DNA of 64,000 bases from Thermoanaerobaculia bacterium (GCA_044868005.1 JBIOVX010000013.1:2172-66171); one strand, 5' to 3'. Shown: positions 1 through 64,000, counted from the first letter of the stretch. Translations and numbers: made by a program. The notes: generated from the letters alone by a model not told the origin.

Positions 1-8634: not shown

Positions 8635-9795
8635 ATGCCCCATGAGTTCCAGCCCGTCCGCCCCGGCGACCTGATCACCGCCCAGGCGTGGAGCGACCTG
8701 CTGCTCAAGATCGAGGAGATCGAGCAGCGCCTCGAAGCGCTCGGGAACGGCGGCGGCGGCACCCACCTCGCCATTACCGGGCGCATCCCCGCCAACGGCC
8801 CCTACCGCATCGGCGACACGATGGGCCTGCTCGGGGGCAACTTCCAATTCTCGCTCGGCGCGGCGCAGGTCTTCCTGAACGCCGTGCGCGCCCTCGACCT
8901 GACCGGCTCTACCGACACCCAGCTCGTCTTCGTCATCCCGCCGGTCCCGGGCGTCGTCGAGCCGGGCACCGAGGTGACCCTGCGCGTCCTCAACCAGACC
9001 GCGGAGGTGACGCAGCAGATCGCGCTGCGGCCGGCGCTGCAGGCGACCGGCGAGGTCGACGTCACCTGGATGAACGTCATCCCGGTCATCTTCGAGGAGG
9101 GGGCCCAGGTGACCTTCGCGTACCGCATCCTCTCGCGGGCCTCGGCGACGGCCGACTTCGCGATCGCCCCGTTCATCAACGTGGCCACCGGCCAGAGCAC
9201 CTGGCAGAGCCGCGTGCAGGTGCTGGACAACAGCCAGAACCCCATCCCGGGCCCGGTGATCCGTCTCGCTCCGCTCTCGCAGCGGCTGTTCAACGTCCGC
9301 ATCACGCAGATCCCCACCGGCACCCTCGGAACGCCCTTCACCTTGACCCTCAACGCCATCGCCGGCGCCATCCACGGCACCGCCGGCGCGCAGCCCTTCA
9401 CGGTCGGCGAGCAGGCCGAGAATCCGGACCTGACGATCGCCCTCAACCCGAGGCACGTCCCGGGCGGCGCCGCGCTCGAGGGCGACACGGTGTTTTTCAG
9501 CCCCCAGGGGGGAGGTGGTCCGCGGTTGCGTTTCGCCGCCGAGTTCGAGGTGGCCGGCATCTACGACCTGACCGTCACGGCGACCGCTGGCTGGACCGTG
9601 GTACGTGCTCCCGCCACGCCCGCCTTCTACGAGATCCTGCCGCAGGACGTCTCGGCCGGGCGGGCGGTGCGCGTCCTGGAGATCGACATCACCCCCGCCG
9701 GCAGTCTTGAAGGGCGCACCACAGTCCGCCTCCAGCGCCGCGGCGCCGCCAACGGCCGATCGTTCACTTTGAATCTCGTCAACGACGTCTCATAG
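8635..9795 (+). CDS. Fibre/receptor-binding-like protein, paralog A (short coiled coil + IPT/TIG-like beta domain)
   Basis: 386 aa. The N-terminus is LITAQAWSDLLLKIEEIEQRLEAL, followed by ITGRIPANGPYRIGDTMGLLGGNFQF...VFVIPPVPGVVEPGTEVTLRVLNQT (IPT-like). It is collinear over its full length with the next ORF. Confidence 0.75.
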   Translation: MPHEFQPVRPGDLITAQAWSDLLLKIEEIEQRLEALGNGGGGTHLAITGRIPANGPYRIGDTMGLLGGNFQFSLGAAQVFLNAVRALDLTGSTDTQLVFVIPPVPGVVEPGTEVTLRVLNQTAEVTQQIALRPALQATGEVDVTWMNVIPVIFEEGAQVTFAYRILSRASATADFAIAPFINVATGQSTWQSRVQVLDNSQNPIPGPVIRLAPLSQRLFNVRITQIPTGTLGTPFTLTLNAIAGAIHGTAGAQPFTVGEQAENPDLTIALNPRHVPGGAALEGDTVFFSPQGGGGPRLRFAAEFEVAGIYDLTVTATAGWTVVRAPATPAFYEILPQDVSAGRAVRVLEIDITPAGSLEGRTTVRLQRRGAANGRSFTLNLVNDVS

Positions 9796-9807
9796 AGGGA
9801 CACCACC

Positions 9808-10974
9808 ATGCCCCACCAACTTCAGCCCGTCCGCCCCGGCGACCTGATCACCGCCCAGACGTGGAACGACCTGCTGCTCAAGATCGAGGAGATCGAGGAG
9901 CGCCTCGACGAGCTCGAGGGGAACAGCGGCGGCACCGGCCTCGCCATCACCGGCCGCATCCCCGCCACCGGCCCCTACCGCATCGCCGACACGCTGGTCC
10001 TGCTCGGGGGCAACTTCCAGTTCTCGCTCGGCGCGACGCAGGTCTTCTTGAATGCCGTGCGTGTCCTCAACCTGACCGGCTCGACCGACACCCGGCTCAC
10101 CTTCGTCATCCCGCCGGTCCCCGGCGTCGTCGAGCCGGGCACCGAGGTGACCCTGCGCGTCCTCAACCAGACCGCGGAGGTGACGCAGCAGATCGTGCTG
10201 CGGCCGGCGCTGCCGGTGGTCTTCGGCGAGGTCGACGTCGTCTGGCTCAGCGCCAACCCGACCACCCCCCAGTCCGGGGACCCGGCGACCTTCGCGTATC
10301 GCATCACCTCGCGGGCCTCGGCGGCGGCGGACTTCGTGATCGCCCCGCTCGTCGGCGTGGCCGTCGGCCAGCCCCTCTGGCAGAGCCGCCTGCAGGTGCT
10401 GGACAGCAACCTGAGCCCCATTCCGGGTAACGCCATCCGTCTCAATCCGCTCGAGCAGCGGCAGTTCAACGTCCGCATCGCGCCGATCCCGGGCGACACC
10501 CAGGGAGTGGCCTTCACCTTGACCGTCAACGCCACCGCCGGCGCCGTGCACGGTACCTCCGGCGCGCAGCCCTTCACGGTCGGCCAGCCGGCCGAGACGC
10601 CGGACACGACGATCACCCTCAACCCGACGCAGTCGTTCCCGCAGGGCACCGAGCTCTCGGGCGACACGGTGTTCGTCTTCGTCGGGACGCAGGTGCGGGT
10701 ACGTTTCACCGCCGAGTTCGAGGTGTCCGGCATCTACGACTTGACCGTTACCACCCCACCCGAGGACGGCTGGGACGTAACGCGCTTCGCCCTGACCACG
10801 CCCGCGTTCTATGAACTCCCGGTCTCGCCCGGCCAGCCGGCGGTGCGCTTTCCCGAGATCAACATCGGCACCGGCGGCGGCAGCATGCAAAGCACCGCCA
10901 CGGTCCGCCTCCAACGCCGCGGTGCCGCCAACAGCCGGGCGTTCACCTTGAATCTCTTCAAAGACAATGGTTAA
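9808..10974 (+). CDS. Fibre/receptor-binding-like protein, paralog B
   Basis: 388 aa, starting 12 nt after paralog A. It has the same architecture and is offset by exactly 1173 nt from paralog A through the first ~135 codons. Confidence 0.75.
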   Translation: MPHQLQPVRPGDLITAQTWNDLLLKIEEIEERLDELEGNSGGTGLAITGRIPATGPYRIADTLVLLGGNFQFSLGATQVFLNAVRVLNLTGSTDTRLTFVIPPVPGVVEPGTEVTLRVLNQTAEVTQQIVLRPALPVVFGEVDVVWLSANPTTPQSGDPATFAYRITSRASAAADFVIAPLVGVAVGQPLWQSRLQVLDSNLSPIPGNAIRLNPLEQRQFNVRIAPIPGDTQGVAFTLTVNATAGAVHGTSGAQPFTVGQPAETPDTTITLNPTQSFPQGTELSGDTVFVFVGTQVRVRFTAEFEVSGIYDLTVTTPPEDGWDVTRFALTTPAFYELPVSPGQPAVRFPEINIGTGGGSMQSTATVRLQRRGAANSRAFTLNLFKDNG

Positions 10975-10989
10975 CCGAGGAGGGATGTC

Positions 10990-13275
10990 ATGAGAAACCT
11001 CCGGACCACGATCTTGCTGCTGGCGCTCGCCGCCGCGGCGCCAGCCCTGGCGCAGACCGACGTCTGCATCCCCGAGGCCTTCGGCGTGCCGGCGCTGTCC
11101 GGGCCGCCGAACTGGTGGGACTCAGGGCTTCCCGCGCCGCAGCACTGGCCCCGCCCCGACGACCCGCGCTGGCGCGGCGCCTTCGTCCACCTGCCGATGC
11201 CGGGCGCCGCCGCCACCGAGCACGTCACCTTCCGCGCCCTGCGCACCGCGACCGACCTCTACCTGCTCTGGCACGTCACCGTCGACCCGGTGCTCGACAG
11301 CAACGACCAGCTCTGGGTGGCCTTCAGCCCCAACACGCCCGGCGAGGAAGACATCCTGATCAACGTCGTGCCGTTCAACGCCGCGAACACCAACGTGCCG
11401 GCGGTCGCCGGCGATCCGCTGCCGCCGCCCTTCGGGGTCTCGGTGGCGACACGCATCCAGCCGGCCGCCTTCGCGGCGCCCCCGAGCCTGCCGCACTGGA
11501 TCGACCCCGGCAACGCGGCCAACCACACGCGGGTCTTCCGCAGCACCGCCAACAACAGTTGGGCGATCCTGATGGAGGTGCCCATCGACCCCGACTTCGA
11601 CGACGGCATCGGCCTGGCGAACGACTTCTCGATGTGGTTCGAGGTCCAGGTCAGTCACACCGTGCCGAACATGGTCCCGTACGCCTTCCCGGCCGCCCTC
11701 AGCTTCGACGAAGTGGCGGTATCGACCGACGACACCGGTTTTCAGGTCACCCGCCGCAACGTGGTGCCGCCGAACCCGGCGTGCCTCCTGGGCGTCTCGC
11801 TGGCCGTCGCCGACGTCGGCACGGTCGCGCCCGCCGCCGTCCCCTGCGATCCCACGGACACACTCTCGAGCAACATCGAGCTCAAGAACGCGGCCGGAAC
11901 GGCCCCGGGCAGCAACGTCCTCTGCGCCCGGCCGCTCAACCAGACCGGCGGCACCATCGGCAACGGCACCCTCGACGCCACCTTCCGCACCGCCAACTGG
12001 GGGACGCAGCCGGACTGGAACTCGGTCCCGGACCCGCTCAACACGCTCTGGAAGACGGTCAACACGACGGCGGTGACGGGAGCGCAGATCACCAACGGCA
12101 ACAAGGGCGCCTTGAGCTTCACCTGGAACCTGGTCGCCAACGGCAACGTCAACGACGTGAACAACGTCTGCACCTTCGATCCCCAGCCGACCGGCCTGGG
12201 TTGTGGGGCGGTACCGGCCGCCAATCGCCGCATGCGCCACCAGTGCATGCTCGTCGAGCTGAGCGGGGTGCCGGGGCTGAGCTTCTCGACCAGCAGCGTC
12301 TACCGCAACATGGACTTCGTCGGCGCCTCGACTTTCAAGCGCGAGGCCGAGGTGAGCGTCGTCGGCCTGGCGCCGCCGCCGACTCCCGAGCCCCAGCGCG
12401 AGGTCTTCCTCTACGTCCAGACCCACAACATGCCCGCGCGGGTGGCGGGCGGCGGGCAGGGTGACGAGCCGGGGCAGGAGCCGCCGCCACCACCGCCTCC
12501 TCCTCCGGATGACGCTCCCGGCGTCGCAGGCGCCGCCCGGCCGCCGCTGGGGGAGATCCCGCCGCTCGAGCAGAGCGAGTACGGGGCGCTGCGGGACGCC
12601 AATCCGACCTACGAGGTCCATGCCTTCCACGACACCGGACGCACGACCACGGTCCGCGGCACCACCTACCGCATCCTCGAGCCGCAGACCTCGTTCGGCT
12701 ACTTCGTCGAGCACCATGGAGAGCTGGAGGGCTGGCGGCACGAGCTGATCGGCGCGCAGCAGATCGCCCCCGACTACTACCGCATCCCGGTCCCCGAGCA
12801 GGGCACAGCGAGGGTCACCACAGTCATCGAGGCCATCGAGCCGCGCCGCTGGTCGCTCAGCCTCCACGCCGGCCGCAACGACCCACGGGGCGACATCGGC
12901 AAGGTCTGCAGCGGCGACCTCTCCTGGGGCGTGGACCTCGAGTACCGCTTCAACTCCACCTGGGCCGCCGAGCTGTTCTACGGCCACGAGGACTTCGACT
13001 GCGGTGGCTCCGACGACGAGGTCGAGCACCTCTCTCTCAACGGCAAGGCCTACTTCCTGTCAGGACCCTGGCGGCCCTTCGCCGGTGCCGGAGTAGGGAA
13101 TTACGACTTCTCTCCCGGCCCGAGCGAAACCGGCTTCAATCTGTTCGCCGGCTTGCAGGCCAACCCGCTGCCGCGGTTGGGGCTGGAGGCCACCGCCCGC
13201 TATCACTTCGTCGACGCGAGCGGTGTCGACGCCGACTTCCTCACCTATCACCTCGGTCTGCGGATCCGCTTCTGA
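10990..13275 (+). CDS. Secreted protein with C-terminal outer-membrane beta-barrel domain
   Basis: It has a Sec signal (MRNLRTTILLLALAAAAPALAQ) and 9 consecutive Pro codons (12481-12507). The last ~130 aa alternate hydrophobic and polar residues and end ...YHLGLRIRF, the terminal Phe typical of OM barrels. Confidence 0.75.
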   Translation: MRNLRTTILLLALAAAAPALAQTDVCIPEAFGVPALSGPPNWWDSGLPAPQHWPRPDDPRWRGAFVHLPMPGAAATEHVTFRALRTATDLYLLWHVTVDPVLDSNDQLWVAFSPNTPGEEDILINVVPFNAANTNVPAVAGDPLPPPFGVSVATRIQPAAFAAPPSLPHWIDPGNAANHTRVFRSTANNSWAILMEVPIDPDFDDGIGLANDFSMWFEVQVSHTVPNMVPYAFPAALSFDEVAVSTDDTGFQVTRRNVVPPNPACLLGVSLAVADVGTVAPAAVPCDPTDTLSSNIELKNAAGTAPGSNVLCARPLNQTGGTIGNGTLDATFRTANWGTQPDWNSVPDPLNTLWKTVNTTAVTGAQITNGNKGALSFTWNLVANGNVNDVNNVCTFDPQPTGLGCGAVPAANRRMRHQCMLVELSGVPGLSFSTSSVYRNMDFVGASTFKREAEVSVVGLAPPPTPEPQREVFLYVQTHNMPARVAGGGQGDEPGQEPPPPPPPPPDDAPGVAGAARPPLGEIPPLEQSEYGALRDANPTYEVHAFHDTGRTTTVRGTTYRILEPQTSFGYFVEHHGELEGWRHELIGAQQIAPDYYRIPVPEQGTARVTTVIEAIEPRRWSLSLHAGRNDPRGDIGKVCSGDLSWGVDLEYRFNSTWAAELFYGHEDFDCGGSDDEVEHLSLNGKAYFLSGPWRPFAGAGVGNYDFSPGPSETGFNLFAGLQANPLPRLGLEATARYHFVDASGVDADFLTYHLGLRIRF

Positions 13276-13299
13276 AGAGGGGAGGAGGAGAGGAGCGCC

Positions 13300-15366
13300 A
13301 TGCCAGCAACCGCCGCCATCGGCACCCTGCGCCTGACCGGCGCCGCCGCCGACACCCCGGCATTGCGGCTGCGGGCGGCGCGGGAGCTGGCCGGCGCGGA
13401 CCTCAGCCCGCCCGGTCTGCCGCCCGCCGCGGTGCTGGTGGTGCGGCGGCTGGCCGATCCGCTGCCGCGGCGACTGGCCGGGCGCGAGCCGCGGCTGCGG
13501 CCGGACGCGGCATGGGAACGGGCGGTGCGCGAGCGCCTCGCCGCCGCCCTCCGCTCCGCGGCCCGTCCCGACCCGCATGGCGTGGTGCCGGCGGAGGCTC
13601 CGGCGCTGGTCTTCGCCGACGAGGCGGAGCTCCTCGCCTGTGTGGTGCGGCAGCGGGTGCGCGGCGAGCTGGCGGCGCTCTGGTGGTGGCGCGCCGTGCG
13701 CAGGCGGCTGCCGCCGGCGGCGACGGCCGGCCTGGAGAATGGCCGCGACCCGTCGCCGTTCCTCGCCGCCTGTCCCCGCGAGGCGCCGGCGGCGCTCGCA
13801 TGGCTCGCTCGCTGGGGCGAGGCGGCGGCGGTGGCCGCGGCGTTCACACCCGCGTCCGCGAAGCGCGTTCTCGCCGCTCTCGCGGCGGAGCACGGGCTGC
13901 CGCCGGATCTCGTGGCGGCTTCCGGCGAGAAGGAGTCCGAGATGTCGGACCCTGGCGATCCGGACGTAGGGTCTGCTGCGCCCACCTCTACCGTTCCGCC
14001 CGAGCCGTGGCGCGATTGGCTGCCGTCCGAGTTTCTGGCCGTACCGCTCGCGCCGGAGGTCCGCTATCTCTTCGGCGTCGCCCTCGGGCTTGCGGCGGCA
14101 CCTCATCGGCTGCGTTCCGCCGACGTCATCGAGAAGGCGCGCCGTTCCTGGCTGCCGCTTTCGCCGTTTACCAGGCCGCCGTCCACCGGCAGCGGTGAGC
14201 CAGCTAACGGCTCCGGCGCGCCATCCACCGCCGGCGGTGGAACGTCTACCGCCGGGGGTGAAGCGTCTGCCGCCGGCGGCGAAACGTCTACCGCCGGCGG
14301 TGAAGCGTCTACCGCCGGCGGTGAAGCGTCTACCGCCGGGGGTGAAGCGTCTACCGCCGGCGGTGGAACGTCTACCGGAGGCGGTGAAACGTCTGCCGCC
14401 GGCGGTGGAACGCCCGCCGGGAGCGGTGGGCGGCGCGCCGGCAGCGGTGGACCAACGGCGGAGCGGGAGCGCCTGGCCCCCCGGCTTTGCGCAGGCGCGA
14501 CCGCCACGCTGGAGCCGCGCCCCGCGCCGGCAGTTTCCTCCGAAGTCACCCAGCGGAAGACGCCGGCATGGGGTGAGGAGGGCATCGCCACCCGAATCGG
14601 CGGCGTCCTCTACCTGATCCATGCCCTGCTCGACCTCGGGCTGCCGGAGGCCTTCGAGCCCGGCTGGCGGCTGGCGAGCGCCGCAGGGCCGTGGGGAACG
14701 CTCGACCTCCTCGGCCGCGGGCTCCTGGGGGCACGCTTCGCCGAGGTTGCCGGAGACCCGCTGTGGGTGGCGCTGGCCGAGCTGGCCGGCTGGCTGTCCG
14801 TCGATCGGAAAGGATCGCTCCGCACCGCCTACCGTGTTCCCGCCGACTGGCCGAAAAAGCTCGCGGATCCGTGCTACGGCTTCGCCTGGTCGGCGGCCGG
14901 GGGGCGGCTGCGCGTCTGGTCGGCGGCCGGCTACCTGATCGCCGACGTGCGCCGCGGGCCGGACAAGCCCTCGCGCCAGGCGCGGCGGGAGCTGGCGCGG
15001 CTTGCCGGCGTTCCAGACGATGCCCGCCTCATCCGCCGCCAGGCCGCCGCGGCGCCGCTCGTCCGCCTGCTGCCGCCGCTGCCGCCCGGCTGCCCGCCGC
15101 ACCTCGGACGCTGGCTCGCGGCGGCGCTGCCGGCCGTGCGGCGCCGGCTCCTCCTCGCCCTCGCCGGCCGCCGTGCGGCGCCGGGGCGGCGGGACCCGGT
15201 GGCGCGGGCGCTCGCCGTGCGCGGACGCCTCTACCTCACCTCGAGCCACGTCGACCTCGTGCTCCCCCTCGCCGCCGCCGAGCTCGCCGCGCGCCGCGCC
15301 GGCCTCGACCGCGATCCAGGGTGGCTGCCGGCCTTCGGCCGGGTCGTCTCGTTCCATTTCGCATAA
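13300..15366 (+). CDS. Hypothetical protein in the Afp14 (tape-measure) position, with internal GGEASTA heptad repeats
   Basis: 688-aa ORF immediately upstream of the AAA+ ATPase. The function is assigned by position only. It contains a 21-bp in-frame tandem array. Confidence 0.65.
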   Translation: MPATAAIGTLRLTGAAADTPALRLRAARELAGADLSPPGLPPAAVLVVRRLADPLPRRLAGREPRLRPDAAWERAVRERLAAALRSAARPDPHGVVPAEAPALVFADEAELLACVVRQRVRGELAALWWWRAVRRRLPPAATAGLENGRDPSPFLAACPREAPAALAWLARWGEAAAVAAAFTPASAKRVLAALAAEHGLPPDLVAASGEKESEMSDPGDPDVGSAAPTSTVPPEPWRDWLPSEFLAVPLAPEVRYLFGVALGLAAAPHRLRSADVIEKARRSWLPLSPFTRPPSTGSGEPANGSGAPSTAGGGTSTAGGEASAAGGETSTAGGEASTAGGEASTAGGEASTAGGGTSTGGGETSAAGGGTPAGSGGRRAGSGGPTAERERLAPRLCAGATATLEPRPAPAVSSEVTQRKTPAWGEEGIATRIGGVLYLIHALLDLGLPEAFEPGWRLASAAGPWGTLDLLGRGLLGARFAEVAGDPLWVALAELAGWLSVDRKGSLRTAYRVPADWPKKLADPCYGFAWSAAGGRLRVWSAAGYLIADVRRGPDKPSRQARRELARLAGVPDDARLIRRQAAAAPLVRLLPPLPPGCPPHLGRWLAAALPAVRRRLLLALAGRRAAPGRRDPVARALAVRGRLYLTSSHVDLVLPLAAAELAARRAGLDRDPGWLPAFGRVVSFHFA
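14233..14421 (+). repeat. 21-bp in-frame tandem repeat, about 9 units (GG[E/G][A/T]S[T/A]A)
   Basis: Units are ggcggtggaacgtctaccgcc (14233), gggggtgaagcgtctgccgcc (14254) and ggcggcgaaacgtctaccgcc (14275). Three near-identical ggcggtgaagcgtctaccgcc units follow at 14296, 14317 and 14338, then degenerate units run to 14421. Confidence 0.9.
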
Positions 15367-15391
15367 GGAGCGCACGTCGCGGAGCCCCGCC

Positions 15392-17554
15392 ATGAGCCAA
15401 CCCCTCGCCGCCGAACCCGAGCACGACACCTTCGCCGGAGTGCCGCCCACCGCCGGCGGTCATTTCGTGCTCTGTCTCTATGCCGCCATCTTCCGCCTCC
15501 TCCACCACGCGAAGCGCTTGAGCGAGGCGGACGGCACCACGCTGGAGGCCCTCTTCGAGCGCTACCCGTTCCTCGGCGAGTACTTCACCGAGGTGCGCGC
15601 CCATCTGCCCGAGGACCTCACCTGGAGCGAAGCCGCGGCCTGGTGGCGCGAGGAGCTGGCTGCCTGGGAGGCGGAGTGCGGCGAGCGCCTGCCGCTCGCC
15701 GATCTCGCGGCGCAGCCGGGAGTGGGAGAGGCGGGGCGGCTGGCCTTCATGATCGCCGGCCTCGTCGAGGAGGACTCGCGCTTCGGCACTCTCTTCGCCG
15801 AGCTGCAGGAGCCGCTGGCGCATCGCCGGCCGACGCTCGAGCTGGTCGGGCAGATGGCCGCCGGCGAGCCGGGGCAGAACGACTCCTGGGCGATCTGCCG
15901 GCCGCTCGTCGAGGCCGGCTTTCTCGCCGTCGCCGATCGCGAGGCGCCGCGCGCCGAATGGGTGCTCAAGGTGCCGCCGCTGCTCTGGGACGCCGCCCGC
16001 GGCGGCGCGGCTGGGAGCGCGCTCGTCCAATCCGGCCGGCCGGCGCCCTGGTGCCGCCTGACGCCGCCCGAGCAGCTCCCCGAGATCGCCCACCTGATGC
16101 AGCCGCCGGAGCTGCTGGCGCGCCTCGGCCGCCTGCCACAGCTCCTCGGCACCGGCCGCACGCGTACCCTGGTGCTGCGCGCCGCGCCGGGAGCCGAGCC
16201 GGAGGAGGTGTGCGGCGCGGTGGCGCGCGCCCTCGGCCGCGGCGCGGTCCTGGTGGACGGCGCCGCCTTTGCCGACGAGGGGCCGGCGCGCCTGCTCGCG
16301 CCGCTCGCCACCCTCACCCGCTCGCTGCCGGTCCTGAGCTACGACCTCGGACCCGGCGAGACGGCCGAGCCGCCGCCCCTCCCCGGCTACGCCGGACCGC
16401 TGGCGATCATCCTCGGTCTGGAGGGCGGCCTCGGCAGCCGCGCCGCGGAGAGCGCGGTCACCCTCGTCCTGCCGCAGCCGCGCGCCGAGCTGCGCGAGCG
16501 CTCCTGGCGGCTCGCCCTCGGCAGCCGTCCGGCCGAGGACCTGCCGGCGATCGCCGAGCGCTTCCAGCTCGCCGGCGGCTTCATCCGCCGGGCGGCGGAG
16601 ATCGCCGCCGCCCATGCCGCCCTCGACGGCCGCGAGGCGGTGGCCCTGCCCGACGTCCAGGAGGCGGCGCGCGCGCTCAACCGCCAGCTTCTCGACACCC
16701 TCGCCGACCGTCTGGAAGCCGCCGGCGAGTGGAGCGACCTGGTGTGCGGCGAATCGACACACGCCAAGCTCGCGGAGCTGGAGAGCCGCTGCCGTCACCG
16801 CGAGCGTCTCCTCGACCACGTCGGCCGCGGTTTCCGCGCCAGCGGCAACCGCGGCGTGCGCGCTCTGTTCACCGGCACGAGCGGCACGGGAAAAACCCTC
16901 GCCGCGCGCATCCTCGCCGCCGAGCTCGGCCTCGACGTCTACCGGGTCGACCTCGCGGCGGTCATCAACAAGTACATCGGCGAAACCGAGAAGAACCTCC
17001 ACCGCGTGCTGTCGCGCGCCGAAGCGCTCGACGTCGTGCTGCTGCTCGACGAAGGGGACGCCCTGCTCGGCAACCGCACCGAGGTGCGCTCGGCCAACGA
17101 CCGTTACGCCAACCTCGAGACCAACTACCTCCTGCAGCGCCTGGAGACCTATCAGGGGATCGTGGTGGTGACGACCAACCTGGGCGAGAACGTCGATGCC
17201 GCCTTCCAGCGCCGCATGGACGTGGTCGTGCCCTTCTTCCCGCCGCAGGCCGAGGAGCGCTGGCGCATCCTCGACCTCCACCTGCCGGCGGATCACGAGG
17301 TCTCGCTGGCGTCCCTCGAGCGGCTGGCGGTGGCCTGCGCCCTGACCGGCGGCCAGCTCAGGAACGCCGCCCTCCACGCCACCCTCCTGGCGCTGGAGGA
17401 GGGTGGCGGGCCGGTGGCCTCCGCTCACCTCGAGAACGCGGTGCGTAGCGAGTACCGCAAGACCGGCGCCGCCTACCCGCTCAGCGAAGGCCGGCGGCCG
17501 GCGCACGGCGGGGTCGAGGCCTTCATCGCCGCCCTCGGAGGGAGCGCGGGGTAA
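15392..17554 (+). CDS. eCIS-type AAA+ ATPase (Afp15-like)
   Basis: Start chosen at ATG 15392 (MSQPLAAEPEHD), 25 nt after the previous stop; the listed ORF start at 15002 overlaps the upstream gene. Walker A is GTSGTGKTL and Walker B is VVLLLDEGDAL. NKYIGETEKNL and VVVTTNLGENVDAAFQRRMD are typical of the single-AAA eCIS ATPases. Confidence 0.85.
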   Translation: MSQPLAAEPEHDTFAGVPPTAGGHFVLCLYAAIFRLLHHAKRLSEADGTTLEALFERYPFLGEYFTEVRAHLPEDLTWSEAAAWWREELAAWEAECGERLPLADLAAQPGVGEAGRLAFMIAGLVEEDSRFGTLFAELQEPLAHRRPTLELVGQMAAGEPGQNDSWAICRPLVEAGFLAVADREAPRAEWVLKVPPLLWDAARGGAAGSALVQSGRPAPWCRLTPPEQLPEIAHLMQPPELLARLGRLPQLLGTGRTRTLVLRAAPGAEPEEVCGAVARALGRGAVLVDGAAFADEGPARLLAPLATLTRSLPVLSYDLGPGETAEPPPLPGYAGPLAIILGLEGGLGSRAAESAVTLVLPQPRAELRERSWRLALGSRPAEDLPAIAERFQLAGGFIRRAAEIAAAHAALDGREAVALPDVQEAARALNRQLLDTLADRLEAAGEWSDLVCGESTHAKLAELESRCRHRERLLDHVGRGFRASGNRGVRALFTGTSGTGKTLAARILAAELGLDVYRVDLAAVINKYIGETEKNLHRVLSRAEALDVVLLLDEGDALLGNRTEVRSANDRYANLETNYLLQRLETYQGIVVVTTNLGENVDAAFQRRMDVVVPFFPPQAEERWRILDLHLPADHEVSLASLERLAVACALTGGQLRNAALHATLLALEEGGGPVASAHLENAVRSEYRKTGAAYPLSEGRRPAHGGVEAFIAALGGSAG

Positions 17555-17559
17555 GCCCC

Positions 17560-24809: not shown

Positions 24810-27751
24810 TCGCTGCCCCCGCGACTCTCCCGGCTCCCGCGCCGGCCGTGCTGCCTCGCCGGCTGTGCGACTACCGCAACCTGCACGCCGGCGAGACCAT
24901 CATCGTCTGCGGCTGCGGCCGGTCGCTCGCGGAGCTCCCGGCGCCCGAGCGGCGGCTGACGATCGGTGTCAACGACGTCGGGCGCCTCTTCGACCCGACC
25001 TATCTCGTCGTCGTCAATCCGAAGAGCCAGTTCCGCGGCGACCGCTTCCGCCACGTGGCGGCGAGCCGCGCCGGCGCCCTCTTCACCCAGCTCGACCCGG
25101 GGCGCGACCTCGGCATCACGCACCCCTGCATCGTCCGCTTCCGCCTCGGCCGCCGCGGCGGCACCGACCTCGACGATCCCGATACCCTCCCCTACACCCG
25201 CAACTCGCCCTACGTGGCGGTCTGCCTCGCCGCCTTCCTCGGCGCGCGGCGCATCGGCCTGATCGGCGTCGACTTCACCGACCACCACTTCTTCGCCTCG
25301 ACCGGCGCTCACCCGCTCTCCCGCGAGCTGGCGCAGATCGACCGCGAGTACGGGCACCTCGCGGCCGCCTTGGCCCGCCGCGGCGTCGAGCTGGTCAACC
25401 TGTCGCGGGAGAGCCGGCTCGCGGCGCTGCCCAAGGTGGCGCCGGCGGAGTTTCTGAAGGAGGAGGGAAGCGCAAGAACGGAGGAACGGCCGGCAAGGGC
25501 CATCAAGGCTGCAACAACCGAGGACCTGGGAGAGGCGCCGCGGGTGTTTTTCGTCCACTACCAGTTCCTCTCCTGCGGCGACGTCTTCACCCGCGGCCTC
25601 GAGCACGCGGCCCGCGACCTCGGCCTCGCCTGGGCCGGCGCCGCCTGGGACGACCCCCGACTGCCCGAGCGGGTCGAGCGCTTCCGGCCCGACCTCCTCT
25701 TCGTCGTCCACGGCCGCCGCTTCCGGCAGCGCTGGGGCGACCGCTTCCGCGGCGTCAGGAGCGCCGTCTGGCTGCTCGACGAGCCCTACGAGGTGGACGA
25801 CACCGAGCGCACCTCGCAGGGCTTCGACGCCGTCTTCGTCAACGATCCCTCGACCCTCGGCCGCCACCGCAACGCCCACTACCTGCCGGCGGCCTGGGAC
25901 CCGCACCGGCACGCCGCCGGCCCCGATGAGGAGCGGCGCTACGCCGTGGGCTTCATCGGTGGCGGCAACCCGGCGCGCGAGGAGATGCTCGTGGGGCTGG
26001 CGCGCGAGGGGCTGCTGTCATACGTCGTCGGCGGCCCCTGGCGCGCGCGCGAGCTGCGGGCGCTCTCGCTGGGCGCCAACGTGCCGCCGGACCGCACCGC
26101 CGCGCTCTACCGGCAGACGAAGTTGGTGGTCAACGTCTTCCGCGATCGCCACCACTACAACCGCCGCCGGCTGCCGGCGACCTCGCTCAACCCGCGGGTC
26201 TACGAGGCGCTGGCCTGCGGCGCCCTGGTCGTCTCGGAAGAGCGGCCGGAGCTGGCCGAGGTCTTCCCCGAGCTGCCGCGCTTCACCACCCCCGCGGAGC
26301 TGACCGCGAGGGTGCGCGAGCTGCTCGGCGGCGGCGCGCGGGCGGCGGCGGTCCTGGCGCGATGCCGGGAGCGCCTGGCCGGCCACAGCTATACCGACCG
26401 CCTCCGCTCCGTTTTAGGCGTGTGCCTGCCGCCGCGTGCGGACCGGGCGACGGAGGCGAAGGGGAAGGAGATGAAGATGGAGGAGCCAGCAACCAGGATC
26501 GACTTCAAACGAGCACGCAGCAGGCCGGCCCCCACCGGCGCCCGGCAGTCCCGCGCGAAGGGCACGCCGCGGCCGCCGCAGGGCTGGGTGGCCTGCGGCG
26601 CTGCGATCGTGAGAGCTGTGGCCGGCGACGAGCTCGAGCTCGCCAAGCGGCTCGATCTCAGCCCTGCTTCCGAGGAGGGCCTGGCGAGCGAGCAGCGGTA
26701 TGCCGGTGTGGCCCTTGCCTGCGAGGCGAGGCTCTCTGCCGACGCCTGGTTCGTGGCCAAGGTCCACCAGCGGGAACCTCACGACCAGGCCACCAACTCC
26801 TACCACCTGATGGCCCAGCCGGGCAACGGCTATCTCGCTCGCCACCACCTGATCTTCACTCCGGTGGAGATCCCGCGCGAGAGATGGGTAGACCTGATCC
26901 TTCGCCGCGAGGGCGACTCCCTGGAGCTCACGATCGACGGCACCGTGACGGCGAGCCTGAGCGACCGGCGGCTGCGGGGCGGCCATGCGTTCCTGGGCCT
27001 CAAGGGAGGAAGGGTATGGCTGCGCCGGCTGCGCCTGACCGATCTCGGCGGCTCGCTCCCGGATCTCGGAGAGCCGCTCGCCGGCTCCGAGCCTCCGCCT
27101 CACCGGGTCCTGCGGCGCGCGGCGCAGCCCGGGGCGCCGAAGGTGAGCATCGTCACCACCGTCTACGACCGCACCGCATGCCTGGCGCGCGCCATCCGCT
27201 CGGTGCAGCAGCTCCTGTTCCACGACTACGAGCACCTGATCATCGCCGACGCGCCGCCGCCGGAGGTGCTGGCGCGGATTCAAGAGGTGGTGACCGAGGC
27301 CGGCGACCCCCGCCTGACGCTGGCGACGCTTCTCCACCGCGCCAACGACTGGGGGAGCACGCCGGCCGCGGCCGGCCTCCACCTGGCGCGAGGCGAGTAT
27401 CTCTGCTTCCTCTCCGACGACAACGCCTACACCCCCGATCATCTCGATTCCCTGGTCATGACATTGGACCGGGAGCCGGCGATCGGCTTCGCCTACAGCT
27501 CATGCCTCTACGACGGCCGGCTCATCCTGCGGTCACCGCCGCTGCCCGCGCGGATCGATCTCGGTCAGCCGCTCTTCCGCCGCGCCCTCTTCGAGCGTTA
27601 CCTGGGCGGCACGATTCCCTCCCATGTCATGGCCTGGGACTGGGAGATGATCCACGCCCTCCTTCGCGCGGGGGTCCGCTGGCGGCATGTGGACCGCGTC
27701 ACCTTCCTTTTCCGCCTGGTCGGGCCGGCCGGTCAAGGCAAGGCGGCGTGA
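24806..27751 (+). CDS. Multidomain glycosyltransferase (DUF115/Maf-like N-terminus, CgeB-like GT, LamG/DUF1080-like jelly roll, GT2 C-terminus)
   Basis: TTG 24806 overlaps the TGA of the pentapeptide gene. Domain cues are: GETIIVCGCGRSL...TIGVNDVG (DUF115-like); FIGGGNPAREEML...TKLVVNVF...NPRVYEALACGALVVSE (CgeB-like); PKVSIVTTVYDRTACLARAIRSV...YLCFLSDDNAYTPDHL (GT2). These calls are by eye and the exact start is uncertain. Confidence 0.7.
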   Translation: MIAAPATLPAPAPAVLPRRLCDYRNLHAGETIIVCGCGRSLAELPAPERRLTIGVNDVGRLFDPTYLVVVNPKSQFRGDRFRHVAASRAGALFTQLDPGRDLGITHPCIVRFRLGRRGGTDLDDPDTLPYTRNSPYVAVCLAAFLGARRIGLIGVDFTDHHFFASTGAHPLSRELAQIDREYGHLAAALARRGVELVNLSRESRLAALPKVAPAEFLKEEGSARTEERPARAIKAATTEDLGEAPRVFFVHYQFLSCGDVFTRGLEHAARDLGLAWAGAAWDDPRLPERVERFRPDLLFVVHGRRFRQRWGDRFRGVRSAVWLLDEPYEVDDTERTSQGFDAVFVNDPSTLGRHRNAHYLPAAWDPHRHAAGPDEERRYAVGFIGGGNPAREEMLVGLAREGLLSYVVGGPWRARELRALSLGANVPPDRTAALYRQTKLVVNVFRDRHHYNRRRLPATSLNPRVYEALACGALVVSEERPELAEVFPELPRFTTPAELTARVRELLGGGARAAAVLARCRERLAGHSYTDRLRSVLGVCLPPRADRATEAKGKEMKMEEPATRIDFKRARSRPAPTGARQSRAKGTPRPPQGWVACGAAIVRAVAGDELELAKRLDLSPASEEGLASEQRYAGVALACEARLSADAWFVAKVHQREPHDQATNSYHLMAQPGNGYLARHHLIFTPVEIPRERWVDLILRREGDSLELTIDGTVTASLSDRRLRGGHAFLGLKGGRVWLRRLRLTDLGGSLPDLGEPLAGSEPPPHRVLRRAAQPGAPKVSIVTTVYDRTACLARAIRSVQQLLFHDYEHLIIADAPPPEVLARIQEVVTEAGDPRLTLATLLHRANDWGSTPAAAGLHLARGEYLCFLSDDNAYTPDHLDSLVMTLDREPAIGFAYSSCLYDGRLILRSPPLPARIDLGQPLFRRALFERYLGGTIPSHVMAWDWEMIHALLRAGVRWRHVDRVTFLFRLVGPAGQGKAA

Positions 27752-28545
27752 GCCATCGGCTGAGCGTCTGCGCCATCGTCCGCGACGAGGCGCCGTACCT
27801 CGCCGAATGGATCGAGTTCCACCGCCTGGTCGGGGTGGAGTCCTTCTACCTTTACGACAACGGCAGCCAGGACGGAACCGAGGAGGTCCTGGCGCCGTAC
27901 CGGGCGGCGGGTGTGGTGCAGTTGAAGTCATGGCCCCAGAGGCCGGGTCAGCTCGCGGCTTATAAAGACTGCCTCGCGGAGCGCGGCGCGGAGTCGCAGT
28001 GGATCGCCTTTCTCGATGCCGACGAGTTCCTCTTCCCCACCGTAGCGGACGATCTGTGTTCCGTGCTGGCAGAGTTCGAGGACCACCCGGCAGTTGCGGT
28101 CAACTGGCTCCTCTTCGGCTCGTCGGGACACCGTAGCCGGCCGCCGGGCCTGCAGATCGAGGCCTTCACGCGCCGGGCGCCGGAGGGTTACGACGTGCAC
28201 CGCCACGTCAAGTGCATCGTCCGGCCGGAACGCACGATGGAGGCCTTGAGCCCCCACCACTTCCGCTTCGCGGCGGGCGCTGTAGCGGTGGCCGAGACGG
28301 GCCGGCCGGTGACCGGGCCGCTGGCGCCGGAGATCTCGGTCGCGCGGCTCCGCATCAACCACTACTTCACCCGTTCCCTCGAGGAGGCCGAGGCGAAGCG
28401 GCTGCGGGGCCGTGCCGACACCACCGAAGCGCGCTCGCCGGAAGACATGGCCGCCCACGACCGCGGGGAGGTGGAAGACCTCACTATCCGGCGCTTTGTC
28501 CCAGCCCTGCGGGAGAAGGTCTCACCGGCGGCGTACGTCGGCTGA
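27748..28545 (+). CDS. Glycosyltransferase (family 92/2-like)
   Basis: GTG 27748 overlaps TGA 27749-27751 of the upstream gene. VSHRLSVCAIVRDEAPYLAEWIEFHRLVGVESFYLYDNGSQDGT...IAFLDADEFLFP is the typical GT92/GT2 N-terminal pattern. Confidence 0.8.
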   Translation: MSHRLSVCAIVRDEAPYLAEWIEFHRLVGVESFYLYDNGSQDGTEEVLAPYRAAGVVQLKSWPQRPGQLAAYKDCLAERGAESQWIAFLDADEFLFPTVADDLCSVLAEFEDHPAVAVNWLLFGSSGHRSRPPGLQIEAFTRRAPEGYDVHRHVKCIVRPERTMEALSPHHFRFAAGAVAVAETGRPVTGPLAPEISVARLRINHYFTRSLEEAEAKRLRGRADTTEARSPEDMAAHDRGEVEDLTIRRFVPALREKVSPAAYVG

Positions 28546-28561
28546 TGGAGCCATTCGCGCG

Positions 28562-29185
28562 CTAACCCCGCTTCCGCCGCGGCGAGGGCGAGCGCCGTGC
28601 CGGCCGGTACGGCGCGAACAGCCGGTCGAGCCCCTCGCGCATCCACTCCGCCAACGGCTCGTCGCGGTAGAACGCCCAGGTCATCAGCGAGCCGCTGATC
28701 GTGATTTCCACCGCCCGCGCGAGGGCGGCGGTGTCCACGTCCGGCTTCAGCTCGCCGGCGGCGGCCGCGGCTGCGAGCAGGCTTCGTATCTCCTCCCGCG
28801 TGGTGCGCGCCTGTGCCGAGGTATGGCGATAGAAGTCGGGATCGGTGAGATCGAGCTGCAGATACGAGAGATGGTGCGCCAGCGTCGCCGGCGTCTCGCC
28901 CATCTGCGCGAAGCAATCGGCGTAGGCGTAGAGAGCGGCGAGCGGCGAGGCGTGCTCGGCGCGGAGCTGGGCGAAGAACTGGCGCGGCCAGTCCGCCATC
29001 CCTTCCATCAGGGCAAGCAGCAAGCCGTGCTTCGAGCCGAAGCGCTGCACCAGGGCGCCCGCCGTCACTCCCGCCTCGGCCGCGATCTCGGCCAGCGTCA
29101 ACTGCGTGGGCCCGAGCCGCTGCATGGCGCGGTGCGCCGCCGCGAACACTTCCTCGTCGCTCGCCTTCCGGGGCCGCGGGCTCAT
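28562..29185 (-). CDS. TetR/AcrR family transcriptional regulator
   Basis: The N-terminal HTH is LTLAEIAAEAGVTAGALVQRFGSKHGLLLAL. The 207-aa product is divergent from an SDR gene. Confidence 0.9.
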   Translation of the reverse strand: MSPRPRKASDEEVFAAAHRAMQRLGPTQLTLAEIAAEAGVTAGALVQRFGSKHGLLLALMEGMADWPRQFFAQLRAEHASPLAALYAYADCFAQMGETPATLAHHLSYLQLDLTDPDFYRHTSAQARTTREEIRSLLAAAAAAGELKPDVDTAALARAVEITISGSLMTWAFYRDEPLAEWMREGLDRLFAPYRPARRSPSPRRKRG

Positions 29186-29193
29186 CTTCCCCC

Positions 29194-29222
29194 TTGACGG
29201 TTTCTAAATCCTGATTTAGGAT
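29194..29222 (+). promoter_or_regulatory. Sigma70-like promoter for the SDR genes: TTGACG-N17-TAGGAT
   Basis: TTGACG lies at 29194-29199, followed by a 17-nt spacer and TAGGAT at 29217-29222, 66 nt upstream of ATG 29288. AAAGGAGG lies just before the ATG. Confidence 0.5.
29204..29219. promoter_or_regulatory. Palindromic operator candidate CTAAATC-CT-GATTTAG (probable TetR site)
   Basis: A perfect 7-bp inverted repeat is separated by 2 nt. It sits inside the promoter spacer and -10 in the TetR/SDR divergent intergenic region. Confidence 0.5.
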
Positions 29223-29287
29223 CGTTTCTGCATCGCCGTTTAGTATAGCCGCTCGGGACGGCGACGCGCCAGAAAGGAGGAGCACCC

Positions 29288-30370
29288 ATGCAACCACTGG
29301 CAGGGAAGGTCGCCGTCGTCGCCGGCTCCACGCGTGGCGCGGGGCGCGGCATCGCGTGCATGCTGGGCGAGGCGGGAGCCACCGTGTACTGCACCGGCCG
29401 CAGCGTCCGCGGCAAGCCCTCGGCCAAGGGCCGGCCGGAGACGACGGACGAGACCGCGGAGATGGTCACCGCGCGCGGCGGCACCGGGATCGCGGTCCAG
29501 ACGGACCACACGGTGGAGACCCAAGTACGCCGGCTCTTCGAGCGCGTCGCCGCCGAGCACGGGCGCCTCGACGTGCTGGTCAACAACGTCAACGGCGACG
29601 ATCTGATGCATTGGGGCAAGACGTTCTGGCAGGAATCGCTCGACACCGGCTTCCGCATGCTCGAGCGCGGCGTGCACTCGCACCTCATCACCACCCACGC
29701 CGCGCTGCCGCTCATGCTGCGGAGCGGCGGCCGGCTGATCGCCGGCATCACCGACCTCGGCCACCCCACCTTCTACTACGGCTTGGTGAAGAAATCCGTG
29801 ATGGCGATCGCCGAGCTGCTCGCGGCGGAGCTGCGCCCGCACGGCATCGCCACGGTGGCGGTGGCGCCCGGCTTCCTGCGCTCGGAGGCGATGCTCGAGC
29901 GCTTCGGCGTCACCGAGGCGAACTGGCGGGACGCGGCGAAGACCGATCCCTTCTTCGGCGGCTCCGAGACGCCGTTCTACGTCGGCCGCGCCGTGGCCGC
30001 GCTCGCCGCCGATCCCAAGCTCATCCTGAAGACGGGCAAAGTGCTGACCTCGTGGAATCTGGCGGACGAGTACGGCTTCACCGACGTCGACGGCGAGCGG
30101 CCTCACTGGGAACGCTTCTGCGCGCCGAAGATCGACGAGCGATGGACCAAGGTCGCCCAGCAGGCGCGCGCCGAGCTCAAGAAGCACGGCCTCGACCCCG
30201 CCATGATGGAGGATGACCGCGCGAGCCTCACCCTGCGCGCCCGGCTCTCGCAGAACGGCGAGCCGCCGCGCTGGTTCTCGGAGGAGCTCTCCTGGCCGGA
30301 GGTGATCCACGGGGATCCGAAGAAGCTGGCGGCGGAGTTCTACGCGCGGTACGCGCTGGCGCGAGGGTGA
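29288..30370 (+). CDS. SDR family oxidoreductase with ~80-aa C-terminal tail
   Basis: Rossmann motif VAVVAGSTRGAGRGIA. 360 aa. Confidence 0.85.
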   Translation: MQPLAGKVAVVAGSTRGAGRGIACMLGEAGATVYCTGRSVRGKPSAKGRPETTDETAEMVTARGGTGIAVQTDHTVETQVRRLFERVAAEHGRLDVLVNNVNGDDLMHWGKTFWQESLDTGFRMLERGVHSHLITTHAALPLMLRSGGRLIAGITDLGHPTFYYGLVKKSVMAIAELLAAELRPHGIATVAVAPGFLRSEAMLERFGVTEANWRDAAKTDPFFGGSETPFYVGRAVAALAADPKLILKTGKVLTSWNLADEYGFTDVDGERPHWERFCAPKIDERWTKVAQQARAELKKHGLDPAMMEDDRASLTLRARLSQNGEPPRWFSEELSWPEVIHGDPKKLAAEFYARYALARG

Positions 30371-30373
30371 GTC

Positions 30374-31306
30374 ATGCGTCCTCTCCAGGGCCAGGTGGCT
30401 GTCGTCGCGGGCGCTACGCGCGGGGCCGGCCGCGGCATCGCGTGCATGCTGGGCGAGGCCGGGGCCACGGTCTATTGCACCGGCCGCAGCGTGCGCGGAA
30501 ATCCCAACCGGACGGGCTACTTCGCCGGCAGGCCCGAGTCGATCGACGAGACGGCCGAGATGGTGTCAGCCCGCGGCGGCGCCGGCATCCCCGTTCGCGT
30601 CGATCACCTCGTCGAGGAGGAAGTGGCGACCCTCTTCGAACGGGTGCGGCGCGAGCAGGGCCGGCTGGACGTGCTGGTCAACGACATCTCGGAGGGCGAC
30701 CTCCACGAGTGGAAGCCGTTCTGGCAGCTCTCGCTCGATCGGGCCTTCGCGATGTTCAGGAACGGCGTCCATACCCACATCCTCACCAGCCGCTACGCCG
30801 CGCCACTGATGATCGAAAACCGTCGCGGGCTCATCGTCGAGATCGGGGACGGCGACTCGCTCGGCTACCGCGGCACCCTCTTCTACGACCTGGTGAAGGT
30901 TACGGTCAGCCGTCTCGCCTACGTGATGGCGGAGGATCTCCACCGGCACGGCGTCGCCGCGCTCGCCTTGACGCCCGGCTTCATGCGCACGGAAACCATC
31001 CTGGAGCACTTCGGCGTCACCGAGGCGAGCTGGCGCGACGGCGCTAGAAAGGATCCGAGCTTCCTCCACTCCGAGACGCCCTTCTTCGTCGGCCGCGCCG
31101 TCGCCGCCCTCGCCGCGGATCCGAACATGCTCGCGAAATCTGGCGGCCTCTACAGCTCGTGGCAACTGGCGCGCGAGTACGGCTTCACGGACGTCGACGG
31201 CTCGCAGCCGAACCTGGGCGAGCACCTCGGCGAGTTCCCGGCAGGGCCACCACGCACCGGCCTCAGATGGTCGCTGGAACGCCTGCCTCCGCCTCCTCGC
31301 CGATGA
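30374..31306 (+). CDS. SDR family oxidoreductase, paralog with a divergent and possibly frameshifted 3' end
   Basis: VAVVAGATRGAGRGIACMLGEAGATVYCTGRSVRG is nearly identical to the start of the upstream paralog. The tail homologous to the paralog (ERFCAPRLDERWGKV) appears downstream in a different frame. Confidence 0.75.
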   Translation: MRPLQGQVAVVAGATRGAGRGIACMLGEAGATVYCTGRSVRGNPNRTGYFAGRPESIDETAEMVSARGGAGIPVRVDHLVEEEVATLFERVRREQGRLDVLVNDISEGDLHEWKPFWQLSLDRAFAMFRNGVHTHILTSRYAAPLMIENRRGLIVEIGDGDSLGYRGTLFYDLVKVTVSRLAYVMAEDLHRHGVAALALTPGFMRTETILEHFGVTEASWRDGARKDPSFLHSETPFFVGRAVAALAADPNMLAKSGGLYSSWQLAREYGFTDVDGSQPNLGEHLGEFPAGPPRTGLRWSLERLPPPPRR

Positions 31307-31399
31307 CGGGCCTGATCGAGCAGCGGCGGAGCCAGGTTGAGCGGTTCTGCGCACCCAGGCTCGATGAGCGGTGGGGAAAGGTCGGCTCCTGGCGTCCCC

Positions 31400-31429
31400 G
31401 TGCAATCCCCCACCCGTTCGCGCTAGACT
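31400..31429 (+). promoter_or_regulatory. Candidate promoter GTGCAA-N18-TAGACT upstream of the heme O synthase gene
   Basis: TAGACT at 31424-31429 lies 36 nt before ATG 31465. The same TAGACTC hexamer context precedes ctaD and the bufferin-like gene. Confidence 0.35.
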
Positions 31430-31464
31430 CTCCCGTCGCGCTCCGGCGCCTCGCAGCGATCCTC

Positions 31465-32367
31465 ATGAACGGCATCCAAATTACCGACGAACCGTCCCTG
31501 CCGATCTCCGTGCGCCTGGCGGACCTGTGGGAGATGACCAAGCCGGGCATCACTCTCATGGTGGTGCTCACGGCGGGCCTGGGCTATCTGCTGGCCGCGC
31601 AGAACCGCTTCGACTTTTTCCTGCTGGTCCACACCCTCCTCGGCACCGGCCTCATCTCGGCCGGCGCCTCGGTGCTCAACCACGTCCTGGAACGGGACAC
31701 GGACGCCCTGATGCAGCGCACCGCGGGCCGGCCGCTGCCCGCGGGGAGGATGCACCCGGACGCCGCGCTGTCGTTCGGCGTGCTGCTGGCGGTTCTGGGC
31801 CTCGTCGATCTCGCCCTGGCGGTGAACCTGCTGACCGCCCTGCTCGGCGCTGCGGCCCTCGCCGGCTACGTCTTCGTCTACACGCCGCTCAAGCGCGTCA
31901 GCTCGCTCGCGACGGTGATCGGCGCGGTGCCGGGCGCCATTCCGCCGATGATGGGCTGGAGCGCCGTGCGCAACGAGCTGGACGCCGCCGCCTGGGTGCT
32001 CTTCGGCATCCTCTTCTTCTGGCAGCTCCCGCACTTCCTCGCCATCGCCTGGCTCTGCCGCGAGGACTACGCTCGCGGCGGCTTCCCGATGCTGCCGGTG
32101 CTCGATCCCGAGGGAACCCGCACGGGCCGCCAGGCCGTGCTCTACGGCGCCGCCCTGGTGCCGATCTCGCTGCTCCCCTCGCTGCTCGGCCTCATGGGCA
32201 GCGTCTACTTCTTCGGCGCTTTCGCCTTCGGCCTCACCTATCTGGGGTTCTCCTTCGCCTTCGCCGAGGCCCGCTCGAACCCCGGAGCGCGCCGGCTGAT
32301 GCTGGCCTCGCTCCTGTATTTCCCGGCCCTGCTCCTCGTCATGCTGCTGGACCGGGTGGTCTCCTAG
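31465..32367 (+). CDS. ctaB: Protoheme IX farnesyltransferase (heme O synthase)
   Basis: Start chosen at MNGIQITDE...LWEMTKPGITLMVVLTAGLGYLLA. The UbiA-type fold with multiple TM segments has NHVLERDTDALMQRTAGRPLPAG. The upstream part of listed ORF 31159.. is a relic of the SDR tail. Confidence 0.85.
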   Translation: MNGIQITDEPSLPISVRLADLWEMTKPGITLMVVLTAGLGYLLAAQNRFDFFLLVHTLLGTGLISAGASVLNHVLERDTDALMQRTAGRPLPAGRMHPDAALSFGVLLAVLGLVDLALAVNLLTALLGAAALAGYVFVYTPLKRVSSLATVIGAVPGAIPPMMGWSAVRNELDAAAWVLFGILFFWQLPHFLAIAWLCREDYARGGFPMLPVLDPEGTRTGRQAVLYGAALVPISLLPSLLGLMGSVYFFGAFAFGLTYLGFSFAFAEARSNPGARRLMLASLLYFPALLLVMLLDRVVS

Positions 32368-32373
32368 CGGGCG

Positions 32374-32979
32374 GTGGCGCTCACTCCACGGCGCGGCCTC
32401 CTCTGGGGCCTGCTGATCCTCACGCTGATCGTCGTCGTCGCCGCGGCCCTGCTGCGCATGCGGCGCCCCGAGCCGCCTCCCGTGCTCAGTGAGGTGCCCG
32501 AGTTCACCCTCGTCAACCGCGACGGTCGGACGATCCGCCGTGAAGATCTCGCCGGGTCACCCTGGATCGCCGACTTCATCTTTACCCGCTGCCCCGCCTC
32601 CTGCCCCATGATGACTTCGCGCCTGGCCCGCCTCGACCGCGAGCTGCCGCGGGATCTCGAAGTGCGCCTCGTCTCCATCTCCGTCGATCCGGAGCACGAC
32701 ACGCCGGAGATCCTCCAGCGCTACGCCGAGTCGTTCAAGGCGCCGGCGCGCTGGCTGTTCCTCACCGGCGACGGCGAGCAGATCTACCGCCTCTCCAAGG
32801 AGGGCTTCAAGCTGGGAGTCGACGCGGCGCCCCAAGGCGTCGAGACGGCCGAGCCCATCCTCCACAGCACCCGCTTCGTGCTGGTGGACGGCGAGGGCCG
32901 GATCCGCGGCTATTACGACGCCTTCGACGCGGAGTCGATGAAGGGGTTGATGCGGGATCTCGAGGCGATCGCGGGTTAA
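32374..32979 (+). CDS. SCO1/SenC family copper chaperone
   Basis: GTG start 6 nt after ctaB. It has an N-terminal TM segment and the thioredoxin-fold motif FIFTRCPASCPMMT (CxxxC). Confidence 0.85.
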   Translation: MALTPRRGLLWGLLILTLIVVVAAALLRMRRPEPPPVLSEVPEFTLVNRDGRTIRREDLAGSPWIADFIFTRCPASCPMMTSRLARLDRELPRDLEVRLVSISVDPEHDTPEILQRYAESFKAPARWLFLTGDGEQIYRLSKEGFKLGVDAAPQGVETAEPILHSTRFVLVDGEGRIRGYYDAFDAESMKGLMRDLEAIAG

Positions 32980-34925
32980 TCCTTCTTCTCCACGATATCG
33001 ATCTGCGAATTCGCCTTCGGGCGCGCCACCGTCTGCGTCTTGCCCGAGGGCCAGGTCACCTCGACCGAATCAACCTTCTCGGCGTCGCCGAGGCCGAAGT
33101 AGAGCGGCATGACGCTGTGGGAGAGGTAGCCCGAGCTGCCGTCGTTCCACTGCGTCCAGGTCTGGCCGCCGGCCTTGACGCGCACCCGGGCGCCGAGGCC
33201 GTCGCGGTTCGACTGCGTACCCCGCAGCTTCACTTTCAGCCAATGGATCGGCTTCTTCTCCGCGAGGTTGCTGATCAGCACCTGCGCCTCGGAGTTGAAG
33301 TCGCCGGTGACGATATCGAGGTCGCCGTCGTCGTCGAGGTCGAGAAGCGCCGAGGTGCGCGAGCCCAGGGTGCTCATGAGCCGTACCTTGCCGGTCTTCC
33401 CCGCGCAGGGGGTCTTGGCCTTGTCGGCGCCGTCGCAATCCATGTCGGTCAGATAGAAGTGGGTGCGGCCACCGCGGCGCGGCTCGACGCCGAGGATGAA
33501 CTCGCTGTCGCGGAAGACCTTGCCGCGGTCGTTCAACAGCAGCGAGTTGATGCCGTAGCGGAAGGGGAAGTTCATGCTGGCGGTGATGAAGAGGTCCTGG
33601 AAGCCGTCGGCGTTGAGGTCGCCGGCGGAGAGGCCCCAGGGCCAGTAGTCCTCCACCCCCATCGCGTCCGACACCTCGGCGAACTTGCCGCCGCCCAGGT
33701 TGTGGTAGAGCGCGTTGCCGAAGATGTTGTTGGCGCCGCCCTGGAGCATGGCGTCGGTCCACTGCATGTCGGACTTCGCCTTCTCATGGTCCACCCCGAT
33801 CATCTTGCTCATGTCCGAGTGCATGTCGGTGAGCATGAGGTCCGCCCGGCCGTCGTTGTCGTAATCGAAGCCCTTGACGCCCATGGCGCCCCAGGGAGTC
33901 TTGGGGAAGTACTGGGCTCCCTTCTCCTCGAAGCGCTTGCCCTGGACGTTCTCCCAGTAGTGGTTGTCCCCCTGCATGTTGGGAACATAGAGGTCCGGCC
34001 AGCCGTCCTCGTTGAAGTCGACGGCCGCGGCGTCGCCGCTCCAGCTTCCGTCCACGAGCCCCGTCTCCTTCGAGACGTCCTTGAAGCGGTGGTTGCCGAG
34101 GTTCTTGTAGAGGATGCTGGTCTCCGTGCGGTCCGGGTGCAGATGGCCCTGGAAGGCGTCCTCCAGGCCGATGTAATAGCCGCCCGGCCCTACGCGGTCG
34201 GTGGTGTAGCGGCCGACGTTGGCGAGGAAGAGATCGAGGAGCCCGTCGCGGTCGTAATCGAAGAACACCGCGCCGGAGGAGTGGCCGACGTAGTCCAGCC
34301 CCGCTTCCTTGGAGACGTCCTGGAAACGGCCGTGGCCGTCGTTGAGGAACAGGTGGTTGCCCTTGCGCACGGTGGTGACGTAGAGGTCCGCGTCGCCGTC
34401 GTTGTCGACGTCCCCGAAGGAGGCGGCGATGCTGATCTGGTCCTTCATGCCGATGCCGGCCTCGGACGTGAGATTGCGGAACTTGCCGTTCCCCGGGTTC
34501 TTCCAGAGCTGGTTCTCGCCGAGCTGGGTGACGAAGTAGAGGTCGAGCCGGCCGTCGCCGTCCACGTCGGCCACCGCCAGGCCGTTGCCGTGGTCGTAGT
34601 GGACCATCTTGTACTCGCGCCCGCTGTCCTCCGTCCCCTGGTTGCGGAAGGTGATGCCGCTCTCCGGCTGCCGGTCGGTGAATTGGAAGCCGTAAAAGAC
34701 CGTGAACTGGCCGGTGGTGGCGAGCTGGGCCGCCTTCCGCTCCGGCAGTGTGGCGACGCCCTCGTCTTTTTCGGGGTAGTAGAAGTCGGGTCCGCCATGG
34801 GCGTGCTCCATCGGAGGCGGCTGGGCCGGGAGGGCGAGAGCGGAAAGGACGACAAGGACGGCAAGGACAACAGGGACGATAAGGACAGGGTTGCGGGGGA
34901 TATGGGCTGGAAGGCGTGATGGCAT
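32976..34925 (-). CDS. CRTAC1-like secreted protein (FG-GAP/VCBS repeats + ASPIC/UnbV C-terminal domain)
   Basis: Signal/TM at the N-terminus. Repeated DxDGDGxxDLY motifs are present (VDGDGRLDLYFVT, VDNDGDADLYVTT, YDRDGLLDLFLAN, FNEDGWPDLYVPN, YDNDGRADLMLTD). The C-terminus is LGARVRVKAGGQTWTQWNDGSSGYLSHS. Confidence 0.85.
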   Translation of the reverse strand: MPSRLPAHIPRNPVLIVPVVLAVLVVLSALALPAQPPPMEHAHGGPDFYYPEKDEGVATLPERKAAQLATTGQFTVFYGFQFTDRQPESGITFRNQGTEDSGREYKMVHYDHGNGLAVADVDGDGRLDLYFVTQLGENQLWKNPGNGKFRNLTSEAGIGMKDQISIAASFGDVDNDGDADLYVTTVRKGNHLFLNDGHGRFQDVSKEAGLDYVGHSSGAVFFDYDRDGLLDLFLANVGRYTTDRVGPGGYYIGLEDAFQGHLHPDRTETSILYKNLGNHRFKDVSKETGLVDGSWSGDAAAVDFNEDGWPDLYVPNMQGDNHYWENVQGKRFEEKGAQYFPKTPWGAMGVKGFDYDNDGRADLMLTDMHSDMSKMIGVDHEKAKSDMQWTDAMLQGGANNIFGNALYHNLGGGKFAEVSDAMGVEDYWPWGLSAGDLNADGFQDLFITASMNFPFRYGINSLLLNDRGKVFRDSEFILGVEPRRGGRTHFYLTDMDCDGADKAKTPCAGKTGKVRLMSTLGSRTSALLDLDDDGDLDIVTGDFNSEAQVLISNLAEKKPIHWLKVKLRGTQSNRDGLGARVRVKAGGQTWTQWNDGSSGYLSHSVMPLYFGLGDAEKVDSVEVTWPSGKTQTVARPKANSQIDIVEKKD

Positions 34926-35010
34926 GGCGTACCTCTCTGGAAGCGGCGGAATCGTAGCATTCTGTGGAGGCAGGGGTGTCTTGGTGGTTGGTGCGGCCTG
35001 CCCTTCGAGA

Positions 35011-35154
35011 CCTCACCCCCTGGCCCCCTCTCCCTGACGGGCGAGGGGGGACGCCTGCGTAGGGTTTTGCTGAAAAAAGTGGCCTCCTACTACTGGCAAG
35101 ACTGCTGTGAATCGTCCCCCCTCGCCCGTCAGGGAGAGGGGACAGGGGGTGAGG
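35011..35154. repeat. Family-A extragenic palindromic element (MITE-like: ~42-bp inverted arms around a ~61-bp centre)
   Basis: The left arm is cctcaccccctggccccctctccctgacgggcgaggggggac (35011-35052). The right arm is gtcccccctcgcccgtcagggagaggggacagggggtgagg (35114-35154), a near-perfect reverse complement. Confidence 0.85.
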
Positions 35155-35202
35155 CTTCGCAGGGCAGATCGCTTCAACCGGCAAGGCCCTCTTGACCCCG
35201 CC

Positions 35203-35232
35203 TTGCACCCCCTCGCGCCCCTATCGTAGACT
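35203..35232 (+). promoter_or_regulatory. Candidate promoter TTGCAC-N18-TAGACT upstream of ctaD
   Basis: TTGCAC at 35203-35208 and TAGACT at 35227-35232. It is followed by the AGAC-N6-GTCT dyad at 35228-35241. Confidence 0.4.
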
Positions 35233-35356
35233 CGGGCGTCTTCAGAAACGCCGTTCGCATGCAGTACCAGAAGTCGCCAAATGCGGGGCAACCAACACGG
35301 GGCGCGGCAGCGCCGCCGGGCGGGGTCTTGCCATTTCGGTTGAAGGGAGATCGTAG

Positions 35357-37108
35357 ATGGCACTAGTCGACGAACGGGCCCACGGGCACGCCGAGGCCCA
35401 TCACGAGGAATTGGGGTTCTGGCGCAAGTACGTCTTCTCCCAGGACCACAAGGTCATCGGCATCCAGTACGGCTTCACGGCGCTCACCTTCCTCCTCTTC
35501 GGCTTCACGCTGATGATGATGATGCGCTGGTCGATCGCCTATCCGAACCAGCCGATCCCGCTGATCGGCGGGCTCCTCAAGGCGAGCGGGGGCATCATCG
35601 TCCCCGAGTTCTACAACCAGCTCGGCGCCATGCACGGCACCATCATGGTGTTCCTCGGCATCGTGCCGCTGGCGGTGGGCGCCTTCGGCAACTACGTCGT
35701 GCCGCTGCAGATCGGCGCTCCCGACATGGCCTTCCCGAAGCTCAACATGGCGAGCTACTGGGCCTACTTCGTGGGCGGCGTCATCATGCTGGCGAGCTTC
35801 TTCGCCCCCGGCGGCGCCGCGCAGTCCGGCTGGACTTCCTACCCGCCGCTCTCCGACATCGCGCCCACCGGCCAGACGCTGTGGCTCTTCGGCATGCTGG
35901 CGCTGATCATCTCCTCGGTGCTCGGCTCGATGAACTTCATCACCACCATCGTGCAGCTCCGCGCGCCGGGGCTGACCTGGATGCGGCTGCCGTTCTTCGT
36001 CTGGGCGCAGCTCGTCACCGCCTTCCTGCTGCTGCTCGCCTTCCCGGCCCTGCAGGCGGCGGCGGTGCTGCAGATGATGGACCGCCTGGCCCACACGAGC
36101 TTCTTCCTGCCGACCGGCCTGGTGATCTCGGGCCAGCAGCTCCAGGTGGCCGGCGGCGGCAGTCCGCTGCTCTGGCAACACCTGTTCTGGTTCCTCGCCC
36201 ATCCGGAGGTCTACGTCCTCATCCTGCCGGCCTTCGGCATCGTCGCCGAGGTGATCGCCAACAACACGCGCAAGCCGCTGTGGGGCTACCGCTCGCTGGT
36301 CTACGCCGTCACCTTCCTCGGCTTCATGTCGTTCATCGTGTGGGCCCATCACATGTTCATGACCGGCATGGGGACGATCATGAGCACCTTCTTCCAGACG
36401 ACGACGATGATCATCTCGATCCCCTCGGTGGTCGTGCTGACGGCGCTCATCATCTCGCTTTGGGGGGCCTCGATCCGCTTCACCGTGCCGATGCTCTTCG
36501 CCCTCGCCTTCCTGCCGATGTTCGCCATCGGCGGCCTCACCGGCCTGCCGCTCGGCCTCGCGCCCGCGGACATCCATTTGCACGACACCATGTACGTCAT
36601 CGGCCACTTCCACTACGTGGTGGCGCCGGGGACGATCTTCGCCATGTTCGCCGGCCTCTACTACTGGTTCCCCAAGCTCACCGGCCGCAAGATGAGCACC
36701 CTGCTGGGGCACATCCACTTCTGGCCGTCGTTCCTGTTCATCAACGGCATCTTCATGCCGATGCTCATCCAGGGCATGGCGGGCGTACAGCGCCGGCTCT
36801 ACGACGGCGGCGCCTCCTACTCGCACGCCCAGGGCGTGCTGCACTGGAACGTCTTCATGTCGATCTCGGCCTGGCTCCTCGCCCTGGCTCAGATCCCGTT
36901 CATCATCAACCTCTTCTGGAGCATGTGGAAGGGGAAGAAGGTCGACGCCAACCCCTGGGGAGCGACCACGCTCGAGTGGGCCGCCGCGCCGTCGCCGCCG
37001 ATCGCGCACGGCAACTTCGCCGAGATCCCGACCGTCGTCCGCGGACCCTACGACTACAGCCTGCCGGGGGCGGCGCAGGACTTCACCCCGCAGCACCAGG
37101 AGGCCTGA
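35357..37108 (+). CDS. ctaD: Cytochrome c oxidase subunit I (heme-copper oxidase, A-type)
   Basis: 583 aa with 12+ TM segments. Hallmark segments are WFLAHPEVYVLILPAFG, VWAHHMFMTGMG and HDTMYVIGHFHYV. Confidence 0.95.
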   Translation: MALVDERAHGHAEAHHEELGFWRKYVFSQDHKVIGIQYGFTALTFLLFGFTLMMMMRWSIAYPNQPIPLIGGLLKASGGIIVPEFYNQLGAMHGTIMVFLGIVPLAVGAFGNYVVPLQIGAPDMAFPKLNMASYWAYFVGGVIMLASFFAPGGAAQSGWTSYPPLSDIAPTGQTLWLFGMLALIISSVLGSMNFITTIVQLRAPGLTWMRLPFFVWAQLVTAFLLLLAFPALQAAAVLQMMDRLAHTSFFLPTGLVISGQQLQVAGGGSPLLWQHLFWFLAHPEVYVLILPAFGIVAEVIANNTRKPLWGYRSLVYAVTFLGFMSFIVWAHHMFMTGMGTIMSTFFQTTTMIISIPSVVVLTALIISLWGASIRFTVPMLFALAFLPMFAIGGLTGLPLGLAPADIHLHDTMYVIGHFHYVVAPGTIFAMFAGLYYWFPKLTGRKMSTLLGHIHFWPSFLFINGIFMPMLIQGMAGVQRRLYDGGASYSHAQGVLHWNVFMSISAWLLALAQIPFIINLFWSMWKGKKVDANPWGATTLEWAAAPSPPIAHGNFAEIPTVVRGPYDYSLPGAAQDFTPQHQEA

Positions 37109-37111
37109 GCG

Positions 37112-37708
37112 ATGGACATTCCCTACACCGTAGAGGCCCGCCCCGACACCGGGGTCCCCAACGCCAAGCTCGGCATCTGGCTCTTCCTCGCCTCCGAGGT
37201 GATGCTCTTCGGCGCCCTCTTCTCCTCCTACGTGCTGCTGCGCACGGGCGCCGCACCCGGCACCTGGCACCATGGGCGCGAGTTCCTGAGCGTGCCGTGG
37301 GCGACCCTCAACACGATCATCCTCATCGCCTCCTCGGTGACCATGGTGATGTCGTGGGCGTCGCTCAAGCTCAACGACTTCAAGAAGTACCGGCTCTACA
37401 TGGGGCTGACGATCCTCGCCGGCTTCGGTTTCATGATCGTCAAGGCCATCGAGTACTCCACCAAGTTCCATCACGGCTACTTCCCGAAGACCAACACCTT
37501 CCTCGCCATCTACTTCACCCTGACCGGCCTGCACGGCCTGCACGTGCTCGGCGGCATGATCCTCAACGGCTACTTCTGGGGTCCCGGCGCCAAGCTCTGG
37601 AAGACGCAGCCCGAGCGGTTCGCCAACCGCATCGAGGTGGCGGGCCTCTACTGGCATTTCGTGGACCTGGTCTGGATCTTCCTGTTCCCGACCCTGTACC
37701 TGCTCTAG
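37112..37708 (+). CDS. ctaE: Cytochrome c oxidase subunit III
   Basis: 198 aa, 3 nt after ctaD. Motifs are GIWLFLASEVMLFGALF...YFTLTGLHGLHVLGG...YWHFVDLVWIFLF. Confidence 0.9.
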   Translation: MDIPYTVEARPDTGVPNAKLGIWLFLASEVMLFGALFSSYVLLRTGAAPGTWHHGREFLSVPWATLNTIILIASSVTMVMSWASLKLNDFKKYRLYMGLTILAGFGFMIVKAIEYSTKFHHGYFPKTNTFLAIYFTLTGLHGLHVLGGMILNGYFWGPGAKLWKTQPERFANRIEVAGLYWHFVDLVWIFLFPTLYLL

Positions 37709-37727
37709 GCGGAGGAGAGAGACGACG

Positions 37728-38033
37728 ATGAGCGCGAGCGACGCTGAAGCGATCCGCAAGCAGACGAAGGTCTACATCGGGGTGTTCGTCGCCTTGATGA
37801 TCGGCACCATCCTGACCGTCGCGGTCAGCTATTTCCACATGCCGGTCGCCCTGGCCATCGTCGTGGCCCTGGCGATCGCCAGCTTCAAGGGCTCGCTGGT
37901 GGCGGCATTCTTCATGCACCTCGCCCATGAGCGGAAGGTCATCTACTGGATCCTGATCCTGACGGTGGCCTTCTTCATTGCGCTGATGTTCATTCCCAGC
38001 CTCACCGAGTGGAACCAGCGGAACGTCCCATGA
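37728..38033 (+). CDS. Cytochrome c oxidase subunit IV family small membrane protein
   Basis: 101 aa with 3 TM segments. YIGVFVALMIGTILTVAVSY...SFKGSLVAAFFMHL is typical of the prokaryotic subunit IV family. Confidence 0.75.
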   Translation: MSASDAEAIRKQTKVYIGVFVALMIGTILTVAVSYFHMPVALAIVVALAIASFKGSLVAAFFMHLAHERKVIYWILILTVAFFIALMFIPSLTEWNQRNVP

Positions 38034-38242
38034 GCCTGTCGTTGCGGTCGTTTCACCTGTTCTTCATCGCCGTCTCGGTGCTGCTGGCGGTATGGGTCGG
38101 GGTGTGGGGCGTGCAGAGCTACCTGGCGACGAAGAGCGCGGGCGATCTCGCCCTCGGCGTGTTCTTCTTCGTCCTGGGGCTCGTCCTGCTGCTCTACGGC
38201 CGGCGCGTGCGCAAGAAGCTGCCGGTGGAGGACGAGGATTGA
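38030..38242 (+). CDS. Small 2-TM membrane protein, unknown function
   Basis: ATG 38030 overlaps TGA 38031-38033 (ATGA). The 70-aa product is MSLSLRSFHLFFIAVSVLLAVWVGVWG...LGVFFFVLGLVLLLYGRR. Confidence 0.5.
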   Translation: MSLSLRSFHLFFIAVSVLLAVWVGVWGVQSYLATKSAGDLALGVFFFVLGLVLLLYGRRVRKKLPVEDED

Positions 38243-38247
38243 AGAGG

Positions 38248-38517
38248 ATGGGCATGCGGTGGATGCTTCCGCTCGCTTTGGCGGCGTGGCTCGTTCTGCC
38301 TGAAATCGCCGCGGCCTGCGCCACCTGCTACGGCGCCGCCGACTCGCCGATGACCCAGGGGATGAACAATGCCATCCTCTTCCTGATCGGCATCGTCGGC
38401 CTGGTCTACGTCGGCATCGGCAAGGTGATCCTGGACTTCCGGCGGCGCTCCAGGAAGCTTTCTCAGAAGGCAACGGTGCGGCAGCGGCTGCGCCTCATTC
38501 ACGGAGAGAAACACTGA
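38248..38517 (+). CDS. Small signal-peptide / TM protein with CxxC motif, unknown function
   Basis: GAAGAGG precedes ATG 38248. The product begins MGMRWMLPLALAAWLVLPEIAAACATCYGAADSP and then has one TM segment. Its stop shares a base with the ctaC ATG at 38517. Confidence 0.5.
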   Translation: MGMRWMLPLALAAWLVLPEIAAACATCYGAADSPMTQGMNNAILFLIGIVGLVYVGIGKVILDFRRRSRKLSQKATVRQRLRLIHGEKH

Positions 38518-39371
38518 TGGAGAAACTCTACGGCCTGCCCATGGGATTTCCTCCGGACGCCTCGCAGCACGGCTTGGAGCTCGACAAGCTGACGGCGCTC
38601 GTCCATTGGTTCATGCTGGTGCTGTTCGTGGGTTGGGGCCTCTTCTTCCTCTATTGCCTCATCCGCTTCCGCCGCAAGGCCCACCCGGTGGCGAGCTATG
38701 GCGGCGCCAAGGGGCATTTCTCCACCTACGGCGAGGCGGGCGTGGTGCTGGTCGAGGTGATCCTGCTGATCGCCTTCGCGGTGCCGATCTGGGCCCGGCG
38801 GGTCAACGTCCTGCCGGACAAGTCGCAGGCCGTCCAGGTGCGGGTGGTGGCGGAGCAGTTCGCGTGGAACGTCCACTATCCCGGCGCCGACGGCCTCTTC
38901 GGCCGCACGGATCCGAAGCTGATCACCGCCGGCACCAATCCGCTGGGACTCGACCGCAACGATCCGGCGGCCAAGGACGACGTCACGACGATCAACCAGC
39001 TCCACCTGCCCGTCGGCCGGCCGGCGCTCATCTACCTCTCCAGCAAGGACGTGATCCACAGCTTCTTCCTGCCGGTGATGCGCGTCAAGCAGGACGCCAT
39101 CCCCGGCCAGGTGATCCCGGTCTACTTCACGCCCACGCAGGTCAATCCGCCGGAGGCGGCGCTGCCGGCGTGCGCGGTGAAGAAGACCTGTTGGGAGATC
39201 GCCTGCGCCCAGCTCTGCGGCCTCACGCACTACCGCATGCAGGGCTACCTGACCATCCACACCCAGGCCGAGTTCGACCAGTGGCTGGCCGGCATGGCGC
39301 CGAAGCCGCCGGCGGTTCCGGCCCCGGCTGCAACGCCTGCGGCGGCTCCGGCCGCGGCTCCGGCGGGGTAG
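38517..39371 (+). CDS. ctaC: Cytochrome c oxidase subunit II (CuA subunit, no cytochrome c domain)
   Basis: Two N-terminal TM segments. CuA ligands are DVIHSFFLP and ACAQLCGLTHYRM, with Gln at the usual Glu position of CxExC. The tail is Ala/Pro-rich. Confidence 0.9.
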   Translation: MEKLYGLPMGFPPDASQHGLELDKLTALVHWFMLVLFVGWGLFFLYCLIRFRRKAHPVASYGGAKGHFSTYGEAGVVLVEVILLIAFAVPIWARRVNVLPDKSQAVQVRVVAEQFAWNVHYPGADGLFGRTDPKLITAGTNPLGLDRNDPAAKDDVTTINQLHLPVGRPALIYLSSKDVIHSFFLPVMRVKQDAIPGQVIPVYFTPTQVNPPEAALPACAVKKTCWEIACAQLCGLTHYRMQGYLTIHTQAEFDQWLAGMAPKPPAVPAPAATPAAAPAAAPAG

Positions 39372-39383
39372 TGCCCTCCGAAG

Positions 39384-39425
39384 CCCTCACTCCCCTAACC
39401 CCTCTCTCCCAAAGGGAGAGAGGGG
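39384..39425. repeat. Family-A palindromic element, single-arm copy (12-bp stem hairpin)
   Basis: ccctcactcccc is followed by cccctctctccc-aaa-gggagagagggg (39399-39425). The element begins 13 nt after the ctaC stop. There is no U-tract. Confidence 0.8.
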
Positions 39426-39442
39426 AACAAAGCTGAGAAAAG

Positions 39443-39865
39443 ATGCTGCAGGTCCAGGACCTCCCCGCCCTCAACGCCACGCTCAACGCCATCGCCGCCG
39501 TTCTGCTGGTGATCGCCTACGTGCTGATCCGGCGGCGGCGCTTCGTGGCGCATCGCAATGTGATGATCGCCGCCCTGGTCTGCTCGGCGCTGTTCCTGAC
39601 GTCGTATCTCATCTATCACGCGCAGATCGGCTCGAAGCATTTCCCAGGCACCGGCACGGTGCGCACGGTGTACTTCGCCATCCTGATCACCCACACGCTC
39701 CTCGCGGCGACGGTCCCCTTTCTCGCCAGCATCACCGTCTGGCGCGCCGGGCGGAAACGCTACTCCCACCATCGGAAGATCGCCCGCTGGACGCTGCCGA
39801 TCTGGCTGTACGTCTCGGTGACGGGGGTGGTGGTGTACTGGATGCTGTACCGGATGAGCTGGTGA
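39443..39865 (+). CDS. DUF420 family membrane protein (oxidase-associated)
   Basis: 140 aa with 4 TM segments. The N-terminus LPALNATLNAIAAVLLVIAYVLIRRRRFVAHRNVMIAAL matches the DUF420 pattern. Confidence 0.85.
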   Translation: MLQVQDLPALNATLNAIAAVLLVIAYVLIRRRRFVAHRNVMIAALVCSALFLTSYLIYHAQIGSKHFPGTGTVRTVYFAILITHTLLAATVPFLASITVWRAGRKRYSHHRKIARWTLPIWLYVSVTGVVVYWMLYRMSW

Positions 39866-39900
39866 CCCATCCCCTCTTCGCCTCGCTGCGTATTTAGGAG

Positions 39901-39915
39901 TAGACTCAGGCGTCT
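39901..39915 (+). promoter_or_regulatory. TAGACT -10-like hexamer plus AGAC-N6-GTCT dyad upstream of the Cys-rich peptide gene
   Basis: tagactcaggcgtct here compares with tagactcgggcgtct at 35227-35241, giving 14/15 identical positions. It lies 89 nt upstream of ATG 40004. Confidence 0.35.
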
Positions 39916-40003
39916 TTCCGAGCCACGAGTGGCGTGCCGGGGCTGGCGCTCGCGCCGAGATCCCCGGAGAAGCTTTGGACCCATTTCGAGAGGAGGCCGA
40001 GAG

Positions 40004-40417
40004 ATGAAGAAGGACGACGTCAGCAGAAGGGATTTCGGCAAGCTGACCCTGGCCGCGTTCGGCGGCGTGCTCGCCGGCTCGATGCTTGGCGGCAAACGGC
40101 TGTTCGCCGACGAGAAGGCGGCGGCGAAGGAGGCCCACGGCTGCTGCGGCCTGAACTCCTGCAAGGGCAACGGCGCCGGCGGCGACAACGAGTGCGCCGG
40201 CATGGGCAAGTGCTCCACCACCGAAGCTCACGGCTGCGCCGGCTCGAACGCCTGCAAGAACCAGGGCGGCGAAGGAGTCAACGACTGCAAGGGCAAGGGG
40301 ACCTGTGCGGTGCCCATCAAGGGCGACGCCTGGACGAAGGCGCGGTCCAACTTCGAGGCCGCCATGACCAAAGCCGGCAAGAAGTTCGGCCCGGCGCCGG
40401 ATTCGTGCGGGAAGTAG
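40004..40417 (+). CDS. Cys-rich secreted peptide, bufferin-type (BufA-like) RiPP precursor candidate with a Tat-type signal
   Basis: AGGAGG lies 8 nt before ATG 40004. The Tat-like signal is MKKDDVSRRDFGKLTLAAFGGVLAGS. There are 10 Cys in two ~28-aa repeats (EAHGCCGLNSCKGNGAGGDNECAGMGKC and EAHGCAGSNACKNQGGEGVNDCKGKGTC). DUF692 and DUF2063 genes follow immediately. Confidence 0.65.
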   Translation: MKKDDVSRRDFGKLTLAAFGGVLAGSMLGGKRLFADEKAAAKEAHGCCGLNSCKGNGAGGDNECAGMGKCSTTEAHGCAGSNACKNQGGEGVNDCKGKGTCAVPIKGDAWTKARSNFEAAMTKAGKKFGPAPDSCGK

Positions 40418-40441
40418 GTTGACGTTACGATAAGACCTGTA

Positions 40442-40465
40442 GGGGCGGCCCTATGTGGCCGCCCT
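40442..40465 (+). repeat. Family-B hairpin element between the precursor and the DUF692 gene
   Basis: ggggcggcc-ctatgt-ggccgccct, preceded by cctgta. It is nearly identical to the element at 53603-53626. There is no U-tract, so it is a possible intercistronic attenuator or RNA-stability hairpin. Confidence 0.75.
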
Positions 40466-40476
40466 GCTTCGCTTCG

Positions 40477-41412
40477 ATGATGCCCGCCCCCCGCCTCGGA
40501 CACGCCAACCTCGGTCTCGGAGTGGGCCTGCGGTCCGTCCACTTCGACCACATCCTGCAACACCAGCCGGCGGTGGACTGGTTCGAGATCATCAGCGAGA
40601 ACTACGTCGACTCGCAGGGGCGACCGCGCTACGTACTGCAACAGATCGCCGAGCGCTATCCCGTCGTCATGCACGGCGTATCGCTCTCCATCGGCTCCAC
40701 CGATGCGCTGGACCTCGAGTACCTGAAGAAGCTCAAGCGGCTGGCCGCGGAGGTCGGCGCGCGCTGGATCTCCGACCACCTCTGCTGGACCGGCGTCCTC
40801 GGCCGCAACACGCACGACCTGCTGCCGGTGCCGTTCACCGAGGAGACGCTGCGCCACGTCATCGCGCGGGTGCGCACCGTGCAGGACGTGCTCGAGCGGC
40901 CGTTCGTGCTGGAGAACCCCAGCTCCTACGTCACCTTCCAGGACTCGACGATGGACGAGTGGGAGTTCATCACCCGCCTCGCCGAGGAGGCCGACTGCGG
41001 CCTGCTGCTCGACGTCAACAACGTCTACGTGTCGAGCTTCAACCACGACATGGACCCGGACGCGTTCATCCGCTCGCTGCCGCACGAGCGCATCGTCCAG
41101 TTCCATCTCGCGGGCCACACGGACTACACCACGCACCTGATCGACACCCACGACAACCACGTCATCGATCCGGTCTGGGAGCTCTACCGTACGGCCCATC
41201 AGCTCACCGGCGGCGTCTCCACCCTGCTCGAGTGGGACGCCAGCATCCCGCCCTTTCCCGTGGTGCACGCCGAGGTGCTGAAGGCCAAGCAGTTCATGGG
41301 CGAGCACCTGCCGGAGCCCGCGCCCGCCGCGGACGAGGAGATGCTGGAGCCCACGGCCGCCGGCGCGAACGTCTTCCATCCGCTCCATCACATCCGCCCG
41401 GAGGTGGAGTGA
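40477..41412 (+). CDS. DUF692 family multinuclear non-heme iron oxidase (MNIO; MbnB/BufB-like)
   Basis: Start moved to ATG 40477 ([23 protein letters not shown]) because the listed ATG 40453 lies in the loop of the family-B hairpin. [10 protein letters not shown]...[12 protein letters not shown]...ISDHLCW...VLENPSSY is the DUF692 TIM-barrel pattern. Confidence 0.85.
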
Positions 41413-42293
41413 AGGGCGAGACCCGCTCGCTGGACGTCGTGCAGCGCTGGTTCCAGGCGGTGGTCACCCACCCCGAGGGAGTCAAGGGCGGCGCCGCCTC
41501 ATCCGAAGCGCAGGAGCTGATCCGCTTGAACCGCGGCGAGCTGGAAGCGGTGGTGCGGCGCTCGCGCAACCTCACGGCGGCCGAGCGGCTGTCGATCTAC
41601 GCCAACGCCTACTACGCCCGCCTGCTGGAGTGCCTCGGCGCCTGCTACCCCGTGCTCAAGCGCGCCCTGGGCGACGAGGTCTTCGACAGCTTCGCCTTCG
41701 AGTACCTGCAGCGCTATCCCTCGCGCAGCTACACGCTGGACCGCCTGGGAGAGAGCTTCGCCCGCTTCCTCGACGAGACCCGGCCCGAGCGCGAGACGGC
41801 CGGCGCGGTGGACTGGCCCGACTTCCTCATCGATCTGGCCAACCTCGAATGGACGATCGCCAAGGTGTTCGACGGCCCCGGGGTCGAGGGCCAGCCGCTG
41901 CTGACGCCGGAGGCGTTGCAGTCCTTCCCGGCCGAGCGCTTCGCCGAGGCGCGCCTCACGCCGGTAGTCTGCCTGCGCCTCCTCTCCTTCCGCTATCCGG
42001 TCAACGCCTACTTCACCGCGGCACGGCAGGCCGAGGAAGGCGAGGAAATCCCGATCCCCGAGCCCGTGGACGAGTGCGTGGCCATCCTCCGCCGCGATTT
42101 CGTCGTGCGGCGCTATCCGTTGACGCCGCCCCAGCACGCCCTGCTCGAGCGCATCCAGGCCGGCGCCACCGTCGGCGAGGCCGTCACGGCCGCCGCCGCG
42201 GCGAGCGAGCTCGACGACGACGCCCTCGCCGCCGAGCTGCGGGCCTGGTTCCGTTTCTGGTCGGCGGAGGGGTTCTTTCAGTCTGTTTCCTGA
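41409..42293 (+). CDS. DUF2063 domain protein (MbnC/BufC-like partner of DUF692)
   Basis: GTG 41409 overlaps TGA 41410-41412. [14 protein letters not shown]...[48 protein letters not shown] fits the DUF2063 N-terminal domain. Confidence 0.8.
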
Positions 42294-42373
42294 AAAATCA
42301 GCGAACCAGTCCTGGTTTTCCGGAAAAGCGCGTAGTCTACCAGCTCGGCTGCTAGAACAGGCTCCGGCGGCTT

Positions 42374-42958
42374 TCATGCCAGCGTCAGCGCGAGCGGCAG
42401 GATGGCGGCGGCAAGCCCGGTGTAGACGACGCGCGGTTCGCGGCGGCAACGCCACGCCACAGCCAGCACCGCGGGCACCAGCCACACGAGGAAGGAGATG
42501 CCCACAAGCCCGTCACGGCCGCGAGTTGCACGACCGGCAGGACGTCCGCCTGGGAGTATGCGAGGCTGCCGAACGTGCCGTGAGGGGAGATCAGGGAGAC
42601 GAGGTATTCCTTGGTAGCGACGAGGGCCGGATACGCAACGATCGCGATCGCGGGGGGCGCCCCGCCGCGCCACGATGCGCCAGATCGACGCCAGCACCGT
42701 GAAAGGCAGGGGAAGGAGCAGCACGACGAGACCCAGCACGATGGGGGGCAGGGGGTAGGCCAGAATCAGGTTCACCGCGCCGATCGCGAAGGCGGCGAAC
42801 GCGGCGAGAGCTGCGCGGCCGGCGCGAAGATCCGGCAGCACGACGAGCAAGGGCAGTGGCGCGAGCCAGGCCAGAGGCCAAACATGGTTGACTCCGGTGG
42901 AGAGAAACCACATCGCGCCGCTGGCGAGCACGGCGAACAAGGTTCTAACTAATGGCAA
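42374..42958 (-). pseudogene. lnt: Remnant of apolipoprotein N-acyltransferase (N-terminal membrane domain only, two compensating frameshifts)
   Basis: The N-terminus is WPLAWLAPLPLLVVL...AIGAVNLILAYPLP. The central ~35 codons read sensibly only in the +1 frame (AIAIVAYPALVATKEYLVSLISPHGTFGSLAYSQADVLPVVQLAAVTG), then return to frame (LVGISFLVWLVPAVLAV). The ORF stops after 194 aa and there is no CN-hydrolase domain. Confidence 0.55.
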
Positions 42959-43064
42959 GCCTCCACCGGGGACTACGGTGGCTCGCCGAGGACGGTTTCA
43001 GCGCGACGCGATGATCGCCAGCATCGAAACGTCCTGAGACCCCGAGCGTCCATGTCAGCAGTTA

Positions 43065-43101
43065 TAGCCTGGCAGGCTGGATAATCCGGCCTGCCAGGCT
43101 A
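43065..43101. promoter_or_regulatory. Perfect 13-bp inverted repeat (tagcctggcaggc-N11-gcctgccaggcta), function unknown
   Basis: Arms lie at 43065-43077 and 43089-43101 in a lower-GC intergenic region upstream of the maltodextrin locus. Confidence 0.4.
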
Positions 43102-43301
43102 CGATTGTCCGAGGTCCCACCCGTTGAGCGACGGAAGAGCATACTTGTGGCTGGATATGGCGATCAGTGCCCACGCCCCGAAGCAGCTCCAGTCTCAGTC
43201 TACGCGGTGCTCGACCAAGCGCGCGACCCTGCCCATTGGAAGCGGTGCTGAGAGCACCGAGCTTTCCCTTCGCCCCGCCTTTCCCTGCCTGTCACGCCGA
43301 A

Positions 43302-43330
43302 TTGACACCCCCGTCATGCATTCCTAGAAT
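43302..43330 (+). promoter_or_regulatory. Near-consensus sigma70 promoter TTGACA-N17-TAGAAT
   Basis: TTGACA lies at 43302-43307, followed by an exactly 17-nt spacer and TAGAAT at 43325-43330. It is ~98 nt upstream of the GH13 start at 43428. Confidence 0.6.
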
Positions 43331-43427
43331 CGCTCCGTCGTCACGGGATTCAGCGCACGGGGACTCTCCCAGGGAGGCTTGACTGCGATCTCTGTCGCCT
43401 GAGCCGGACCGCCTCTCTCGCCGCACG

Positions 43428-44966
43428 GTGCCGCGGTCAGCGGCCGCCGTCCTCCTCCTGTTCGCGGTCTGGCTGGCCGGCTGCAGTGGCAGATCCTCGC
43501 CGGCCGTCTCCACAAATCAAGCTCCGACTGCAGCTCCGGCCACTCCCATCTCAGTCGTCCCCCAGGAGAGCTGGCGGGACGCCGTCCTCTACTTCGTCAT
43601 CGTCGACCGCTTCGCCGACGGCGATCCGGGCAACAACTGGAACGTCAGCCGCGGCGCCAAGGGCACCTTCCACGGCGGCGACCTCGCCGGCTTGCGCCAG
43701 CAGCTCGACGAGATCGCGGACCTCGGTGCCACGGCCATCTGGATCACGCCGGTGGTCAAGAACATCGAGGGCTTCGTCACCGGCGCGGGCTTCCCGGACT
43801 GGAGCTACCATGGCTACTGGGCGGACTACTTCTACAGCCTCGATCCGCGATTCGGCACCGAGGCGGAGCTCAAGGCGCTGGTGGACGACGCCCACGCCCG
43901 CGGTATGAAGGTGCTGCTCGACGTGGTCTACAACCACGCCGGTTACGACTCCCGCTATCTCACGGATCCGAAGACCCGCTTCTGGCTGCGCAGCTCGAAC
44001 CAGGGAGGCTGCGGCCAGGACGACCTGACCTCCTGCGTCGCCGGGCTGCCCGACTTCAAGATCGAGCTGCCCGAGGTCGCCGACTATCTGATGACCGCCC
44101 ACCTGGGGCTGGCGAAACGGGTGGGGCTCGACGGCTTCCGTCTCGATACGGTCAAGCACGTCGATCACCCCTTCTGGCAGGAGCACCGCCGGCGCATCCG
44201 CGAGCAGATCGGCCCGGACTTCTTCCTCATCGGCGAGGTCTGGGGCGGCGACGCGCAGTCGCTCGATCCCTGGTTCGTCGACGACGAGATGGACGCCGGC
44301 TTCGATTTCTCGTTCCAGGGCAGCGCGCTCGCCTGGGTGCAGGGACGCGGCCGCACGGTGGCCTTCGATCGTTACCTCAAGTCGCGCGAGAAGGTGCGCG
44401 CCGGCCACCTGCTCTCCCCCTACCTCTCGTCGCACGACGTGCCCGGTGCGCTCTTCCAGTTGAACGGCGACAAGGAGCTGTTCCGGCTGGCCGCGCTGCT
44501 CGAGCTCACCTCCGGCGGCGTGCCGATGATCTATTACGGCGAGGAAGTGGGCCGGCCCGGCGGCGACTGGCCGGACAACCGGAGCGACATGCCGTGGGGC
44601 GAGCGCAGGATCCAGCCAGGCGCCGGCAAGCCGCGGGACGAGGCGCTGCGCGCCGGCTACAAGAAGCTCATCGCCATCCGCCGCGCCCACAAGGCGTTCT
44701 CGCGCGGAGTCCACACCGGATTGTCGACGGACGGCGACCTGCTGGTCTTCCTGCAGCGGGACGAGGCGAGCGGCGACGCCGTGGTGGTAGCCGTCAACCG
44801 CGGCTCCGCGCCGGCGGCGGCGAGCTTCGACGTGCCGGCCGAATGGGGAGACTCGCCCGTGCGGGACGTGTGGAACGGCGAGGCGGTGGAGCGGACGGGC
44901 GGAAAGGTCGAGGCGCAGGTGGCTCCGAAAAGCGCCCGGATTTTCGCGATCGAACGGAGTCCCTGA
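43428..44966 (+). CDS. Alpha-amylase family (GH13) lipoprotein
   Basis: GTG start. The lipobox is LFAVWLAGCSG. GH13 regions are DRFADGDPGNN, GGDLAGLRQQLDEIADLGATAIWITPV, VLLDVVYNH, GFRLDTVKHV, FLIGEVW and YLSSHD. Confidence 0.9.
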   Translation: MPRSAAAVLLLFAVWLAGCSGRSSPAVSTNQAPTAAPATPISVVPQESWRDAVLYFVIVDRFADGDPGNNWNVSRGAKGTFHGGDLAGLRQQLDEIADLGATAIWITPVVKNIEGFVTGAGFPDWSYHGYWADYFYSLDPRFGTEAELKALVDDAHARGMKVLLDVVYNHAGYDSRYLTDPKTRFWLRSSNQGGCGQDDLTSCVAGLPDFKIELPEVADYLMTAHLGLAKRVGLDGFRLDTVKHVDHPFWQEHRRRIREQIGPDFFLIGEVWGGDAQSLDPWFVDDEMDAGFDFSFQGSALAWVQGRGRTVAFDRYLKSREKVRAGHLLSPYLSSHDVPGALFQLNGDKELFRLAALLELTSGGVPMIYYGEEVGRPGGDWPDNRSDMPWGERRIQPGAGKPRDEALRAGYKKLIAIRRAHKAFSRGVHTGLSTDGDLLVFLQRDEASGDAVVVAVNRGSAPAAASFDVPAEWGDSPVRDVWNGEAVERTGGKVEAQVAPKSARIFAIERSP

Positions 44967-45019
44967 CGGCACCGAGGCTCTCCCGCCCGGCAACGAGTGC
45001 TCAACTACCCGAAAGGGTA

Positions 45020-45041
45020 GGGGCCGGTCGTGTCCGGCTCC
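45020..45041 (+). repeat. Family-B-like hairpin (ggggccgg-tcgtgt-ccggctcc) preceded by gta
   Basis: It has the same gtagggg...N6...stem layout as the elements at 40442 and 53603 but is more diverged. It lies between the GH13 gene and the ABC ATPase gene. Confidence 0.5.
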
Positions 45042-45065
45042 TGTATGAAGTATCTGGAGAACACT

Positions 45066-46160
45066 ATGGCAGAAGTGACGCTCAGGGGAGTCAAAAAGGC
45101 TTTCGGACCGGTCACTGTCATTCCCGATCTGGACCTGGACGTCCTGGATCACGAGTTCATCGTCCTGGTCGGTCCCTCGGGGTGCGGCAAATCGACGGCC
45201 CTGCGGATGATCGCCGGCCTGGAGGAGCTCACGGCCGGCACTATCGCCATCGGCGGCCGAGTGGTCAACGACGTGCCGCCGAAGGACCGGGACATCGCCA
45301 TGGTCTTCCAGAGCTACGCCCTCTACCCGCACATGACGGTGCGCCAGAACCTCGAGTTCGGCCTCAAGATCCGCAAGACGCCGAAGGAAGAGATGAACGA
45401 GCGCGTCCGCGAGGCGGCGGAGATCCTCGGCATCACCGAGCTCCTGGACCGGAAGCCCAAGCAGCTCTCCGGCGGCCAGCGGCAGCGGGTGGCTGTCGGC
45501 CGCGCCATCGTCCGCAAGCCGGCGGTCTTCCTGTTCGACGAGCCGCTGTCGAACCTCGACGCCAAGCTGCGGGTGCAGATGCGCGCCGAGATCTCGAAGC
45601 TGCAGAAGGACCTGCAGACCACCACCGTGTACGTCACCCACGACCAAATCGAGGCGATGACCATGGGTGACCGCATCGCGGTGATGAACAAGGGCGAGCT
45701 GCAGCAGGTGGGCACGCCGCTGGAGGTCTACGAGAAGCCGGCCACTCTGTTCGTCGCCAGCTTCATCGGCACGCCGCCGATGAACTTCGTGCCGGCCACG
45801 CTCACCGGCAGCGGCACGACAGTGACGGCCTCGGGCTTCCAGGTGCCCATGCCGCAGGCGTTTCGCGCCGCGGCGGCGGGGCATGACGGGCAGAAGGTGG
45901 TCTTCGGAATCCGCCCCGAGAACATCCGCGAAGCTTCCCGCGAAGCGGCCGGCGGCACGGTACCGATCACCGTGAAGGTGGAGTTCGTCGAGCCCCTCGG
46001 CCACGAGGTCATCGTGCACGGCCGCGTTGGCGACGATCTGCTGATCGCCAAGGTGGATCCGCACCGCGCTCCGCAGATGGGCTCGCAGATCCCGCTCGTC
46101 ATCGAGGTGGAGGCGGGGCATCTTTTCGACGCCGGGTCGGAGCGGCGGCTGGGGAGCTGA
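45066..46160 (+). CDS. Sugar ABC transporter ATP-binding protein (MalK/MsmX/UgpC type)
   Basis: Start chosen at ATG 45066, with GGAGA 5 nt upstream; the listed start at 45030 lies inside the hairpin. Motifs are Walker [10 protein letters not shown], signature [10 protein letters not shown] and Walker [15 protein letters not shown]-terminal regulatory domain is present. Confidence 0.9.
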
Positions 46161-46197
46161 GACGGCGATGAAAACGTCCGCCGTATTGCCCGCGCGA

Positions 46198-46284
46198 CCT
46201 CACCCCAACCCCTCTCCTAATGGAGAGGGCTTTGGACGGCTTGTTTCCCCCCTCTCCTCTAGGAGAGGGGGCCAGGGGGTGAGG
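46198..46284. repeat. Family-A extragenic palindromic element (two hairpins within an 87-bp inverted repeat)
   Basis: The sequence is cctcaccccaacccctctcctaatggagaggg...cccctctcctctaggagagggggccagggggtgagg. The outer ends cctcacccc and ggggtgagg are reverse complements. Confidence 0.85.
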
Positions 46285-46340
46285 TCGAGCGGGCACGACG
46301 GCTCCGCATTGGCTCTTATCCGTCGCCATAGGAGAACCTC

Positions 46341-47558
46341 ATGAGATCCCACATCCCCCGCGGCATCCTCATCGCGCTCGCGCTGTTCGTCTTTCCGGCC
46401 TTCGCTCAGGCGCAGAAGGAGATCGTCGTCTGGCACGGCTACCGCGGCGGCGAAAAGGCGGCTTTCGAACAGGTAGTCGACAACTTCAACAAGGCCAACG
46501 CCGGCAAGATCAAAGTCTCGACGCTCGCGGTGCCCTACGACGCTTTCGCCGACAAAATCACCGCCGCCGTGCCGCGCGGCAAGGGGCCGGACGTCTTCAT
46601 CTTCGCGCAGGACCGCCTCGGCGGCTGGATCGTGGCCGGCAACACGGTGGAAAACCTCGACTTCTTCCTCGACGACAAGATCAAGGGGCGCTATCTCAAG
46701 GCCACCATGGACGCCATGACCTACCAGGGCAACGTCTATGGCCTGCCCTTGAACTTCAAGGTCATCACTCTGATCTACAACAAGAAGCTGGTGCCGACGC
46801 CGCCGAAGACGACCGCGGAGCTGGTCGCCATGGCGAAGAAGAACACGAACGCGGCGTCGGGCAGGTTCGGGCTCGTCTACTGGTACTCGGATTTCTACTA
46901 CCACGCGGCGCTGATGAACGGCTTCGGCGGCGGCGTCTTCGGCCCCAACCGAAAGCCGACCATGAATTCGCCGCAGAACGTCAAGTCTCTGGAGTATCTG
47001 CTGGGCTGGATCAACCAGGGCTTCATGCCCGCCGAGCCTTCGACGGCGCTCATCACCTCGCTGTTCAACCAGGGCAAGGCGGCCATGGTCCTTTCCGGCC
47101 CCTGGTTCCTGGGCGAGGCGTCGGACAAGATCGACTACGGCTTGGCTCCCCTTCCCGCCATCAGCGAGATCGGCAATAAGCCGATGCGTCCATGGATCAC
47201 GGTCGAGGGGGTCTACGTGGCGGCGCCGTCGAAGAACAAGGAGGCGGCGTTCGAATTCGTCAAGTATCTGACCGACGTGCCGGCCGGCAAGGTCCTGGCC
47301 GTCGAGGGACGGCAGACGCCCGCCAACAAAGGCGTTTACGCCGACCCGAAGATCGCCAACGATCCGATCCTCAAAGTGTTCCGCCAGCAGGTGGACGTCG
47401 GCGTGCCCATGCCCAACCTGCCCGAGATGTCCATGATGTGGTCGCCCGCCACCACGGCCATGAATACCATCGTGCAGAAGACGGCCACGCCGAAGCAGGC
47501 GATGGATCAGGCTCAGAAAGAGGTCGTCGAACGCATCGCCAACCTCCTCAAGAAATAG
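46341..47558 (+). CDS. Maltose/maltodextrin-type ABC substrate-binding protein
   Basis: It has a signal peptide. IVVWHGYRGGEKAAFEQVVDNFNK...VPYDAFADKITAAVPRGKGPDVFIFAQDRLGGW...GPWFLGE is the MalE-like pattern. Confidence 0.85.
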   Translation: MRSHIPRGILIALALFVFPAFAQAQKEIVVWHGYRGGEKAAFEQVVDNFNKANAGKIKVSTLAVPYDAFADKITAAVPRGKGPDVFIFAQDRLGGWIVAGNTVENLDFFLDDKIKGRYLKATMDAMTYQGNVYGLPLNFKVITLIYNKKLVPTPPKTTAELVAMAKKNTNAASGRFGLVYWYSDFYYHAALMNGFGGGVFGPNRKPTMNSPQNVKSLEYLLGWINQGFMPAEPSTALITSLFNQGKAAMVLSGPWFLGEASDKIDYGLAPLPAISEIGNKPMRPWITVEGVYVAAPSKNKEAAFEFVKYLTDVPAGKVLAVEGRQTPANKGVYADPKIANDPILKVFRQQVDVGVPMPNLPEMSMMWSPATTAMNTIVQKTATPKQAMDQAQKEVVERIANLLKK

Positions 47559-47561
47559 ATC

Positions 47562-49625
47562 ATGGCCCGCCCACCGCGTCCCCTCTCGCACCGCCGCCGG
47601 TTCCTGATCGGCCTCGCGCTTGCCACCCTGCTCGGCGTGGGCCTCGGAGCCTCGCTGCTCGCCGGCTCTCTCGCGGCCGAGCGCCGAGAGCGGGGGGAGC
47701 GCAAGGCGGTGGTCACCCTCTCCGCTCTCTCCGCGATCGTCGATCGCGCGAGCGGCGGCGCCGCGGAGGAGGCAGCGCCGGCGGAGGAGGGAGGGTTTGG
47801 CCTCGGTGAGGAGCTGGCGGCGGTGGGGCAGAACCAGCCCGCCGCGCCGCAGGGCGACGAGGGAGCGAAGGTCCGCCGCGCCGTGGCCCGCTTTGCCAAA
47901 GAACACCCGGAGGTGACGGCGATCCGCGTCGTCAAGTTCGATGGCCGCCAGCTCGAGGCTTCGACGGCGCCGGAAGATCGGCGCGACAAGGCCGCGCCGC
48001 GGACCCTCGTCCTGGCAGAAAAGCCGATCTACGACCTTGGCCAGAAGCTGCGGGCCGCCGTGGAGGCGAATCGCGAAGGTGCCGAAGGCGCGGCGCGGGC
48101 GCCGGAGATCGCCGTCGAGCGCCGGCCGGCCGGACTCCTGCTCGCGGCGCCGGTGGAGCGCGGCGGCGAGGTCATCGGCATGGTGCAGATGGAGATGCGG
48201 GCGGAGCGCGAGCCCGCTGCCTTCGCCTGGCTGCCCTTCCTGGCCGTCTGGATCGCTCCGCTGATCGCAATGCTGCTGCTCTTCGGGATCCTGGGCGAGC
48301 GCCGCTGGCTGCTCGCCGCGGCCGGGGCCCTGGTGCTGGTGATCGATCTCTGGGCCTATGGGCGTTACGCCCTCGGCCAGTTGGAGGCCGAGCGCCGCCG
48401 GTCGTCGGAAGCGGTGGCCGCTCAGATCGGCGAGGAGTCGAAGACGGCCGGGGCCTTGTTGGCCGAGCTTGGCATCCCCGCCGGCAAACCTCTCGAGCCC
48501 ACCCTCTGGGACGCCGATCAGTTCCGCGAGGCGCGTGGGCTCATCACCGCCACCGGCACGGTGGACGAAGGCCGCCTGGGAGAGCTGGTGGCGGCCGACG
48601 CCAGTCGTCTGACCCGCTCCGTCGGCGCGCTCGCCGCTCTCTCCCTGGCCCTTCTGGCGTTCGTGGGACTGGGATGGGCCGCCCGCACCGGCAGCGCCCT
48701 CGTCCAGCACCGGGTCGCCTATCTCTACGCCCTGCCGGCTCTGCTCGCCATGCTGGTCCTGGTCTTCTTCCCGTTTTTCTACGGCTTCGCCCTCTCCTTC
48801 ACCAACGCCAACCTCTACAACACCGACAAACCTGTCAGCGAAACCTGGGTCGGCCTGCAGAACTATTTCGACATCCTGACCGACTTCCGGATCATGAAGC
48901 AGACGCCGGAGGGACGAGTCTGGAACTACCAGAACTTCTATTACACGTTGATGTTCACCCTCGTCTGGACGGTTTCGAACGTGGCGGGCGGCGTCCTGAT
49001 GGGGCTGACCCTTGCCCTGATCCTCAACCTCCGTGGTTTCGCGCTGCGCCCTCTGTACCGCATCCTGCTGATCTTGCCGTGGGCGACTCCCAACTACATA
49101 ACGGCGCTGATCTTTCGCGGCATGTTTCACCGCCAGTTCGGCGTCGTCAATCAGATCGTCCAGCTCTTCGGCGGGCCGGCCATCCCGTGGTTCGACCGGC
49201 CGTTTACCTCGTTCCTCGCGGTGCTGACGACCAATAGCTGGCTCTCCTTTCCATTCATGATGGTGATGGCCCTCGGCGCTCTGCAGTCGATTCCGTCCGA
49301 CCTCTACGAGGCGGCGCGGGTGGACGGCGCCTCGCGTTGGCAGCAGTTCCGCTCGATCACGCTGCCTTCGCTGCGGCCGGCTCTGGTGCCGGCCATCATC
49401 CTGTCGGTGATCTGGACGTTCAACATGTTCAACATCATCTACCTGGTCTCGGGGGGCAATCCCGGAGGTGCCACCGAGATCCTGATCACCCAGTCGTACA
49501 AGATCGCGTTCGAGCAATACCGCTACGGCTACGCGGCCGCGTACTCCACCCTCATCTTCCTGATCCTTTTCGCCTACGGCACCTGGCAGAACCGGGTGAC
49601 CAAAGCCACGGAGGCCGTCGCATGA
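47562..49625 (+). CDS. MalF-type ABC permease with a ~370-aa N-terminal extension (TM - extracytoplasmic domain - TMs)
   Basis: The C-terminal ~310 aa form a binding-protein-dependent permease (EAARVDGASRWQQFRSITLPSLRPAL is the EAA loop). The N-terminal part has no recognisable family by eye. Confidence 0.85.
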   Translation: MARPPRPLSHRRRFLIGLALATLLGVGLGASLLAGSLAAERRERGERKAVVTLSALSAIVDRASGGAAEEAAPAEEGGFGLGEELAAVGQNQPAAPQGDEGAKVRRAVARFAKEHPEVTAIRVVKFDGRQLEASTAPEDRRDKAAPRTLVLAEKPIYDLGQKLRAAVEANREGAEGAARAPEIAVERRPAGLLLAAPVERGGEVIGMVQMEMRAEREPAAFAWLPFLAVWIAPLIAMLLLFGILGERRWLLAAAGALVLVIDLWAYGRYALGQLEAERRRSSEAVAAQIGEESKTAGALLAELGIPAGKPLEPTLWDADQFREARGLITATGTVDEGRLGELVAADASRLTRSVGALAALSLALLAFVGLGWAARTGSALVQHRVAYLYALPALLAMLVLVFFPFFYGFALSFTNANLYNTDKPVSETWVGLQNYFDILTDFRIMKQTPEGRVWNYQNFYYTLMFTLVWTVSNVAGGVLMGLTLALILNLRGFALRPLYRILLILPWATPNYITALIFRGMFHRQFGVVNQIVQLFGGPAIPWFDRPFTSFLAVLTTNSWLSFPFMMVMALGALQSIPSDLYEAARVDGASRWQQFRSITLPSLRPALVPAIILSVIWTFNMFNIIYLVSGGNPGGATEILITQSYKIAFEQYRYGYAAAYSTLIFLILFAYGTWQNRVTKATEAVA

Positions 49626-50515
49626 AGGGCCGGAGGAGAGCGCGGTTGGACGACGAGCCTGCCCACTGGCCGCTCCATCTCTTCGTCATCTTCATGGTGC
49701 TGGTCACCCTGTACCCCATCCTCTGGGTGGTGACCATCGCCTTCTCCGGCGAGCAGAACCTGGCCATCGTCGACGTGCCGCCAAACGCCGGCGCCTGGGA
49801 CCGCGTGCGCGCCGTCCTGCCGTGGCCCGACCGGATATCGACGGAGAACTTCCGCTCGCTCTTCGCCGACCAGCCGTTTGCCCGCTGGCTGATGAACAGC
49901 ATCATCGTGGCGGGCATGACCACCGTGCTGGGAGTGTCGCTGGCCTGCACCGCGGCCTACGCCTTCTCCCGCTTCCGCTTCCCCGGCCGGCGCGCGGCCC
50001 TCATGTCCTTCCTGGTTGCTCAGATGTTCCCCGGTACCCTGATGCTGATCCCGCTGTACATCATCCTCGTCCAGTTTCTGGGCCTGGGGTCGACCTACAC
50101 GGGCTTGGTGCTCCTCTATACGGTCACCGCCATGCCGCTGTGCGTCTGGATGTTGAAAGGTTATTTCGACACCATCCCGAAGGAGCTCGAGGAGTCGGCA
50201 CTCATCGACGGCGCCTCCCAGGCCATGATCTTCTTCCGCATCATCCTGCCGCTCGCCCGGCCCGCGGTGGCGACGACGGCGCTGTTTTCCTTCATGACCG
50301 GGTGGACCGAGTTCATCCAGGCCGCCACCTTCATGAACCGCGAGGACATGTACCCGGGACCGGTGGGCCTGCGCTTCTTCGTCGCCGGGTTCTCGCAGCA
50401 ATGGGGGTATTTTGCCGCCGGCGCTCTCATCACGGCGTTGCCGGTCATGGTGTTGTTTCTGTTCTTGCAAAAATATATCGTTTCCGGTCTCACGGCCGGC
50501 GCAGTCAAGGGCTGA
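49622..50515 (+). CDS. MalG-type ABC permease
   Basis: ATG 49622 overlaps TGA 49623-49625. The EAA loop is ESALIDGASQAMIFFRIILPLARPAV. 297 aa. Confidence 0.9.
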   Translation: MKGRRRARLDDEPAHWPLHLFVIFMVLVTLYPILWVVTIAFSGEQNLAIVDVPPNAGAWDRVRAVLPWPDRISTENFRSLFADQPFARWLMNSIIVAGMTTVLGVSLACTAAYAFSRFRFPGRRAALMSFLVAQMFPGTLMLIPLYIILVQFLGLGSTYTGLVLLYTVTAMPLCVWMLKGYFDTIPKELEESALIDGASQAMIFFRIILPLARPAVATTALFSFMTGWTEFIQAATFMNREDMYPGPVGLRFFVAGFSQQWGYFAAGALITALPVMVLFLFLQKYIVSGLTAGAVKG

Positions 50516-50535
50516 GCCCTATAAAGGAGGTTTTC

Positions 50536-51354
50536 ATGTCCAAGCGTATCTGGAAAACGAGAGTCACGATGGCCGCGGCCGGCCTGCTGCTGGCGGGCGC
50601 GGCGCTCGCCCAGAGCGGCGTCTCCTTCAAGGATCCCGCCAACGACGACAACGGACCCGGCACCTATACCTATCCCACGGACCAGGTGTACAAGCGCGGC
50701 TCGTTCGACATGACGGGGTTCGACGTCAAGGTCAACGGCGGCAAGGTGGACTTCGCCGTCACCTTCAACACGCCGCTCGACGATCCCTGGCGGATGAATA
50801 CAGGGTTCTCCGTGGAGATGGTCTTCATCTTCATCGACAACAAGGAGGGCGGCTTCAAGGAAGGCCCGCCGGGCACCAACGTCACCTTCGCCGACGGCAA
50901 CGAGTGGGACAAGCTGGTCGTCCTCTCGCCGCAGCCGCCGGGCCGCGTCAAGACGGAGTCGGAGAAGATGCCGGCCGCGCAACAGGGATCGGTCGTCATC
51001 CCCAACCGCGTCAAGGGCGCCGGGCGGACGATCTCGGCCTCGGTGGACCTCGAGCAGCTCGGCGGCGGGGATCCGTCGCAGTGGGGATACCAGGTGCTCA
51101 TTCAATCGAATGAGGGCTTCCCCGAAGGCAAGGACATGCTGACCCGCAAGGTCAACGAGTACGAGGGCCAGCACCGCTTCGGCGGCGGCACGGATACCGA
51201 TTGCGACCCGCACGCCATGGACATCTTGGCTGGCAACGGCACGGGCGCCGCGGAAGAGGCGCAGGCGCAGCACGAGATGCTCAAGTACGAGTGCAACCCG
51301 GACGGCACGCCCAAGCAACTCGCCGTCCTCAAGATGGTCAAGAAGGCGGGCTGA
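50536..51354 (+). CDS. Glucodextranase DOMON-like domain protein (secreted)
   Basis: AAGGAGG lies 6 nt before ATG 50536. It has a signal peptide, followed by FKDPANDDNGPGTYTYPTDQVYKRGSFDMTGFDV, the pattern I associate with the glucodextranase C-terminal/DOMON-like family. Confidence 0.65.
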   Translation: MSKRIWKTRVTMAAAGLLLAGAALAQSGVSFKDPANDDNGPGTYTYPTDQVYKRGSFDMTGFDVKVNGGKVDFAVTFNTPLDDPWRMNTGFSVEMVFIFIDNKEGGFKEGPPGTNVTFADGNEWDKLVVLSPQPPGRVKTESEKMPAAQQGSVVIPNRVKGAGRTISASVDLEQLGGGDPSQWGYQVLIQSNEGFPEGKDMLTRKVNEYEGQHRFGGGTDTDCDPHAMDILAGNGTGAAEEAQAQHEMLKYECNPDGTPKQLAVLKMVKKAG

Positions 51355-51385
51355 GCCCTGCCGCTGACCGAGGAGAGGAGCTGAT

Positions 51386-53581
51386 ATGAGATTTATCAGA
51401 GGGTTCGCGATCGCGCTGCTGACGACGGCGGTGCTGGCGCCTCTGCCGGCGCTGGCCGTGGACGGCCAGATGATGATCATCACCGGCGTGGACTACACGA
51501 AGTGGCTGTGGGGCACCGAGCACGTCGACGGCAGCGTCTACAACTTCACCACCGTTCCGGGCGAGGGCTACGGCGACAACGGGCAGGGGACCGAGATCGA
51601 ACTGAACATCGCCTCCCGGCCGTCCAAGTACCTCGAAGTGACCGGCCGCATCCACTCGCGGTTCAACCAGAACCAGTGGACGAACTTCGGCGGCTTCGGC
51701 GGCCGCAACCCGGCGCTGGAGGACCCGCCGCGCGGCGACTGCATCGGCGGCGACTGCGGCGAGTTCGATCCACGCTCGAACGAGTACATCAAGCTGCGCG
51801 GACTGACGGCCCGCTTCACCCCCGGCTACAAGTGGGTGGACGCCGTCACCATCGGCTCGACGGACCTCGGTATGTTCGACTCCTTCACCATCGGCAAGAT
51901 CCGCTACATCGACCGCGACAACGCCAAGGCCGTGCTGTTCCAGGGGCCGCTCCTCGACCGCCGCGTGAGCTACGACCTGATCCGCATCTCGCTGCCGCGG
52001 CTGTGGGCAGGCCCCAACTTCAACACCGGCGACTACACCGGCCAGGACGGCGCCTACGGCCTGCAATTCAAGTTCTCGCCCACCTCGCTGTTCGACGGCG
52101 CGGTCGTCTACGAGCGCAGCCGCGACCTCGAGATCGACGGCTTCGACCGCGACTTCGACGACGGCCGCGACGTAGGCACCCGCTTTCAGAACGACGTGTG
52201 GGGGGCCAGGTTCGGCATCCACCCGAGCTCGACTTTCGACTTCCGTGGCGTGGCGTACTTCTCCGAGGCGGAGTCCGACGCCCGTTTCGGCGTGCCCACC
52301 GGCTTCGGCCTCGCCGGCTTCTCGCCGGTGCCCGCCGGCGATCTCAGCGACGAGACCTTCAAGGCCGATCTGGACATCAACCTGGCCAGCGGGCTGACCT
52401 TCAACCTGGAGTACTTCGACATCGGCGCCCAGTACGTCTCCATCCTGGCGGCCCGCCGCGAGGCCGACGTGCTGCTCACCGAGGGCCACGACGGCACCTG
52501 GGCCTTCCCCGGCCCGAACAACGCCTCCTTCGGCGTCTTCGCCGGCAACCCCACCCGCATCGGCTTCGGCGGCTGGCAGGGCACGGCGCAGCAGGTGGCG
52601 ACGATCAACGTCGACAACGAGTTCACCGACTTCGAGGAGCCGATGGCGGAGACGTCCATCGGCTGGAAGGGCATCACCATCGTCCCCAAATGGACGATCG
52701 GCAACTGGGACCTGTCGGGTGAGTACAGCAAGATCGACTACAACACCAACTGGCAGGCCTGGGGTGACGTCACGCGCGCCATCGACAACTCGATCTATCC
52801 GAACCACGAGTCCGACGCCGGCATCGGCTCCTTCCGCAACGCCTACGCGCCGTTCCAGGACAAGGACACGGACATCCTCGTACTGCGCGCCAAGACCCTG
52901 GTCAACGTGGGCAGCGGCGTCGAGGTGTGGGGCAAGCTCAAGCTCATCGACGAGCAAGACAAGCGCATGACCGAGGCCCGCTTCCTGCCCTTCAAGCCCG
53001 GCGACTGCCCGGGCGGCGGTGTCGCCTGCGCCAACAACACCAACAACTACTTCGGCAGCTTCTCCACGGCCGCCGTCTACTTCAACCCGCCCGTCATCAC
53101 CGTGGGAAGCAGCACCGGCTACCAGTGGAAGCCGTTCGACAGCCTGTCCGACGACGACCGTGACATGGACTACAAGATGTACCAGCTCGGCGCCGCCTAT
53201 CAGTTCACGAGCAACCTGTACAGCTCGCTGACCTTCGAGTACTACGACGTCGACCTCAAGGACGGCAACACGGCGTTCCAGGCCTACCAGCTCCACAGCA
53301 TGGCCTCGGGCCAGCACGAGAAGAACAAGCTAATGCTCTACGCCCGCTACACCCTGGGTGGCGCCGAGTTCGGCTTTAACTACGAGTACAACTGGGGCTC
53401 GTTCGATCCCGATTTCGGCGGCGGCTTCGTGCCGCAGCTCGCCGACGCGGGAATCGCCCACGACTTCGGCGTGCCGGTCGGCTCGCCGGGCTTCCGCGGC
53501 CGCTTCGGCGGCTGGAACAGCCTGCTCAAGCGCGACTTCGAACAGAATCGCCTGAAGGCGTTCATGAAGCTGCGGTTCTAG
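51386..53581 (+). CDS. Large outer-membrane beta-barrel protein (porin-like, unassigned family)
   Basis: Signal peptide ...LPALAVDG. The 731-aa product is rich in Gly/Tyr/Asp/Phe with alternating beta-strand patterns. The C-terminus is ...LKAFMKLRF. Confidence 0.7.
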   Translation: MRFIRGFAIALLTTAVLAPLPALAVDGQMMIITGVDYTKWLWGTEHVDGSVYNFTTVPGEGYGDNGQGTEIELNIASRPSKYLEVTGRIHSRFNQNQWTNFGGFGGRNPALEDPPRGDCIGGDCGEFDPRSNEYIKLRGLTARFTPGYKWVDAVTIGSTDLGMFDSFTIGKIRYIDRDNAKAVLFQGPLLDRRVSYDLIRISLPRLWAGPNFNTGDYTGQDGAYGLQFKFSPTSLFDGAVVYERSRDLEIDGFDRDFDDGRDVGTRFQNDVWGARFGIHPSSTFDFRGVAYFSEAESDARFGVPTGFGLAGFSPVPAGDLSDETFKADLDINLASGLTFNLEYFDIGAQYVSILAARREADVLLTEGHDGTWAFPGPNNASFGVFAGNPTRIGFGGWQGTAQQVATINVDNEFTDFEEPMAETSIGWKGITIVPKWTIGNWDLSGEYSKIDYNTNWQAWGDVTRAIDNSIYPNHESDAGIGSFRNAYAPFQDKDTDILVLRAKTLVNVGSGVEVWGKLKLIDEQDKRMTEARFLPFKPGDCPGGGVACANNTNNYFGSFSTAAVYFNPPVITVGSSTGYQWKPFDSLSDDDRDMDYKMYQLGAAYQFTSNLYSSLTFEYYDVDLKDGNTAFQAYQLHSMASGQHEKNKLMLYARYTLGGAEFGFNYEYNWGSFDPDFGGGFVPQLADAGIAHDFGVPVGSPGFRGRFGGWNSLLKRDFEQNRLKAFMKLRF

Positions 53582-53602
53582 GCAAGAGCGTCGTGCCCTG
53601 TA

Positions 53603-53635
53603 GGGGCGGCCCCGCGTGGCCGCCCTGTTTCATTT
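53603..53635 (+). terminator. Family-B hairpin acting as a probable intrinsic terminator
   Basis: ggggcggcc-ccgcgt-ggccgccct (53603-53626) is followed by gtttcatttt. It begins 22 nt after the OM-barrel stop. Confidence 0.6.
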
Positions 53636-53662
53636 TCGATCAAGTTTTCTGGAGACGTCGTC

Positions 53663-54631
53663 ATGCGATTCAACCGTTCCCCCATCCTCGCCGTTTTCGG
53701 CGTTGTCATCCTTGCCATCCTTTCCTCCACCGCCTCCTTCGCCGCCAAGGAGATCTTCACCCTCACCGATCCCCGCGGCGACGACCACGGCGACGGCAAT
53801 CTGATCTATCCCTTCGACGACGACCTCGATCCGGGCGACCTCGACCTGCTTTCGCTCACCGCCCGCGACGAGGGCAACGGCACCTGGTTCGAAGCCACGT
53901 TCGCCAAGCGCGTCAGGGTCCCCGGCCGGGTGGCCGTCGACAACCTCGGCACGCAGCTCGACGTGGTGGCCCGCTACGGCTTCTATAACCTGAACCTGGA
54001 CATCTACATCGACACCGACCGCGTGCCGGGCTCTGGCGGCGTCACCATGCTGCCGGGCCGTCACGCCGAGATCGATGCCGCCACGGCGTGGGAAAAGGCG
54101 GTCATCCTCACGCCGCGGCCCAACGAAGCCAAGACCGAGCTGCAGCGGATGCTGCTCAAGATCCTGAGCGAGGACAGCAAGCGGCAGGAGAGCGACCTCA
54201 AGTCCGAGGAGATCGAGGCGCTCAAGAAGCAGATCCCGCTGGACATCGAGGCTCGCATCATCTTCCCCACCCAGATCCGGGTGCGCGGCCAGAAGATCAG
54301 CTTCTTCGTGCCGGCCCTCTTCCTGGGAGGTCCCGCCAAGGCCACGTGGGCCTACACGGTGGCCACTTCGGGCGCCGACCTGCTCGTTTCCTTCGGCGTG
54401 AATTACACATCGGGTGGGCAGGAGGACCTGAAGTCGCTGATGATCCTCCCGATCTCCCCCAGCGGCTGGCAGGACCGCTTCGGCGGCGGCCGCGAGAACG
54501 CCCCGATCCAGCCGCCGCTGGTGGACATCATCGTGCCGAAAGGCAAGAAGCAGGAGACGATCCTCTCCGACTTCGACGCCCGCGCGAAGCGGCCGGTGGT
54601 GATTCCCGGGGTGGTGCCGGCGGAGCAGTAA
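53663..54631 (+). CDS. Glucodextranase DOMON-like domain protein, second copy (larger)
   Basis: Signal peptide, followed by FTLTDPRGDDHGDGNLIYPFDDDLDPGDLDLLSL, which parallels the N-terminus of ORF 50536. Confidence 0.65.
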   Translation: MRFNRSPILAVFGVVILAILSSTASFAAKEIFTLTDPRGDDHGDGNLIYPFDDDLDPGDLDLLSLTARDEGNGTWFEATFAKRVRVPGRVAVDNLGTQLDVVARYGFYNLNLDIYIDTDRVPGSGGVTMLPGRHAEIDAATAWEKAVILTPRPNEAKTELQRMLLKILSEDSKRQESDLKSEEIEALKKQIPLDIEARIIFPTQIRVRGQKISFFVPALFLGGPAKATWAYTVATSGADLLVSFGVNYTSGGQEDLKSLMILPISPSGWQDRFGGGRENAPIQPPLVDIIVPKGKKQETILSDFDARAKRPVVIPGVVPAEQ

Positions 54632-54633
54632 GG

Positions 54634-56298
<1,665 letters not shown>

Positions 56299-56315
56299 AG
56301 AGGTATTCTAAAGCC

Positions 56316-57014
56316 ATGGAACCTACCAAGGTGGCGGCCGTCACCGGAGCCTCGCGCGGCTTGGGAGCGGAATTCGCGCGGGTGCTCGCCGAGGAAGGCT
56401 ACGCCGTCGCGCTGGGCGGGCGGGACGTAGAGGCGATCGAGCGGTTGGCGTCGGGACTGCCGGCGTCTTTCGCGCATGCCCTCGACGTGGGAAGCTCCGA
56501 GAGCGTCGCCGCCTTCCGCGACGCGGTCCTCGCCCGCTTCGGGCGTGCCGACGTGCTGGTCAACAACGCGGGGATCGGCATCTTCAAGCGGCTGGAGGAG
56601 TTCTCGCCCGAGGAGGTCGAGAGGATCTTCCGCGTCAACGTCCAGGGCGCGTGGGCGGTCACCACGGCGTTCCTGCCCCAGCTCAAGGCGGCGCGGGGGT
56701 GGGTGGTGATGATCTCCTCGGACGTCTCCACCCGCACCTTTCCCACCGGCGGTCCCTACGCCGCGTCGAAGTTCGCCTTGCGGGCCCTCGCGCGTACGCT
56801 GCAGCAGGAGAATCCGGAGCTGCGGGTGCTCGAGCTGCGGCCCGGCGCCGTGGACACGTACTTCGCCGGCTCCACTCCCGGCGCGCCGGGCAAGGAGTGG
56901 TTCCTCCAGCCCGGCGCGGTCGCCGAGGTGCTGCGCTTCGCCCTGCGGCTGCTGCCGGAGGCCCGGCTCGAGGAGCTCGTCCTGCGCAGCAGCGCGCAAA
57001 CGCCGGAGTACTAG
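56316..57014 (+). CDS. SDR family oxidoreductase
   Basis: Motifs are VAAVTGASRGLGAEFA, NNAG and YAASKFAL. 232 aa. Confidence 0.85.
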   Translation: MEPTKVAAVTGASRGLGAEFARVLAEEGYAVALGGRDVEAIERLASGLPASFAHALDVGSSESVAAFRDAVLARFGRADVLVNNAGIGIFKRLEEFSPEEVERIFRVNVQGAWAVTTAFLPQLKAARGWVVMISSDVSTRTFPTGGPYAASKFALRALARTLQQENPELRVLELRPGAVDTYFAGSTPGAPGKEWFLQPGAVAEVLRFALRLLPEARLEELVLRSSAQTPEY

Positions 57015-58003
57015 GCCACGATCTCCTTCGCCAGCTCGATCGCGGAGATCGGCGCGCTGCCTTCGGCGTTGTTGTTGATCGTGCAGAGGAAGGGCCGGCC
57101 CGCGGCGAGGGCCTCGCGGGCGAGATCGGCCACCGCCCCGCGGTTGGCGGGATCCGGAGCCGCCATACGGTTGAAGGGTGCGTAACGCCGCCCCGCCTCC
57201 TCGTAGGTCATGCCGGGACCGAGAAGCCAGCGGATGACGGTCATCGGTCCGCGCTCGGACCCCGCCAGCCGCGCCTGGGCGCGGACGTCCGGCATGCGCG
57301 GATGGACGTTGTGGCAATGGCAGGCGCCCACGGCGGCCAGCGCGTCGCCGTAGTCGGCGGTCACCAGCTCGCGGTTGCGCAGCTCGACGGCGTAGACCGG
57401 ACCTCGCGGCAAGTCGGCCAGGAAGGCATGGAGCCGCTTGGCGAAGCGCGCCGGCGTGCCCAGGTCCTGCGGCGCGAACTGGAAGAGGATGGCTCCGGCG
57501 TCAGCCCCCAGGCCTTCCACGAACGGCGCCACCACCTGGTCCGCCGCGTAGACGGGGTCGAGGAAGAGCGGGTTCTCCTGGCCGCGGCTGGCACCGTAGC
57601 GCGCATGGTCCGGAAAGCGCGCCAGCGTGCAGGCCTCGTGAGCTTTGACCAGAAACTGGAACTCGGCGGGAACCACCTCCCGATACGCGGCGAGCTCCAC
57701 CGCCTCGACCGGAGCGTAGTGCGTGCGATCGATCCCCACGGCGCGCAGGAGGGGATGCCGGGCATAGGCCGCGAGTCCCTCATGGGCCAGGCGCGACGGC
57801 GAGTAGGACCGATCCCAGACGAGCCCGGCCCAGCCCGGGAACGACCACGTCGAGCCGCCGAGATGGACGCCCGGCGGCAGCTCCCGGCCGAGCGCCTCGA
57901 CCTCCTCCGGCTGCCGCGCCGCGCCCACGCCCGCCGGCTCGGGCTCGCTCTGCGGACCGAGGTCGAAGAGGGCGAGCTGATCCTGCTGCCTGCGTCGCGC
58001 CAT
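57011..58003 (-). CDS. DUF72 domain-containing protein
   Basis: VHLGGSTWSFPGWAGLVWDRSYSP...YARHPLLRAVGIDRTHYAP...FLVKAHE fits the DUF72 (UPF0759) pattern. Confidence 0.8.
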   Translation of the reverse strand: MARRRQQDQLALFDLGPQSEPEPAGVGAARQPEEVEALGRELPPGVHLGGSTWSFPGWAGLVWDRSYSPSRLAHEGLAAYARHPLLRAVGIDRTHYAPVEAVELAAYREVVPAEFQFLVKAHEACTLARFPDHARYGASRGQENPLFLDPVYAADQVVAPFVEGLGADAGAILFQFAPQDLGTPARFAKRLHAFLADLPRGPVYAVELRNRELVTADYGDALAAVGACHCHNVHPRMPDVRAQARLAGSERGPMTVIRWLLGPGMTYEEAGRRYAPFNRMAAPDPANRGAVADLAREALAAGRPFLCTINNNAEGSAPISAIELAKEIVA

Positions 58004-58059
58004 GCCGGCAGTTTATTGCGGAAAGACGGAACCCGCGAAGGTGAGGGCTCCCGCGTGGT

Positions 58060-59034
58060 TCAGCTCGCCCGCAGGAACTCCACCGTCGGCGGCAGCCCTT
58101 CGTCGAGGCTCCGCGGGCGCCAGTCGAGCTCGGTGCGCGCGCGGGAGTCGTCGAAGGCCCAGTGCCGCTCCAGGCTGTTGAGCTGCTCGCTCGAGAACGG
58201 CGGCCGGCGGCCGCGCAGCTTGTAAAGCGGGCCCGAGACGGCCAGTCCAATCCGCGCCAGCCCTATGGGCAGATTACGGCGAGGAGCCCTGACGCCGCCC
58301 AACGCGCAGACGCGGTCCACCAGGCTGCGCAGGGTCGCGACGTCGCCCGTCATGAGGTAACCCCGGCCTGGCGGCGCCTTCTCGATCACCTTGAACATGC
58401 CTTCGACCAGATCGTCGAGAAAGATCCAGGCCATCCTGCGGTCGGCTCCCACAAGGGCGGGGAAGCGTCCCTTGAGGAAGCCGCGGAGGAGGGCGTTGGC
58501 TCCTTCCTTCTTCCCAGGCGGGCCGTAGACGAGGCTCGGGTAGACGGTGTTGACCCGCAGCCCCCGCTTGACCCACTCCTGGACCGCCAGCTCGCCGGAG
58601 TGCTTGGTGGCGCTGTAGAGGGTGGGGAAGGGGGTCTGCACCGGCGCGTCCTCGCTCACGACCGAGCCGTCCGGCGGGCTGCCGCCGAAGTAGGCCATCG
58701 AGGAGACGGAGAGGAATCGGCCCACCCCCAGCTTGTAGGCGAGGGAGGCGACGTTCTCGCTCCCCTGGACGTTGGCCCGCCGCATCCGCTCCGGCGGGCC
58801 GTCGAAGTCGAGATCGGCGGCGGCGTGGATCACCCAGTCGGCGCCCGACATGCCCTCGCGCATCGAGGCGCGGTCCCCGATGTCGCCGGTGAACGTCGCG
58901 GCCCCAAGGCGCCGCAGGGGCTCCGCGTCGCTCGTAGGGCGCACCAGGGCCCTCACCTCGTGCCCGGCCTCCGCGAGCCGGCGCGCCAAGGCACGGCCGA
59001 TATAGCCGGTGCCGCCCGTCAGGAAGACCCTCAT
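58060..59034 (-). CDS. NAD-dependent epimerase/dehydratase family protein
   Basis: The N-terminus is MRVFLTGGTGYIGRALARRLAEAGHEVRALVRP, with YSATKHSGE as the YxxxK motif. Confidence 0.85.
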   Translation of the reverse strand: MRVFLTGGTGYIGRALARRLAEAGHEVRALVRPTSDAEPLRRLGAATFTGDIGDRASMREGMSGADWVIHAAADLDFDGPPERMRRANVQGSENVASLAYKLGVGRFLSVSSMAYFGGSPPDGSVVSEDAPVQTPFPTLYSATKHSGELAVQEWVKRGLRVNTVYPSLVYGPPGKKEGANALLRGFLKGRFPALVGADRRMAWIFLDDLVEGMFKVIEKAPPGRGYLMTGDVATLRSLVDRVCALGGVRAPRRNLPIGLARIGLAVSGPLYKLRGRRPPFSSEQLNSLERHWAFDDSRARTELDWRPRSLDEGLPPTVEFLRAS

Positions 59035-59260
59035 CGGGCGGATTCTAGTGGAGAACCTTCAGTGTCCCGGCTGGAACTTACGAGCGGGAGCCTCGTCAGG
59101 GCCGTTCACCCCCGGACGGTGCGGGGCTCTCGGGAGCAAGAAGAGGAAATGGGAATCCAACATAGGTCGCCCCTGTTATACAGGGTGGGACGGGGCTCGG
59201 GAGTTGAACCTGTCCCGGAGTAGCACACTCCAAACATTCTCCTTCAGCTCCCTCTCCTCC

Positions 59261-59297
59261 CCCCGCGTCGGCTCCCTCCCCGATGCGGGGCTTTTTT
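59261..59297 (+). terminator. Strong intrinsic terminator oriented on the + strand with no annotated + strand gene upstream
   Basis: The 11-bp stem pairs ccccgcgtcgg with ccgatgcgggg (one G-U pair on the + strand RNA, a C-A mismatch on the - strand RNA). It has an 8-nt loop and is followed by cTTTTTTa at 59291-59298. Confidence 0.6.
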
Positions 59298-59577
59298 ATG
59301 GTGGTGTTGCGGGCTTTCCGGGCATCCGCCAAGCTGACATTTTCGCCGGGTTGAGCAGCAAGAGCAGCTTGTCGTGCAGACTTTCTTCGGACAAGTGGGA
59401 AGAGGAGTGCTCGGCCAGCGCCAGCTCGATAGCCGACACGAGATCTTGAGCGCCAGAGCTACTGTCGAGATGCATATTCCAGCTTCGCTGAACGAGCCAA
59501 TCTTCGAACTCCTCAAGATCCAGCCTGCCAGCCAGCAGATCCGCAAGCTTCCGGCGAACTTCCATTTCACGGATCAT
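59296..59577 (-). CDS. Small hypothetical protein (93 aa from MIREMEV...)
   Basis: The region is lower in GC (33/60 at 59341-59400). The plausible acidic helical product is ...RLDLEEFEDWLVQRSWNMHLDSSSGAQDLVSAIELALAEHSSSHLSEESL. The start is uncertain, with candidates at 59637, 59577 and 59565. Confidence 0.45.
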   Translation of the reverse strand: MIREMEVRRKLADLLAGRLDLEEFEDWLVQRSWNMHLDSSSGAQDLVSAIELALAEHSSSHLSEESLHDKLLLLLNPAKMSAWRMPGKPATPP

Positions 59578-59938
59578 GAACGAGTCTCCGATTCCTCTAA
59601 TCAGGGTCAGCTTTGAAGAGCTGCGACAGCTCTTCAACGAAGGCCGATACTGGGAACGGCTACAAGCGGGGGAGCTTCGCGCCCGCTGCCGCCGCGAGGG
59701 GCACCCTGCCCCGCCAGAGTCGGGCCAGCCTTATTGTACGCGAAGCCAGGAGGTGTCCTACTTCGATAAGGACGACCAGGAAGTCGCCAGGGTCCACCAA
59801 TACCTGAGACCGGATGGTCTTCTAGGTGGCTCAGGAAGGCCCGATCCGAAACGCGTGCTTCAGGGAGGTATCCTGTATCGGCTTACCAAGCGACAGGAGA
59901 CCGCACCAACGGCGCCGCCATCCTCTCCCCAGACCTGA
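59576..59938 (+). CDS. Small hypothetical protein (120 aa)
   Basis: The product is MNESPIPLIRVSFEELRQLF...CTRSQEVSYFDKDDQEVARVHQYLRPDGLLGGSGRPDPKRVLQGGILYRL. Codon usage is plausible and it is divergent from the previous ORF. The family is not recognised with certainty. Confidence 0.5.
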   Translation: MNESPIPLIRVSFEELRQLFNEGRYWERLQAGELRARCRREGHPAPPESGQPYCTRSQEVSYFDKDDQEVARVHQYLRPDGLLGGSGRPDPKRVLQGGILYRLTKRQETAPTAPPSSPQT

Positions 59939-59942
59939 ATCG

Positions 59943-62699
<2,757 letters not shown>

Positions 62700-62806
62700 G
62701 GGATTCGTTCTCCCTAGTGGACGGCACGAACGGCGGGCGCCGCGCCTGCAACGATAACACGCCGGAATTCTCCCGGAGGCGGGCTCACCCGGAGTAAGAT
62801 CCCCCC

Positions 62807-63400
62807 ATGGCGGTTGCCGGCTCCGATCTCTCCACACCGGTCCTGTTGTTGGCCATGCCCCAGGTGCTCGATCCATCGTTCCACCGCAGCGTCGTGCTGC
62901 TCCTCCATCACGAGGAAGCCGGGAGCTTCGGCTTCATCGTCAACCGGCCGACGGACATCAAGATCCGCGAGATCCTCAAGGGGATGGACATCGGCTGGCG
63001 GGGAGAGGAGAAGGCCGTGGCCTACATGGGCGGGCCGGTGCAGCAGAACCTCGGCACCGTGCTCTTCACTCCCGTCCTCCTCGACGGCGACGAGGACGAC
63101 AGTGCTACCGAGATCGCGCCCGGCATCGCCCTGACGCAGCATATCGGCGACCTCTCCCGGCTGGCGGAGGCGCCGCCGGACCACTTTCGCCTGCTCCTCG
63201 GCTACGCCGGTTGGGGCGAAGGGCAGCTCCTGGAGGAGATCCTCCGCAACGACTGGCTGACGGCGCCGGTCTCCGACGAGCTGATCTTCGCTCCCGATCC
63301 CGAGCAGGTCTGGGACGCCGCGCTGCGCTCCGTGGGCATCGACCCGGCGGCTCTGCCGTCGTGGATGCCCGGCGGCTCCTCCGGAGAGTCGGCGAACTGA
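62807..63400 (+). CDS. YqgE/AlgH family protein (UPF0301)
   Basis: [36 protein letters not shown]...GGPVQ...[12 protein letters not shown] is the YqgE pattern. Confidence 0.85.
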
Positions 63401-63437
63401 CAGGTCGAGGGCCCGAGGCCATGCGTCAACCGGCGCG

Positions 63438-63869
63438 ATGAACACCGAGCACCACCGATCCGCGGGCGGTCTGGTGGTCGACGGCAGCCGCATCCTCCTG
63501 ATCTCCACCCAGGCCGGCCGGCGCTGGCAGCTCCCCAAGGGGCACATCGAGCCGGGGGAGAGCCCCGAGCAGGCCGCGGTGCGGGAGGTGCGCGAGGAGA
63601 CGGGCGTCACCAGCCGCGTGGTGGCCGCGCTGCCGGGCGTCGAGTACTGGTTCGTGGAGAAGCGGGCCCGGCGCGTCCACAAACAGGTGGAGTACTTCCT
63701 GCTGGCCTACGTCAGCGGCGACACACGCGATTTCGACGCTCACGAGGTCTCTGGCGCCGAGTGGTTCTCCTGGGATGTGGGGATCGCCAGGCTCAGCTTC
63801 GACAACGAGCGGCGGGTGGCGCAGGCGGCGCGCGAGATCGCCGAGTCCGGCCGCCAGGCGTTCGGATAA
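63438..63869 (+). CDS. NUDIX hydrolase
   Basis: The Nudix box is GHIEPGESPEQAAVREVREETGV. Confidence 0.85.
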   Translation: MNTEHHRSAGGLVVDGSRILLISTQAGRRWQLPKGHIEPGESPEQAAVREVREETGVTSRVVAALPGVEYWFVEKRARRVHKQVEYFLLAYVSGDTRDFDAHEVSGAEWFSWDVGIARLSFDNERRVAQAAREIAESGRQAFG

Positions 63870-63890
63870 GATCGGCCGGGAGGGATCCAC

Positions 63891-64000
63891 ATGCTGCGAG
63901 CCCTGCTGCAAATCGTGCTCAACGGCGTGGCCGTCTTCATCGCGGCCTACTTGGTGCCGGGCATCACCTACAGCGGCAGCCTGCTGTATCTGCTGCTCGT
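63891..64000 (+). CDS. Small membrane protein, phage-holin-4-like/YvlD family, 3' end outside window
   Basis: ATG 63891. The N-terminus MLRALLQIVLNGVAVFIAAYLVPGITYSGSLLYLLL matches the family N-terminus from memory. Only 36 codons are visible. Confidence 0.5.
   Translation, partial: MLRALLQIVLNGVAVFIAAYLVPGITYSGSLLYLLL

What the first reader, a model, noticed from the sequence alone, without database searches (positions are those of the whole stretch)
10990..13275. Outer-membrane beta-barrel protein encoded inside the contractile-system operon
Seen: the 761-aa product has a Sec signal, a large N-terminal soluble region and a Pro9 linker. Its C-terminal ~130 aa are amphipathic strands ending RIRF. 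The gene sits between the fibre-like genes and the tape-measure-position gene, with 15-nt and 24-nt gaps.

Established: eCIS particles are assembled in the cytoplasm and released by lysis, and OM-integral components are not part of the canonical gene set. Membrane- or thylakoid-anchored CIS variants are known from a few lineages.

Inference: there are three possibilities. The particle may be displayed or anchored at the producer's outer membrane. The protein may be a release factor. Or it may be a decoy or receptor-masking protein preventing self-targeting.
Basis: partly seen in the sequence, partly recalled or inferred. Interest (0 to 1): 0.6.

Follow-up and report, generated by a model that had tools for sequence, protein, structure and literature searches.

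The report
Envelope-tethered accessory protein of injection system
A gene inside a phage-tail-like injection-machine operon encodes an exported protein whose conserved, undescribed "head" hangs from a small outer-membrane barrel; relatives sit in the same slot in many phyla but are tied to membranes in different ways and on either side of the inner membrane, so this supposedly free-floating machine seems to have a partner in the producer's envelope.

Summary
ORF 10990-13275 encodes 761 aa: a Sec-type signal, a three-domain beta-sandwich head (aa 22-618; AF2 pLDDT 90.7), and an 8-stranded OmpX/OmpA/NspA-like barrel (aa 619-761) ending RIRF. Gaps to its neighbours are 15 and 24 nt.

It is not an insertion. 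Homologues occupy the same slot (last fibre-like gene, X, ~700-aa gene, AAA ATPase, DUF4157 effector) in eCIS loci of at least 8 phyla. In a sample chosen through a neighbouring gene, 32 of 59 loci carry it.

New here:
- The head is a large unnamed family (909 clusters at 50% identity, no Pfam model).
- The barrel is one of several interchangeable anchors. Others are a C-terminal helix plus basic tail, MYXO-CTERM-like tags, lipoprotein signals, and an amphipathic C-terminal helix.
- About a third of members have no signal peptide and look cytoplasmic. A cysteine pair found only in exported forms supports this.
- X-less loci often carry a different exported, anchored protein (VWA/MG2 heads) in the slot.
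- A Myxococcota clade is not CIS-linked.

Function is unresolved. My best guess (~0.3) is an envelope-side docking or retention partner. Rivals are self-protection, release, and unrelated cargo. Surface display is unlikely, because the barrel topology puts the head in the periplasm. The scan had noted this gene only on this same window.

The parts
10990..13275 (+). Gene X: 761-aa exported, outer-membrane-anchored accessory protein of the eCIS locus (stop codon included)
   Evidence: ORF and translation. Same-slot homologues in eCIS loci.
10975..10989 (+). 15-nt intergenic gap with the Shine-Dalgarno-like GAGGAGG ahead of the ATG
   Evidence: Sequence read. No promoter-like site in the region.
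10990..11052 (+). Sec-type signal peptide, aa 1-21 (MRNLRTTILLLALAAAAPALA, predicted cleavage before QTDVC)
   Evidence: Sequence features. Hydrophobic N-termini are shared by all barrel-bearing homologues.
11053..12444 (+). Head domains 1-2, aa 22-485. The first is a CBM9/DOMON-like beta-sandwich. The second is a beta-sandwich carrying the invariant motifs FR.ANWG, HQC(M)LVEL and SVYRNMDF.
   Evidence: AF2 core model, pLDDT 90.7, pTM 0.89. Foldseek hits 4jpq and 2ivf_C. Invariant columns. No Pfam family.
12445..12573 (+). Low-confidence, poorly conserved linker, aa 486-528, containing the Pro9 run (aa 498-506, nt 12481-12507)
   Evidence: pLDDT below 50 at aa 488-494 and 511-528. Pro run located. 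Insertions of other domains occur at this point in homologues.
12574..12843 (+). Head domain 3, aa 529-618: beta-sandwich with the motif PTY.VHA.HDTG...PQ.SFGYFV.H.G.L.GW, joined directly to the barrel
   Evidence: AF2 models. Conservation. hhalign extends the match with the L120 slot protein from the barrel into the end of domain 3, at 6% identity over the whole aligned stretch.
12844..13272 (+). C-terminal 8-stranded outer-membrane beta-barrel anchor, aa 619-761, ending in the beta-signal-like LGLRIRF
   Evidence: Pfam PF13505. Eight strands in AF2. Foldseek NspA/OmpA/Ail/OmpX/OmpW. PDB profile hits Opa60/Ail/OmpX.
8635..10974 (+). Two paralogous fibre-like genes (386 and 388 aa) immediately upstream; homologues precede X in related loci
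   Evidence: tblastn synteny. TIG/IPT domain in homologues. No signal peptide.
7237..8607 (+). Fibre-dock gene g456, with a CIS13-like N-terminus. Used as an independent marker of this eCIS lineage.
   Evidence: NCBIfam CIS13_fam N-terminal match. Alignment A3. 255 species with a relative.
13300..15366 (+). Downstream 688-aa lineage-specific gene, in the tape-measure position. It carries a GGEASTAGG-type repeat and the conserved C-terminal motif AGLDRDPGW.PA.GR.V.FHF.
   Evidence: No Pfam or NCBIfam hit. Sequence. The motif is present in nearly all related loci, with or without X.
15392..17554 (+). AAA+ ATPase (Cis15 position); the start codon is inferred
   Evidence: Pfam AAA, E=3e-22. Homologues lie downstream of X in related loci.

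Best explanation
Gene X encodes a non-enzymatic binding protein that is the envelope-resident partner of this contractile-injection lineage.

Shown:
- It is co-transcribed and tightly spaced with the fibre genes.
- It is exported by Sec.
- Its last 143 residues form an OmpX/OmpA-type 8-stranded barrel.
- The 600-aa head is a rigid three-domain beta-sandwich unit conserved across phyla.
- The anchor is a swappable module.

Inferred:
- BAM inserts the barrel into the outer membrane. Because both ends of such a barrel face the periplasm, the head hangs under the outer membrane in the periplasm.
- The head binds either a part of the machine (fibres, baseplate periphery or spike) or an envelope ligand. 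It thereby docks or retains particles at the producer's envelope or its remnants once the inner membrane is breached. This would resemble thylakoid-anchored CIS, which stay on ghost cells.
- In relatives without a signal peptide, the same head sits on the cytoplasmic face of the membrane through an amphipathic or tail-anchor helix. There it would dock the assembled machine directly, as CisA or Cis13-TM do.

I put about 0.3 on docking or retention. I put about 0.8 on the more general claim that X is a genuine membrane-tethered accessory of the locus whose barrel is only an anchor.
For: Position and conservation:
- X occupies the same slot in loci at 58%, 46%, 39% and 35-38% identity from metagenomes, an Acidobacteriota MAG and Lysobacter.
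- 36-39 of 73 family loci show Cis12, fibre-like genes, then X.
- In a sample picked through the neighbouring gene g456, 32 of 59 loci have X in the slot.
- X and g456 co-diverge: r=0.36, Mantel 0 of 999.
- G+C matches the neighbours, and there is no promoter-like or + strand terminator-like site nearby.

Always membrane-tethered, with swappable anchors:
- Anchors seen are the barrel, a TM helix plus RRK tail, Cys-rich MYXO-CTERM-like tags, lipoboxes, GC-amphipathic helices and tail anchors.
- The tree needs 11 barrel/non-barrel changes and 5 signal/no-signal changes.

Two compartments:
- The C394/C405 pair occurs in 36 of 79 exported forms and in 0 of 40 forms without a signal.
- C26/C265 are lost only together, and only in forms without a signal.

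Head is a binding-type fold:
- High-confidence all-beta model.
- The only credible fold matches are a putative carbohydrate-binding protein (4jpq) and a DOMON-like subunit (2ivf_C).
- No enzyme family was found.

Supporting context:
- X-less loci often carry another exported, anchored protein with VWA/MG2 heads in the same slot. This points to a recurrent need for an envelope protein there.
- Membrane adaptors encoded in the fibre slot of CIS clusters are precedented: CisA (PMC12237407) and Cis13-TM (PMC8894136).
Against: - No interaction with any CIS part was tested, and no multimer modelling was available.
- A periplasmic head cannot touch a particle assembled in the cytoplasm until the inner membrane is breached. 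The exported forms therefore fit 'docking' only after lysis.
- The same head on both sides of the membrane is awkward for any single partner.
- 17 of 59 lineage loci have no such protein in the slot, so it is not essential for building the machine.
- A basal Myxococcota clade of the family is not CIS-linked, so the head can work without a CIS.
- The invariant His-x-Cys and Arg-Asn-Met motifs could mark a catalytic or metal site that the fold searches did not recognise.
Confidence: 0.3

Rival explanations
1. Self-protection. The membrane-tethered head intercepts the business end of incoming particles from sibling cells (spike, tube tip or a conserved effector part) in whichever compartment it reaches. 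That compartment could be under the outer membrane (barrel forms), on the outer face of the inner membrane (TM forms) or on its inner face (amphipathic forms).
For: - It explains why the compartment can change (5 switches) while the head stays conserved.
- Alternative slot proteins carry MG2 (alpha-2-macroglobulin-type) and VWA domains. Periplasmic alpha-2-macroglobulins are protective proteins (from my own knowledge).
- CIS-less 'orphan' copies exist in Myxococcota, as is common for immunity genes.
- Co-expression with the particle genes fits: 15-nt gap and no promoter-like site.
Against: - Effectors in barrel- or TM-type loci are nucleases (AHH in L074, Endonuclea_NS_2 in L003). According to earlier notes on this window, which I did not test, they have their own adjacent immunity gene. 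Extra protection is therefore not obviously needed, and the compartment does not match the toxin's target.
- X is large, conserved and not adjacent to the toxin, unlike typical immunity proteins.
- No binding was tested.
Confidence: 0.2
2. Release factor. The protein weakens the producer's membranes or wall so that cytoplasmically assembled particles escape. It would act from whichever side it is tethered.
For: - It is always membrane-attached.
- The cationic amphipathic C-terminal helices of the forms without a signal resemble membrane-active peptides (my reading of the sequences).
- No lysis cassette was seen in the part of the locus examined.
Against: - No lytic, lipase, muramidase, holin or spanin-like feature was found. 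The head is a rigid all-beta unit with only carbohydrate-binding/DOMON-like matches.
- Alternative slot proteins have VWA/MG2 heads, which are not lytic.
- 17 of 59 loci lack any slot protein.
- Only part of the genome was searched for lysis genes, so their absence is not shown.
Confidence: 0.12
3. Passenger gene. The junction between the fibre genes and the 700-aa gene is a variable slot that picks up envelope proteins (adhesins or ligand binders) useful to the host but unrelated to how the machine works. Lom in phage lambda's tail-fibre region would be the comparison.
For: - Slot content varies: X, VWA/MG2 proteins, or nothing.
- Non-CIS paralogues lie among Ser/Thr kinases and Cys-rich secreted proteins in Myxococcota.
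- Co-divergence with the locus is only moderate (r=0.36).
- In Gemmatimonadota X sits 1.6 kb upstream of the sheath gene, next to trypsin-like and RCC1 genes, and not in the fibre slot.
Against: - The slot position is kept across at least 8 phyla with tight gaps and no promoter-like or terminator-like site.
- G+C is like the neighbours.
- Cytoplasmic forms cannot be envelope adhesins.
- 42 of 59 loci (71%) hold some exported or membrane-tethered large protein in the slot.
Confidence: 0.15
4. Surface display or anchor. The head would be exposed on the cell surface and hold released particles there, or mask a surface receptor.
For: - The N-terminal passenger plus C-terminal barrel layout superficially resembles autotransporters.
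- Relatives with MYXO-CTERM-like tags could be surface-exposed. That MYXO-CTERM proteins are surface-localised is from my own knowledge.
Against: - The barrel has 8 strands, not 12. There is no helical linker through a pore, and domain 3 runs straight into strand 1.
- All loops are short, 3-8 residues.
- Standard 8-strand topology puts the N-terminus in the periplasm (established knowledge; inference here).
- Forms without a signal peptide cannot be surface proteins.
Confidence: 0.08

Closest known systems
Small 8-stranded outer-membrane barrels (OmpX/Ail/Lom, NspA, OmpA N-terminal domain, OmpW; Pfam OMP_b-brl PF13505)
   Same: The C-terminal 143 aa match the Pfam model above its cut-off. They fold as eight strands and superpose on NspA, OmpA, Ail and OmpX. 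They end in an aromatic residue.
   Different: Those proteins are essentially barrel only, or barrel plus a C-terminal periplasmic domain in OmpA. Here a 600-aa head precedes the barrel, the loops are minimal, and the barrel is exchangeable for other anchors in close relatives.
CisA (SCO4242), membrane adaptor of the Streptomyces coelicolor cytoplasmic CIS (PMC12237407)
   Same: It is a non-structural membrane protein encoded next to the baseplate/fibre genes of a CIS cluster and conserved with the cluster. It is required for firing without being part of the purified particle.
   Different: CisA has a disordered cytoplasmic N-terminus, one TM helix and a substrate-binding-protein-like outer domain. 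X has a cleavable signal, a beta-sandwich head and a barrel. The architectures are unrelated, and the lineage is different (type IId, no fibres), whereas X loci keep 3-4 fibre-like genes.
Thylakoid-anchored CIS of Anabaena: Cis13 with a transmembrane helix and the Cis12 extension (PMC8894136)
   Same: It shows that a CIS of the 'extracellular' clade can be tied to a producer membrane by fibre-slot gene products and can stay on ghost cells after lysis.
   Different: There the anchor is part of the fibre protein itself and sits on the cytoplasmic side. X is a separate protein, exported, and anchored in the outer membrane.
T6SS membrane complex TssJ-TssL-TssM
   Same: It is an envelope-resident partner of a contractile machine and includes an outer-membrane-attached periplasmic component (TssJ). 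This is from my own knowledge; related papers were listed.
   Different: No sequence or fold relationship was found. TssJ is a small lipoprotein, and the complex spans both membranes and binds the baseplate. None of this is shown for X.
CBM9 / DOMON-like ligand-binding beta-sandwiches (PDB 4jpq BACUNI_03838; ethylbenzene dehydrogenase gamma subunit 2ivf_C)
   Same: The first head domain gives the only credible structural matches: probability 1.00 and 0.99, TM-target 0.58 and 0.45.
   Different: There is no Pfam hit to CBM9, DOMON or EB_dh families in any of 46 members. Sequence identity is 10-12%. Only about 220-260 of the 597 head residues are covered.
Phage lambda Lom (Ail/Lom family barrel encoded between tail genes J and stf)
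   Same: An 8-stranded outer-membrane protein gene lying within a tail-fibre gene region (from my own knowledge, not tested here).
   Different: Lom is a barrel-only moron with its own expression in lysogens. X is a 761-aa fusion with a conserved head, no promoter signal of its own, and cross-phylum synteny.

Membership tests
OMP_b-brl / OmpX-OmpA-type 8-stranded outer-membrane barrel (C-terminal domain only) | Match to the family profile above the curated cut-off | tested here: met
   PF13505, 35 bits against 28.7, E=2.1e-8, aa 617-761. 21 of 46 family members also match.
OMP_b-brl / OmpX-OmpA-type 8-stranded outer-membrane barrel (C-terminal domain only) | Eight antiparallel amphipathic strands closing a barrel, with fold similarity to solved members | tested here: met
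   AF2 gives strands 621-632, 641-653, 658-670, 675-688, 694-708, 712-724, 730-743 and 750-760 at pLDDT above 90. Foldseek: NspA E=4.6e-7 with TM-target 0.78; OmpA, Ail, OmpX and OmpW at probability 1.00.
OMP_b-brl / OmpX-OmpA-type 8-stranded outer-membrane barrel (C-terminal domain only) | Export signal, C-terminal aromatic beta-signal, and BAM machinery in the genome | tested here: met
   Signal-peptide features and terminal ...LGLRIRF. Five Omp85-family matches in the genome. No dedicated signal-peptide predictor was available.
OMP_b-brl / OmpX-OmpA-type 8-stranded outer-membrane barrel (C-terminal domain only) | Actual residence in the outer membrane, with the head on the periplasmic side | not testable with these tools
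   Needs fractionation and topology reporters. The orientation is inferred from the even strand number and the general rule for such barrels.
Canonical eCIS gene set (Afp/PVC Cis1-Cis16) | Homology to one of the named structural or assembly components | tested here: not met
   No NCBIfam CIS model and no Pfam phage-tail model hits X, while Cis12 and Cis13-type neighbours are hit. The reviews and surveys searched mention no OM component.
Lineage-specific eCIS accessory (conserved synteny with the locus) | Same position in independent loci of the lineage, across taxa | tested here: met
   Same slot in L001, L002, L003, L074 and L076. 36-39 of 73 loci. 32 of 59 loci sampled through g456. Exceptions are the Gemmatimonadota arrangement and the CIS-less Myxococcota clade.
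CisA-type CIS membrane adaptor | Architecture: disordered cytoplasmic N-terminus, single TM helix, substrate-binding-protein-like C-terminal domain | tested here: not met
   X has a signal peptide, beta-sandwich head and barrel. The CisA architecture is as described in PMC12237407. No direct sequence comparison was run.
CisA-type CIS membrane adaptor | Required for contraction or firing; interacts transiently with the machine at the membrane | not testable with these tools
   Needs genetics and cryo-ET.
Type V autotransporter (surface display of an N-terminal passenger) | 12-stranded C-terminal barrel with a helical or extended linker through its pore | tested here: not met
   Eight strands. 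Domain 3 (strand 606-616) runs directly into barrel strand 1 (621-632) with no helix. The best fold matches are 8-stranded barrels, and the BrkA beta-domain only at TM-target 0.31.
Phage-type lysis proteins (holin, endolysin, spanin) | Holin TM bundle, muralytic fold, or coiled-coil spanin with an OM lipobox or IM anchor | tested here: not met
   No Pfam or NCBIfam match. All-beta head. No lytic enzyme among PDB or BFVD fold hits.
CBM9 / DOMON-like ligand-binding domain (first head domain) | Fold match plus family profile match or ligand-binding residues | tested here: inconclusive
   Fold match to 4jpq (TM-target 0.58) and 2ivf_C (0.45), but no profile match in 46 members. No ligand site could be examined.

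The most novel reading that the evidence does not exclude
This cross-phylum 'extracellular' injection-system lineage has an obligatory partner in the producer's own envelope. Its conserved head has been moved between the cytoplasmic and periplasmic sides of the membrane at least five times, and it has been re-anchored many times by barrel, helix, lipid tag or amphipathic helix. That would mean the head recognises something that passes through all these compartments, namely the needle or its load. It would then act either as a trans-envelope firing or gating station or as a needle-interception type of self-immunity. Neither principle has been described for eCIS.
Probability: 0.22. Interest if true: 0.85.

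Novelty: new variant of a known kind. Interest (0 to 1): 0.62.

Why it matters
eCIS are treated as machines that assemble free in the cytoplasm, escape by lysis and act outside the cell. Recent work (CisA, thylakoid-anchored CIS) shows that some relatives depend on membrane partners.

This finding adds a large, unnamed protein family: 909 clusters at 50% identity, found in at least 8 phyla, including culturable Lysobacter, Solimonas, Minicystis, Rhodococcus and Humibacillus. It occupies a fixed slot in one widespread eCIS lineage and is always tied to a membrane.

If it docks, gates or blocks the machine, it bears on two questions. One is how these particles are positioned, released or kept from harming their producers. 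The other is how such systems could be engineered.

The family is also a clean natural example of one folded domain being re-targeted across the membrane, with matching gain and loss of cysteine pairs.

Tried and rejected
1. Full-length fold search. It was dominated by the barrel and said nothing about the head. A head-only model was therefore made.
2. Head against PDB and BFVD. Apart from 4jpq and 2ivf_C, only generic beta-sandwich hits (antibodies, complement/alpha-2-macroglobulin MG domains, arrestins) at TM 0.16 or below. No phage tail-fibre or baseplate match.
3. Pfam and NCBIfam on the head and on 46 members: nothing. The PDB sequence profile hit the barrel only.
4. My first synteny scan used a wrong frame for the AAA gene and missed it. 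This was corrected.
5. I suspected masked flanks when the Gemmatimonadota and Polyangia loci showed no eCIS neighbours. There is no masking. Those contexts are genuinely different.
6. A regular expression for the conserved tail of the 700-aa gene was too strict. It was replaced by anchoring on the AAA gene.
7. Autotransporter, spanin, holin, endolysin, sortase-like or L,D-transpeptidase-like readings of the invariant His-x-Cys...Arg-Asn motif: no fold support, so not pursued.
8. 'Immunity matched to the toxin's compartment': barrel- and TM-type loci carry nuclease-type effectors. The simple version is rejected.
9. Literature searches for an outer-membrane or signal-peptide-bearing eCIS component found none.
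Full report
**1. What is at the coordinates**

The + strand ORF 10990-13275 translates to 761 residues without a stop. A GAGGAGG motif lies 7 nt before the ATG. The upstream gene ends 15 nt before it and the downstream gene starts 24 nt after it. No sigma-70-like promoter and no + strand terminator-like site is seen between 7000 and 18000. G+C matches the neighbours.

The N-terminus (MRNLRTTILLLALAAAAPALA|QT) has the features of a cleavable Sec signal and no lipobox. None of the adjacent eCIS proteins has a comparable hydrophobic segment.

The C-terminal 143 residues are an outer-membrane barrel by four independent lines:
- Pfam OMP_b-brl above its cut-off.
- A PDB profile search hitting Opa60, Ail and OmpX.
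- An AlphaFold2 model (mean pLDDT 85.7) with eight strands between residues 621 and 760.
- Foldseek matches to NspA, OmpA, Ail, OmpX and OmpW.

The protein ends in LGLRIRF. The genome has five Omp85-family matches. An aconitase in the window is 81% identical to one from a Thermoanaerobaculia MAG. The host is therefore probably an acidobacterial diderm.

The Pro9 run (aa 498-506) is real. It lies in a disordered, poorly conserved stretch inside the soluble part, not at the junction with the barrel.

**2. The surroundings**

The window begins inside an eCIS locus:
- a CIS12/Tail_P2_I protein (3-4652);
- two proteins with CIS13-type N-termini (4665-7223 and 7237-8607);
- two paralogous fibre-like genes (8635-10974);
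- X;
- a 688-aa protein without family matches (13300-15366);
- an AAA ATPase (to 17554);
- a 1951-aa eCIS_core/DUF4157 protein.

gp25 lies just upstream of the window, where the contig ends. Sheath genes lie on other contigs.

**3. X is a conserved resident of this eCIS lineage**

A protein search found 72 relatives at 27-71% identity. Five were looked up on their contigs: P0005, P0012, P0034, P0040 and P0020. All five lie in the same order: gp25, a ~750-aa protein, Tail_P2_I, two or three fibre-like genes, X, a ~700-aa protein, AAA, then an eCIS_core effector or another large protein.

Seventy loci from species-representative genomes cover Pseudomonadota, Myxococcota, Acidobacteriota, Gemmatimonadota, Actinomycetota, Chloroflexota, Verrucomicrobiota, Bacillota and others. 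In 36-39 of the 73 loci held at that point (these 70 plus the three contigs), the window's Cis12 and fibre-like genes are recognisable just upstream of X.

To avoid circularity I sampled the lineage through the neighbouring gene g456 instead (alignment A3). That gene has relatives in 255 species. Of the 59 sampled loci with at least 5 kb downstream, 32 have X in the slot. Pairwise identities of X and g456 are correlated (r=0.36; 0 of 999 permutations as high), and X diverges at a similar rate.

A profile search of 1.84 billion representatives gives 909 clusters at E<=1e-30. No Pfam or NCBIfam model covers the head.

**4. Anatomy of the head**

A head-only model (aa 22-618) has pLDDT 90.7 and pTM 0.89. 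It shows three beta-sandwich domains packed into one unit, with a disordered loop (aa ~486-528) between domains 2 and 3. In some homologues extra domains are inserted at that loop.

The only credible structural neighbours cover the first domain. They are a putative carbohydrate-binding protein (4jpq) and the DOMON-like gamma subunit of ethylbenzene dehydrogenase (2ivf_C). Everything else is generic beta-sandwich, and no phage protein matches.

Several columns are invariant across phyla: ANWG (335-338), H417, C419, N440 and M441, with nearly invariant Q418 and R439, plus a G570/Y571 ... H575 ... G581/W582 block in domain 3. The head thus has a conserved molecular function that I could not name.

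**5. The barrel is only one of several anchors, and the side of the membrane varies**

Reading the ends of about 190 family members gives two classes.

Members with a signal peptide end in one of:
- the 8-stranded barrel;
- a hydrophobic helix followed by RRK-type residues (Lysobacter, Solimonas, Verticiella);
- Cys-rich MYXO-CTERM-like tags (Myxococcota);
- short Cys-rich tails.

Some divergent members have lipoprotein-type signals.

Members without a signal peptide start at M-P-T-C-I-P, directly at the conserved core. They end in a 'GC' motif followed by a cationic amphipathic helix (for example GCLYALLKLFGFK) or in a tail-anchor helix preceded by basic residues. These occur in all the Actinomycetota and Bacillota members and most Chloroflexota members examined. 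They also occur in diderm Pyrinomonadaceae, Verrucomicrobiota, Longimicrobium and a Methylococcaceae MAG.

After hand correction of five calls, all 34 barrels come with a signal peptide. On a tree of 119 cores, the signal state changes 5 times and barrel against non-barrel 11 times. Barrel and TM forms appear as close sisters.

An independent signature supports two compartments:
- The cysteine pair C394/C405 is present in 36 of 79 exported cores and in none of 40 cores without a signal.
- The pair C26/C265 is lost only jointly, and only in forms without a signal.
- C419 is invariant.

Both classes occur within a single bacterial family, the Pyrinomonadaceae.

**6. The slot**

Among the 27 sampled loci without X, ten carry a different large Sec-exported protein in the same place:
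- five with a barrel (L106, L113, L118, L120, L144);
- one with a TM helix plus basic tail (L107);
- one with a MYXO-CTERM-like tail (L141);
- three with no obvious anchor (L140, L143, L148).

The three proteins scanned carry weak, sub-threshold VWA and/or MG2 matches in their heads: VWA in L120, VWA and MG2 in L141, MG2 in L148.

hhalign relates the L120 protein to X through its barrel, with the alignment running into the end of domain 3, but not through the head. It finds no relation for L141 or L148. About 16 loci go straight from a fibre-like gene to the 700-aa gene.

So 42 of 59 loci hold some exported or membrane-tethered large protein in this position, and the head is exchangeable too.

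**7. Exceptions**

In Gemmatimonadota (L006, L009, L011), X follows trypsin-like and RCC1-repeat genes. In L009 it lies 1.6 kb upstream of a sheath gene.

A Myxococcota clade, basal under midpoint rooting, has no CIS gene within 10 kb. Of four such genomes checked (L021, L028, L034, L046), two lack any sheath match. In a third the sheath matches lie Mb away from X's coordinates, apparently on another contig; the fourth's were not placed relative to X. The conserved neighbours in this clade are Ser/Thr kinases and Cys-rich secreted proteins.

**8. How it most likely works**

Shown:
- X is exported.
- It carries an OmpX-type barrel.
- It is co-encoded with the fibres.
- The head is conserved and the anchors are swappable.
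- The family exists in two compartments.

Inferred: an 8-stranded barrel with a C-terminal Phe has both ends in the periplasm. The head therefore hangs under the outer membrane and is not displayed on the surface. The very short loops (3-8 residues) fit a pure anchor.

My preferred reading (about 0.3) is an envelope-side docking or retention partner of the machine. In forms without a signal this would be direct, on the cytoplasmic face, as for CisA or Cis13-TM. In exported forms it would act after the inner membrane is breached.

Rivals:
- self-protection by interception (0.2);
- passenger gene in a variable slot (0.15);
- release factor (0.12);
- true surface display (0.08).

The main weakness of every single-partner model is that the head works on both sides of the membrane. 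The partner must then be the membrane itself, or something that traverses the compartments.

**9. Comparison and novelty**

- The C-terminal domain is a member of the small-barrel OMP family; all testable features are met.
- The whole protein is not a canonical eCIS component, not CisA, not an autotransporter and not a lysis protein. Defining features were tested and not met.
- The eCIS surveys and reviews I searched mention no outer-membrane component.
- Earlier notes of this scan mention this gene only on this same window. They report, on other genomes, envelope modules inside CIS operons of Bacillota. Those are unchecked leads that fit the same theme.

I class X as a new variant of a known kind, namely CIS-associated membrane partners, carried by an undescribed protein family.

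Noticed in passing
window 13300-15366: The 688-aa gene in the 'tape-measure position' has no family match. It contains a GGEASTAGG-type low-complexity repeat and ends in a motif (AGLDRDPGW.PA.GR.V.FHF). That motif is conserved in nearly every related locus, with or without X, always directly before the AAA ATPase. It looks like a lineage-specific core gene.
   Followed up: partly
L120:12252-15194, L141:12330-14825, L106:12323-15418, L113:12606-15200, L118:12486-15266, L144:12114-14924, L107:12115-14637, L148:12332-14764: In loci that lack X, the same slot holds other Sec-exported proteins of 810-1031 aa. The three scanned carry weak VWA and/or MG2 matches. Their tails are the same kinds as in X: a barrel ending ...RFRF, a TM helix plus basic tail, or a MYXO-CTERM-like tag. 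The barrel of L144 is nearly identical to that of the X protein in L024.
   Followed up: partly
L021-L031, L034, L039, L046, L059, L063 (Myxococcota): A clade of X-head paralogues with MYXO-CTERM-like tails is not linked to any CIS. It is flanked by Ser/Thr protein kinases, Cys-rich EGF-like secreted proteins and a ~350-aa secreted protein.
   Followed up: partly
L009:7054-21881 (Gemmatimonadetes MAG), also L006 and L011: A different arrangement: a trypsin-like peptidase, an RCC1-repeat protein and barrel-type X, then after 1.6 kb a 940-aa sheath, a CIS tube and a GPD-like hub.
   Followed up: partly
C-termini of no-signal family members (e.g. L015, L016, L033, L038, L065; P0053, P0056): A recurrent 'G-C' dipeptide sits immediately before the cationic amphipathic C-terminal helix (GCLYALLKLFGFK, GGCGRWLNMAIDALRRLLKL). 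A Cys is also present in the sorting-tag tails of exported forms. Its role is unexplained.
   Followed up: no
window 8635-9795 and 9808-10974: Two tandem paralogous fibre-like genes start with nearly identical N-termini (MPHEFQPVRPGDLITAQAW.../MPHQLQPVRPGDLITAQTW...). Most related loci have one such TIG-domain gene before X.
   Followed up: no
window 4665-7223: The first fibre-like protein (852 aa) ends in a ComEA-like helix-hairpin-helix (HHH_3) domain. This is an unusual DNA-binding-type module on a CIS13-like protein. It is also present in L002 and, judging by the sequence tail, in L091.
   Followed up: no
L012:7467-8741: The g456 homologue of an Actinomycetota MAG has an in-frame stop codon. 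This could be a pseudogene or an assembly error.
   Followed up: no
window 59943-62876 (-) and the whole genome: Aconitase AcnA is 81% identical to that of a Thermoanaerobaculia MAG, so the host is probably Acidobacteriota, class Thermoanaerobaculia. The eCIS locus is split by the assembly: the contig starts 2171 nt before the window, and sheath genes lie on contigs C289 and C111.
   Followed up: partly
L073 (Chloroflexia), L103, L104, L117, L119: Some divergent family members have lipoprotein-type signals (…LLAGC…, …SSSGC…). This is a further anchor type: an N-terminal lipid.
   Followed up: no
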